In this document: piece by piece, positions 1-64,000 of the stretch
Numbering within the stretch: the first letter of the stretch is position 1
How the letters are laid out: each line of letters starts with the position of its first letter
Source of the DNA: Elsinoe ampelina
Taxonomy: Eukaryota
DNA length: 64,000 nt
Direction: 5' to 3'
Assembly (NCBI GenBank): GCA_010093995.1
Contig: ML992505.1
Span: forward strand, 808,273 to 872,272
Notes under the pieces: model-generated
Seen by the model: only the letters and a program-made list of their open reading frames with translations
Database searches by the model: none
Told to the model about the DNA's origin: nothing
Made by a program: the position numbers and the translations under genes

Positions 1-845
1 GACTTTCTCATTCAGCATCGGATGAATGGACAAACTTGCGAACGCCTGTGCTGTCCCTTGCGAGAAGCCAATGTACGAAAGCGACTTTTGCTTCGTGGCT
101 GACAGAACATAGTTGATACTGTCCGGGATGTCATGGAATGCGAATTGGTCGATGGAGAAATTCCAGAATTCTGTACTGGTTGGGTCGTACCTCGTGTGTT
201 TGCGACTGTATTTATTAGCTCTTTGATTACCGAGCTGTAGAGGGTCAGTGTTGTCCATATACAGTGTCGATCAGATCCCTTACCCAGACATCGTACCCCA
301 GCTCAACGAGGACGAAAGGCAGACACCTCTCTTCTTCGGTCAGGCACACCCAGACTTCGCTATTCATGAGAAGGCCATGGTGTAGGTACACCACCTTCTT
401 TTGAACGCTTCCCTCTCCGCAATTGACTCTCTGGTCCTCCTCACCCCGCCTGTATCCAAGTCTGTGAACTCCGAGGAGGTACCCATCCGAGGTGTGAACA
501 ATGTGCTCTTCCGCATAGTACCCGTACAGTCTCACGAGATCCGTAAAATCCGATGCCTTTGAAATAGGGGACGAAACAGCCCGCTTCTTATTCCTCGACC
601 TCCTCCCCTGGGGTGACGACAAGAGGTTGAAAAGCCGCCGGGACTGTTGATACAGAAATCGGATGACAGGATCCGGTAGAGCAAGAGTAATGATCCGTAT
701 AAAGCTCTCCAGTCCCACCAGTAAGAAACTTCCAAACAAGGCTAGATACTCATGGCTGCGAGTGACAATGGTCAGCATACCGACGGATTGAGAACCGGGC
801 CAGAACAAACAATTGAAGGCGCCCAATGAATGGCACTCGAGGCAT
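1..845 (-). CDS. AB-hydrolase lipase / sterol esterase (Tgl1/Yeh1-like), 3' end outside window
   Basis: ATG at 845 (MPRVPFIGRL), intron, then ORF 245-826 with EEHIVHTSDGYLLGVHR, LHHGLLMNSEVW and GYDVW; next exon LGNQRANKYS...YIGFSQG (GxSxG lipase motif near nt 55-75). Confidence 0.9.
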
Positions 846-1374
846 CTTAGTTTGATCCGAGAAGGTTGTTATTAGAGTCTGCTGCAGGGATAATTTGCGT
901 TTGTTGTGTGTGATGTTGAGCGCATCGCGTGCCCCCTAGCTAGCTCACAACAAAGACATTCGACAGCGGATCTGCTCGACAAGATGATACGAGTCTGTGT
1001 GACGAGTGCGGCGTGGCAATGCGACAGTCCAGACAATGTGGTATCTTCGAATGTTGTCGAGGTTTTCCTCGTGTCTCGTCTCAGTCAATGCACGCGACGT
1101 CATGGGTTTCTGGCATGTGAAGACCGAGGTCGGCGGGGCTAGATTTGTGGCGGCTCTGCGGGATAGTCCGGAGCTAAAAATTGAAGACCGACCAGGACGA
1201 GATCCTGGCTGAAGTAATTGGTGGAGGCAGATGGTCATTCATTCGATATTCTTCTTTCCAGGATCGCAAGAATATCGGCAGTGAGATCTGAAGACTCAGA
1301 AGGATGATCGCAAGGCGGTGACAGGTTTCTTAATCTCATCAACAACTCCAAGGCTACCCGGGCAGGCTTTGAAT

Positions 1375-1760
1375 ATGCCGTCGTCATGCAAGGACATCAG
1401 TAGGCGCAAACCGAGTAGACCTCTTGGGGAATTCCCTGACAGCTTGTAGGAGAGGCGCTTGCGTTATGTCTCCAGAACAGCGACTGCGTGATGGTCGAGC
1501 GAAATAAGCCCTCGGATTGTCTGCGACCACCTCTGGTCGATACCCTACCTACCCAGTGTCAGCAACTGAAGCGAGGATATGGTCAATGCAAGCGCGGCAT
1601 GGTAGACATGCGGAAACGCTTCAGAGGCAACAATCCGGTGTCGACGAGTGTCGAGCTCCAAGCAGGAGAGTCAAAGGGTCAGCTGTATGCAGGAGGAGCC
1701 GCTTTCCCAAAGATCAAAGGCACAGACGGCGACGAGAAGGAGCCTGAGGAGAAGGAATAG
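1375..1760 (+). CDS. PET191: Cytochrome c oxidase assembly factor Pet191/COA5 (twin-Cys IMS protein)
   Basis: Exon 1375-1399 MPSSCKDI, GT..CTGAC..AG intron 1400-1449, then REALALCLQNSDCVMVERNKPSDCL...QCQQLKRGYGQCKRGMVDMRKRFRGN, matching the family pattern. Confidence 0.92.
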
Positions 1761-1876
1761 AGGCGGACATCGAGAACGAATATACCCTGTAAAACAGCTG
1801 TATCATCACTTGGAAGAAAAGGGAAGCAGGAAACTTTTATGCATTCAGATCATGACCAGATCTTCATCTCAACTCA

Positions 1877-2758
1877 TCAGCATTTCCTGTCATTATACCA
1901 CCTCTCCCCATTCGGCCCCGTCATACCAAAGCTCGGGCTCATCCAGTAGTCACTCTCGACATACCAGAAGAGATGCACGCCCTTTAGTCTCTTACTGCAG
2001 ACCAGCTTCCGCCAAAACTTCCTTGCATTATCCACGCTCGCGACCGCCTTACCAGCAAAAGTCTCTCCCGACACAGGCCAACCAGTCTCGGTCACCCACA
2101 CCGGGATCCCCGCCTTGACAGCATTGGTGTGACTCCTAGTCCTCCTCAACGACCTCATGAAGACTTTCGCAGCACGCTGAATCGTGGCTCCTTCAAAGTA
2201 AGGGTACCCATCGAGACCAACAAAGTCACAAGCCGTGGTGACGACATCATTGACCGGGTCAACCCATGCAGTCCAGGTATCCACGTGCCCGACTGGTACA
2301 TTCACTCCTTGTGCCCGGATCATGCCTCGAACGTCGTAGATCTTCTGGGCGATGATGTTTGGGTCCGCCTCTTTTCTGTACAGGTCTTCTGAGCCGACGC
2401 TGACGGCGAGCATCCAGCTGCTCCCGTAGGCCTGGATGGCAGCGAGGAGGGCTTGCTTCTCGGCGTTGAAGTGATTGTCATCTTGTGTCCAGACACCGAC
2501 AAGGATTCTGGTCTTTGTGGCTAAAGCTGCGGGGACGGCGTTGGCGAGGGTGTTGCAGTCGCTGCTGGCGTAGAGGCGGGCAGTATTGAATGGACCTGGA
2601 GATGATCTCATTCGGTTGAAAGCATCTCTCCATTGATCGGTGGATTTGCAGGAGCCATCTGCGTTGTTTGCGGCAAAGTTGAAGCCTCGAAAGGCTGCTG
2701 TCGTAAAGGGGATGAAAGTGGTGAGAAGGGCAAGAATAATCGGCGTAAGGAGCTTCAT
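1877..2758 (-). CDS. Secreted GH17 beta-1,3-glucanase/glucanosyltransferase
   Basis: Signal peptide MKLLTPIILALL; motifs ARLY, VSVGSEDLYR, VGHVDTW, DGYPYF, VWVTETGWP. The ORF track extends to 2833, but the signal-peptide ATG is at 2758. Confidence 0.92.
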   Translation of the reverse strand: MKLLTPIILALLTTFIPFTTAAFRGFNFAANNADGSCKSTDQWRDAFNRMRSSPGPFNTARLYASSDCNTLANAVPAALATKTRILVGVWTQDDNHFNAEKQALLAAIQAYGSSWMLAVSVGSEDLYRKEADPNIIAQKIYDVRGMIRAQGVNVPVGHVDTWTAWVDPVNDVVTTACDFVGLDGYPYFEGATIQRAAKVFMRSLRRTRSHTNAVKAGIPVWVTETGWPVSGETFAGKAVASVDNARKFWRKLVCSKRLKGVHLFWYVESDYWMSPSFGMTGPNGERWYNDRKC

Positions 2759-4300
2759 TGTGATGGTCAGACTGTCGGTCGCTGTGTGCTCAACATAACT
2801 GGAAAAGTACAAGATATTATAAGACTCATGCAAGGTCTAAAGATAGGAGAGACACGTTATGCAATCGATACCATACCATGTCATATCAGCTATCTGATTG
2901 AAACATGCCCGCTGGACACGAGAAGCACCATCTTCTGTCCTACCTGCAGACTATCGGACGTGCCGTGTCGTACGCGTGAGGACGTTCTCGAAAAATCTTC
3001 CAGTTCCGGACTGGGCATACAACGGTCAGTAGGCTCAACCGCTTCGGGCGATGCTGAACGATCGTGTTGGGCAATGAGTGACAAATTGGGAACATGAGAT
3101 CTCGGCACAATGTACGAGAGATTGAGATGAACTATACCTGCTTGTTCCGGGAGAGATTTGGCAACGTTCTGTGATGGTAGCGGATGTGTTGATGATGAAA
3201 AGTGGAGCACAACACTCTGGTATCCTGCATGTTGCCCTGTTGACTGACAGACATCGTCGGCCTTTGTGAAGGCATGTCAATCAACAGAGAATCGCTCTCC
3301 GTGCCGCCAGAGATGTCTCGTCAACCAGCCTGTTGCTATTGATATCGGTATCAACAGAACCAGAGTCAAGGACATTCAAGGGCGTTCATACAACAATTCA
3401 TCGAATCCTGATCATCAGAGACATACGAGCCTTGATGCCTCAGAGACGATCGATATGCACCAAGTCGAGCCTCGATAAAGAGTGTCGTCGTGATGTCGAA
3501 CGGATCGATGATGGAAAACCAAAGGATGAGTTTGAAGCGGTACGCCCTGGTCATCATTATCATCAGTTCCAGACCAAACAACTTCCAGACCCTGATTGGC
3601 AATGACAATTATAGTGATCGAAGCATTTTAGAATGTTCTTTCAGGCGGCGCAGGCGGCCAAACCTGCTGAGTGGGTTCAAGGCTGTTCAGCCTCGTCTTC
3701 CGGCACCACGGCGGCAAGCGACACGCGCCGGTTTCATGTGGCAGCACCAACACACTCCCAACTTTAACAGCTGTAGATCAGTCCAGTCCAGGCGCTTGTT
3801 CATGCAGGTGATGCGGAATCACCGAGACCTCCCGGTCGACCTGAATATACAAATGAGGTGGTATCAAAGTGGAGCCTCGATGATGGGAATTCTCCTCGGG
3901 CAACACGACAAGGCCTTGTCAAGAGGATTCGCATCTCAGATCTGTATGTTACAGAGTCTCCAGCCACTCTCGGCGATGAAGATGTTGGCCTGACATCCGA
4001 GTCAATCACAGCCAGTGACCTATAACCGCGCTCCCAGCTTCAGCCTCATCCGCCTCGCTTGACCACGCAAAAGCCTAAGTTTGGTTCACATTACAGGTGA
4101 ACGCGTTTCACTACGAGGCAGGTGAGTGTACTCGTAGGGCTGCAACAGTCTGATGACTTCATACATAATTCACTCATCTCGATTGTCGATTCTTGCTCAT
4201 ACCAATCCCATAGTATTTGAACCCCAGTAAGAGACGTTTCCTTTGTTCGATTCTATCCCATCACTTTCTTTGAATACCATCAGTCATAGTGCCGGACACC

Positions 4301-4783
4301 ATGACTACACCAAACACCTTTAATACTCCTTCAGGAAAGGCCAGGTCGCTCACCATTCAAACTTCCTCCGACCGCATTGTCTACGCAAAGACACATCAAC
4401 CCAACATCATCCTTCCCATTGACGGGGGATGCTTCGGCTCTGTTACTGAAAGACGACGTGGTCAAAGACGTCGGGCCCCATTGAGTGTAGACACCCACAA
4501 CTCGACCTCAAGTCCATCCACACCGCTATCCCCACATCGTGTCAAGTCAAGATACAACCAAAAGACACCTACGAGGATGACTCTTCCTACACCACGAAGG
4601 CCACCTACTAAGCGTACACCAAGTGATAATCTTCTTACCTTTAAAGGAATGGATCAGGAGTTTACTCCACCGACAGCTGCTACCTGGTCTGCCAGAGTTC
4701 GGATCTTGATGGCTCAAAGGAATGCAGAGTTTGAAGAAGTCGGAACACCATCCACGTTGCATTCGCGGAGTATTGGCACTTAG
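4301..4783 (+). CDS. Hypothetical small basic S/T/P/R-rich protein
   Basis: Single open frame with ATG in a CACC context at 4301; no recognisable domain. Confidence 0.4.
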   Translation: MTTPNTFNTPSGKARSLTIQTSSDRIVYAKTHQPNIILPIDGGCFGSVTERRRGQRRRAPLSVDTHNSTSSPSTPLSPHRVKSRYNQKTPTRMTLPTPRRPPTKRTPSDNLLTFKGMDQEFTPPTAATWSARVRILMAQRNAEFEEVGTPSTLHSRSIGT

Positions 4784-5009
4784 AAGGCATACACATATAC
4801 CCATTGCGTGCTTATTGTAGAACTACCAGGCGGAGTCGGAGTTGGGCATTTTCATGTATTATACTAGTCGATGTATATTAAATACGAGTAACGGCTGTTG
4901 CATCATACTTTTCTCTTGATAAACCCCGTTCTGATCCACTTCTGTAGTATATCGCGATTGTGTAGACATTCAGAAAGAGGAGTCATCGATTTGTGAGAAA
5001 ATATTGCTA

Positions 5010-5143
5010 TTCTCCTTTGCAAAAGGGTTGGGATTTGCTTGGCAAATTTGCTTGTCAACGTCAGCTAAAACGACCAACTTCAGCCTAAATAGCTAATAAC
5101 TCACTAATCTATTAAAAATTGAAGCTGAAAAAAGGTGTAACAG
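5010..5143 (+). repeat. Left terminal inverted repeat (39-bp core, degenerate extension, inner 25-bp block 5119-5143)
   Basis: TTCTCCTTTGCAAAAGGGTTGGGATTTGCTTGGCAAATT is the reverse complement of 15522-15560; TTGAAGCTGAAAAAAGGTGTAACAG matches 15428-15452 with 2 RIP-type changes. Confidence 0.93.
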
Positions 5144-5480
5144 TGAAGTTAGTGCTTCCGGATTAAGTAATAAAATAATTAACCAATTCGTAGCTAAATT
5201 ACTAGTGTTAGTATTACTATTATAATGCCTTAAACATGCCTTATTTTATTGCCCTATTACGTTAACTACATCTATAAGCTCTTCCTCTCTAGTATAAGTA
5301 CTAATAACATTACTAACCTTACTAAAGGCCTCTTAAGGTTAAGATCTTACTACTTAAAGGCTAATTAGCTTACCTTTAGCTATATTAAGTATCTAAAGGT
5401 ATTAAAGAAGAGAGGGCAGCTACTACTATTACTACTCGAGGTGTTACTAGATATATAAAGGCTATTCGAGGAGAAGTTAG

Positions 5481-5943
5481 TGTTACGAACTGTCTAAACA
5501 TAGTCTACGCTAGTAGTCTAAGCTAAGCTAAGAACAAGAGAGTTCTACTTCTATAGTAGTATAGTACTAAGGTAAGAGTTAGAGAAGGTATATCTTATAG
5601 ATAATAAAGTACAATTAGATAGTATTACAAAGGCTAGCCTTAGCAATACTAGTGTTTACTATCTAGATAAGGTTAACTATAGTACTTATATAAGGTAAGG
5701 ACTATTCCTATATATATATATTCTCCCTTGTGTTCTTTATATACTCTACATACTCTATAGCGAGAGTTAAGAGCAATATAGAGTACACGTCCGCTAGTAA
5801 CCTACGCGCTCTATAGTTTTAGAAGTAGAGCTACTAGAGAAGATAGAGAACTAGGTAAATATTAGGCTAGGTTATATAATAATCTCGGTAGCTTAATTAG
5901 TCCTAATATCTCTACGTTCTAGCTGTCCTACTAGTTCGTAACA
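5481..5943 (-). repeat. 3' LTR
   Basis: TGTTACGAAC...GTTCGTAACA ends (TG..CA, 10-bp inverted termini); colinear with 12032-12494. Confidence 0.96.
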
Positions 5944-5946
5944 TTA

Positions 5947-5958
5947 CTCTTCTCCTTT
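5947..5958 (-). promoter_or_regulatory. Polypurine tract of the LTR element
   Basis: AAAGGAGAAGAG on the minus strand, 3 nt before the 3' LTR. Confidence 0.8.
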
Positions 5959-6017
5959 AATTAAGTTGTTCTAACGAGTAAGTATTCTTTCTTGTCTTTA
6001 CGCGCTATATACTAAAT

Positions 6018-6570
6018 ATACCTTCTAGTTATTAAAGGCATAGCAAATCTAGTATATCTATACGAAAGAATCTCTCTAAGTTTATTAAACTATTCGGAAC
6101 TAATATGCTATAGGCTTGTTCTTATTACAAATCGAAGGGGCTAGACTATAAGGTCTATATTTAGTCGAGTATCTATAGCTAGTATATTATAAGTAACTAC
6201 TTAAGTTATAATATTTAAGTAACAAAATTAGAATAGTAGCGTCTTTAGTCTAAGTATATTCGTTTACGAAAGGAATTAGTTATAGCTAAGGCTACTAGAA
6301 GGGAAGCTAAAGAAGCTTATAAAAAGACAAAAGAGGCTTATTAAAGAGCTATAGGTAATAAGCTTCGCCTACGCGAAGAGATATAAAAGTTAAAGGACAA
6401 GGCAAAGAAAGTAATCTCTTTAGAGAAGACTCGTATTTAAGTCCTAGAGTAGGAGGAAATACTATTATTAGTAGATCCTATCCTACTATAGAATTAGTAG
6501 TTATTTATACCTAACTCCGATTAGAGTTTCTTATTTAGTAATAATTAGAGCACTTCTATTAGTTAAGTAG
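6018..6570 (+). pseudogene. Antisense ORF relic in the retrotransposon: Zn2Cys6-like cluster plus coiled coil
   Basis: In one frame, TGT/TAC/TAT codons at 6117, 6126, 6147, 6174, 6183 and 6207 give C-x2-C-x6-C-x8-C-x2-C-x7-C after G/A reversion, followed by a K/E/R/A-rich helix. Start and end are approximate. Confidence 0.7.
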
Positions 6571-9500
6571 TTTTCCTTAGGCATTCTCGTTTTTGTTTAG
6601 TGTTAGTAGCTTTAGGTCTACCTAGTTAGTTTACTTAGGATAGGTTTTTAGTTTAATAATCTAGAATTGCTTACGAGGTAAAGTGTTTCTCTAGTTCCTA
6701 TATTACCTTACTATACTAATGTCCTTTCTAGTAAATAAGATAGTAGCGTTTTCCTTTTATAAGTTTATAACGTAAAACCCTTTCTATCTTATACTATAGC
6801 TTCTATGTTTCTTTATCTAGTTCGATAGGTCTAGGTATAGTATTCTATAGTGCTTTCTCTAGTAGTAATATATAAAAGACTAGATAGATCCTTATATATC
6901 TTAGTAGTTCTAGTTTGTATACGTTCTTGTTTTTCTTTTCTAGAATCTTAAAGAGTTCTAGTTTAGTGTAGTTAAGTTTTTTACTCGGTTGTTTCGTTTT
7001 AATATTTTTACTAAGGAGGTAAACTTTCTCTCTCTCCTATAGAATTAGTCTCGCAATTTTCTTCTAGTTAGTAAACTCTACTATTCTTTATAATATAAAT
7101 ACTATATTATAGTATAGCTAGTTATATAGTTTCTTAATATTAGCTACTAGTATATTAGTATCCTCAGATACTAGCTTAATTCTAAGTATATCGTAGTATA
7201 GATCCGGGTATATTCTATAGTTTATATAGAATAGTAAAATTCTATTTGCTAACTTTCTATTATTAATAGCGAGCTCTACGAGCAGTAATAGCGTCGCCTA
7301 TAAGTCTTACTTATAGTTTAGGTAGCATTATAGGTACTACTCTAGTACTTGATTTGCTATTTAGTTTGTCCGTCCGTTTATAGGTAAAAGGAGATTAATA
7401 GCTTATATTTAACTCCTAGTAGGTCTATAAATAATTGCTAGAATTGTAATATAAATAGCTTATCTCTATTAGTTATTAGGTCTCGTAGTACTCTATGTTA
7501 TAAAACAATTATTTAGAGAAAGATAAAGGCTATATCCTCGATAGTTACTATTATCTTATATAGTATAAAGTAGTAATACTTCGTAAATCTATCTACTAGG
7601 ACTAGAATACTATTGTACTTTATACCTATAAGAGGTTCTTCTAATAGCGGTAGAGGTCCTATAAAGTCTATTATAACTAATTACTATAGTTTATCTAGTG
7701 GTAGTAAGAGTTATAGTAGGCTATATAGTTTATATCGAGAGTATTTAGACTTATAGCACATATCGCATGTAGTAATATACGTCTTAATATCGTTTTAGAG
7801 TCCTTTCTAGAGGTAGTTTTATATAATGAGTTTAATAGTCTTATTAATCCTACTATGTCCTATAGTTAGGTTATTATAGTATATTTAAATAACTTCTTTT
7901 TTCTATTCTTACGTAAGCTCCTAGGTAAGGCTATATAACTACTCTACCTTCGAGTACTTATAGACTAGAGCGCCGTCTTACTACTTTAGTATAGAGGCCT
8001 CTATTATTGTTATATTTTTTAAGTAATTCGGCCGGCAGCTAAGAGTATCTACTTCGCCGTTCTCTAATCCCTTAATATAGTAGATCTAGAAGTTATAGCT
8101 TGTAAGTGTTTCTAACTATCAAATCTGTCGTCTATTAAGAACCTTAGTTATTGTCTAATATAGGAGGTTCTTATAGTTAGTGTAGACTTATATAGGTAAG
8201 GTTGTCTCTTCTAGGTATACTCTCTATTTGTAGAACGCTTTTATAATTATAAGTAATTCCTTGTTATATATATCATAGTTAAGTTTAGGTCTAGTTATTT
8301 CTCGTAAGTAGTATATAATCGAGTAGTATTATCCTTCTACGTTCTTCTATGCTAAATACGCTTCTATTGCAAAGTCCGAGGCATTTGTTTCTAGTAGTGC
8401 TTATTAGTCTAGGTCGAAGAGTGCTAGAATAGGTGCTATTATAAGCCTAAGCTTTAGCTCCTTAAAGGCCTACCTATATCTCTTATTAAAGATAAAGCTA
8501 GTTTCCTTTTTCGTAAGGTTAGATATTAGCGTAGCTACCTTAGAGAATCCTTTAATAAACTTATAGTAGTAGTTAAAGAACTCTAGTAGCGCTTAAACCT
8601 CCTTAACTGTCGTAGGTTCCGGCTAGTTATTTACTAACTTAATCTTCTTCGGATTAGGTTCGATACTATTAGTAGATATAACATAGTCTAGAAATTATAT
8701 CTTATACTTATAGAACTTACACTTAGAGAGTTTTACTAGTAGGTCTTTCTCTTTTAGTTTCTATAGCACTTTATAAATATGTCCTATATATTTGTTATAC
8801 ATCTTTAAGAAGATAATAATATTGTCTAAATATGCTAAGATAAAGTTATTAAGGTATTCTTATAGAGTATTATTAATTAACTCTTAGAAAGTTATAGGAG
8901 TATTAGTTAACCTAAAGGGTATAACAAGGTACTTATATAGACTCTATTATGTTCTAAAAGCTATTTTCTACTTCTTGCTCTCCTTTATTTATACTTAATA
9001 ATAAACGTCTTTAATGTTAATTACAGTGAACTATTTAGCTCTAAGAAGTTAGTTTTAAAGTTTATCGATCCTTAGTAGGGGATAGCGATTCTTCCTAGTA
9101 AGTGTATTAAGTTTCTAGTAATTAATATATATTTATAACGTCCTATTCTTCTTTAGTATAAAAAGCACTCCGTGCGCAATAGGTAATTTTAATAGTTATA
9201 TAAATCCTTTAAGTAAGTACTTATCGATATAGTTCTTAAGAATATTCTCCTCTTGTTTCGATAGTAGTATAAAACCTTAATAGTATATTAGGGATTTACC
9301 TTCTTTAAAAGGTATTTCGTAATTCTATAGTTTATATTAGAGTAAGGCTACGATGCCTTTTCTTTCTTTAAATAAGTTCTTAAAGTCTTTATATTCTAGC
9401 GGAAGTGCTTAATTACTTACGCTAGCGATAGCTCTAACTATTAGTTGTACCTATACTATTCTTGCAGTTAGTATCTATAGAGCTAATTATACTCTCTATG

Positions 9501-9936
9501 TCCTATAATTACACTTAGGGAATTCGAGTGTTTCTTTAATCTAGTCTACGTCTAGATTATGTTATTAAAGCTAGTCTATACTAAGTACTATATTATACTA
9601 TATATTAACTATATCGATCGATCGTTTTTCTATATATGTCCTAATTCTAATTATAATGTTTCGTAGTTCCTAAGTAACTTTCTCGTCCTTCCCTATAGAG
9701 GTTCTATTCGCTATAGTAAGTAGGTAAGGTAACTCCTTCTAATATTAATAAGGTTTAAGCTAATTAGTAACTGTTATAGAGACATAGCTATAGTTAGCTC
9801 TTAAATTTATTATTGCTCTTACCTTATTTCCTTATATCTAGACTTCTAGTATAAAGTAATTTAACATATAGATCTTTATTATATTAAGGCTTTAGCTAGT
9901 GTTATTATCTTGCCTCCTTAGGCGACAACTAGCTAG
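6563..9936 (-). pseudogene. pol relic (protease, RT, RNase H, integrase, chromodomain)
   Basis: RIPed motifs: AIINLRA (=AMIDSGA, ~9800); YKYLVIPFRLTNTP and AYLDNIII (RT, ~8815-8940); LETNASDFAI (RH, ~8370-8395); TDGQT (IN, ~7365, 1-bp deletion just after); YLIY*KGH...*ELEKH (chromodomain, ~6680-6745). Confidence 0.93.
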
Positions 9937-11915
9937 TTTTTTGTCATTGTAGCGCCTTAGATAAGTAGTTAATCCCTTCCCGCACATATCTATTATTAGT
10001 ACTATATCTACTAGGCAAGTTGTGTTTTGTTACTATTTAATATAGCGAGGTAAACTTCTAGCGCCTAAGTCCCTTAATAACTATAAAGTCTAATAATTCT
10101 CTATTAGTTATACTAAGTAGTAGTATACACTTATATTAGTATAACTATTTCCTCCGGGTATAGCTAGGTATTAGCATTAAAGACGAAAGTAAGTTAAGTA
10201 GATTCGTCTTGTTATGTTCTATTCTAGTAATAGATATATATTATTATATAGTTTCTCTATATTTCTATAAGGTATACTTTAAGTCGTCTACCTAGTAGTA
10301 GTATATTATTGTTATTATTAGATAAATTGTTATCTATATTATTATATTATAGTTGTTCGGCGTATTCTTTATTATATTTCTCTTTATCGCTACTGCCTCT
10401 AGTATAGTTATAGTTAGTAAAGCTACACTAAGTATATTCCTATACTTAGCTATAGGGAATAGTACTATCTATTTCGATTACTAAGAAGTCCGTAGTGTAT
10501 TTAAGACTAATAGCCTCTTCTCTAAGTACATCGTATAAGTAAATAGTATAGTACTATTTACAATCTAGATTTATGCATTTCTAGAGCGATATATAATATA
10601 CCTTTCCTTATAGTTCGCTATAAGAGCTAAAGGTAAGGCTACTATATTATCGTGTAGCACTTGCGTCCTAATACTTCGTCTCGATAATCGTATATTAGTA
10701 ATTGTTACTAACTACCTTCTAAGGTTAGTTAATGTTACTACTAATTATAGAGAGCCTTTCTAGGTTAAGCCCCTAGTCTAGCTATTTTGTTAGTTACTTA
10801 CGCTTAGATAGCTTATATAGGAACTAACTAGATCCTCGCTTGTCTAATAAGTAAATATAATAAGAGTTATTATAATATACTATCTATAATAGCGTTATAT
10901 ATTAGCTTTGTTATTTGCTATTAGTCGTAGAGATATTAAGCATAACATCTAGAGAGAATTCTATTACCTCTCGAGTTGTTATAGATCTCTTCTATATTTC
11001 CTTACCTACGCTAAAGATCGTTAGATCTTCTATAGTAGTGTTAGCCTTTTTCTCTACTAGCTCGGCAACTATTATATATAATTCATTAGCTAGCGCCCCT
11101 TATTAGTAGTCCCTAGCCCGATACTTAGGTCTTTTACACTTAAAACATAGATTGTCTTATCTATACTTCTCTCTCTCTTTTCTACTAAGGAACTTTCCTC
11201 TATAGCTATAGCCTTATACCTATAAGGGGCAGCCTTCGTATATAGTATTAAGTTCTATAGAGTCTCTATAGTTTCGGGAGGAACGTATATATCTAGTGTT
11301 TGCCTTATATCCTCTACGACGTTCTATATGTCGTTTATAGAGTCTATTATCGATAGCAATTATAGTATCTACTAGTTCCTAAAGACTATCGGGCAGCTTA
11401 GGTATTATTTAGTCTTTAACTAAGTCGCTTAGTCCTTAGTAGAATGCTAAGTGTTTAGCACTATCGTCCTAGTCTAGGTATATTACGAGTTATTAGAACT
11501 AGAAATAGTACTAGGCTATAGACCTACGTTGTTATAATTGTTAAATCTTCGTCGCGGCGATACGTTCCTTATTAGATACGTTAAAGACTTACTTAATCTT
11601 TGCCTAGAAGATGCTAAAGCTCTTAAAGATAGCCTTTATATCTAGGCCTAGTTATCTATCTAGGTAGCTACTTATATAAGGCTTAAACTACCTAAAGGTA
11701 GCGCCTTTAAGGTGTATTCCGGCATAGAGGACCTTTGCTACGTCGTTAGCGTACTTATCTCCTTCTAGAGCGAAGAAGGCTTTAAGTTAAACAAGAAAGC
11801 GCCTTAAGTAGGCGCAGTCCCCGTAGAAGAGTTCTACCTCTAACTTAGGCCTACTTCGTCCTTCTATACTAAAAGACCTTCTATGTTCGCCCGAGATTAA
11901 ACTAGTAGTAGACAT
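9933..11915 (-). pseudogene. gag relic (~660 codons) ending at an AAAAAAC-TAG -1 frameshift site
   Basis: ATG 11915; LFYGD..LRRFLV..KVLYAG.HLKGA.F.WF capsid pattern; CFKCKRP.(H)RARD(C) knuckle at ~11107-11148; the same frame runs to A AAA AAC TAG at 9942-9933, and pol continues in the -1 frame. Confidence 0.88.
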
Positions 11916-12031
11916 GTCGTTAATAGTAAGCTTTCCTAGCTTACTAGCGATTAAAGATACTAATAGTAACTTAGAGCGAGAGTTACTTATTAACCTTATA
12001 GTATGCTATACTATAGTAAGGGTAGTTAAAA

Positions 12032-12494
12032 TATTACGAACTGTCTAAACATAGTCTACGCTAGTAGTCTAAGCTAAGCTAAGAACGAGAGAGTTTTACT
12101 TCTATAGTAGTATAGCACTAAGGTAAGAGTTAGAGAAGGTATATCTTATAGATAATAAAGTACAATTAGATAGTATTATAAAGGCTAGCCTTAGCAATAC
12201 TAGTGTTCGCTATCTAAACGAGGTTAACTATAGTACTTATATAAGGTAAAGACTATTCCTATATATATATATTCTCCCTTATGTTCTCTATATACTCTAT
12301 GTACTCTATAGCGAGAGTCGAGAGTAATATAGAGTACACGTCCGCTAGTAACCTACGCGCTCTATAGTTTTAGGGGCAGAGCCGCTAGAGAAGATAGAGA
12401 ACTAAGTAAATGTCGAGCTAGGTTACGTAATAATCTTAATAGCTTAATTAGTCCTAACGTCCCTATATTCTAGCTGTCCTACTAGTTCGTAATA
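12032..12494 (-). repeat. 5' LTR
   Basis: 463 bp with termini RIPed to TA..TA; ~39 differences from the other LTR by manual count, all transitions, no indels. Confidence 0.96.
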
Positions 12495-13349
12495 GTTAGA
12501 TATATACTTAGAGGAGCTATAGAATCATTTAGAGTCCTATTAGTCAATTACTATATTAATTAGTACTATCTCTAGAGGGCTAAAAAAGTTAAATTATATA
12601 TATAAGGTATTAAGTCGTACTACTAGCTAGAGGGATAAGGTACTCTATACTAAGTACTATAAAGAGATAGAGGCGTTTACTGCCGACTAGCTTATATATA
12701 TTAATAAGACTATAGTTAATAAGAAGACTCTATAGCGCTACTCTAGCTAGTTACTAAAGAGGTTACTAGCTATAGATCGCTTAGTAAGGAAGATAAGCAA
12801 GCGCTAGTTAGTACTTCTAGCGCTTACTATTAATAGATATCTCTATAGCATAAAGGTGTTTTAAGGCTTAATTATAGCTATAATATTTAAGTACTAGCTT
12901 TAAGAGGAGGTACTACTATAGTACTTACCTTATCTAGGCCTATAGTTAGTATTAGTGTTAGATAATTGTTAAATTTACTAGAGGAAGGTACGTAAAGAGT
13001 TTACTATCGCTGCTACTAGCTACTTAGCTAATTACGTTAGGTAGTAATTAACCTCTATTAATAGTATAGTATTTTAGTACAATTCTTACCTAGCTATTTA
13101 CTAGATTATAATCTAATTAAGCCTAGCTTCTATGTATTAAAGCAGTATATATAGCGTAATAGAAAAGAAACGCTATAGCTTAATATAGAGAAATACTAGC
13201 GTTAGTTTAAGGTGTTTATCTACGAGTCCTATAAGGACTTTTAGAGTAGTATTAACTTTAGAGCACTATTTAAAAACTATAGATATAGGCTTAAATAAAG
13301 TCACCTATCTATTGCTATTAATCTACTATAATTGTATACTACGCTTAGA

Positions 13350-15100
13350 TTACTCCTCCTCGTCGGATAATACTATACTAGGTATCTACTAAATAAAGAG
13401 GCTAAGGTACTACTTTACCTTTACCCTAATACTATAAGGAGGAATTATTCTCTCTAGCATCTTATTACTTAATTACAAGAGCAATTTAAGGTCCTAGTAA
13501 TCTATAATAAGCTACTAAGTAGCGTTATAAAGAGGTACCTTAAAGTAAGAGTAGCGCTATATAAGAGAGTTAAAAAAGCAAGTAATATATTAAGGGTCTT
13601 TAGCCTTAAAAGAGAGTAAGCTTAACTAGAGGATTTTATAATTGCTATTACTCGTTGTTAGTATAGAAGGGAGTTAAGGAGTAGTTAGAAGAGCTAAGGG
13701 TAACTCTAGATAAGGTACTAAAGGCTAGCTACTATTATAGAAGTACTAGTTAAAGATAGAGGTAGAAGGAGGCCTATAAGGAGAAGAGTTAGATTTACCT
13801 TATTGCCTCTTGTATTACTTATACTTAGCTAACTACTTATTCTTATAAGCCTTAGTAGTAGCAGTAATAAAATTAATAATATAGACTAATAGCCTACTAG
13901 TAGTAGACTAGTCTATAGTAGTATTACGCTACTATTCGTTAATAATATTAGTATCGATAGTATAGTAAGTGCTACTAATAACGATATATACTACCTTATC
14001 TATATTTAGACACCGGCTAGTTTTACACTAGTAAAACTCCTTAATATTACACTAAAACTACTTATAGAATATCTTCTTAGCCTACGTATTTAATGCTAAT
14101 AGTCCTCGTAGTATATCGTGGTCTAGTTATTATAGTATAGCTTAGAGGAGGTAGGTAGTAGTACCTCGAATTGTATAAGGATTAGTAGTATTAGCTAGTA
14201 CTAAGATATCTCCCTCGATAGAGATACTCTACTCTAAGGAGAACCTCCTCTATTAATCGTTAACGTATAGTTATAGCTTCTTCTTCTTTAAACTATAGTA
14301 GTGCCTTATAAGGTCGACGACCTTATACTATAGTAGTCCTAGCACCTTAAAGTTATCTATAGAGTTAACGGGATTACCCTTTATAGAGGTAATAAAGAGC
14401 TTAGCCTTCTAAGAGAGAGAGTAGTATTATAGGCCTTACGTATAAGTAAATAGATAGATAGTAGTAGCTGCCTTATTATAGATACTACTAATACTACTAT
14501 TAACATTATAAAGCTTATTAAATTGCTTAAGCTTCTTACTATTAAAGTAAATAGTCTATACTAAGACGAACTAGACATTTAGAGGAGGTATTAGTAATTA
14601 CTAAGTCTAAGAGTTAGTAGAAGGACTTAGCAACTTTTATTAATAGTAACAGCGAGGTAGTTTTAACTTAGATTAACTCTATTACCTCCTTAATACTTAA
14701 GAGGCACCCTATAATGCTTCTCTACTAGTTGCCTTATTATCTAGTTACTCTTATATAGCTATTACTAAATTAGAAAGGGAAGGGAATATTAGTTAAGAGA
14801 TATACCTACTTAGTGCTAATATTATAGTACTCTAGTATATAACTCTTTAACTTTTTTAGAGAGGTTACTTAGCTTATAATTTAACCTCTTTAATCTCTTT
14901 AACTTTACCTCCTTCTTCTTTAATAACTATAGGTCGACTTTAGTACTTATACTTTCTCTAAATACTTCTCCTAGCTAGAGCCTCTAGATTAAGGTTCTTT
15001 AGAGACTTACTAGTATTTATATATACTATTCTTCTTACTAGCGCTTCTCTATTACTATCTCTATTAGCTTATAAAGTTTAAAGGCTAGCAAATTTAACAT
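13350..15100 (-). pseudogene. Second (accessory/cargo) gene of the Tc1-like transposon, ~567 aa, unknown function
   Basis: ATG 15100; putative 47-nt intron 14805-14759 (GTATAT..CTAAT..TAG); one frame to ...LSDEEE-TAA at 13352-13350. Internal stops are TAA/TAG, explicable as RIPed CAA/CAG/TGG codons. Confidence 0.7.
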
Positions 15101-15269
15101 AGTATAAGGATTAAGCCTAGGCTAATTAAGGGAGAGAGTTAATAATCTTATAGTCTCCTTCTAACATTAGTATAGCTAAGAGTTCTAAAAGGTTACTATA
15201 TTAAGGAGAGTATCTAGCATTTAATCTATCTTTATTAACTAGCTCTTTATTATGCTTAATAGACTAAGG

Positions 15270-15301
15270 GGGGGTATCGACAAGAGGGGGTATCGACAAG
15301 A
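15270..15301 (+). repeat. Tandem 16-bp direct repeat GGGGGTATCGACAAGA x2
   Basis: Two perfect copies flanked by G-runs, between the ORF2 start and the right TIR. Confidence 0.9.
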
Positions 15302-15427
15302 GGGGGGGAGCTTAGAGGTATATTAAAGGCGCTAGAGTCGAAGTTCTCTATCTTAGCAATTATCTAGTTAATTTGTATACAAGTTGGATCGATTAGATTA
15401 AACGATATATAATTTAGCTCGGCAGAG

Positions 15428-15560
15428 CTATTACACCTTTTTTTAGCTTCAAAAACGACGAATTAGGCAATTAATGGTAAGATGGGTGAGAATTGGTCAA
15501 TTTGGTGGTGGTTTACACGCTAATTTGCCAAGCAAATCCCAGCCCTTTTGCAAAGGAGAA
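15428..15560 (-). repeat. Right terminal inverted repeat
   Basis: AATTTGCCAAGCAAATCCCAGCCCTTTTGCAAAGGAGAA (15522-15560) followed by TA; inner block 15428-15452. Confidence 0.93.
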
Positions 15561-15710
15561 TAGCGATTAGTCAGCTTCGAGGTCCGGCTCTGTAGATTTT
15601 TGATAGACATTCAATTTCTAAGCACGTCGTATAAAGTGTCTGTCAGCCCCATACAGCACTTTCACATCATCAAAAACGTCAGAAAATCATAGAAAATCAC
15701 AACGATTCCA

Positions 15711-17189
15711 ATGTCGTCGAGCAATCCCGACCGCGAAGGTCAAGAGGACCCTCAGGATGACAACGAAATGCTCGATGTAGCGGACGCCGATGAAATCTTG
15801 GAAGAAGAGGGCGATGTAGCCATGGACTCTGGAGACGAGGGAGGAGAGCCTTTAGAAGAGATCGCACTTCAAAACGACAGCGTAGCACACTTTGACTCGC
15901 ACAATGACAGTATATTCTGCATAGCACAACACCCAACCAATCCCTCATTAGTCGCCACAGGAGGCGGCGACGACACAGCATACCTCTGGGAAGCCGTTCC
16001 AGCACCACGTCCCGTCCTCCCCAAATCCTTCGAGACCAATCCCCAACCAGTAGAACGCCAATCCCTCCAAACCCTCGCCAAACTCTCCAACCACGCCGAC
16101 TCCGTCAACGCCATCACCTTCTCCCTCCCCGACGGCGCCTACCTCATCACCGCCGGTCTCGACGGCCGCATCAACATCCACGACACCAAATCTCACACCC
16201 TCCTCACCACCGCCCAAGAAGTCGAAGAAATCAATTGGCTCTCCCCGTCCCCCCACCCCTCCCACCCCAACACCTTCGCCCTCGGCGCCTCCGACGGCTC
16301 CATCTGGGTCTACACCATCGACCCCACCTCCTCTACCCCCCTCACCATCCTCCAAGCGTACTACCTCCACACCGGCCCCAGCACAGCCGGCACCTGGACG
16401 CCCGACGGCCGGCTGCTAGCCACAGTCTCGGAGGACTCCTCACTATACGTATGGGATCCTTTCTCCGAAGCCGCCGACGCAGGCCTCGTCGACGCCTCCA
16501 GCTCCACACAGACCGTCGTGGCGCTCACGGCGTCGGACGAGCGTTTCCGCGTCGACGGAGGGCTGTACAGCGTCGCCGTCTCCCCGGGCGGGGCCATCGT
16601 CGCGGTGGGCGGCGCAGAGGGACAGATCCGCGTGGTGGGCCTGCCGAGGTTCGGCGCGGGGGGTGCGTCGACATCGAAAGGTGGAGCGGGGGCAAAGGCC
16701 AAATCCGGGGGCGGGAAGCAAGCTGCTTCCAAGGCGGGGAGTGTCGCTGCTGGTCAGGCAGGTGTGATCCTCGCGGCGCTGGGGGCGCAGAGTGATGGCG
16801 TGGAAACGCTGGATTTCTCTCAGCCTCCGCTTACGTTGTTGGCGGCGGGGAGTGTGGATGGGACGATTGCGTTGTTTGATGTGGCGCATAATTTTGCTGT
16901 TAGGAGGGTGATTAAGGAGGCGCATGAGGAGGAGGCGGTGATTAAGGTTGAGTTTGTAAAGGAGGAGAGGGGATGGTTGTTGACTAGTGCCGGGAATGAT
17001 GGGGTGGTGAGGAGATGGGATGTGAGAGGAGGGACGGCGGCTGCGGGGCAAGGGTTTGCGGGGGAGTGGAGGGGGCATAGAGGGGGTGGGGAGGGAGGGG
17101 GGATTTTGGGGTTTGTGCAGGCAAGGGATGGGAAGCAGGTCGTGACGGCGGGGGATGATGGGGTGGCGCTGGTGTTCGAGACGGTGTAG
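15711..17189 (+). CDS. SQT1: WD40 ribosome-assembly chaperone Sqt1/AAMP
   Basis: Acidic N-terminus, then NDSVAHFDSHNDSIFCIAQHP..ATGGGDD and multiple WD repeats, ending VVTAGDDGVALVF. Confidence 0.88.
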   Translation: MSSSNPDREGQEDPQDDNEMLDVADADEILEEEGDVAMDSGDEGGEPLEEIALQNDSVAHFDSHNDSIFCIAQHPTNPSLVATGGGDDTAYLWEAVPAPRPVLPKSFETNPQPVERQSLQTLAKLSNHADSVNAITFSLPDGAYLITAGLDGRINIHDTKSHTLLTTAQEVEEINWLSPSPHPSHPNTFALGASDGSIWVYTIDPTSSTPLTILQAYYLHTGPSTAGTWTPDGRLLATVSEDSSLYVWDPFSEAADAGLVDASSSTQTVVALTASDERFRVDGGLYSVAVSPGGAIVAVGGAEGQIRVVGLPRFGAGGASTSKGGAGAKAKSGGGKQAASKAGSVAAGQAGVILAALGAQSDGVETLDFSQPPLTLLAAGSVDGTIALFDVAHNFAVRRVIKEAHEEEAVIKVEFVKEERGWLLTSAGNDGVVRRWDVRGGTAAAGQGFAGEWRGHRGGGEGGGILGFVQARDGKQVVTAGDDGVALVFETV

Positions 17190-17250
17190 GATGGATATGT
17201 GCTACGAAAAGAGCTCGTTGTCGTCAATGAGATGCTAGATATGTTCATGA

Positions 17251-18777
17251 TCAATCCTCCCTCCCACCATGGGGAGCAAACCACTTGTTATCCTGCTCGT
17301 ACACCGACACCCTCTTCCTCGCCCTCTCTATTCTCTGCTCCGTCAACCTATACGCATCCGGCAACTCGGTCTCCCCCGCCGCCTCCTCGATCGCCTCTCC
17401 CATCTCCCGTCCCTGCCTCAACCTCCCCACAATCCCCGCCACCGTCTTGCCACACAGCCACGTGTTCGGCATCCCATGCCCCGTGAAACCAGCGCACATG
17501 AACAACCCCTCCTTACCAGGCACCGGCCCGACAAAAGGCAACTCATCCCTTGAGAAACCCATGATACCGCTCCATGTCTTGACCATATCCAAGGGTTCCT
17601 TGTTCTTCAACGAGAAGTACATCGGCAGCGCCTCCCTCAACCACTTGGTCTGACGCTCGTCGACGAAACTATCGTCCGTCACGCCGACACGGGCACCATA
17701 CTTCTCTGCGCCACCGAACATGAGATGCCCGCCTTTCTCGCTGGGCCGCTGAATGAGGTAGTCATGCATGCCTTCCTTGGAGAAGCCGAAGGAGGTCTTG
17801 AGACGGTTGTCACCTGCCAGCTCAGGGGGTGGCAGAATACTGCTCATTTGTCCGCGGCAGGGGACGATCAGGTCTTTGAAGTCAGGGACGAGGGCGGAGG
17901 TGTACCCGTTTGTGGAGAGGATGACGGTCTTTGCGGTGACGGAGCCGCGGTCGGTCTTGACGGTCCAGGATCCGGAGTCTGAGCGGTGGAGAGAAGTCAC
18001 GGGAGTCCAGGTTTGAAGGTTGAAGCGGCCTTGGAGGCCTTCGTCCAGGACGAGATCTTCGATCACGCCGGTCACGAATTTGTATGGCCAGACGCGGGCG
18101 GCGACATCGGTGACTACGGCTGCTGCTGCATCGGGCACGCCCAAACGGGTGAGCTGGTCTTTGTCGGTGACATATGTGCAGCGAGAGGCCAGACTGGCAT
18201 CGTTCTTGGCTAGAGTCTCGAGATCCTTCTGCAGACGAGAGGTGGTGTCGTTCGTGTAGAGTGCTTGGACACCAGGTTGGGTCACAAACTCACAGGGGAA
18301 GGTCTTACGTGGAGGCGGACGAGGATCATCTTGTAGCTGTTCTCCAGCTAGACGTGCTAGATTTCGATGACCAGAGAGCTCAAAGTGGCCAATTGAGGGG
18401 TCATTTGGGTGCGTGAAGAGGAGTGGTTGACAATGGCCGCCATTCTAGGATCTCATCAGCATCCAATCTTGTACAGCCTTGAGTTCTCTTACTCTTCCAG
18501 TAGCTCCCCAACACACTTCTCTTGCATCCAGGAGAAGTACCGATGGTGCGTCCGAGTTTGCCCCGCTCTGATCATGCTGCCGATAAGGCTCCAGCAAGTG
18601 ATGGACGATACTCGTGCCAGATATGCCTGCTCCGATGACAGCAATATCTACCTCTGCTGGAAGCTCTCGAGTCGTCCGATGTCCCAGAAGCAAAGCAGAA
18701 GGTTCTGTGTGCCAGAAGGACTTGGAGGGGTCATGGTGGGGGAGGCTTGCGGGGTTGCCACCCTGGTCGTCAGCCAT
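17251..18777 (-). CDS. FAD-dependent oxidoreductase (DAO/PuuB-like family)
   Basis: VIGAGISG Rossmann motif, GATGR|NGGH across intron 18492-18445, TNGYT, WSGIMGFSRDELPFVG, AGFTGHGM. Confidence 0.92.
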
Positions 18778-19111
18778 GATTACAGGCTATTGAATGGTAC
18801 AGTACGAGTGATTGAGTGAAAAGAAGTCAAGTGTGGTCAGAGTATGTTGAGAACTGAGAGGAAGTGTTTCTGGATTTCGTTTGTGAGACAGAAAGCTATC
18901 CAGCTGCCTGAAGTCTCACACCGAAGATTCATCCCGAAGCTCTGTCGATCACACGCCCACTGGTGGGATCTTGTACCTCTCCCTGCATATTCCCGCGGCG
19001 GAGACGACACTAGTGCATGCAGTAATCCAGGCAAACCTGCAAGGACAGCACATCGGCATCCATATCTCGCACCTGTCAGACCTATTTCATGCATGTTCAT
19101 AATCGCGTATA

Positions 19112-20851
19112 CTACACTAGCTCCCATCCAAGACTGATCTCCAACATAGGAGCAGCACTTGTCCTCCTTATTCGTTGGATCCCAATCGCTACATCTCTCA
19201 GCTTGACCTGTTCCTCAATCCAGGCATCCGTAACTCGCTTTGTGTTTGCGGCCCAGGCCTCACAGACGTGGCATTTCCCCGCGATCCCTTCCATACTGCC
19301 AATCAGCCCACCGCAAGCATTGCACATAGTGTTACAAGACTGTCGTGATCGCCATTCATGCCCGATGCCGCTTGCTCCAACGGACACTTTGCCATCGATC
19401 TGAGACGACTGAGCAAGCGACCTCAGCTGGACCATCAAGCGCTGCCTTTCTACACTCGCATTCATGCTCTCGCGACTCCGAGGGTGGGACTCGGAGAACG
19501 AGTATGCAGTGACGTGCGGCAATGCATCTGCAGGTGTCATTTGGGCGATGTTCAAGAACGTAAGGTTCTTCCATGATCCTATCCAATCTGGGCCTATCCT
19601 GACGGCTGGCTGTGGAGCGGCCCAGTGATTATCATCGTTCATTCTCGTGTGGTGCAGTGCACCTCTTGATGGCATGGACACCTGATCTGGAAGAAGTGTT
19701 TGTAACCATGGACATCCTGTCAAGTCAAGGTGCTTCAGACAGTAGGTCGATTTAGAGAATTGACGTAGAAGAGCTCTCGCTTCTGTCAAGTCACCATCAA
19801 GCAGTGAATACATCGAGGTCCCTGAAGCAGCAAACGTGTTTCCTGCTGGGGATGACGTTGTAGCATTGACCAAATTCGGCGTCCGTGTCGGAAAGGGCCA
19901 TTGTGATAGAGACAGATGTGTGAGAGTAGGCACTTTCGAGGTCAGAGCTAGGAGATCCGTCCATGATACTGTCGGAGGGGCTTGAGCCAATGACAGCTTG
20001 GTGATTACAGAAGACCCACTGAGTGGGATAGTCGAGAGCGAGGTCGGTATCGAGGACTCTTCAGCGTCCCAGGACTCGGTCTCTCCGTCGTTGGAGGCTT
20101 GCTGTGCCGATCGCTCAGTCAGGATTGCAGTGGTCGACTTGATCGATATCGTCCACCCAGCCAAGGCAGTCAGATCCAGACAATCGACAGACTCCGAGTT
20201 TGATAGGAGTATCTCCAAAGCCCTAGGCGAAACACCTTCTTCGGGACCAAAGGAAGAGATGTAAGAGATTAACGTAGACCTGATATAACCAGGACATTCG
20301 CTCAAAAACCAAAGACCGTCATCATCAACAGACTGCCAATTAGTGGCCAGTGTCTTCAATACATGATGCAAAAGGCTCTGCCGAGGTATAAATCTTTGCC
20401 GCACCGATTCAACGAACCCAAAGTGACGACTTGCTCGAGGTCGCGATGTACACTTCTTCTCACCGAATTGGCGAGACCGTGCTACCGAGCCATTATGATA
20501 GCTGCCACTCCCATCGAGCCAACTACGAGGAGGAGCTGGTCCGGGCGTCCGCAGTCGTGTTCGTTGTCTTGTACCTGCCTTGGGTGCAGGTGGAGCAGAT
20601 TCGGGCACTCCAAGGATCCCTCCCAAGGACGGTGGAACAGATCTTTGGTTTGATCGAGCTGCAAAGTCGGCTTGCTGTTGTGCTTGCTCAGCGGAGGCCT
20701 GCTCTCGACGGAGTTGTGACAATCGCTCGTTGACAGTGGCGGGTGGCGCAGGTGGCGAATTGACCGTCGGACTCTTGCTGCTTCCAAGTGACGGGTGGGT
20801 GTAATTAGATGAACCTTGGTGATTGTACACTGGCTTATGTTTCTTTGGCAT
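19112..20851 (-). CDS. Fungal hypothetical protein with RNI/LRR-like repeats
   Basis: Long ORF from MPKKHK; LRR-like segments LDLTAL, ITKLSLA, LTHLSLSQW, LKHLDLTGCPWL. Confidence 0.75.
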   Translation of the reverse strand: MPKKHKPVYNHQGSSNYTHPSLGSSKSPTVNSPPAPPATVNERLSQLRREQASAEQAQQQADFAARSNQRSVPPSLGGILGVPESAPPAPKAGTRQRTRLRTPGPAPPRSWLDGSGSYHNGSVARSRQFGEKKCTSRPRASRHFGFVESVRQRFIPRQSLLHHVLKTLATNWQSVDDDGLWFLSECPGYIRSTLISYISSFGPEEGVSPRALEILLSNSESVDCLDLTALAGWTISIKSTTAILTERSAQQASNDGETESWDAEESSIPTSLSTIPLSGSSVITKLSLAQAPPTVSWTDLLALTSKVPTLTHLSLSQWPFPTRTPNLVNATTSSPAGNTFAASGTSMYSLLDGDLTEARALLRQFSKSTYCLKHLDLTGCPWLQTLLPDQVSMPSRGALHHTRMNDDNHWAAPQPAVRIGPDWIGSWKNLTFLNIAQMTPADALPHVTAYSFSESHPRSRESMNASVERQRLMVQLRSLAQSSQIDGKVSVGASGIGHEWRSRQSCNTMCNACGGLIGSMEGIAGKCHVCEAWAANTKRVTDAWIEEQVKLRDVAIGIQRIRRTSAAPMLEISLGWELV

Positions 20852-21162
20852 TATCTGGGGAGAAACACTCCACAAGAAGTGGATTGGAGGAAGGTTGATC
20901 TGTCAAAAAGAGGCGAAGTCCATGTGGCACCGCTGACTCACCCTGGCAATGGTCTCAGCTTTTGACAACCTTGACACTTCCCTCACCCATGATAGCAGCA
21001 AACTTGTTTTTATAAACAGATTCGAAGCTTCCTAAAGTCTTTCTCATGTCTTCGTGCGAGTCTGATGGTAGAACTTTGTGGCAAAGGTGAGTGCGTGACC
21101 ATATCAAAGGGGGATAATTTGCTCCAAGCAAGGGATTTCCACGCCCTCATTGAGAGGAGGAG

Positions 21163-22596
21163 ATGAAATTCAAGCACGAACATCTCCCAGACATTTCAGA
21201 CATGATTCAAGAAGCTCTGAGAGAGCGAGGCCGACGGGTTCAGATACTTGGTTCAATTGGTGTCTTTGTCTTCCTCGTTTTCATTCTCTCCATTTCCTTC
21301 TCTCACACGGCGTCTTCTTCTCGACCTGCCATCGAAAATGCCCTTGAACTTGACGGTGAAGAATTCATCTCGAGATGGCTAGACGTACACACCGGTGACC
21401 CAACAGACGGCTATGCTCTATCCCAGCTCTGCCTCCATCAAAACATCACCTGGCATCCCAACCTCATCATCAACGTAGACGACGCCAACGGAGGCATAGG
21501 CAACATCCGCGGCAACGTCCTCGACTTCCTCTACTTCGCCATCTCCAGCGGCTCCTCTATCCTCCTCCCCTCCTTCGCCGCCCGCAGCGACAACGACCTC
21601 TCCTCCCTATTCGACCACCGAACCCCCTTCTCCACCTTCTTCGACGAACACCACTTCATCACCACCCTTCGCACCCACTGCCCATCCCTCCACATCTACT
21701 CCCCCACCTCCATCCCCTCCCTCACCACCCTCACAGACCGCTACATCCCCACCTCCATGCGCTCCGACCTCAACCCATCCGACACCCCGCTCACCTCCGC
21801 CACCAACTTCCACACCTGGCTCCTCACCACCCAAAACCTCACCCTCCCCCCCACAACCCCCACCCTGATAAATCTAGGCCGCACCCTCTGGGACGGCCCA
21901 GACACTTTCTCCCTCCCACCGCGCCTCCGCCGCGACTTCGGCTCCCTCCTCCGCCTCCCCCCACCCATCCGCCGCCTCGCAGCCCTCACCACCCACGCAC
22001 TAGTCAAGCGATACTCCCTCCCCCTCGCCCCTTCATCCCCTCACTACCCCTCCGCCTTCCTCGGGGCACACCTCCGCACCGAACCCGACGCCATCAAAGC
22101 CGGTTTCACCACGGCGGGCTCCCACGCCAACTTCTCCGCGCAGACGGACGCGTACCTCTCCCAAGCGGTCCGGGCGGGGCTGGGGGTCATCTACGCCGCG
22201 AGCGGCTCGAAGCGGGATCTAGCGCTGTTCGGGGAGAAAGCTTGGGGTTTGCACAGGGTGAATGTCACTGTTAAAGGGGAACTGCTCGCGGGGACGGAGG
22301 CAGGTGAGGAATTGGAGAAGTTGAGTTGGGACCAGAAGGGACTGGTGGATTGGGAGGTGTTGATGAGGTGTTCGGAGTTTGGGGGGTTTGTGAAGAGTAG
22401 TTTTGCGTTCAACATTGCGGTGACGAGGGGGGCGGTGGGGGAGAGGGAAGGGAGGGTGCAGGAGGGGATGTGGTGGGGGGTTGATGCCGAGGAGACGCGG
22501 ACCAGAAAGGAGAGTGCGTGGCGGGACAGGTGGAGTACGGTTTGGGGGAGGGATGAGTGGCATGAGAAGAAGATTACGAGGGGGGCGTGGCCGTGA
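21163..22596 (+). CDS. Type II membrane glycosyltransferase-like protein (O-fucosyltransferase-like fold)
   Basis: N-terminal TM anchor; GGIGNIR, FLGAHLRTEPD, IYAASG, VDWEVL..SEFGG..SSFAFNIA motifs typical of O-FucT-like proteins. Confidence 0.75.
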   Translation: MKFKHEHLPDISDMIQEALRERGRRVQILGSIGVFVFLVFILSISFSHTASSSRPAIENALELDGEEFISRWLDVHTGDPTDGYALSQLCLHQNITWHPNLIINVDDANGGIGNIRGNVLDFLYFAISSGSSILLPSFAARSDNDLSSLFDHRTPFSTFFDEHHFITTLRTHCPSLHIYSPTSIPSLTTLTDRYIPTSMRSDLNPSDTPLTSATNFHTWLLTTQNLTLPPTTPTLINLGRTLWDGPDTFSLPPRLRRDFGSLLRLPPPIRRLAALTTHALVKRYSLPLAPSSPHYPSAFLGAHLRTEPDAIKAGFTTAGSHANFSAQTDAYLSQAVRAGLGVIYAASGSKRDLALFGEKAWGLHRVNVTVKGELLAGTEAGEELEKLSWDQKGLVDWEVLMRCSEFGGFVKSSFAFNIAVTRGAVGEREGRVQEGMWWGVDAEETRTRKESAWRDRWSTVWGRDEWHEKKITRGAWP

Positions 22597-22705
22597 GGTG
22601 ACCCCCAAAAAAAGGATGAGATTGAACGCAAGCGTGAGATAATACAGGGATCTTGCCGTTTCCTTTTTTCCAGACCGAGAAACCTCCCAATGGATATCCT
22701 GTTGA

Positions 22706-24163
22706 CTATCCTTTGACCTTGTCGACGACTCGCTCTGCACCTTCCTTGACAGCTTCGCCGAGGTCTTCGACGCTGCTTCCGACAGCTCGGGTCACTCTGC
22801 TCATTTCTCTGAAAACATCTTCCCGCAGTCCTTTGCTTTCTGCCTGACTTCGCCTAGCCACTTTGAAAGCTAAGAAGTATGCACCGACGATGCCGAGATG
22901 GATTCTCTCCTTCAGCAACATGGTCAAGCCATGTCCTAGGAAGCCCTTGAGGACTTCTCCCTGCAGACCTGCGTAGAGAGCAAGAAGTCCCTCGCCCTTG
23001 TAGATCGCTACCAGCCCCTCGAATAGCGGACTTGGTGCCTTGAGAGCCTTGACCAAAAAAGCAAGGAGGTATTGCACACTCTGCTTGAGTTTCTGGTAAG
23101 ACGTGGTCGAGCCGTCAAAGTTAGGCTTCTCCACTGGTTGACTGTGTTTGACCTCGAGCGTGTCAGAAGCCTCCATGGAACTGTCATCCACGTTGAATGT
23201 GTCAAATGTCTTCTCATCTGCAACTGTCGGAGCTGGTTTGGTACGACTGGCAGTGATTTGTGCTCGAGTCTTGGCCAGACTGAAAGGATACATGGTCGCC
23301 GATGCAGCAGCTTTACTGAGTGCTGCAATCAGGAAGGTCATCTTCGGTCCGGGTCTATCCCGCTTACTGGCTGGCAGTATTGTTCTAGACAGCAGGTTGT
23401 GAAAGAGAAAGGTCAGACCAGGGTTCAAAGTCAAGATGAGACTTGCTCGGTAGCCAGCCCAGAATCCAGTGATGCCTCGCTCTGATCTAATCTGGAGAGC
23501 AATGTCCTTGACGGAGAGCTTCGAGACCTGGTCAGGTGGGAGAGAAGCAGACGGGTCCCTGACGGCCAACATGGCAGCAGTCTGCTTGCGGGTGACGATC
23601 TGCTGGATGGGTGTTGTGACGAATTTTGCGACCGCTCCTGCAGCGATACCAATCCGAAGCTCATCTGGTACTGCCAGTGTCTTTGCCGATGTTCCTTGCA
23701 AACGTCGCTGCTTCAGGAACGTATAGATGAGAAAGAAGAGAAAGGCGTCCACGATAGACTTTGCCGTATCCGTCACACATCCAGCATAAAAGGCCTTGAG
23801 TCCTCCCTCTGACTTGTATATCTTCTTGACCGCATCGATAATATTCTTGTACTCCAAGTCCGCCTCGGATGCAGCGGATGGTGCTTCATTCGGCCCTCGC
23901 ATTTGTTTCTGCACCTGCAGTCGTGTAATTGACAAACTCAGAGGGTACAGTGTCAAGTGCGAAATAGCTGTTCCAGCCGAACCAGCAAGTGCATGACCCA
24001 GGGCGGGCAGCCCGACCGAGGCTGCTGAGGGTGACCTGGCATCTTCCTCTTGTATGCGATGATAGAGCTCGAAAGCGTCCTCGAAGGGATTGTCAGAGTT
24101 GGACTTGAAGTTATGAGAGGAGAAGAGATTGCGTACGAGTTGAGAATTGTAAGGGAACGACAT
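22706..24163 (-). CDS. ANT1: Peroxisomal adenine nucleotide carrier (mitochondrial carrier family)
   Basis: PALGHALAG; three carrier repeats (YPLSLSITRLQ, TPIQQIVTRKQ, YPFSLAKTRAQ); LILTLNPGLTF. Confidence 0.85.
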   Translation of the reverse strand: MSFPYNSQLVRNLFSSHNFKSNSDNPFEDAFELYHRIQEEDARSPSAASVGLPALGHALAGSAGTAISHLTLYPLSLSITRLQVQKQMRGPNEAPSAASEADLEYKNIIDAVKKIYKSEGGLKAFYAGCVTDTAKSIVDAFLFFLIYTFLKQRRLQGTSAKTLAVPDELRIGIAAGAVAKFVTTPIQQIVTRKQTAAMLAVRDPSASLPPDQVSKLSVKDIALQIRSERGITGFWAGYRASLILTLNPGLTFLFHNLLSRTILPASKRDRPGPKMTFLIAALSKAAASATMYPFSLAKTRAQITASRTKPAPTVADEKTFDTFNVDDSSMEASDTLEVKHSQPVEKPNFDGSTTSYQKLKQSVQYLLAFLVKALKAPSPLFEGLVAIYKGEGLLALYAGLQGEVLKGFLGHGLTMLLKERIHLGIVGAYFLAFKVARRSQAESKGLREDVFREMSRVTRAVGSSVEDLGEAVKEGAERVVDKVKG

Positions 24164-24632
24164 ATTGAGGTCTACCTGATCACTATGGTCAGGTCAGTGG
24201 GGGAACCTTGAGGAGGCTGAAGCTAGCTGTACTGACCTACTTATCCTACACTGCTTGTCTGCTGCATGTTTGCGGGGTCGCCCAGGGTACGTATCGTGGA
24301 AGTGGAGCTAGTGAAGAGAAGGTGATACTGCCGAACACTTGGCCAGGATGGACATGGCGAGGACAGGATGGGTACAATGAGGTTGAGTCGTGCCAAACGG
24401 CCGGGTCGCATGCCAGAAACGTCATGTTTTCCCCGCAGTTTCCGTTCAGCTCCACCTTCACATGGGACCCACACGGGCCACACCTGGCATCCTTGCCCAT
24501 GAACTCCTCGGGGGTTAATCAAAAGTGGCTTGGTTCGGGGCGAACGGGTGATCGGACCTGGGTCAATCGTGGACCTCTGACGGTGGTGTCCAATCTGACG
24601 GGCAGTCATTATCATTATTCTAATCTGATCCG

Positions 24633-26233
24633 CTAATGCCCAACAATGAAATACGTGTTGGTAACCAAACACACCCCCATAACACAGAAGCCGTAGATGG
24701 CCAATGCTAAGCTCAACCGTCTGAGTAGTTGATTCCTCCAGTTCCTACTCCTCCACTTGTTCAACCAACTTCTGTACTCTGAATCGGCTGTGTCGTCTCC
24801 AGAGTCATACTCGTCCTCATCGTCGTCTTCCTTCAACAACTTCTGATGCAAAGGCGAATCAGGCGAAGAAATCTTGTAGTAAAACAGACCGGGAAGAATG
24901 AAAGAGATCGAAGTGCTTCCTGTACTTCCGACGTATGCAAGGACCTTTTCCAGAGAGCTGACCGTCATGGCCACAATATAGGAAAGGATGATGATGACCG
25001 TTGTGATGGCAGCAAATCGTGTTTCTGACATTTCAGGTACTCTTTGTCCTGGTGGACCACCAAGAAGAGTGCTTCGAGATGGGGACCCTAGAGATGGTGA
25101 TGTCTGAGCAGAAGATCGGTTTGGTCGCCACTTGAGTACCGCATCTACAGAGGCCCTGCAGGGATGGACCTGTAATGGGTACGAGAACATGACTAGGACA
25201 ACAATGGCTGCTTTTCCGATTGTGGAAGAGACTGATGGTGCGTATTGAGCGACAATGTTGCCAATAACGTTGTCGCCGAAGGATAGATATCCAGTGATGG
25301 CGACCAGAATGTAGATTGATCCTGAAGTTCCTATACTGGCAGTCACAACTGCTGTAGTCGATTTGTGCGTGTTGACGTTAATCTCATTAAGGATGGAGAA
25401 CATCTGTTTCAATTAGCTTGGACAGAACAGATGAGTGTTCTTAGACGTACGTTCTGATGACATGTATACGCAAAAACAATGACAGGAAAGCTCGCGAGTG
25501 TTGGTACAATGCCCATCCAAGTAATACCTCTAACCTCTCCTCTTCCTTCCAAAGTATCCCTGGCGCAAAAGTGATAGACGACCAGGATGACTAGATAGCC
25601 TATCGAAACGAGAGCGACGACGCTTGTATATTTGAGCGAGTCCAGCTTGCGCAAAAATGACAATGGTATAACAATGAGCCTGGATGTGATCAGTAGACAT
25701 TCACCGCACAGTTTCATACGGTCTTACATGAATGCAGTAACCCAAAAGTGCCTATCAATCAGAAATGCGGCATCTGGATTGGGATTGAACCCTCTCACAA
25801 CACCAGGCATAAGATCGCCAATGATGATCAAGTAGCTGACTCCCACACCAAAACACTTGATCGCAATCGCTGCATCAAACACGACGGCAGCATTCGGATA
25901 TGTAATCTGGCTAAGCGCAAAGAAACTCGCAACTCCTCGGTCCAGGTATCTCGCGCACCTCGTCTGCAGGTAGAGGCCAAATCCAGCAGTAATTCCAGAC
26001 CAGATTATCACCAGTGTCCCCAGAAGTATGCCCATGTGCGACATAGCCAGAGGCATTGCCAGTACACCGGCTCCAACGATCGTGTTGACCAGATTGATGA
26101 CACTGGATGTCCATGATGCTTGCCCTACCACTCCCGTCTCCTTCTTGTGCCGTTGTCGATTCGAAGAGGTTCTACTCGACGGTCGAGAGTTGTGCTCCTG
26201 CGGATTCGCATTGATAGCGGCGTAGCTAGCCAT
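24633..26233 (-). CDS. Vacuolar amino acid transporter (AAAP, Avt5/6/7-like), 3 exons
   Basis: NLVNTIVGAGVLAMP, AIAIKCFGVGVSYL, FAYTCHQN|MFSI and SYPLQVHPCR in three ORF segments separated by GT-AG introns. Confidence 0.92.
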
Positions 26234-26565
26234 ATTGCTCCGAGGTTGAAAACGAGAGTTGGATCAGATGAGTTATCGTTTCCGCATGGCACGTGTTGTG
26301 GGCGGTGTTCCAGTCGTAGAGACGTCTGCGATGTATGAGGGAACTTTGCTCAAGTCTCGTGGACCGTCGTAAGAGATATCGGATGAATGCTGCCGCGTAG
26401 GTGGAGTGGATGACGGGAAAAGGCTCGATGACCGCACTCGCAATCTGCAAAAGTGATTGCGAACGAAATGCCAAGACCTGACCCGTGAGACCAGAAGACA
26501 CCTCACCGTTTCAGCACCGATTTGCCTCGTCGGGTTCTCGACAAGAAACGAGATTATATGCACAG

Positions 26566-27237
26566 ATGGCCACGGACCAGGCTCAATCAGCGAAGCAGAC
26601 TCTGAGTCTGTTGGAGGAGCGACTGGACAAGCTACAACTACTTCTACATGGAGATGGAGCGGCAGACGAGGCACGCGACACATCCTATCCATCTTCGGTC
26701 ACAACTCGGCTTCAATCACTTGACAAGGCACTGCGGAAACTCGAATCCGAATCGAGCTCTATCAAAGAGCTTCTACGTCTTCGTAAGTAGTCACGCCATC
26801 ACAGGTAGGATCATCTCTGAACATGTGACAAAGACAAATCTCAAAGACGAGCATTTGACCATGAAGCGGAAAGCAATATCAATCTCGGAGATGAATCTGT
26901 AGCGGCCACTCTGGTCCTATCCCATGCAGCACAACTCAACACGACCACCTCTAATCTACGATCAATACATGATGCAGCAATCCCAGAAGCATCAAGCTCT
27001 GTCCACATCATTGCTCAAACACCACGAATGCAACGAGCCCTGGTCAGGACAGAAGCTCAGAACAAGCACTTGTCCGATCTCAGAACACGAAGCGCCGAAT
27101 TGGTTTCCCGATGGCATCAAGTGGGAGTATTGGGTGTTGGAGAAGTCATCAGCGAATGGGACGAGAGGCTGACAGATGCTGAAAGAAGTATTCGCCAACA
27201 GTGTGCTCGAAGGAAGCGTGAAGTGGAGTTGACATGA
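26566..27237 (+). CDS. RO10: Dynactin p24-like nuclear distribution protein (Ro10-like), 2 exons
   Basis: TLSLLEERLDKLQLLLHG N-terminus; intron from GTAAGT at 26783; C-terminus LRTRSAELVSRWHQVGVLGVGEVISEWDERL. Confidence 0.7.
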
Positions 27238-28471
27238 TAGCCTGACCGGAGTGGCTTCAATAGACGCCCTGAGAATTTAGCTTACATGGAAGACCTTTCA
27301 CTTATTCATGCGGCTGATGGACCAGGATGCTTGCTACTGTACGTCGACGTTATAGTCTGAAACACAAAGTCAAAGTGTAATGATTGACAGGTGCACAATG
27401 GCGGAAGTGGTGGCTGACAAGATTGGGCACCTTGCAGGCGTTGGTGAGACCAAGATAGTACAGACCAAATCGCCAGCTGAGTCGGCATCTTACGGATGGT
27501 GAGATGATGAATCAGGGCTTGTCGGGTGGAAAGAGCCGCGAGTCGACGCGTAAGGCAAGATGAAGAGAGAAACAAAACATAGTAAAGCACCCCTATCAAT
27601 GCAAGGAGAGACATTGTTCTGTGCCAGATCAAGTCAACTCCCGAGGAGACTGCACCATGCCTGGTGTTGTGCATTCATGCCTGCAAGATATCGTTCGCAG
27701 CCTCAAGCCTTCCCCGACCTTGCGCCTCGACTGCCGCTGCCGTGATACTGTAAACTTTGCCCTTTGAGAGCAAAAAAGTACATCGAGAATTGCCCCGTCC
27801 TGAATTAGCAAAGCGTGCGCCTCTTTAATCTGGAGCAACCAATTGGACGTGACAGGGCGAAACACCGAGTGGAGACGGTCTTTCAGGTCTCGATGGTCGC
27901 TTCTTCCCGGGCCGGAGAGCCAGTCGACGGGACCCAAAGAGTGCACACGTCTCAGGCGCCCTTTTCCCTTTCCCTTGTCCAATTTCAGCATCTCCCAGAC
28001 CCACCTCCCGACTGCCAACACCCAGAGTGTGCTGCTCCTCCTCCACGCATTCAAGCCCTCTTTCTCATCTCCGGTCCGTTCGCTCTTCTACATACACACC
28101 TCACGCCCTTGTTGTTTGCGACCTTTTTTTGTTTCGAAATTCAACTCGTATCGAACCAAAGCTACCGCGTCAACGTCCATCTCCGTCGGAATTTCTCGAC
28201 TGCCACTCGTTTTCCAACTCGTCTTGCCATTCTTCGCCCGCCTCCTGACCCTTTCGCACTTTTGTTTCAGCTATCAGCACCGATCACCCCTTCTACCAAT
28301 TCACGAAATCCTACTCAACGTTTTGACGACTTGACGACACGAGCGCTTCTAGCGGGAAAAAGCTTGTGATTGTTTTAACACGGGTTCGACATTTGCGGAA
28401 TCTGTAACGCACCCGCAAGGCCATTTGGACTTGCCGTGTGAAAGCCTGGCGGCTGTGTAACATAGAACTCT

Positions 28472-29582
28472 ATGCCCACCTACAGCTCTCTTGACAGCCC
28501 GTCACTGCGCAAAATGGAAGGATTCAAGAGGGATTCTTTTGGGAAGAAGAAGAGATTCAGCATGGGGAATATCTTTGGCGACCCATTCGCGTTGGCGACC
28601 ATTTCTGTCGGCATTGTAAGGATATCTCGGACAAGAGCAAGTTCTTCGGTGGACTGACAATATCATAGATGGCCTGGTTGATCGCATTCGTCAGCTCAGT
28701 CATTGCCGTTGTACAGACGCGCGCATTCCCAAACTATTCGTGGTGGACGCTGGTCTTTACATTTTTCGCCATCATTGGTGTGACAATCAGCGTTGCGTCT
28801 GATGCGGTGCAGACATATCAAGTAGCGGTATGTTGCGACAATGTGTTGACCGCCATCAATACTGACAGTCACAGATTGTCGGGTTCCTCTCAGCCGGACT
28901 TGTCTTTACCACATCATCCGTCAACTCCCTCATCTACCTTCCGAATGGCGCACGTGCTCACGACGCTGCATCCGCAGGGTTCATCCTTCTCTCCATGGTC
29001 GCGATTGTGTGGATCTTCTACTATGGATCACAGCCAACGGCAAGTCATCGTCATGCGATTGACTCACTTGCACTTGACAAGGGAGGACGTGCTCCATCGA
29101 GGACATCCCGTAATATGGCCAACTCGACGTACCGACCGGAGACCACCATCTCGCAGCAACCACAGATGTACACCTCAGCTCAGCTGAGCGGGTTCGAGAC
29201 GTCATCACCTGTGACGGGATACCCTGGCGGTCCTCTAGGTGCATCAGACAACAAGCGGAATAGCGAGGCTAGGTTTGGTCAACCTCAAGCTACACAACCA
29301 CAGCCCACCTCTGCTCAACAAACAAGATCTGTGACCCCGGCGGCACAAGCACCTCCTGTTGCCGCACCTGCCGCACAAGACAACACCAATTCACCGACAG
29401 AGTACCCATACCGAGCAAAGGCCATCTATAGCTACGAGGCCAACCCAGAAGACCCCAACGAAATCAGCTTCTCCAAGCATGAAATCTTGGAGGTCAGCGA
29501 TGTCAGCGGACGGTGGTGGCAAGCAAAGAAGGAAAGTGGCGAGACTGGTATTGCACCAAGCAATTACCTCATCTTGCTATGA
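28472..29582 (+). CDS. SHO1: HOG-pathway osmosensor Sho1 (4 TM plus SH3)
   Basis: [29 protein letters not shown]-terminal SH3 ([43 protein letters not shown]); two introns. Confidence 0.96.
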
Positions 29583-30961
29583 TTTTATCAGATGCTGGAA
29601 CGTCTATTTCTCACACTCAACTGGTTTGATTCATCCATCACTGGCGGTCTGGCGTGTCATGTTTTCTTCGGTTATTCTACGATTCACAAAGAGAGACCAC
29701 TCTTACAATACCCGCATCTGTGGACGCTCATTGTACCAAGCCTTGCAAACAGGAACGCAAGAGATTTATATGATGACTGGGTGTGTGCCTGCGTGCCACA
29801 GGGCATTTTTGAGACACAAACAAGTATGAAGCTACATAGATTTGAGCAGTCGAAAGCACTGCAGGAATGATCAATGTCCGAGGACGAAATTGACTGGCGA
29901 CAAGTCGTGACATGTGCATCATGCAAGACGGTTTATCGACAAATGTCAAGCTGCAAAGCCCTGCATTTATTTGTTTCAAGCTCGGTCCGATTGAGAAAAG
30001 AGTCTGTGCAAGATCACATCTACACAACAACAAATCTGCTTGTTTCACGTGGCCCAAGGATCTACACGTTCTGTCTCCATTACCAGGATGGATCAGGAAC
30101 ACGATTTCCAAGTGTCAAAAGCAGGGAAGAGGGGCGCGTGGCAGCAGAACCCGCCATGTTCGTCATTTTTTTGCTTGGCCCGGACTCGAGCGAGGAGGAT
30201 CAAGCCTCGTCGACTCCAGAGACCAGAGATGACCGGGAGCATCGACCCCTCATTTCCAGCCACGGGCTACAGCACAAATCTGTCCTGCTATACAGTAGTA
30301 CCACCCCTTCTTAGCTGCTTGCATCACCGTGCGTCGTTGTCGGGCTTGTCCGCGCAGCTGGGATTTTGGAATCTACCATTCTTCGAGCTGAATGATTAGT
30401 ATTTGACCCTACTATACCGCTTCAGCCGATCTTAGCTCCTGATCAGCATCTTGGACGCATTTGACTCTACCTCCGACCGCGACGCGAATACAACGGTGAG
30501 ACAGACTCCCGGCGGCAATCCAGAAAACCGACGTCAGCATCATCCTGCAGCTGGTCCTGACTGTTCAGAAACAAACTGTCACAATCGCATTTCTTCCCGA
30601 AGCTACATGTCCTGATCTTCTCCTCCCAAGACTCGACTGAATCTCTGTCCCACCACCATGCAACAACCCCAATAGCATAATCCACTCGAGCCGGAGGACA
30701 GCGCGGCTCTCCCGAACACACAATCTCGCCCGTTGTCTCTCGGTTCGCACACGAGGGACAAGTTTCGAAAGCGATACTAGCGATAGTACCAGATACTACC
30801 ACCAGAGTCGATTCCCGAATACGGCATTCACGACTAGACGATCTAGAATAGAGTAATCGAACCCCTATAGACGACGAAGCATCTGTCACAACACCCTGAC
30901 CCCGTCCCTTCAACTTTCTTCAACCTTTTGCGGCTCGATAACGGCCTCCCCACGCCCGGCG

Positions 30962-32256
30962 ATGACGTCCATCATGTCCTTGTCAAATCACCACCAACCT
31001 CTGGTGTCAAAGATCACATCGCGCCTACACAGAAGCAGCACTTCAAATGGCGACTCCTTCGAGCGCGACCGCGAACGGCGCCGACTATGCGATTGGGAAG
31101 CAGAGAAACAGCCCTTGGATTACGAGCAGATCTTGGTCGAGCCGTCGCGGAAACTGGTCGGACATAGCAGCAAAGTACTACGGTGTGAGGATTTTGAGTT
31201 GATCAAGACGCTGGGGACAGGCACATTCGCGAGAGTATGGCTGGTGCGATTTGCGAATGCAAAGGGTGAGGATCGGGATCGGGTGTTTGCGCTGAAGAAG
31301 TTGCGGAAAGTGGACGTGATACGGCTCAAGCAGGTCGAGCATGTGAGGAATGAGCGGAACGTGTTGGCTTCTGTCGCGGGACATCCTTTCATCACGACCA
31401 TGGTGGCGAGTTTCCAGGAGTCGGACACGCTGTATATGCTTTTGGATTATTGTCCTGGAGGGGAGGTGTTTAGCTATCTCCGGCGAGCGAGGAGATTCAA
31501 CGAGGCCACGAGTCAATTCTACGCCGCGGAGATAGTATTGATCCTCGAGTTCTTGCATGACAAACAGGGTGTTGCATACCGAGATCTGAAGCCGGAGAAT
31601 ATCCTTATAGACGCCGAGGGGCATCTGAAGCTGGTAGATTTTGGCTTTGCAAAGAAGGTGGAGAATCGTAAGTCCCATCAGTCGCCACCACAGCGAAGAT
31701 GCTAAAGCTCCACAGGCGAGACATACACTCTCTGCGGCACCCCCGAGTACCTCGCTCCAGAAGTCATCCGCAACACCGGCCACGGCCTCGCAGTCGACTG
31801 GTGGGCATTTGGCATCCTCATCTACGAATTCCTCGTCGGCCAGCCTCCCTTCTGGGACCAAAACCCTATGAAGATTTACGAACAGTACGTCACCCCTCCC
31901 GCTGTCGCCTTTCTCCCTGAGCTAACCTCCCCAGGATCGTCGAAGGCAAAATCCGCTTCCCATCAGCCATGTCCGCCGATGCGCGAGACATCATCCAAGG
32001 CCTCTGCACAGTCGACACTGCCAAACGACTAGGCAACATCAGCGGGGGCGCCGGGAGGGTAAAATCCCACCCTTGGTTCAAGAGTATCGATTGGGACGCG
32101 ATTTACTACCGCAAAGTGCAGGGACCGATCGTGCCGCATCTCAAGGGCCCAGCGGATACGAGGAATTTCGATGAGTATGAGGCTGAGCCGATGGCCAAGG
32201 AGCAGTATACCAAGGAGTTGAAGGAGAAGTATGATTGGCATTTTAGGGACTTTTGA
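30962..32256 (+). CDS. cAMP-dependent protein kinase catalytic subunit, secondary (PkaB/PRKX-like) type
   Basis: [51 protein letters not shown]; introns ~31668-31714 and ~31886-31935. Confidence 0.93.
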
Positions 32257-32775
32257 GGGGGGGAAGGGGAGGGGGAGGTCTCCATGCAGGGTATCTCTGG
32301 ACCCTCATCGCTATATGGAACAGCAACAGCAAGAGCGGAGGCGAGAAGAGCAGAGAAAGAGAAGACAAGCGAAGACAGTGGGACGGCAGCGTTCGAGCAT
32401 TATCCTTTTTACTACTTCCATTTCCTTGATCTCTGACGATGCACGATTCGATACCACCGTCTTCCGCACGGGTTTTCCATAGCATGTCCACCAGCCGTAT
32501 GTTTCGCCGCTTGTATAAACTTTGTTGTACAGACAATGGCACCTCGAAGACTCTGTATTTCCAATATCCATCATGCGCAAATGACCATCAACATCGGCTG
32601 CGTACGGCCTTGGGTTGTTCTGACCGTTGCGGCTCCGTACCCTCACCCCGCACTTCCCCACTACACGGGGACTGGCTTTGCACGTGCGTGTCCTTCCTAC
32701 CGTTCCTGCATGCAGGACCTCGTTCTCTCGTTCTTCGTTTCGTAGGTTTCTGTCGACTGAGGGGATCATGCTGCC

Positions 32776-35252
32776 ATGTCCTTCTTCCGCGCGTGTGTTC
32801 AGCCGACATGGCTTCGGCCTGCGAGGTGGGGGGGATTGAGTCGACCTCTTGTGGGGTTGCGGGGAGGGGCGGGAGGGTGTGAAGGGGGAAGGAGGAGAGG
32901 GTTGTTGACGGAGGCGAGGTATGAGGGGGCAAAGGAGGTGAGTTGATTTTTTGGTCATCTGTTCAGGAAGAGGGACATGGATAGTGGACATTGGGGTGGG
33001 GGTGAAGTCCATGGCGGAGGGGAGAACGACGCGAGGGTGGAGGTGGGAATCATCGGTCTGGATGTGTGGCGGTCACGAACGGAGAGGAGGGATTATGCAA
33101 GTAGAGACTGACATGGACAGCCGCCGTTGATAGAGGAGACTATCGACAAGCATTTCGCTTCGATCGTGAGAGAGAACGGAGACCGGAACGCGTGAGTCTT
33201 TCTATTCTTCACCATGTCTTTTCTGCGAGTTCTCGATATTGGCGAATGTTATATGGAAGATGGTGGTGGTGGTAGTAGCAACAGCGGCGGGAGTAATCGG
33301 GTGGCATCCACATAGCAGTCTGCACAGAGAAGCCCCCGTGATGAACGGGGTCACTGAGGGAGGAGGAGAGAGTCACAAGAGGCTCTTGTCAATGGGATGG
33401 GCTCTAGTGCTCGAGGCTGACGTTTCAGGGTGATATCGAGGCATCAAAGCACGACGTTGACGTACAGAGATCTGGACGAGCAAAGCAACGCTCTCGCTAG
33501 GGGCCTACTAGAACGTGGAGTCAAGAAGGGTGACAGAGTAGCCGTCTCGTTGGGTAACGGGATCGAGTTCGCAGTGGTGAGTCTCATCTGCCTCGTCTCC
33601 CTCATAGAAGAGATCATGAGTGGGGAGCAGGCCGTTCCGTCAGATGACAGGGAAAATACATCCCTCGCGCTATCGAAGCTCATACTGGCTAGATAAAGAA
33701 TCGCATAGGACGAAGACCGCTGACAACTGATAGACCACCTATGCACTCTTCAAGATTGGAGCGATCCTGGTACGTGTGCTCCTACGCTTCTGCTGCACTC
33801 AATTGACCCGATCAGGTACCCCTGAACCCAGCGTTCAACGCCCAACAAGTCGTCGCTGCTCTCGGCCACCTCACAGCCTCTCATCTCATCATCGGCCTCG
33901 AAACCAATCTCCCTTTCAAGCCTCCTCGCTCCAACGTCCCCCTCCTCACCCACATCGTCCCAGACACTCAATCCCGCACTTTCACCTCCGCCCTCCTCCC
34001 CTCCCTCCAATCCATCATCATCGTAGACAACACCTCCTCACGCATCTCCCCCTCCTCCCTGCCCATCTTCACCCCATTCCCCTCCCTCAGCGCCTCCCAA
34101 CCCACCTCCCCTCTCCCACCCCAAACCCTCCTCAACACCGAAATCGCCAACATCCAATTCACCTCCGGCACCACCTCCACCCCCAAAGCCGCCTGCCTCA
34201 CCCACCGCTCCATCCTCAACAACGGCCACTCCATCGGCGCCCGCATGCTCCTCACCCCATCGGACATCGTCGTCTGCCCACCCCCACTCTTCCACTGCTT
34301 CGGCTGCATCCTGGGGTACATGGCGACAGCCACGCACGGGAGCACCATCGTGTTCCCCTCCGAAGCCTTCTCCCCCACCGCCAGCCTCCTCGCCGTGCAA
34401 GAGAACCAGGCCACAGCCCTGTACGGCGTGCCCACCATGTTCCTCGCCGAACTCGACCTGCTGGCGACGGGCAAGGTCGCCGCGCGCCGCGGCTTCGACC
34501 GTCTGCGCACGGGCATCGCGGCGGGCAGCAGCGTCCCCGCCGAATTGATGCGGAAACTGCACCGCGAACTCGGGCTGACGGAATTGACGATTTGTTACGG
34601 CATGACGGAGACGAGTCCCGTGTCTGCCATGACGACGACGGATGATCCGCTCGTCAAGAGGGTTGAGACGGTGGGGAGGCTGTTGCCGCATGTCAGTGCC
34701 AAGGTGGTGGAGCCGGGGGATAGGGACAGGATTGTGGGGGTGGGCGAGAGGGGGGAGTTGGCTGTGGCTGGGTACTTGGTTATGCAGGGGTATTGGGGGG
34801 ATGAGGCGAGGACGAAGGAGGTGATGGTGGAGGATGAGGAGGGGAAGGTGTGGATGCATACGGGGGATGAGGCGGAGATGGATGCCGACGGGTATGTGCG
34901 GATTACGGGGCGGATTAAGGATTTGATTATCAGGGGCGGGGAGAATATTCATCCGTTGGAGGTGGAGAGTTGTGTGCTTGAGATGGAGGGGGTGTTGGAT
35001 GCGTCGGTTGTGGGGATTGGGGATGAGAGGTATGGGGAGGTGGTCGGGGCTTTTGTGGTGAGGAAGGAGGGGAGGGAGGTTAGTGGGAAGATGGTGAGGG
35101 AGCATGTCAGGCAGAGGTTGAGTGGGCATTTGGTGCCGAAGTATGTGTTTTTTGTGGACGGGTATCCGAAGACGGCGAGTGGGAAGATTCAAAAGTTCAA
35201 GTTGAGGGAGATGGGGGTGGAGATGGTGAGGGAGGGGAAGGGACTGGAATAG
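32776..35252 (+). CDS. AMP-binding acyl-CoA synthetase (ACSF2-like), probably mitochondrial, multi-exon
   Basis: QFTSGTTSTPKA, PLFHCFG, YGMTETSP, HTGD, GRIKDLIIRGGENI, PKTASGKIQK. 5' exons inferred: MSFFRACVQPTWLRPARW presequence at 32776, YEGAKE|PPLIEET; the start is less certain. Confidence 0.88.
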
Positions 35253-35459
35253 TATGGGTGGTGTGAATAGTGGCAAAGGAATAGAAGCGAACGATATCCA
35301 ATTATTATCTCTACCTGTCAATCTGAATCTCGTGCAATGAGTCGCTGAAGTATGTGAAGCCTTTCCCTCAAGATGCCTCAACCCGTTCCGCATCATCCTC
35401 TCATCTAAACAGAACATGAGACGCTACAAGCAAGCATCATTCATGCTATCATCCAATCC

Positions 35460-38400
35460 TCATGTCTGCTTCATGCAAATCATGCCATCCCCAGTGTCGG
35501 TTGGGCAGCTCTCTACCCTAGTGGTGTTGTACACTGTAGTCGTCCTTGTCCTACTGGGCGCAGGGCATGTGGATGGCGTGACGGTGATCGTGACTGTGTC
35601 ATCGTTAGCCATGCGTCCTGGGGTGTAAGCATCAAAAGACTTACTCGTTCTAGGTCCAGTCGTGAATGAAGCAGAGAAGCTCGTTGTCCTCGTGCTACTC
35701 GCGAAGCTGCTAATCGGAGCACTGCTGCCTGACGTAGGGATAGCAGTCGTGGCATTGTTGGAAGTACCAGGAGTGGTGGTCGGACGAGGCGTGCCAGTCG
35801 AAGGACCTGGTGTGGGCGGTACGTAGCTACTTCCACTGAAGTTTGGTACGGACGAGCTCGGGCTTGAGGAGGCAGGTGGGACGTAGCTTGAGCCACTGAA
35901 GGATGGTAGAGTCGAAGTGGTAGAGTCAGTACCGGAGCGACCTCCAGATGCAGATGATCCGCTGAACGTGGACGATCTTGTAGTTGGAGCATAAGAGAAA
36001 CCGGAAGAGCTTGTTGGGGGTACATAGCTGGAGCCAGAGAAGCCGGGAGTACTTATTGGGCTGCTGACTGGAGGCACGTAGCTCGACCCACTGAAGCCAG
36101 GTGTTGATGATGGGGAGGACGCTGGAGGAACATAACTCGATCCACTGAAAACTGGAGTCGAAGTTGGTGACGAAGCGGGTGGTACGTAGCTGGATCCGCT
36201 GAACCCTGGAGTCGAGCTGCTTGTAGACGAGCCTGGTTCGACGTAGCTTGATCCACTGAAAGTGGCAGGCGTGGAAGTCGTAGTGGTCGTGGTTGTGGGT
36301 GATCCTGGCTCCACGTAGCTCGATCCTGAGAAGACAGGAGGCGATGTAGTCGTGGTTGTGGTAGTCACAGTTGGCTCATTACCTGGTGCGTAGTAGGTCA
36401 AGACCACGTTGGCTTCAATAGTAGCAGTAGGAGGTGGTCGACTAGTAGTCTCTGTCACTGTGTTTGGAAGTGGTGGATTCTCATTCTGAGACGGCTGAGC
36501 AAGACCAAATTGGGTACCCGGTGCAGTGGCATATCCACCAGTGAGGGCGGAGTACATGGTACAGGTCTGCGTCTCATTCGAGTACGTGAAGGCGATACAT
36601 CCATTGGTGTTTGAGCACTCATTGTTACAGTCGTCAAAGTCAACAGCAGAGAATTGGCGTTTTCTGATCTGCTTAGCGAGTTCCTGGAAATCGATTTGAT
36701 GGTCGAAGAGGTTGCTTGAGTCGATGTCAAGATCGAAGCTGTACTCGGAAAAGACATCTTCTTCAACCAAATCACGTTTGGAGCGATTGCGAGGCTGGAT
36801 GATGGTACCACCAGTGGGGGTGAGATCACACTGGTAGTAGTATGCTGTACCAGTCTCGTCGTTGCAAACAGTCGAGTTCCTGCTCCCGCAAGCAGAGTCT
36901 TGTGGCGGACAAGCAGGTGCAGGTTCTGCGTAGGTAGTCGAGAAGCCTTCGGACGACGTCGTGGTGCTGGAGACGACATCGGAGGAGGAAGCCGGAGTGA
37001 CAGGTGGTGCGGTAGACGACTCCTCAGGAGGCGCAGGGGAGGAAGAAGCTGGGCTGCTTGACGTGATACTGCTGCTTTCAGGGACCGCAGATGTGGAAGC
37101 CGGAGTAGTCGATGATTGTCCAGAGCTAAGATTGGACGATGTCGAAGAGGCAGCGACTGCAGAGCTAGTGGCGGATTGAGACGAGGTTGCTGGAGTGGAG
37201 CTGACGGCCGAAGAGCTGACTCCCGCTGACGACGAGCTTGTGCTTACCACAGGGCTAGCAGAGCTGGATGAGATACCTCCGACTGATGAAGCGACCGAGC
37301 TAGACGACGATGTAGAAGATCGCGAGGAACTGCTGATCGCTGTAGACGAAGATGAGATGGCGCTGGAGGACAACGTCGAGGACCGGGATGAGCTACTGGT
37401 GGCTGCCGACGACGACGTGCTGACCGCGGCCGCAGATGAAGACGAAGAAGATGATGAAGTCGTCGTTGTTGTTGTCGTAGTCGTAGCGGGGAACGGGGTT
37501 CCACCAAAGACGAGCTGGCCCACCACAACCGGAGATGTGGCAGCGAAAGTCTGCAGGTCTGAAGCTGTCTTGATGTAGCATACCCCGTTGAAGAAAGAGA
37601 AGCCGGTACAACCTCTGTAGCTGGAGCAGAGCGGGAAACAGTCCGAGTAGACGCCATTGGTCTGCTCGAGGGAGTATGTCTGTGCTGTGAGGGCTCTACT
37701 GTCGGTGTTACACCAGACGCGGTATCCGGAAGAGCCGGTCGAATCTGTCTGGATTGTTCCATTGGCGGCAGGGCATGCTGGGTACGAGTTCGTGGCCGCC
37801 GCAGCGGTGGAAGTACTGGTCCTGCTTGTGCTACTAGACGACGAGGAAGTGCTGGAGCCGGCTGCGCTGCTCGTAGCCAAGCTGGTTGATGTCCGGGATG
37901 AGCTGGATCCGCCTGATGAGGAAGCTGACAGGCTGCTAGACGTCGTTGAAACCCCTGAGGTAGAGCCTATGGATCCACCGGAGCTAGTGGTAGTGCTTGA
38001 GCGTGAGGTAGTGGTTGTGGTAGTAGTAGCCAGTGCGGAAGTTTTGAATCCAACAATGAGATTCTGGTAGTTGACAATCGTGCCAACACCAGATCTCAAA
38101 TAGCAGGTGTCAATATTGAAGGTGAAAGATACGCACTGAGTCTCGACATCACACAGGCTGAAGCAGGCACTGTAGTCCCGATTGGTGCCAATGTTGACTG
38201 ATCGATAGGAGGCAAAAGTAGAGTCTCGGTCACAGTAAATGCGGTAGTCGTACTCATTTTGAGAAGTCTGAACAGTATCGTTGGCGCCAGGGCAAGCAGG
38301 GTAAGTTGGTTGCGGTGGGACGTATGATGATGACGAGGACGAGCTTGTGCGAGTCGAAGTGTCTGTACTGCTGCTGCTCGACGTTGACCCTGTGCTCGAA

Positions 38401-41063
38401 ACGGCACTGCTTGAGCTTGAGCTTGATCCAGTATTTGAGAGGGAGCTGCTTGTCCCAGTGCCAGTTGATGAGCTACTTGTACCTGTGCTTGATGAAGAAC
38501 TGCTTGTACCAGTGCTTGAGGAAGAACTGCTTGTGGCAGTGCTTGAGGGCGAGTTGCTTGTACTAGTGCTTGACGGACTTGTCGTAGCCACACTCGATGA
38601 CGAGCTTGATGCGGAGCTGCCACTGCTGGTTCCGGAAGAGCTACTGGAAGACAAAGTGCTGCTGGAAGCGGAGGCGGTCGAAGACGCACTCGAGCTGCTG
38701 CTTGACGAGGTAGAAGTCGCTATCATAAAGTCAGCACAACCCTGAACCGACAAAGGAGACCGCCGAGGAAGGCTCACTAATTCTGACTGGAGAGGCAGTG
38801 ACGAAAATGGTTGTCGTTAAATTACAGGTTGTCGAAGATGTCGAGAAGGAGAAGCTAGACGTACTAGTCGCACTGTTAGTTGGAGCTGGGCCTGATGTGG
38901 ATGAGCTGCTGCTGGAGCTGATGGTCCTGGAGCTACTGCTGGACGTCGTAGTCGTCGTGGACACTGTTGTGCTGACTGCCGTGGAGGTTGAGCTACTACT
39001 TGACGAGGAGGCTGTAGTTGTGGTCGTCGTCGTCGGTGCGGCCGACGAGGAGCCGCTGCTACTGCTGCTTGACGAGGTTGTCGTGGTTGTCGTTGTAGGC
39101 GCTGTGGATGAGCTGCTGCTAGTTGAAGAGCTTGTGGTCGTGGTCGTGGTCGTCGTTCGTACCGTCGAGGAGGAACTGCTGCTGCTGCTACCAGACGTCG
39201 TCGTAGTAGTTGTCGTAGTCGTTGGCCCAGCCGAAGAACTACTGGTGCTTGTCGTCGAAAAAGTGGACGATGTGTACCCAACATAAGCCGTCCTCTTCAG
39301 ACCCGCAATTCTGGTGGTGAGCAAGTTCGCAGTACTGGCGAATGACTGGGGGTTCACGTTCTTGAGCCAGCAGTTTCCATTGCCTTCTCCGAGTGCTGGA
39401 CCATCAACGTAAGAGAATCCGGTACAGTCTGCACGATTGTCGCACAGATTGAAGCAATCTCGCCACGATGTTGAGGCGACACTTTGAACTGATCCACCCT
39501 GAGATCCACCACCGCACATGTACAAATACGGAACGTTGTTAGTATCAGTGACCGCGTAAATGTTCGTATTGATGGCGGTACATGTTGGTGGAAACGCAAC
39601 AGAGGTGAATCCGTCAGGGCCAACAACACCAGAAGCCGTGGCCGTAGCGGTGTTTGTTGTCGCAGTGCTCGTCGCAGCGTTGGCATTGTAAGCTCTGAAC
39701 GTGTTCTGCGATCCGATGTAGTCAAACTCTGACCCATTGGGGTTGGTGAATCTGTAAAAATGGTTCATGATCAGAGGCGTCGAGTCGATTGGTTGATTGC
39801 CTGCGACAGAGAACCAACCGTGATCGCCACCCTGGACGGAGATGTGGGTGACCAGACCATTGGCACCTGGCCCACCCCACTCGTAACGAATGACACTGCC
39901 TGCAGTATTTGCGGTAGTGTTTGCAGTCAGATTGGCGATGCTGTTGCGAGCAGCCCAGTCGGATGCCCAGTGAGGTATCTGGGGTAGACAGTAGCCACGG
40001 CGGCCGCCACCGTTGTAGGGGATGGTGCCGTCAGCAATACCGTGGAACTCGATCATAGGCACGCGTCTTCCAGGATTACATGCTCCAACCAGTGTGTTTG
40101 TGTTGACCGTAAGCGGCTGACAGCCAGATCCTTCTGGTGTAGATGTGTAGAATGCACCAGAATGTGCGGCGAAGACGTTGATTCGAGTTGACATTCTGTT
40201 GTCGCAAGCGAGGACATTCGAGAAGCCACCTCCATTGGAGAAACCTGAAGCAAAGACACGACCAGTATCGATACAGTATTTGGACTGCAGATCTGTGATG
40301 AGAGCATCGATCAAGCCGATATCGTCCGAAGGCTGAGTGAGCACAGCAGGATCACCTTGATATTGATTCTGGCTTCGTCAGTATACTGTTTGTGTATAGT
40401 CTTCAAGGTACTCACGTTCTGGCCGTTCACATACGCAACGATGCCGTAAGGGTTCCATTGAGCATTGGAGAAGCCGGTCTGGCCTTCAGAGTTGCCAGCG
40501 GTATCTCCACGGCCGTGGAACGAGAAGATCAAAGGCGCAGCTCTTGCTACATCGTACGTTGCTGGAATACGAATGGTGTACGACCGGACCACACCACCGT
40601 AGGTATAGTTGACAGCCGTGGTCGCGCCACCGGCTGTTTGACCCGACGGCAGAGCTTGACCGCATCCTACTGACGAGTTGACGTAGTTTGCTTGTGGTAC
40701 TGGGTAGGGTACAGGCGGGATGTACTTGACTGCAGTGTAGACGCCGCTGCCTGTGCTATATCCGCTAGGTCTACCTTTGAGATAACACACTTGATTGCCC
40801 GGAGTGTAGGTCGCTGTCTGACATTGAGCGCCGGCGTTGTCGCAGAGCGTAATACAGGCGCTGAAAGAAGTGACACCAGCGTTGGAGGCATAAGCACCTG
40901 GGGAGCTGTCTTGGTTACAGAGGATAGTATAGACTTGTCCGCTAGGTTGTTGGGTGTATTGCTGATTGTTAAAATCTGGACAGTAAGGAGTGATTGTCTG
41001 GGCTGAAACAACAGACAAGAACAAGACTGGTAAAGACAGTGAAAAGAGTGTCGGTGACCACAT
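35460..41063 (-). CDS. Giant secreted modular protein (~1832 aa): PAN/Apple, CE1-type esterase, four more PAN/Apple modules, Ser/Thr linkers, FSGSSYV repeats
   Basis: Three ORF-track segments join in frame via introns 40415-40369 and 38777-38720 (5499 nt total); signal peptide MWSPTLFSLSLPVLFLSVVSA; FHGRG, GFSNGG, HGIAD, GDHGW. Confidence 0.85.
35811..36340 (-). repeat. Coding repeats FSGSSYV(P/E)P x8 plus one degenerate copy
   Basis: Read directly from the translation; synonymous codons differ between copies. Confidence 0.9.
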
Positions 41064-41770
41064 GATGGGTCGTGGTCTCGTGAGAATGTGCTCGATAGCG
41101 AGTGTGAAGATGGTATAGAGCTTGAAGAAGAGAACAAACCTGGACAAAAGGTCATGTTGACTAGTTTGATGTGCAGCATGTCGTGTGGAATGCTTGTAGC
41201 CGTCGCGACGTGACTGGTGGTAGTGGAATGTTTACCATTCCTCGATGTGATGAGATGGAGACGGGAATGGGGCTAGACGGAGACATGAGCCATGTGGATG
41301 GTAGCAAGGGGTACAGCATGACAATTCGGGTGTCTAGAATGAATTAGCCATCTGGTCGTGACTGAGTATAGCTACTAACCTCGTGTTTTGTACAGGTACC
41401 TGTGACGGAAGCATATCACAAAGTGTAGAGCTCTGTTGGGTAAAGGTTGAATAGTGAATATCAATTGATCTATATCCTCCTCTCTTTCCCCTCCCAATGT
41501 GCTCCACGCCATGCATGAGATGTATAAGTGTACAGGGGCAAATCGTTGTCGCCCAAGACAGGAAATGATAACAGCAGATGATAGGAAGAAATAGCTTAGG
41601 GAACTGGCTCAGCTCTTGAACAGTTTTGTATCCAATCCTTCCGTCTGTGTTTCTCGATGAGCAAATATTTTGCTACAGCAGGTACTCGCTTTTGTGAATA
41701 AGAGGCGTGACTGTGTCTCGCCTGGGTATCAGGGCGTCGTTAGTCGTCATGTTGGTGTTGATCTGTGGTT

Positions 41771-42989
41771 TCAGGCATTTGTGTTTTCACCAATGTGGCG
41801 CAAGCTCTCTGGTTTCCATGAACCTGGTACCATATTAGCTCTTTGATCATTCGAGGATATTGGGTGCAAATGTCTTACCTTCGAATTGATGCTTGACAAA
41901 AGCCATTGGATCGTCATCTTCTCCGGCTCCCATCTGCTTCACACCAGGACTGAAGCTTGTGATCGGTAGGACCACGACGTCACCGACTTTCTTCGCCTTT
42001 GTGATGCCGGTGACCTCTCTCCATGTGATGTTGCCCTTGGATGTGCTCATATCAAAGTAGTCTGGATTATTGAAGAACTCGAAGATCCTGTCTGTCCAAA
42101 TTGCTGGTCCAGTGAACTCGACGATACTCTTGAGCAGATGCTTTCCAATTGTTCCTTCTCTCTTCATTTCCAAGGTGGTTTCTGTGATGTTGGCCACAAT
42201 GTCGCGGAGGATGGGATGGCCCGGCTTGCTCTGAATGGTCCACTGGCAAAACTGGATTCTGCGCGAGTACCATTCGGCCCAATCTGGTCGATCCGGATCT
42301 GCCTCGATACCAATGACCATTCCATAAGACTCTCTGGGCACTTCGGAAGGTACCCACTCGATCGCAGACTTGATGGCAGAAGTGTCAATATCCGAGTAAA
42401 TACCACCTCTCGCGAGCAGAATCAAGTAGCGGAAAAAGTCTGCCTTCAAGACTGGCTCGGGCAGGGCATGGTAAGCCTCGATGACCTCGGGGATTGCGGA
42501 ATAAAGGTGACTGATAAGGTGAACGGCCACGCTGTCTGTAATGACCTCGTGGACAAAGCCAGGATGCTTCTCTGTCCAAGTAGCTTCGTATACGCGATAG
42601 GCTTCTGAAAAGCCTTTGTCTGCAGGGGTGTACTTCCAAGTTTGCCAGATGTATCCAGGAAACTTTCCCTCGAGATCATATGGGAATGCATAGGCCAATT
42701 GCTGCCGTAAAGGTCGCGCACGAATGTCTGCTAGGGGTACCTGAGGTCGCTGCTTTTTGTCTACTGTCGGACCATTCTGCTTTTCCGTATCTTTCTGGAC
42801 AGCATGTGTCGCTTCATGGTGATTGTCTCCGACCTGTAGCTTTTTGTTCTCCTCGTAGCTCCCCGTCGGTTTGGGAGAATTCTTGACCACGGCCCGTATC
42901 GAATCATCCGGGTTGTGAGTGGAGTGCAGCAGGTAGAATAGGGTGAGAAGTGCGCCTGCAACCAGCAGGGCTCGCTTGAAAGTAAGCAT
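41771..42989 (-). CDS. OCH1: Initiating alpha-1,6-mannosyltransferase (GT32)
   Basis: Type II anchor, IWQTWK, LKADFFRYLILLARGGIYSDID, RRIQFCQWTIQSKPGHP, TGPAIWTD; last intron 41878-41824 gives FEGSWKPE. Confidence 0.95.
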
Positions 42990-44889
42990 GGAGAAAATCC
43001 AGCGAAAGCCAGCTCTCGTCTGGTGGGAACGAAGAAGTAGAGGATCGCACTGAGGGGGAAGACGAGTTGGGGGCAGACGTAGTCTTCAAGGGCTGAAAGA
43101 TTGAAGCCAGATCAGCGCAGCTAAGAAGGCGTAACCGAGTCAGGAGGGGACCCTTTGCATGACCGGGTAGCAGAGGACAGGCCCTCTTTGGGCGAGGGAG
43201 GGCGACGGTGGGCCTGGCGGAGAGCTGGTGTGTTCCAGGTTCCGGATGATATGCGAGGGGGTGCGCAATCGCTGGGCGGGTGTATCAGATTTAATCCGGA
43301 GAGGAAGGTGAATTTTTTTTTGACAGACAGCCGGGACACGTGGGTAATGCGAGGAGACGATTAGAAGGGAAATGCAGGCAATTGACTTCTTTTCTAATCT
43401 GTGGACACAATTGTGCTATTTCCAAACAAGATCCAGGTCTACCAGCGACGACTGTTGAAAGTGAGCACTACAGCGGTAAAGCTTATACGAGTTTACCAAG
43501 CAGCCCTAGTCTCACACGATTTGCACACGATTTGCTTCATGACTGGCTAACTTTTCTGAAACATTCCGGGCAGAAAGACTGCAATTATTTTGTCCCACAG
43601 TGCTGGGATCGTAGTCGAACAGCAGTATCGAGCATGTCTTGTTCCCTACAACTCGATCACATCCGTGTGACGTGGACGAACAAACCAATTGACCGTTAGC
43701 TGCCTGGATGGTACTCATCTGGATAGCAAAAGCCCTCGAACGTGGCGAGCGATTGCAAAAACGGCGTCTGAGCTGACGAGTCCTTTGGTGGAGGACGTCG
43801 CAATGCGGCTAATGCAAGGTGTTCAAGGGTTTAGATACGAAGGTACACGGGCTGCAGCTCTGTATACCCAGGCACCACCTTTTATTGTGCTGCCGAACCC
43901 GACCTTGCGAGACACGAGCTTACTGTCAATCCATCATCATTATTGCCCGTAGCAAAGATGCATGATGTTGTGTCGCCATCCCATGCCGTACTCACACCAG
44001 ATAAGCCGACACGCTCAAGTCGGCCCGCATTCACATTCCTGCCTCAAAGGCTCGACCTGCATGGCAAATCGGCTCCAATCAAACCCTTCTACAAGCGCAC
44101 ACCGTCGTCGTTCCAGAAGCCCACCGGTTCTTCTGGCGCCACGGCATCCATCATCACAACAACAAGACGACCGGAGCCACGGGAAGCTGCAACTAATTAC
44201 AGGCCACTTTGCCCTTGAAAGCGCATCAATTGCACCAGCGATAAGGCGACGTCACTCGTCCAACTTTTTGGTTTCCTTGCTCTCTGATCTCTCAAACTCT
44301 ATCACTTTCACTTCCCGACCTTCCCATAAATCGTGACGCGGCAGTAGTAGGCATCGTAGCAGTGGGGAACACGGACATCTCCACGTCCATTATTCGGGTT
44401 GACATGTCAACCGATCCTTTTACCTTCACCGCAGTGCTGTCTCATCCTTCGCCAGGACACCAGGGTGAGTACGAGAGAGAGCATACGACGACTTTTAGCG
44501 GCACGCCTCGTTGCTTGTCCGACGTCGTGGCTGTAGACTTGGTCTGTATCCGGCAGGACGCAGCTCGTGATGCACGCACGACTTCTGCATGCTGCTGCTG
44601 CGCACAAGGTCCTTATCTTGCATGCCCTGAGGAAGACCAAGCATGTCCTGAACTGCACTGCGCTGCGAGGCAAAAGTCTAGATTATTGTGTCGAAAGCAA
44701 GAAAAACCGCAAGGGGTGCCTCCCTACCTCGGCTGATGTGGAATGGGACCGTGTCCCCGGCCCCAAAGCAAGGGCTGGCAGTCGAGGTCCTAATATGTCT
44801 CACATTCAAGGGACAAGTCAATTCAACCATACAGCAATGGCAAGTCTGGAATTCCTTTCCTCTCTATACCCTCCAGGTACACCTCTCCC

Positions 44890-47800
44890 CTACCCCTCCA
44901 ACTTCAACTTCTCAAACTCCCCCAAACTCTTCTCATAATTCCCCACCTCGGCCTCCAAATCCCTCAACTTGGCCCTCTCCGTCTCCACCACCTGATAACT
45001 CACTTTGTCCGCGAACCCTTCCGCCTCCAACACCTTGCGCTGCTTCTTCACCCCCTCGCTCGCCTTCTGCATCTTCGTCTTTGCTTTGGCGATCTCGGCG
45101 TCCAGGTCTACGCGCCCGGCCACTTCGAGGTATGCCGAGGCAGAGGCGGAGATGGAGAAGACGGCGCAGCCCGTGGGAGGGGAGGACGTGGGCGGGAGGA
45201 TGGTGAGGTTTGCGAGGCCTTTGCCTGTGAGGGAGCGGATGGCGGACGTGTTGTTTGTGGCGGTTGTGTGGGAGGTGGGATCGGTGATGTGGAGGAATGC
45301 TGCAAGAGGGGTTAGTGTTTGCATCAGGGTCAAGGGAGATGGGGGCTTGCCTTTGCCGTCTTCTTTGATGCTGTACTCGGCGAGTAAGCTTCGGACGCCT
45401 TGCGAGCAGCCCAGGATGAGCTCATATGCCGCATCGCTCTCTTGGTCTTCTAGACTAGCGTCGTGCTCCGGGTAGTCTGCGATGACAATACTCTTGGTCG
45501 AGTCGTTTGGTCTGCGCGGCAGCCTTTGCCACAACTCTTCTGTCAAGAAGGGCATGAAGGGGTGCATCATGGTAAGTCCGGCTTCCAGAGCAGTGTATAG
45601 TGTGTCTACGGCAGACTTCTTCTCCTCTTCTGTGCCCTCGCGGATGATGCTCTTGCTGTTCTCAATGTACACATCGCAAAGGCAGTCATACCAGTAGTGA
45701 TACACTGTGCTCGTCGCCATTGAGAATTCGCGAGCAGTGAGAGCGGCGTTCACTTCCTTCGCAGCGCGGTTCATCTTGTGCAGGATCCATCGCTCGGCGA
45801 GGGACTCCTTGCCCGTTTTGCCACCCTTGGCTTGTGGTGTGTATCCCTCTGGCAGGTTACCAAGGACGTATTTCGTGGCTTGGTAAATCTTGTTGCAGAA
45901 TCGTCGGTAACCGTGCATGACCTTCACATCGAAAGCAATATCGCCGCCACCAGTCGTGTACTGGACTAGCGAGAACCGAAGAGCGTCGGCACCACACTCG
46001 GGAATACCTTGTGGGAAAGAGTCTTTTTGGTACTTCGTTGCCGTCTTCAATTCTTTCGGGTCCAGATTACCCTGCATCAGCTTGTCGTGGAGTTCCTGAA
46101 GAGTAATACCATCCATGATATCCACCGGGTCAATAACGTTGCCCAACGATTTTGACATCTTCCTTCCCTCCGAGTCACGGATCAAAGAATGGCAATAGAC
46201 CTCTGTAAATGGTACCTTTCCGGTAAGCTTGACACCAAGCATAATCATACGCGCCACCCAGAAGAAGAGAATGTCCCAGCCAGTCTCCAGCATCGATGTC
46301 GGGTATAGCTTCTCCAGATCATGCGTGTTCTTCGGCCAGCCGAGAGTCGAGAATGGCCACAGACCAGACGAGAACCAGGTGTCAAGACAATCAGGATCGC
46401 GTTGCAGCTCAAACTTCTTGCCGGGGAACTTCTTCTCTGCCTTTTGGTTCGCCTCCTCCAGAGTTCGGCCAGTCACCCATAGCTCGCCATCCGTCTCGTC
46501 CGTCTCTTGACCTTCAAGCTTGATCAGGTACGCAGGCACTTGATGACCCCACCAGAGTTGTCTTGACAAACACCAGTCTGTAATGTTGTTCATCCAGTGG
46601 TAGTAATTTCGCTCTGCGCCTTCTGGTCGGATCTTGATCTCGCCCTCTTTCACAACCTTGATCGCATCGTCTGCCAATTCTCGCATACGCATCCACCATT
46701 GCGGCTTCATGATTGGCTCGATGACATCCTTTGACTTTGCGCAAAGCGGTACCTTCATCGCGTTGTCCTGCTTCTTCACGAAAAGACCGAGCTTGGTCAG
46801 CTCATCCACAACGGTGTATCTTGTCTCGAAGCGCTTCTGGCCTGCGAAGCTGCCACCATTCTTGTTAATCACGCCGTCGTCTGTGAGAATATTGATGAAC
46901 TCCAGGTTGTGCTTCTTCCCGAGATTGAAATCGTTGGGGTCGTGCGCGGGTGTGATCTTGACAGCTCCGGTGCCGAACTCTGGGTCAACGTACTCGTCCG
47001 CAAAGATGGGAATAAGCCTGTCAATGAATGGATGCTTGACCTTTTTGCCGATGAGATGCTTATATCGCTCATCATTGGGGTGTACCGCCACACCAGTATC
47101 TCCCAGCATTGTCTCCGGACGTGTTGTCGCAACCTCGATAGTCTCGTCCGACCCATCCACAGGGTACTTGAAATGTGTGAGCACACCGAACTCAATCTTC
47201 CTGTCATAGCCCGGCACATCCAGCATGGTCCGACCTGTCAGCTCCTTGTTGTCGACTTCCAGGTTCGACAACGCCGTACTGAGCTTCGAGCACCAGTTCA
47301 CCAACCGATTACTCCTGTAAATATACCCCTCCTCGTGCATCCTCACAAACGTCTCCGTCACCGCCGCACTCAAATTCTCATCCATCGTAAACGCCTCCCT
47401 CGTCCAATCAAAACTCCCTCCCATCCTCTTCAGTACCTTGTTGATCTTCTGATGATACTCCTCCTTCCAATCCTGCACCGTCTCCACAAACCTCTCCCTC
47501 CCCAAATCATGCCTCGTCTTCTGCTGCCTCCTCCACAGCATATTCTCCACCACACTCTGCGTCGAGATACCAGCATGATCACACCCGGGTAGGAACAACG
47601 TCGTCAATCCCCTCATACGATTCCACCTGATCATCGTATCCTGCAAACTGGTCGCCAGCGCATGTCCACAGTGCAATGCTCCCGTGACATTCGGTGGCGG
47701 CTCGGGAATCACAAAGTAGCCCTTATCCTTGACCTCGCCATCCTTCTTGAACTCTGGCTCGTGAAACCCTTCCTTCTCCCACCAATCGTACCACGCGCTC

Positions 47801-48282
47801 TCCACCACACTCGGGATGTACGCCTTGTGGTACGCATCATCCAGCGGCGCGAGGATCTTCTTCTCCCCCTTGGGCGTCTGCTCGACGTACTTGGGGAGGA
47901 CTTCTTCCTCGGTCTTTTTGGCCTCTTTGCGCTTGCTGTTCTGTGCTGTGGCTGCCGCTTTGGCTTTCTTCGCGGCTTGCTTCTCTTCGAATTTGGCTTG
48001 TTTTTCGGCTTTGGCCCGTTCTTTGGCGAGCTCCTTTTCGGTCTTTTGCTTCACGGGCGCGGAGGGGTCGCCTACTACGGCGTCTTTGCCGGGTTGGGTG
48101 TGGCCTTTGGGGTCGGAGGCTGCGGCTGAGAGGATGGCATCTTTGGTTTCGGAGGAGACGGAGGGGGGCTGGCCTGTTACGGGACCAGTCTTCTCCCCAG
48201 CTGCAGGACGTGTCAGTATCGGCTATGCACATCGGACTGGGAGATCCCTACGGATATTGTGTGAAGCCCCGTTCACGGCCAT
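44890..48282 (-). CDS. VAS1: Valyl-tRNA synthetase
   Basis: [15 protein letters not shown] (HIGH), [20 protein letters not shown] 48282 with an intron ~48251-48201; probable GC-AG intron 45350-45300. Confidence 0.97.
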
Positions 48283-48956
48283 TTTTGTGAAGCTTCGGTA
48301 AAGTGGCCGTCTGACCACAGAGCGCAGGAGCAGCGCTCGAGAAAGTATGTTTGCAGAGCTTGCAGACAGATGACTAGTTCCTGTCGTCCACAAGCAATTG
48401 ACTTTGGAATATTGTCAAGCACAGATGATGCTGGTATCAATTGGCTTCAAGAGAGGTGGAATTTTGGACATTGACTCATGTGGGGAAATGAATGACTCGA
48501 CAGACGGCCCCTGAGGGGCAGGTATACCATGCAGACATTAGTTTCAGAAGAGGTCATGCAGGAGAAGAAAGAATCATGAATCCATACTTTGCTCGCTTGG
48601 GCAGCTATCGATCCTAATCATACTTGGTCGTAGCAAAGAGATGAATTTCCACAAGACGGCTACCCCTCCGTATCCCCAGTCCTCCTCCGCTTCGGCGCCA
48701 TGAATTGCCTGTCTGGAGACGGATCCACATTGGCATCAATACCTCCTTCAACTTGACTGCTACCTTGCATGGAAGCTCCTTCCATCTCTGTCGAATCGCG
48801 CTTGAGTGACGCACGAAGATTCTCAGCATCGGCTTCCGCTTGCTGAAGTGATAGACTCTGAATAGCTTCTGCCGTGTCTGTGGCCTGTGATGAAGCTCTT
48901 GGTGCTTTGACTTGTCTTTCCCTGACCTGATCTTTGTCAGATACCGCAGACCAGGA

Positions 48957-50171
48957 TCATGCATGCGGTGCGGAAGAGTTCTGGAGGGCGGCTTGACGGA
49001 CCGGAGCAAAGTACGGATGTGCCATTGCCTCCTTTGCAGTCAATCGTTCCTGTTACTGGTGAGTATTTATTATTAATATGAGGGATTGCTGATGCTCACC
49101 TGATGGTCATATCTTAACAGCTTGTCGAGAAAGTCTATCGCATCGTTGCTCACGAATCGCTGATTTTCCGAATTGACAAAGCTGTGCCAGCTCTTCTTGG
49201 GGAATCGTCCAAGAATGTCGACGTACTGTGGATCAAGCTCGATCTCGTACTTGTCAATATAGTCAAACAGATCTTCGGTTCCGAGGACCTTAGCAATCTT
49301 CACCAGCTGATCCGAATTGCTGTTGCCGTGGAAGAAGGGTTCTTTGCGGAAGATCATCGAAGCGAACATGGCACCGAGCGACCACATGTCAAGCGAGTAG
49401 TCATACTCCTGAAAGTCCACGAGAAGTTCTGGTCCCTTGAAGTATCGAGATGCCACTCTGACGTTGTACTCCGTTCCCGCGTGGTAGAATTCTGCAAGAC
49501 CCCAATCGATGAGTCGCAACTTTCGCTTCTCATGGTCGATCATAACGTTATGAGGCTTGACATCTCGATGCATGATTCCCTTGCTATGGCAGAAGTCCAG
49601 CGCCTATGACATGTCAGCGTAGACCCGCGTGACCTTTCTTGTCTGCACCCACCTTGAGCAGTTCGTAGATGTAGTACCGTACATCATAGTCGACGAATTT
49701 CGGGTACAGGCTTCTAAAATCGGTGTTGTTGACACATTCGAATATCAAGCTCGGCGTCTTGCTCTGGCTATCCCGTACCACATCCAGCAGAGCAACAATA
49801 TTTGGTCCTCCACTAAGGTTCTGCAGGATCTTGATCTCACGCTTTATCTTCTTCTTCTTGACCGGTTTGAGGACCTTGATGACACACTTTTGGTAATTGA
49901 CGACATTGATCCCTTCGAAGACTTCAGAGTACTTTCCCCTTCCTGCGGCCTATCAGCACATGCGATCAAACGCGCAATTGTCCAACGGTCCGTATCAATC
50001 TAACCAGGTGAATTGCGCCGTATGTGACGGGACAAACATACCAATCTTTCTCACCACCTCGTAGTTCTCCAGCACTCCCCAGGATATATTCACAGAATCG
50101 TAGTCCCAATAGGATCGTGGCATGTTCTGGTTGACATCCGCATAAACGCGGGCAATGCTAGGCGAAGCCAT
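48957..50171 (-). CDS. CKA1: Casein kinase II catalytic alpha subunit, multi-exon
   Basis: [69 protein letters not shown]. Confidence 0.97.
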
Positions 50172-50590
50172 CGCGACGGTGTGCGAGCCCGCCGGCAGGG
50201 TTGGGAAGAATGTCAATCGCTAGGGAAAGTGTCGCAGGTGGTTGACAATGATCGCTCAAATACAAGAAGCAAGCCAGGTAGGTGCAATGGCAAATTTTGG
50301 TGTCGAAGCGACGCAAGCACTGTTGGCCGCGCGATGGTGTGAGAGAAGAAGCAAGCGTTGGTGGGGGTTCGAAGTCGTGGATGACGAGACTGAGCAATTT
50401 CTCTTGGCGACAGAAATGCGGCTCTGCGAAAATAAATGCACGCGACTTCACATAGCTCCCATCCACCGTCACGAGCAAACATCCACTTCCGCACGCCTGA
50501 AACAGCGCATGCACTCTCCCATGCGACCATGAAACCTCGACTGCCTCCCAACATCACCCACCAGCTCCTGCCCTCGCAGAGCTCCCCACC

Positions 50591-51511
50591 ATGTTCTACG
50601 ACCTGAACATCCCCTTCACCACCGCGACCGACCCCGAACTGCCACGCACCCTCCACTTCCTCTCCGAACTCGGCTACACCGTCATCGCCCTCAACCACAC
50701 CCTGACCACCAAACTCCCCGCGACCCTCACCTCCCCGATCCCCCGCGTCCTCCCCTTCCCCGTCCCCGCAACCCTCACCATCCTCCACCGCCTCACCCTC
50801 CCCCTCACGACCCCCCTCTCCAACGCCCGCCTCAAGTCCCTCAGCGCAGACTACGACCTCCTCGCCCTCCGCCCGACAGACGAGAAGACGTTCCAGCAAG
50901 CCTGCGCGACGCTGGACGGGGACATCATCAGTCTTGACCTCTCGCAACGACTGCCGTTTCCGTTCAAATTCAAGCCACTCTCGGAGGCGGTGAAGAGGGG
51001 GGTCAGGGTGGAGGTGAGCTACGCGCAGGCCGTGGCGGGGGATGCGAATGCGAGGAGGAATGTGATTAGTAATGTCACCGGACTGGTGAGGGGGAGTAGG
51101 GGACGTGGGTTGGTGGTGGGGAGTGAGGCGAGGAGGGCGGTGGAGTTGAGGGGCCCGTGGGATGTGGTGAATCTATTGGCGGTGTGGGGGTTGGGGCAGG
51201 AGAGGGGGTATGAGGCTGTGACGAAGGAGGCGAGGGGGGTGGTGGTTGTAGCGGGGTTGAAGAGGAGGGGTTGGAGGGGGGTGGTGGATGTTGTGGATGG
51301 AGGGGAGGAGGAGAAGATGTTACGGGAGGGAAAGGGGAGGGAGGGAAATGGGGTGAAAAGCGATACAGGCAAGGTCAATGGGAAGCGCAAAGCGGAGGAG
51401 ATGGAGGAGATACCCGCGCCGGTTGTCAAGGGGGATAAACCTTTGTCGAAACGAGAGATGAAGAGGAGAGCAAAAGCCGCCAAAGAAGCCGCTGCTGCTG
51501 TGCAGGATTGA
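50591..51511 (+). CDS. RPP1: RNase P/MRP subunit p30
   Basis: MFYDLNIP, ELGYTVIALN, YDLLALRP, DIISLDL, LRGPWDVVNL. Confidence 0.93.
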   Translation: MFYDLNIPFTTATDPELPRTLHFLSELGYTVIALNHTLTTKLPATLTSPIPRVLPFPVPATLTILHRLTLPLTTPLSNARLKSLSADYDLLALRPTDEKTFQQACATLDGDIISLDLSQRLPFPFKFKPLSEAVKRGVRVEVSYAQAVAGDANARRNVISNVTGLVRGSRGRGLVVGSEARRAVELRGPWDVVNLLAVWGLGQERGYEAVTKEARGVVVVAGLKRRGWRGVVDVVDGGEEEKMLREGKGREGNGVKSDTGKVNGKRKAEEMEEIPAPVVKGDKPLSKREMKRRAKAAKEAAAAVQD

Positions 51512-51604
51512 GATGTGGATGTCAAGAGGGAACGATTCAAATTGCCGCCGATTCGGGGCCTATAAATGCTATGGCTTTGCCGATACCACGTGCAATGCAC
51601 GTAT

Positions 51605-54097
51605 CTACCGTTCAGCTTTCTCTTCGTGATCATCCTCCTCCTCCTCTTCTTCTTCGTCTCTGTACCGATCGTCATCTTCGTCGCCTACTGAGAAGACATC
51701 CTCGTCTTCACTGCCTTCTGCGAATGCATCATAGAGCTCGCCAGCTCTTCGCTTCCTTCTTGCACCTCCACCGTTCATCAAGCCGCCCCGCGCATCGTCG
51801 TCATCGGCTTCGTCCTCGTCGAGCATCTCAAACTCGTACTCATCCCTCGCATTGCGCCGGTTACGTCGGCGGGTTATAATGTACCACGCTGCCAGAGAGA
51901 CACAGAAGACGACTATAAGAGCGAAAGCACCATAGATCCAGACTTGTGTCTTCTTAGATGCGCCGAAAGTGGGGAATGGCGAGGGGAATAGGTTGGGATC
52001 TTTCTCTTTGTCTGGATCAGGAACGGGTAGGCCTTCACTCGGTGGCGAAGATTCTGTCGGCTTGGAGCTGGCATCCGAGGTTGTTGTCGGTTTGGCGTTG
52101 ACTGGTCGATCTGGATGATCGGTGGGGTTGCCTTGAGGCTCGCCTGTAGGATGGGTGTCGCCATGGGTGATTGTGCTGACGCTGGCTGTAGTCGTCTCGG
52201 AGTCGTGATCATCGTCTTCGTGAGCATCGGGCATCGGTAGCAGCTCTTGCTTGTCGCCATCGATAGCTTCGCCCCACAGACGTAGTCGCCAGTCGGTGAA
52301 CGTCCCGGAGTGCTCGTTCTGGTTAGTGTCTTTCACCACCACAGTCCAGGTTCCGACTCCGCTTTCGCCCCAGTGAGCGACTGACATAAACGTCCAGTCG
52401 ACATAACCAGATTTGGCATCATCATTCCTGCGAGGAGTTGCAATGTGTGACACGATACCTGCAGGAGATCGCAGCTCTACACTGAGATCACCACGTCTGG
52501 TGTGCGCAACATTCATCGTGACAGTGACGTGCTCCAGACGCTCGAGATTCGCTTTCTGCAGCATCTCTTCTGTGACGTCGAAGTGGGAAGCAAGACCTTC
52601 TGGCCCTTGAGGAATAGCGTGTCGAACGTGCATCCAAGGAGACCAGAACCAGGCTTGCGGCTTCACGCTCTTCCACTTCTTAGCAAGCTCTACCACCGCC
52701 CATGCATCAATTTTACCATAGCCGTACTGGTGGCTGAACTTCTTCCCTAGTGGTGTATCCTGCCACTCACCACCTGCTTCGTCCAATGGTATGGCAGTCT
52801 GCATGGTAATGTACTGGAAATCTCTCCAGTGCAGATCGGGTCGTGCTTCCAGGACGAGAGCATAGATACCAGCGACGAGTGGTCCGGCCGCAGAGGTACC
52901 TCCATGTCTCACGTAGCAGTCCGTCTTGCCGACGTCGGTAGTGTGAATGGCATCGCCAGATCCAGAGCTGTACGTCACGACCAACTGGGCCGAGCATTTC
53001 TCGCTATAGTATGGATGCAGTCCTTTACGGTCAATGCCTCCCACAGAGACGCTGTAGATGCTGTTCGTGTATCCATCGAAATTGCAGTCATCATCACTCG
53101 CGGCGCCGTTCCCGATGGCAAAGACGAAGAGACTTCCTAGACCCTTTCGACCTTTCTGAATGCCGTTCAGCATAGCCTTGCGGATCAGAATACCAGGCGC
53201 TTCCATGCTTCTACCATCATCCGGCGGTCCCCAAGAGCAAGAGTAGATCTGATTGTCCTGCATCTTGTAATTGAGTGCAAGCGCCTCATCAGCGTCGGAT
53301 ATGACGGCTGACAATATACGCACACCGGAGACCTTTCCATCATAAGCGACCCCAACACCACATACATTGTTCTTTGCTGCAGAGATCTCGCCAGCACATC
53401 GAGTACCGTGCCTGTCATCGTCCAGGCGAGGTTTCGGGTCGGGTCCAGGATTGTTGTAATCCCAAGATCCCTCGGCAAAGTAGTTGGGCTTCAGGTCGTC
53501 ACTCTCAAAGTCCAAACCGTCGTCGATGATACAGCTTATAGATCCCTTTCCGGTTATGCCTGATTGCCATACACCAGTCACGTTGATGTCGTTTCCGATC
53601 TCGGCAGGATTGTAGAGATGCCATTGGTCCTTGAAGATGGGATCTTCGATACCCAGCGACTTTGCAATATCCAGGCCCTTCTGAACACTGGAGCTTGTGG
53701 GAGGGTCTTGAGCATCTCGTGCTTCTCGGTAATCTCTTGGGACTGCTCGTTTATGCAATTTCTTCCGCCGGACTTGCTTTTGCTTGAACAGTATGTGGTC
53801 CAGCTCATCCTCCTGTTCCCATCCTGGCGATCGTTTCCTCCTCTTCAACCTTAGATCTGTGATGGCGTCGGACACTAGATCCTGGTTGCATTTTGGTGCT
53901 TCGAGTAAAAAGTGATTCTCGAGTTCGCCTAGGGCGCTATGCAATTTCAGACCCAGCCTCCGCGCAACATGCTCGGCCGACTTTCCAGGGGCTACTTCGA
54001 TTGCATAGTAGTCGCTCTTGTCCCAGTCGGCACCGATTAAAGAAGCTGAGCCAGACGAGAAGAAGGCCGCCAACAGGGCGAGGAAGGATATTTGCAT
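51605..54097 (-). CDS. KEX2: Kexin (proprotein convertase)
   Basis: Signal peptide, LHKR pro-site, IIDDG, HGTRCAGE, HGGTSAAGP, P-domain, TM and acidic tail with YEF motif. Confidence 0.97.
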   Translation of the reverse strand: MQISFLALLAAFFSSGSASLIGADWDKSDYYAIEVAPGKSAEHVARRLGLKLHSALGELENHFLLEAPKCNQDLVSDAITDLRLKRRKRSPGWEQEDELDHILFKQKQVRRKKLHKRAVPRDYREARDAQDPPTSSSVQKGLDIAKSLGIEDPIFKDQWHLYNPAEIGNDINVTGVWQSGITGKGSISCIIDDGLDFESDDLKPNYFAEGSWDYNNPGPDPKPRLDDDRHGTRCAGEISAAKNNVCGVGVAYDGKVSGVRILSAVISDADEALALNYKMQDNQIYSCSWGPPDDGRSMEAPGILIRKAMLNGIQKGRKGLGSLFVFAIGNGAASDDDCNFDGYTNSIYSVSVGGIDRKGLHPYYSEKCSAQLVVTYSSGSGDAIHTTDVGKTDCYVRHGGTSAAGPLVAGIYALVLEARPDLHWRDFQYITMQTAIPLDEAGGEWQDTPLGKKFSHQYGYGKIDAWAVVELAKKWKSVKPQAWFWSPWMHVRHAIPQGPEGLASHFDVTEEMLQKANLERLEHVTVTMNVAHTRRGDLSVELRSPAGIVSHIATPRRNDDAKSGYVDWTFMSVAHWGESGVGTWTVVVKDTNQNEHSGTFTDWRLRLWGEAIDGDKQELLPMPDAHEDDDHDSETTTASVSTITHGDTHPTGEPQGNPTDHPDRPVNAKPTTTSDASSKPTESSPPSEGLPVPDPDKEKDPNLFPSPFPTFGASKKTQVWIYGAFALIVVFCVSLAAWYIITRRRNRRNARDEYEFEMLDEDEADDDDARGGLMNGGGARRKRRAGELYDAFAEGSEDEDVFSVGDEDDDRYRDEEEEEEEDDHEEKAER

Positions 54098-55355
54098 ATT
54101 CGTGTTCGATCACCTCATAGCGCTGCAAGAAGCCTCCAGGAATCTCAGGCCGGGCAAAGGAACGTGGTTGTTGCGGCGGTCCTTTTAAAAAAAAAAAGGT
54201 ACCCGGTCTAACGTTCTAGAAGAGGTGTCCTTGGAATACAGTATGTTGTCGCAGGCCGTTCAAACCGGGGAACGCGCGGTCATTCGAGACAAAACGACAA
54301 AGACGATATAAAGAATGCTGTTGGGGAGAAGTACTATACAAGGCGAGGTACGGGTTGAATTGTGTCTTCAAAAGATGGTCGAGGGATATGTGGCCTCTGG
54401 ATGTGGCCTTGTCTGGAGAAGCTTGAGCACGAGGCTCTGAGCCTTTGGCCTGTGATGAGAAGCAACGTGAACCCTGACGAATTCGGCTTTGAATAATCCA
54501 CTTGCCTGTTACGGTGCTAGCGTCGAAATCAGAAGAGCCGCATGTGATTGGTCGTTTTTACTAATAACGTGATTTGCTCTCAGCAAGTCAAAGAATGCAA
54601 CAGGAGCGACAACTCGTCGAGGGTTGACCTACCATTCTCCTAGACTGTCCGTAAATTCACTCGCGCGGTCAAGATATGCCGGAATCGATGTATCAAGAAT
54701 ACAATTGGCCCGAGCATGTACCTGCCGCCACGCGAACATGAAGCTTTCGAGCCGATTCTCCGCACCAAAAAAAAAGGTGACAGCTCAGGTCTGGACTCTG
54801 GAGCTCGCCCGTTGCTCCCGGTCCACCAAAAACGGACATGGCCAAACCAAACCAAACACTTCTTTTCTTCTCTAGAATTTGCCATGACTGCTCACTGCCG
54901 TTCTTGAATCAGTATACAAGTCGGTGCGACTCGATTGTTGTGTTCTGCTAATTATCCAATTGGCCCACGTCTCTTCTCCAGCAAGTATGACGAGGTAATC
55001 TGCCGTGGTCCTGACGCCTCCCAGCCACACCAAAAGACACCAAAAGACCGACGTGCATATGGTGCACCTCATGACCTAGATTCTTGATTTTCTGTAGATC
55101 TGCATACACTTGCCCGCCTTTGCTTTTCGGACATTGTATCAAACATCAATTGTCTCTCTGCAGTCTTCTTTCTCCGACTGCATTTGTGCGACGGGCATGA
55201 TTGCTGACCGCTAATTGAATTGCGACTTCCAGATCCGCTTCTCTGCAGCTGCATCACGAACTCCGAGGCCGATACCGACCGACTACCACAGACCTTCGCC
55301 CTCAAATTATAATTGAGCATGGATTCATAGCAGCAATATCACATCGCATCCGAAC

Positions 55356-58300
55356 ATGGAAACATCTTACAGAAGACAGCCAAAAGGCTCATTCTCCGAA
55401 CGAGCGGGATACAACCCGGACCTCGACTACAACGCAGATCCCCATGCCGCAGATGATGCTCTTCCTGCGCAACGGCGACAGAACACAAGCGCGCATCGGG
55501 TCAGAGAGCCTCAAGCAGCTCTCCATGTTCCAAAACCCAGGAGCTATTTTCCAGAACCAGACGCAAGCAGTCCAAACGACCATTCCGCTCGACATCATCG
55601 CCAACCAACTCGACCGACTGTCAGCATACCGAACAATACCTCCGGACAGCAATTCTCGCCGAATGTCATTAGTCCCATGGACCGCACGAACCAGGTCCGG
55701 CGAAGCTCATTACAGGACAGATCTCCTCTGCAGAAGTTAGAGGGCAAGTTGGGAGATATCAGCAAGGAGGAGAAAAGAGCGAGAGCGGAAGAAGCCGAAC
55801 ACCGAGCGAGGCAGAAGCATGCGGAAAAGCGTGGTCATAGAGACGCTCGCGATCAGAGGCGTCATGTCTCGGATATCAGCCAGGGCTTTGCCGGGGAGCA
55901 ATATGCAAATGCTTCTGCCCATCGCAGGAATATCACCGACCCTTCCAGAAGACAGCATGAGCGATACAATGAAGACGTAACCCAGGATGCGGAGGTATAC
56001 CCCGACATGCAAGGCAGGACCCCATCTCAGAAGAAACGAAGATCTCTGGCCGACGACGGACGTAGACGCTTCAGCCAGGCATCCGAAGCTCTGCGTGAAC
56101 ATAGCCATAGCTCAAGAAGCGACGAGAATTCACCGGACGGCACAAACGGAAACCATGACTTTGCGACAAGATCGCCGCAGGATTCTCGACATGCGGATGA
56201 TATCCATCGTGCGCATTCTCGTCGAGTCCCTCAGAACCAACGGAATAATATCCAAGATCCGGCCGCTGTGGCTCGCTCAGACAGCCGTCGTCTTCAGAAG
56301 AACAAAGCTACCGCAGAGTACCCGACAGGACAACGACAAGCATCACAAATTCCCCATGCTCAACAGCAACTACAGTCAGACCGCGTGGGTACCCGGGCCG
56401 GTGGCAAGAATGTCAACACTGATGGAGACGATGACCTTATTGCACCCAATACTGTGCTGACGAACAATGCCCACGGTCCGACTTATCAAGTCCCTCCCCA
56501 GACTGCCACAGCTCGTGATGCTAGAAGCAGGGTAGAGCCAGACTTTAGAGCTCATCAAAGTGGGCAAGGAGCACCCCATGGATCGAACGCTGTTCAAAGA
56601 CAGCCTCAGCGACACAGCAACCCTCAAATCCCTGTAAGAACGTTTGACGAGTGGCGAACAGCTGGAGTTGCCAAATTGGAACTGGAAGATCTCTCTCTGG
56701 ATGACGCCAATACGCGAAACAATCGACAAAATTCAAGAACACATGCTGCCTACGATGGTGCGGAGAGCAAGGGCCCTGGAAATTATCAGCCCGCTCTATA
56801 TGTCAAGTGTGGACCGCTCCTCCGCTACAAGGGTCTGAGAAGAGAGCGTAGATCGCGACAAGGAGATGTGGTCGTAGAGAGGGAACTGTGGCGTGGTTCG
56901 ATCATGCTTGTCACAGTCGATCAACACTCTTCCTACTCTGCCCCGGTCCTCAAACTGTTCGCTCAGCCCGCAGATCTCTTGCATCCACCTTCCAACACAC
57001 GCGATTTACCCTCTGAGTACGACGATCCTGTTGCTGGAGAGGTCAAGCCTTCGAGAACAGGTCAGCCACTGTACGTCAAGCCGATCGAATCGATTCCGGG
57101 ACTTGTCGACCTATCTCAGGAAGAAGGGGACGAAGGTCTTTTCGAGTCTTATCGATCCTCTGACAACAAGTCTCGCGTCAAGAGCAGAGATGGTGAGAAG
57201 GCAGGAAAGTTCAAGGAGGTCAAGGGTGCTCGTCTCCATGCTGAAAGGGGTCTCACGTTCTGGCGCTTCAACATCGAAATCGAGCTGGGTCTCACTCAAG
57301 CTCGGATTGCGTATCGAATCAATGGTGGTGCTGCGACCGCTTTCTGGGTACCTGCTCGTGGCTCAACCATGAACATCATGTTCCACTCTTGCAATGGTTT
57401 CAGTCTGTCGGTTGATCCCAACTCTTTCTCTGGCCCGGATCCGCTTTGGCGCGATGTCCTCAACAGCCATGCTATGAAGCCGTATCATGTCATGATCGGC
57501 GGGGGCGATCAGGTCTACAATGACCGTGTCATGAGGGAGACCAACCTGTTCCGCGAATGGCTTCAGATCAAGAACCCTCAGCACAAGCACGAAGCAGAAT
57601 TTACCAAGGAGATGCAGAACGAGTTGGAGAATTTCTACCTCGATCGCTACTCTCTCTGGTTCTCGCAGGGGCTGTTCGGTATGGCCAACAGTCAGATCCC
57701 CATGATCAACATGTGGGATGACCACGATATAATCGACGGCTATGGCTCTTATCCAGATCACTTCATGCGCAACAAGGTTTTCACAGGACTCGGAGCCATA
57801 GCTTTCAAGTACTATATGCTCTTCCAGCACCAGAGCGTATCTGCCGAGACATTCCAAGAGGAGCCTTCATGGGTTTTGGGCGCCTCTCCAGGCCCCTACA
57901 TCCATCAGCACAGCCGTAATGTCTTCATGTTCTTGGGGCGACGTGTCGCTTTCCTTGGTTTGGACTGCAGGACAGAACGCCGACGTGATGAGGTCCTATG
58001 TCAAGGCACCTACGATCTCATCTTCAATCGATGCAGAGCGGAGATTGTCAAGGGCGAGACGAAGCATCTGATCGTGCTTCTCACCGTCCCCATCGCCTAC
58101 CCTCGGCTCAATTTCCTCGAGAACATTCTGACATCTCGAGTAATGGACCCCATTAAGGCGATCGGCCGTGCAGGTGCCCTTGGGCTTGGTGGCATGATGA
58201 ACAAGTTTGATGGTGGTGTTGAGATTCTTGATGATCTGGACGACCACTGGACTGCCAAACATCACAAGCAAGAACGCAATTGGTTCATCCAAGAGCTGCA

Positions 58301-60416
58301 AGCCCTGGCTGCAGAAAAGTCTGTTCGCATTACCATCCTCGGTGGCGACGTCCATCTAGGTGCTATCGGACAATTCTACACGAGTAAGAAGTTGGGGCAC
58401 GTATCGAAGGATCATGATCATCGCTATATGCCCAACGTTGTCTCTTCTGCCATTGTCAACACTCCACCACCGATCATGATGAGCGACATTCTGAACAGAC
58501 GGAACAAGATTCACCACCTCGATGGCGAGACTGACGAAGACATGATACCTATGTTTGAACATGATGTCGATGGAAAGCCACGGAAGAACAAGACTCTATT
58601 GCCACGCAGGAACTACTGCACCATCAGGGAATACTTTCCCGGTTCCACACCCTCTCACAGTCCGGTTGAAGAAGAGCCACCTCTGCCTCCAAGGCGTCGC
58701 AGCAGAGATGACGAAAGTCGTAGATATCCTCCGGGATCAATGCTCAGGTCACGCTCGCCCGAGACACCCGAAGATGACCCTCGCCGTTATCCTCCTGGAT
58801 CCATGGGCGGCGGTCGATCTCGTTCTCTCACCCGGGATAGCTTCCGTCCTCGCAACCTGCTCCGACGTTTGTCAGGATCCAGATCTCGCAAGGAGAAAGA
58901 GGAGGAAGCTCAGCAGGAAGAAGAGGAGGCCCGTTCTCATCAGCGACGTTCTAGTCTCGGAGCTCAGCCGCGCAGGGATGACAACGGATCTTATTTCCCA
59001 GAGATGACTGCTGCAAACACAGAGACGAACACAAGTCCCAAAGCCACACGTCCGACCAACATGTTCCGCCGACGGCCTACTGATCTGTCGGATCAGGCAC
59101 TCTCAAAGCGCGGTAAAGCTGAAGAAGCTCTTCATGATCCTGATGAAGAGCATCCGGATGATATCAACCTGGAGTACGGTCTCGATATCTGTCTGAACAT
59201 GGAGGTCTCTCAATCAGACCCTGCAGGTATCACAGTTCCGTACCGACTCCTGGTGCCGGCGCTATCCTATGCTGGCCCACAAGATGCCAACAACACTCGT
59301 TTCCGTACTCGTCGGGCATCCCTGCTCGATCGGATTCGAGGTCGTGGTCAGCGTCAGGACGAATACGACTCTGGCAGCGACAGTCAAAGTGGAAGTTCAC
59401 GTTCAGCAAGTCCCAACAATGGTCCTCCCTTGCCTAATAGACCTGGCGGACATGGCCGACCTCTCCATCCAGACGACAGGCTCCAGTTCGCCGACCAGCA
59501 ATCGAGCCACAAGGATCCTCGCCGTGACTCGCGTCTGCCCAATGACTTTGATGGAACCAACGATGCTCCGCCACCCAAGCCGGCCCGTCTTCAACGCAAG
59601 TCTGTTCCAAGTCAGCAGCATGCCCACCCAGCCGCAAATGGCCCCACTATACATGATCAACAGCACTCTGCACCGCATGCAGCGACCGCTCCCCTACCCC
59701 GTCCTTCGATGGACAATCGCCGCCCCTCATCACAAGGCGGATACGCTCCCACAGAAGAGCTATACGACTATCCAGAGAAGAAGAAACTTGGCTTCTTCGG
59801 CTCACTCAAACGACGCTTTTCCTCCCGCCGACGAGGTGGCCGCGACGATGATCTAAGCGACGACCCTGACATGTACTCCAACTCCTCCGCCACGGGTAGC
59901 GAAGTCGACTTTACCCCTCCTGCGCGCCCACCGAACGCCGCCCCACCGGGCAACAGGGCCTCGCAAGGCAGGAACGACTCCCAAGCTGCCCAGGGTGGAA
60001 GAGGACCCTACTATCGCGCCTCGGACGAGCTCAGCCTCCGCAACGACGGCCGACTCAACAATCAAACGCGCGTCAGCTCGGCGCCCAACGGTCGCGGCCT
60101 GCACCAAAGCCAGCCCCACCATGACGAACAAAGAGAAAGAGGCCTGAGCACGGGTGAGAGGTTCTACCGCCCTAATCCCGCAGGGGAGACCAGACAGGGT
60201 GGGATCAGAGGGCAGGGAGATGAAGAGAGTGTGACGTTCAGCGACGTTGATAGTTTGGAGGAGAAGCCTAGGGGTGGTAGAGGGGGCAAGGCTGATAGGT
60301 TCTTTGGGGTGGGCGACGAGGGGAGGAGGGGAGGGGAGGAGGCTGATGGGCAGTGGGAGGATGGGTATGAGGAGAAGCCTGCGAGGAGGGGAAGTTTGAA
60401 GTTTTGGAAGCGTTAG
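55356..60416 (+). CDS. PhoD-like metallophosphatase-domain protein with long disordered termini
   Basis: 1686-aa ORF; MFHSCNGFS, GGGDQVYND, WDDHDIIDGYGSY, DCRTER, LDDLDDHW, GGDVHL. Confidence 0.85.
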   Translation: METSYRRQPKGSFSERAGYNPDLDYNADPHAADDALPAQRRQNTSAHRVREPQAALHVPKPRSYFPEPDASSPNDHSARHHRQPTRPTVSIPNNTSGQQFSPNVISPMDRTNQVRRSSLQDRSPLQKLEGKLGDISKEEKRARAEEAEHRARQKHAEKRGHRDARDQRRHVSDISQGFAGEQYANASAHRRNITDPSRRQHERYNEDVTQDAEVYPDMQGRTPSQKKRRSLADDGRRRFSQASEALREHSHSSRSDENSPDGTNGNHDFATRSPQDSRHADDIHRAHSRRVPQNQRNNIQDPAAVARSDSRRLQKNKATAEYPTGQRQASQIPHAQQQLQSDRVGTRAGGKNVNTDGDDDLIAPNTVLTNNAHGPTYQVPPQTATARDARSRVEPDFRAHQSGQGAPHGSNAVQRQPQRHSNPQIPVRTFDEWRTAGVAKLELEDLSLDDANTRNNRQNSRTHAAYDGAESKGPGNYQPALYVKCGPLLRYKGLRRERRSRQGDVVVERELWRGSIMLVTVDQHSSYSAPVLKLFAQPADLLHPPSNTRDLPSEYDDPVAGEVKPSRTGQPLYVKPIESIPGLVDLSQEEGDEGLFESYRSSDNKSRVKSRDGEKAGKFKEVKGARLHAERGLTFWRFNIEIELGLTQARIAYRINGGAATAFWVPARGSTMNIMFHSCNGFSLSVDPNSFSGPDPLWRDVLNSHAMKPYHVMIGGGDQVYNDRVMRETNLFREWLQIKNPQHKHEAEFTKEMQNELENFYLDRYSLWFSQGLFGMANSQIPMINMWDDHDIIDGYGSYPDHFMRNKVFTGLGAIAFKYYMLFQHQSVSAETFQEEPSWVLGASPGPYIHQHSRNVFMFLGRRVAFLGLDCRTERRRDEVLCQGTYDLIFNRCRAEIVKGETKHLIVLLTVPIAYPRLNFLENILTSRVMDPIKAIGRAGALGLGGMMNKFDGGVEILDDLDDHWTAKHHKQERNWFIQELQALAAEKSVRITILGGDVHLGAIGQFYTSKKLGHVSKDHDHRYMPNVVSSAIVNTPPPIMMSDILNRRNKIHHLDGETDEDMIPMFEHDVDGKPRKNKTLLPRRNYCTIREYFPGSTPSHSPVEEEPPLPPRRRSRDDESRRYPPGSMLRSRSPETPEDDPRRYPPGSMGGGRSRSLTRDSFRPRNLLRRLSGSRSRKEKEEEAQQEEEEARSHQRRSSLGAQPRRDDNGSYFPEMTAANTETNTSPKATRPTNMFRRRPTDLSDQALSKRGKAEEALHDPDEEHPDDINLEYGLDICLNMEVSQSDPAGITVPYRLLVPALSYAGPQDANNTRFRTRRASLLDRIRGRGQRQDEYDSGSDSQSGSSRSASPNNGPPLPNRPGGHGRPLHPDDRLQFADQQSSHKDPRRDSRLPNDFDGTNDAPPPKPARLQRKSVPSQQHAHPAANGPTIHDQQHSAPHAATAPLPRPSMDNRRPSSQGGYAPTEELYDYPEKKKLGFFGSLKRRFSSRRRGGRDDDLSDDPDMYSNSSATGSEVDFTPPARPPNAAPPGNRASQGRNDSQAAQGGRGPYYRASDELSLRNDGRLNNQTRVSSAPNGRGLHQSQPHHDEQRERGLSTGERFYRPNPAGETRQGGIRGQGDEESVTFSDVDSLEEKPRGGRGGKADRFFGVGDEGRRGGEEADGQWEDGYEEKPARRGSLKFWKR

Positions 60417-60800
60417 ATGGTGGTACAGGGGTGTTTCTTTGATGGTGGTCCGAGGGTGTTTCTTTGATGAAGGGGGGCATAGCGGGTTGCGTGCGTTTGA
60501 CTTTCGTGGTGTTAGATCGTGGCAGAGAACGGAATCATCTTTTCTCTCATTGTGGTTGCCTCTTCCTTTGATGTCTGTGTACTTGATCTCAAGTGTCTAC
60601 ATACGCCCACTGTTGCCGCACAACACGTCCTCCTAGCCCAGTCCAAGCCTCGACATTGGACCCTATAGCATCCCCATGTCCCCGTCCCCTGTCTTCCTTG
60701 GTATATACACTGTCACTCCCGTTCTCCTCTTTTCCTCCCCTCCCTTCCTCCTCTCCCCCCCCCCCCCCCCAAAAAACCCATGCAAGTCTCTATACACAAC

Positions 60801-62447
60801 CTACACAGTAATCATAACACTAGCATTCCCATACCAGCTCAACAACGGATTCTCCCCGTTCCTCGTCCGGGTATCCTCCACAAAAGCCCACCGCCGGAAG
60901 AAATCCTCATGCGTGCTCACCCTCGTCAGCTTGCCCGTGAGCGAGCGGTAGACGTCTTCCATGACGGCGAAATCGGTGGGGAAGAGGATGTCGAAGTAGC
61001 CTTGGTGGACCTTGGATCAATCAGTACCTGTTGGGGGGGGTGCGGACGGGGGGTCGGGGCAGGGAAGGGGGAAGGGGAGATGGGAGGGAGGGAGGGGTGA
61101 GACTTGGGGAGACATACCAGCGGCGTGCTCACGGGCACCATCCTTCGCTTATACCTCGTCTGCACGACGGGCCCACACCACCCTTCCACCGCGTCAGGCA
61201 GGGCGTGGAAATCGCTCGCCACCAGTCGGTGGTTGGGGAAGTACTCCCTCAGCACATCGAAGAATTGCATCAGACGGGTGGGGATGTATTCTGCCGCCTG
61301 GAGGTTGTACTGGAACGGCAACTTTTGCTTGATTCTGCGGGTGAGTTTCTGGTGCTGCATGGGGTGGAGATAGGGGTGGTCTGGTCTGCTGCATGCCTTG
61401 TCGCGGACACGCAGGAAGCGAGCCGCTACGGGATCGAGGGCAGGCGAGTCGAATTCGAAAAAGTCGCCCTGTGAATCGATGAGGACGTGCGCTTGCATGG
61501 GTTTTTGGCCTGAGGCGTCGTAGCGGATCAGGTCGTGGGCGAAGTTGTCCCAGACTTCGAGGGCGAGGAAGAAACACGGAGTCGGGAGGTACGTGTCCCA
61601 GTCGAAGATGGATTTGTTGATGATGGTGACTTTGTCGGCGTGGCCTTTGGCTGAGGCGGTGCGTTGGAGTTGTTGTGCTTGGAGGGAGGCGAGGTTGGAG
61701 GAGACTTCGATGACGCGGAACTGGGTGCGGGCGTAGACGTCTGGGTCGGTGGCGCGGATGTAGTCGAGGATGTTGAGCATGAGAGTGCCGTTGCCGGCGC
61801 CCATTTCGTAGATGAGCAGGTCGTGGTAGGGGTAGAGTTGGAGTTTGTAGTTGGATACTAGGTAACGGGCGATGGCTTCGCCGTAGTATGGTCTGAAGAG
61901 TTCGGTCGGGGTGTGCCATAGCTGCCGAGTCTCATCGTATTCCTTCTCGTCCAGGGCGTCCTCAAATTCGGTATACCTCCGGCCGAGTTCGCGGTGAAAT
62001 GATGCTTCATCTGGAAGCGTTCGGAAGTCGAATGGGTCACCGGGCGAGAAGATGACCGCTTGCTTTGAGAAGTAGCCATACGAGGGGTTGTACAGGCTGT
62101 CTAGGCGGTGTCAGCTGCGTCCTGTATCAACCTGTATGTGTCTGACCTTCAATGAAATCTCGCATGAGCATCTTCACTCTTCGCGGTCTTTCTCTCCGAT
62201 TTCGCAATTGATCCGATGTGACCATTGGTACCTTCTTGTACTCTTCCAACTTGTCCTCGGCCATGTAGTCCGTCCGTTGCTGCCATGAGCTTTCAGTCTT
62301 GCTCCGTTCAATTCTTCGGTGTATGCTGCGGGTCTGTATCGGTGCTACTCGGGGCACCGTGGGTCGAAGCGCATGGCGAGCGCATGCTGTGCAAGGCCTG
62401 TGTGTGAATAGTCGCTTAAACAAGCGGTCTAGCACTGCTGATTCCAT
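60801..62447 (-). CDS. Mitochondrial SAM-dependent methyltransferase (MidA/NDUFAF7-like family), 3 exons
   Basis: Presequence-like N-terminus; RDFIE|DSLYNPSYGYF, WHTPTELF, IYEMGAGNGTL, ALEVWDNFAHD; last exon GYFDILFPTDF...ENPLLSWYGNA. Confidence 0.88.
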
Positions 62448-62674
62448 GTGGTTTAGTGCAGTGTTTCAAGCATTCTTGTCTGGTTACTCAAACGTGATGC
62501 TCTCCGCATGTCGAGATGTGGCTGGTGAGAAGCACGCGCCACATTTGACCATAATATCAGATTCACATTAATCAGACCATCCATGTCTCTTCGCAACAGG
62601 GTATCTCGGATTCACGCTGAAACGATGGCTATAGATTTATGACGCGTATTTGAAAATACTGTAACGACTTCATC

Positions 62675-64000
<1,326 letters not shown>

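Follow-up and report, generated by a model that had tools for sequence, protein, structure and literature searches.

Among transposons, Tc1/mariner elements are the textbook example of a minimal design, with one gene between two inverted repeats, and gene-transfer tools in wide use are based on them. Canonical members encode only, and need only, a transposase, and fungal Tc1-like elements are 1.3–2 kb long. A two-gene plan is found in PIF/Harbinger elements, where transposition requires a Myb/SANT-like DNA-binding protein in addition to the DDE transposase. The simple architecture of canonical Tc1/mariner elements is described in portions of two papers (PMC5751038, PMC7325037), and passages of two sources present impala of Fusarium oxysporum as a representative fungal Tc1 element (PMC9977792, PMC4054914). 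The ciliate TBE and Tec elements are members of the Tc1/mariner superfamily that carry several ORFs (PMC7325037): a DD34E transposase is joined by further ORFs, including one on the opposite strand, and these are described as a zinc-finger protein, a site-specific recombinase, and an ORF whose function is unknown. These elements come from a different kingdom, have ~700-bp terminal inverted repeats (TIRs; PMC7325037), and are set beside the locus studied here by description only. No fungal two-gene Tc1/mariner element was found in the literature excerpts retrieved.

Here, we analyze a 64,000-nt stretch of Elsinoe ampelina DNA (hereafter, the window) holding a TIR-bounded transposon in which a putative Tc1-like transposase gene lies tail-to-tail with a second gene, ORF2. 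A second gene beside the transposase is unusual for this normally one-gene class of transposons. The features of the locus, in window coordinates, are as follows.

5004–15567, whole TIR-bounded DNA transposon, including a nested retroelement
5004–5143, plus strand, left TIR
5225–5480, plus strand, transposase, first part (ATG 5225–5227), interrupted by an LTR retrotransposon
5481–12494, minus strand, nested LTR retrotransposon of the Ty3/Gypsy type, inserted later and not belonging to the DNA transposon itself
12500–12987, plus strand, transposase, second part, with two candidate catalytic D codons (12703 and 12961)
12988–13040, plus strand, putative transposase intron, 53 nt (GTACGT ... CTAAT ... 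TAG), proposed from the sequence
13041–13244, plus strand, transposase, last part, with an LPxYxxDxNxIE-like stretch and a candidate stop (TAG 13242–13244)
13350–15167, minus strand, ORF2, ~605 codons from ATG 15167 to TAA 13352–13350, convergent with the transposase
13380–13595, minus strand, predicted SAM-like helical domain in the C-terminal part of ORF2, ahead of an acidic tail
13962–14054, minus strand, conserved F-W...W-x-C-x4-C-P-N-x4-C...H motif of ORF2, from the alignment with homologues
15266–15297, unstranded, two tandem copies of a 16-bp unit (AAGRGGGGGTATCGAC) in the gap that separates the ORF2 start from the right TIR
15428–15567, minus strand, right TIR

Boundaries of the Element

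Once the nested retroelement is set aside, the two remaining parts measure 477 and 3068 nt, giving an element of ~3.5 kb, in agreement with the size proposed by the first-pass annotation. It is bounded by outer inverted arms at 5003–5108 and 15462–15567 (106 nt, 75% complementary) and inner arms at 5119–5143 and 15428–15452 (25 nt, 92% complementary), i.e., by terminal inverted repeats of the kind that characterizes Tc1/mariner elements. The outer ~60 nt of the left TIR match the right end almost perfectly, and the likeness fades inwards to ~5143; the right TIR was placed by the inverted-arm match and the terminal pattern. A 32-nt terminal pattern has exactly two occurrences in the window, where none would be expected by chance; a scan of metagenome contigs for the TIR pattern gave 0 matches. 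At the target site, a TA (5002–5003) directly precedes the left end, and the right TA (15568–15569) follows only after one extra T. The right flank is first matched by contigs of a related organism, organism B, at 15563 and 15580.

The retroelement that splits the transposase is delimited by two 463-nt LTRs (5481–5943 and 12032–12494) and a 5-bp target site duplication, GTTAG (5476–5480 and 12495–12499). Its minus strand has Pfam matches to gag, RVT_1, RNase H, integrase, and SH3_Tf2-1. Contigs of organism B link 5447–5473 straight to 12497 onwards, without the retroelement.

The Transposase Gene

The transposase frame continues over the excised insertion, where G5480 and AT12500–12501 make up a GAT codon. 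The second candidate catalytic D is read directly as GAT at 12961, and the first is AAT at 12703, interpreted as a RIP-changed GAT. The candidate E, AAG at 13119, is likewise interpreted as a RIP-changed GAG. The two D codons have D-86-D spacing, and the 158 nt from D 12961 to the E codon come into frame, with exactly 34 residues, once the putative 53-nt intron is removed; the D-34-E spacing is thus dependent on that intron, and two of the three catalytic codons are taken as RIP-changed. The candidate stop is retained in an organism-B contig. DDE_3 was the sole transposase-family match in Pfam, at E 0.049 and E 0.14, below the Pfam cut-off (12–14 bits vs. 28.6) and confined to profile positions 105–138 of 146 (106–137 for the E 0.049 match) in a heavily RIP-damaged sequence. 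The transposase parts found no relative in a PDB sequence search, and the RIPed translation had no match in a word-indexed protein search. Taken together, these features point weakly to a Tc1-like DD34E transposase.

The resemblance to fungal Tc1-like DD34E elements such as impala extends to the TIR-bounded cut-and-paste form, the LPxYxxDxNxIE-like stretch, the D-86-D and D-34-E spacing (here with the putative intron removed), and degradation by RIP, which is common to this element and many fungal copies. Unlike impala-type elements, the one described here is ~3.5 kb long, has TIRs of ~140 nt and no clean TA duplication, and carries an extra convergent gene of ~600 codons; the single-gene architecture of canonical elements, which is not strictly defining, is therefore absent, with a second gene at 13350–15167 inside the TIRs. 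The termini also differ, reading TYGCTATTC vs. the CAGT implied for Tc1 in a passage of PMC4054914.

A Second Gene between the Inverted Repeats

The first-pass annotation described a continuous minus-strand frame opposite the transposase. Homology bears out a real gene, but the frame is continuous only if 62 RIP-type stops (31 TAA, 31 TAG) in 607 codons are read through. The stop count itself does not favor the ORF2 frame, with 59 stops vs. 52, 53, and 57 in three other frames. When the stop-read-through translation was compared with 1.84 billion representative proteins using phmmer, two relatives were found at E ≤ 0.001, both annotated as Elsinoe fawcettii “hypothetical proteins”: KAF4547057.1 (P0003; E 3.3e-51, over 405 residues) and KAF4547024.1 (P0004; E 2.8e-6). 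In the reverse direction, tblastn of P0003 returned a sole match, at 14585–13794 on the minus strand (E 7e-39). The ORF2 frame is colinear with both homologues, with no intron-sized gaps, so the intron previously proposed for ORF2 is not needed. The distance to the transposase stop also had to be revised, from ~50 bp to ~105 bp if that stop is TAG 13242–44.

As read, ORF2 and P0003 agree at 28% of positions, compared with 18% for shuffled pairs (maximum 25%); upon reversal of RIP (C>T/G>A), the figure becomes 60%, with 259 of 431 aligned codons equal to, or convertible to, those of P0003. A RIP-aware codon model, run with no shuffle control and scoring the same phase high also over the transposase, as its antisense partner, chose the ORF2 frame in all five non-overlapping 450-nt segments (13102–15351) and in 12 of 14 overlapping ones. 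The region has a 3-base periodicity (chi2 33.2, p 1e-5). RIP-aware decoding altered few residues and revealed no family; a word-indexed protein search with the RIPed ORF2 found no match, and one with a P0003 + P0004 profile found P0004 itself only. Overall, the sequence comparisons support ORF2 as a genuine protein-coding gene located inside the TIRs, tail-to-tail with the Tc1-like transposase.

P0003 and P0004, the only detectable relatives of ORF2, share its block order and Cys/His motif, and P0004 also shares its C-terminal tail. Both are intact open frames, whereas ORF2 in the window is stop-ridden. They have 27% identity to each other over 303 residues, with the same motifs retained, and each is the lone member of its own 90% cluster, on one small contig (24 or 38 kb). 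Even allowing for RIP, at most 60% (P0003) and 38% (P0004) of codons can be reconciled with ORF2 of the window, so the two proteins appear to be other members of the family rather than products of the same element.

Motifs and Predicted Structure of the ORF2 Protein

As the first-pass annotation had noted, both TGT codons of the Cys/His motif are intact (14025–27 and 14010–12), and the C-x4-C-P-N core, the third Cys, and the His are conserved in P0003 and P0004. The motif Pro codon now reads CTA (14007–09), vs. CCG (Pro) in other copies, and TAT now stands at both the third Cys (13986–88) and the His (13962–64).

The SAM-like tail suggested earlier is backed by a predicted fold of ~70 residues. 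The C-terminal tail of ORF2 aligns with that of P0004, whose last 101 residues were modelled by AF2, on a two-row alignment, with a mean pLDDT of 76 (~87–90 in the core). When this model was searched against 48,161 chains with VIA-align, the tankyrase-1 SAM domain ranked first (Z 9.2, rmsd 1.4 Å, 62 of 63 residues), although, as the tool notes, a Z of 9 in a small helical domain can mean merely a common arrangement. SAM domains made up most of the top 50, and the predicted five-helix bundle superposes on solved SAM domains, including those of CNK2, Ste50, BICC1, and Scm, many at Z 7–8.5. In contrast, identity in these structural alignments is 10–22%, and there is no SAM profile match: neither SAM_1 (PF00536) nor SAM_2 (PF07647) matched P0003 or P0004 at E ≤ 1, and no Pfam SAM match was obtained at E ≤ 10 among the window translations. 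SAM domains also lead the Foldseek results, yet all at E > 1, and SAM clusters of the ESM Atlas appear at 0.76–0.80, i.e., at the level of a lead. A two-copy complex prediction for P0004 residues 575–660 gave no answer (score 0.00) and speaks neither for nor against self-association. On the modelled structure, the C-terminal ~70 residues of ORF2 are supported as forming a SAM-like bundle. The N-terminal coiled coil of the first-pass annotation was not recovered; the region is charged, of low complexity, and modelled without helices at very low confidence. The full-length AF2 model of P0004 (mean pLDDT 35.7) was left out of the fold search.

Pfam offered no family for P0003 or P0004. With the RIPed ORF2, it returned chance-level sub-threshold rows only, DUF6679 at E 0.027, plus TPR_TmcB at E 0.022 in another frame, and no transposase or integrase family was detectable in ORF2. 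A PDB sequence search with the ORF2 profile gave nothing except one row at E 1.1. Scans with the ORF2-family profile yielded 460 pattern matches in metagenome contigs, 95 in viral contigs, and 99 in prokaryote genome contigs, none of which were confirmed. ORF2 thus encodes a protein of an undescribed family; with no Pfam entry and only two annotated relatives among 1.84 billion proteins, this family is new, includes a SAM-like module, and awaits functional placement.

Contigs Place ORF2 in the Repeated Unit

Contigs of two related organisms, A and B, span 12542–15566 throughout at several-fold flank depth, with no drop at the transposase/ORF2 boundary. Summed contig depth, which is not equivalent to copy number, is ~770–3300 over 12542–15566 in run X1 vs. 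232 in the flank, and ~18–144 in organism B (runs X3 and X4) vs. 3–5; in all four runs, the transposase and ORF2 parts have similar depth. Contigs from other copies bridge 13198–13401 and 13377–13751, and a 2302-nt contig from another organism-A copy is colinear from 13393 to past 15385. Other copies have differing letters in at least 24 ORF2 codons (789 further differences exist beyond those listed). Five of the 24 listed are stops in the window, and four of these five read Arg (CGA/CGG) elsewhere; many ORF2 stops appear to have come from Arg CGA/CGG by CG>TA double changes. Among the same 24 codons, the other copies match P0003 or P0004 in 11, and the window does so in 6. Since both parts occur at similar multi-copy depth and other copies restore Arg and Pro codons, ORF2 belongs to the repeated unit, a linkage that comes from one element family in two related organisms.

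Two observations that would have counted against the first-pass annotation did not appear: the ORF2 segment, rather than being lacking from other copies, is covered by contigs of both organisms, and the search for internal TIR or LTR ends, which would mark a separate insertion, came up empty. The best internal pairs in the segment are 25–29 nt long and 70–76% complementary, which does not exceed the background in this AT-rich DNA.

RIP has affected ORF2 as heavily as the rest of the element, as previously claimed: TpA/ApT and (CpA+TpG)/(ApC+GpT) are 2.25 and 0.16 in the ORF2 part and 2.06 and 0.18 in the transposase part, vs. 0.48 and 1.26 in host DNA. The differences between copies in X1 are mostly transitions (179 A>G, 131 T>C, 101 G>A, and 85 C>T vs. 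54 transversions), and together with the indices they identify a RIP-mutated repeat. The window copy is dead, with C>T/G>A changes throughout its two genes and an LTR retrotransposon interrupting the transposase.

Possible Roles and Origins of ORF2

The reading that we favor, at roughly even chances, is that of a RIP-inactivated, multi-copy, ~3.5-kb Tc1-like transposon whose mobile unit comprises two convergent genes, a transposase and ORF2 (~600 residues), the latter encoding a putative accessory protein. From the N-terminus, ORF2 consists of a charged low-complexity stretch with basic runs, a conserved middle region, the Cys/His motif, a Ser/Pro/Gln-rich linker, and the predicted C-terminal SAM-like helical domain. 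The Cys-x4-Cys-Pro-Asn...Cys...His motif is probably a small zinc-binding module, which would bind DNA or chromatin, and the SAM-like domain would mediate self-association or partner recruitment. In this way, ORF2 could regulate the transposase or help find or pair the element ends, a role that may be analogous to that of the Myb-like second protein of PIF/Harbinger. The locus shares with PIF/Harbinger the two-gene TIR plan, with a non-catalytic second protein that could be a cofactor, whereas the flanks here are ATA and TTA, with no clean TWA duplication. DDE_4, Plant_tran, and Myb/SANT had no Pfam match at E ≤ 10 in any frame, nor in P0003 or P0004, RIP damage lowering the sensitivity of the search. 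Membership of PIF/Harbinger was rejected, as the transposase motif does not fit that group and Myb gave no match. A lineage stably carrying a second conserved gene would mean that Tc1/mariner elements might depend on a cofactor, with consequences for host range, regulation, and tool design.

Alternatively, Tc1/mariner elements might ferry cargo genes between fungal genomes. Here, the element would have captured a host or foreign gene that is copied along without a role in transposition, as cargo that is neutral or of benefit to the host or to itself. We regard this origin as possible, if somewhat unlikely. It accords with the lack of a mechanistic tie between ORF2 and transposition, with the sufficiency of the transposase in canonical Tc1/mariner elements, and with the annotation of the only relatives as ordinary hypothetical proteins; in the ESM Atlas, fungal clusters without a Pfam family at 0.90–0.91 offer a lead to a family wider than the transposon. 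Against it, the two convergent genes are tightly packed, with ORF2 taking up nearly all the space from the transposase to the right TIR; ORF2 is present in copies of two organisms and belongs to a family that has kept its motifs and open frames at 27% identity, whereas transposon passengers usually decay. The sole-member 90% clusters add a weak argument, as clusters of near-identical members would be anticipated if this were a conserved host gene in a species sequenced many times over.

A bolder version of the accessory-protein reading, which we consider unlikely, is that ORF2 marks an old, obligate two-component fungal Tc1/mariner lineage, in which a zinc-knuckle and SAM protein would co-evolve with, and be required by, the DD34E transposase. 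For example, ORF2 might polymerize on subterminal DNA, pairing ends or targeting insertion. In that case, ORF2 would do for Tc1/mariner what the Myb-like cofactor does for Harbinger, having escaped annotation through RIP and repeat masking.

It is very improbable that the 2-kb segment with ORF2 constitutes a repeat in its own right, whether a mobile element or part of one, in or beside an ancestral Tc1-like element, i.e., half of a nested pair. Nesting is common in the region, one instance being the LTR retrotransposon that splits the transposase; the contigs are short, so the transposase/ORF2 boundary is bridged mostly piecewise; and the lowest interior depth in X1 falls at 13268–13388. However, the segment is not bounded by inverted or direct terminal repeats, depth is in an equal range over both parts in every run, contigs of other copies cross the boundary, and ORF2 lacks a detectable transposase or integrase family. 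Among the 24 loose ends listed (87 more exist), none at the segment borders is well supported. A separate nested insertion was rejected on the lack of ends and the even depth.

Finally, a chance frame in AT-rich, RIPed DNA that contains no gene, for which the undistinguished stop counts and the empty word-based searches might speak, has a vanishingly small probability and is refuted by the phmmer and tblastn homologues, the RIP-reversed identity far above that of shuffled pairs, and the sense codons restored in other copies. RIP-dead genes are recoverable by sensitive search.

A second gene within the element

The transposon-like element in the window carries two convergent genes: ORF2, a minus-strand frame, lies tail-to-tail with a probably Tc1-like, plus-strand transposase inside the terminal inverted repeats (TIRs), and the two are copied together. 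The main features are:

5003-5108/15462-15567: outer TIR pair, 106 nt, 75% complementary
5119-5143/15428-15452: inner TIR pair, 25 nt, 92% complementary
5225 onwards, plus strand: transposase frame from its ATG, staying in frame past the excised retrotransposon (G5480 + AT12500-01 = GAT)
5481-12494, minus strand: LTR retrotransposon with 463-nt LTRs (TG..CA)
12703, 12961, 13119, plus strand: candidate catalytic codons AAT, GAT, and AAG, read from the sequence
12988-13040, plus strand: putative 53-nt intron (5' GTACGT, CTAAT, 3' TAG) between the second D and E
15167 to 13350, minus strand: ORF2, from ATG to TAA (13352-13350)
15266-15297: two tandem copies of the 16-bp G-rich unit AAGRGGGGGTATCGAC, upstream of the ORF2 start, in the right subterminal region

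The element forms the sole AT-rich block in the window (about 5000-15500; 29-37% GC versus about 52% elsewhere). Its 32-nt terminal pattern has exactly two occurrences in the 64-kb window (none expected by chance), and when the two ends are aligned, the outer ~60 nt are near-identical, with the likeness gone by about 150 nt. Taking out the nested retroelement leaves 477 + 3068 nt, in agreement with the ~3.5 kb of the first-pass annotation.

ORF2 may encode an accessory protein that helps or regulates transposition, for which a parallel is proposed in PIF/Harbinger elements, which carry a Myb-like protein. This role is favored because the layout is compact, copies exist in two organisms, and the family members found in Elsinoe fawcettii (P0003 and P0004, below) share only 27% identity, yet keep open frames and motifs. 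The main rival, that ORF2 is a passenger gene, is less likely.

ORF2 within the mobile unit

Logan contigs from four runs were aligned to 12300-15900 at no less than 80% likeness, giving 701 pieces for X1 (organism A), 376 and 236 for X3 and X4 (organism B), and 29 for X5; their differences from the window are overwhelmingly transitions. Summed contig depth in X1 is about 770-3300 in every bin of 12542-15566 versus 232 in the flank, and in X3 and X4, it is about 18-144 versus 3-5, although contig depth does not equal copy number and the contigs are mostly short, so bridging is piecewise. Contigs from other copies span 13198-13401 and 13377-13751, and another copy in X1 supplies a 2302-nt contig that is colinear from 13393 to past 15385. 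The RIP indices are alike in the transposase (2.06/0.18) and ORF2 (2.25/0.16) parts, as expected of a segment described as RIPed as heavily as the rest; together with the multi-copy depth and the boundary-spanning contigs, they place the gene inside the repeated unit, as had been proposed. We conclude that the ORF2 segment moves together with the transposase in at least two related organisms. That this 2-kb segment is a nested composite is unlikely: no repeat pair bounding it was found, and depth shows no step where the transposase meets ORF2.

At nine adjacent position pairs between 13546 and 14951, among 40 rows listed, the window reads TA where other copies read CG (e.g., 13546/47, 13930/31, 14007/08, and 14599/600). 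CpG was therefore converted to TpA (both strands), in addition to CpA to TpA, so TAA and TAG stops often come from Arg codons (CGA/CGG); for the same reason, a translation that reads stops as Gln makes a poor query.

Evidence that ORF2 is a real gene

The continuous minus-strand frame initially described is not singled out by stop counts (59 in 579 codons versus 52-57 in three other frames), and a word-based protein search with the RIPed ORF2 found no match, both of which would suit a chance reading. The frame is supported by composition, homology, and other copies, and a chance reading is excluded. The segment has 3-base periodicity (chi2 33.2, p 1e-5), and a RIP-aware codon model, derived from host codon usage and used to rank frames with no shuffle control, put the ORF2 frame top in all five non-overlapping 450-nt windows of 13102-15351 and in 12 of the 14 windows that overlap; it also scores the same phase highly over the transposase, as antisense partner.

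A phmmer search of 1,835,955,588 representative proteins used the ORF2 translation of the RIPed copy, read through its stops, with no intact family member as query. Two proteins were found at E ≤ 0.001:

P0003 (Elsinoe fawcettii KAF4547057.1, 'hypothetical protein'): 433 aa, E 3.3e-51, query residues 44-448
P0004 (Elsinoe fawcettii KAF4547024.1, 'hypothetical protein'): 670 aa, E 2.8e-06, query residues 232-576

Each forms a 90% cluster by itself and comes from a single contig (38 or 24 kb). ORF2, P0003, and P0004 form a colinear alignment within one frame, which makes the intron suggested for ORF2 unnecessary. With tblastn (E 7e-39), P0003 has a single placement, minus-strand 14585-13794. As read, 121 of 431 aligned ORF2 codons (28%) are identical to P0003; counting those reachable by reversing C>T/G>A, the figure rises to 259 (60%), versus 18% for shuffled pairs (maximum 25%). 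The P0004 equivalent after reversal is 206/542 codons (38%).

Other-copy letters were examined at 24 ORF2 codons, with 789 further differences lying outside that set. Arg (CGA/CGG) returns at four of the five window stops among them, which likewise argues against a chance reading; the fifth is TGA in other copies and Arg in both homologues. Other-copy residues match P0003 or P0004 at 11 of the 24 codons versus 6 for the window, and CTA at 14007-09 is CCG (Pro) elsewhere, restoring C-x4-C-P-N. ORF2 is, then, a genuine gene whose family has not been described.

Architecture of the ORF2 protein

No Pfam family matched the window translation, P0003, or P0004, and a PDB sequence search with the ORF2-family profile found no relative. 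Charged residues, low complexity, and basic runs mark the N-terminal third; the coiled coil assigned there is not borne out by the AF2 model, which has no helices in this region, at a confidence too low for use. Next is a conserved block (P0004 residues 240-350), and then the stretch F-W...W-x-C-x4-C-P-N-x4-C...H...W-R-x-D...P-S. The Cys/His/Trp motif noted earlier is common to the homologues, and both its TGT codons are kept in the window, which has TAT at the positions of the homologues' third Cys and His. This small Cys3His module might bind DNA or chromatin.

A Ser/Pro/Gln-rich linker leads to a helical domain, the last ~70 residues. AF2, given the last 101 residues of P0004 plus the window row, produced a tail model with mean pLDDT 76 (core about 87-90) and pTM 0.63. 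Among 48,161 chains, its best VIA-align match is the tankyrase-1 SAM domain (Z 9.2, rmsd 1.4 Å, 62/63 residues), and the best 50 are mostly SAM domains. Foldseek's leading matches are SAM domains too, but at E 1.2 and above, and Atlas SAM clusters reach only 0.76-0.80, lead level; fungal no-Pfam clusters, also a lead only, reach 0.90-0.91. The SAM-like tail thus stands as a predicted fold and not as family membership; such a domain could serve oligomerization or partner recruitment.

The transposase

Word-based protein and PDB searches with the RIPed transposase found no match, and DDE_3 is the only transposase family detected by Pfam (E 0.14 and 0.049, profile positions 105-138/146), below the cut-off. 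Because that match is sub-threshold and the TA duplication at the element ends is not clean, Tc1-like membership is only probable. GAT 12961 and AAG 13119 are separated by 158 nt and lie in different frames; taking out 12988-13040 brings them into one frame, with exactly 34 residues between D and E, and this stretch appears to be a spliceosomal-type intron within the catalytic triad. TAG 13242-44 is the likely stop, since it is retained in an organism-B contig with unmutated neighboring sites.

On its transposase side, the element resembles impala and other Tc1-like elements of fungi; impala is named in passages of PMC9977792 and PMC4054914. Ciliate TBE and Tec elements are multi-ORF members of the Tc1/mariner superfamily (a passage of PMC7325037). 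A full-text literature search turned up no fungal Tc1/mariner element with a second conserved gene.

Nested retrotransposon and insertion site

The nested Ty3/Gypsy retrotransposon is flanked by a 5-bp duplication, GTTAG (5476-5480 and 12495-12499), and shows RIP as heavy as that of the element around it. Its minus strand, with stops read through, matches RT_RNaseH_2 (4.9e-19), RVT_1 (2.9e-16), Integrase_H2C2 (2.8e-10), Retrotrans_gag (7.2e-8), and SH3_Tf2-1 (2.5e-6) in Pfam. Over its LTR (bin 12300-12420), summed contig depth in X1 is 103,192 versus 232 in unique flank, and it is 0 in each of the three runs of organism B. By these figures, the family appears to have multiplied enormously in one organism and to be either missing from the other or too diverged there. 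Organism-B contigs run from 5447-5473 straight into 12497 onwards (loose ends 12494 and 12496) and therefore represent copies without the retrotransposon.

About 100 bp or less beyond the element end, GC is back at the host value. A plus-strand host open frame of 498 codons (15693-17189) starts about 130-140 bp outside the right TIR, which puts the transposon in a host gene's upstream region. Two organism-B contigs (917 and 754 nt) align with the right flank from 15563 and 15580 onwards, with about 90% likeness, their remaining 708 and 434 nt falling outside the aligned stretch 12300-15900; they suggest an empty site, seen from the right side only, so organism B may lack the insertion here. 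The 16-bp tandem unit escaped RIP and could be a protein-binding site or promoter element.
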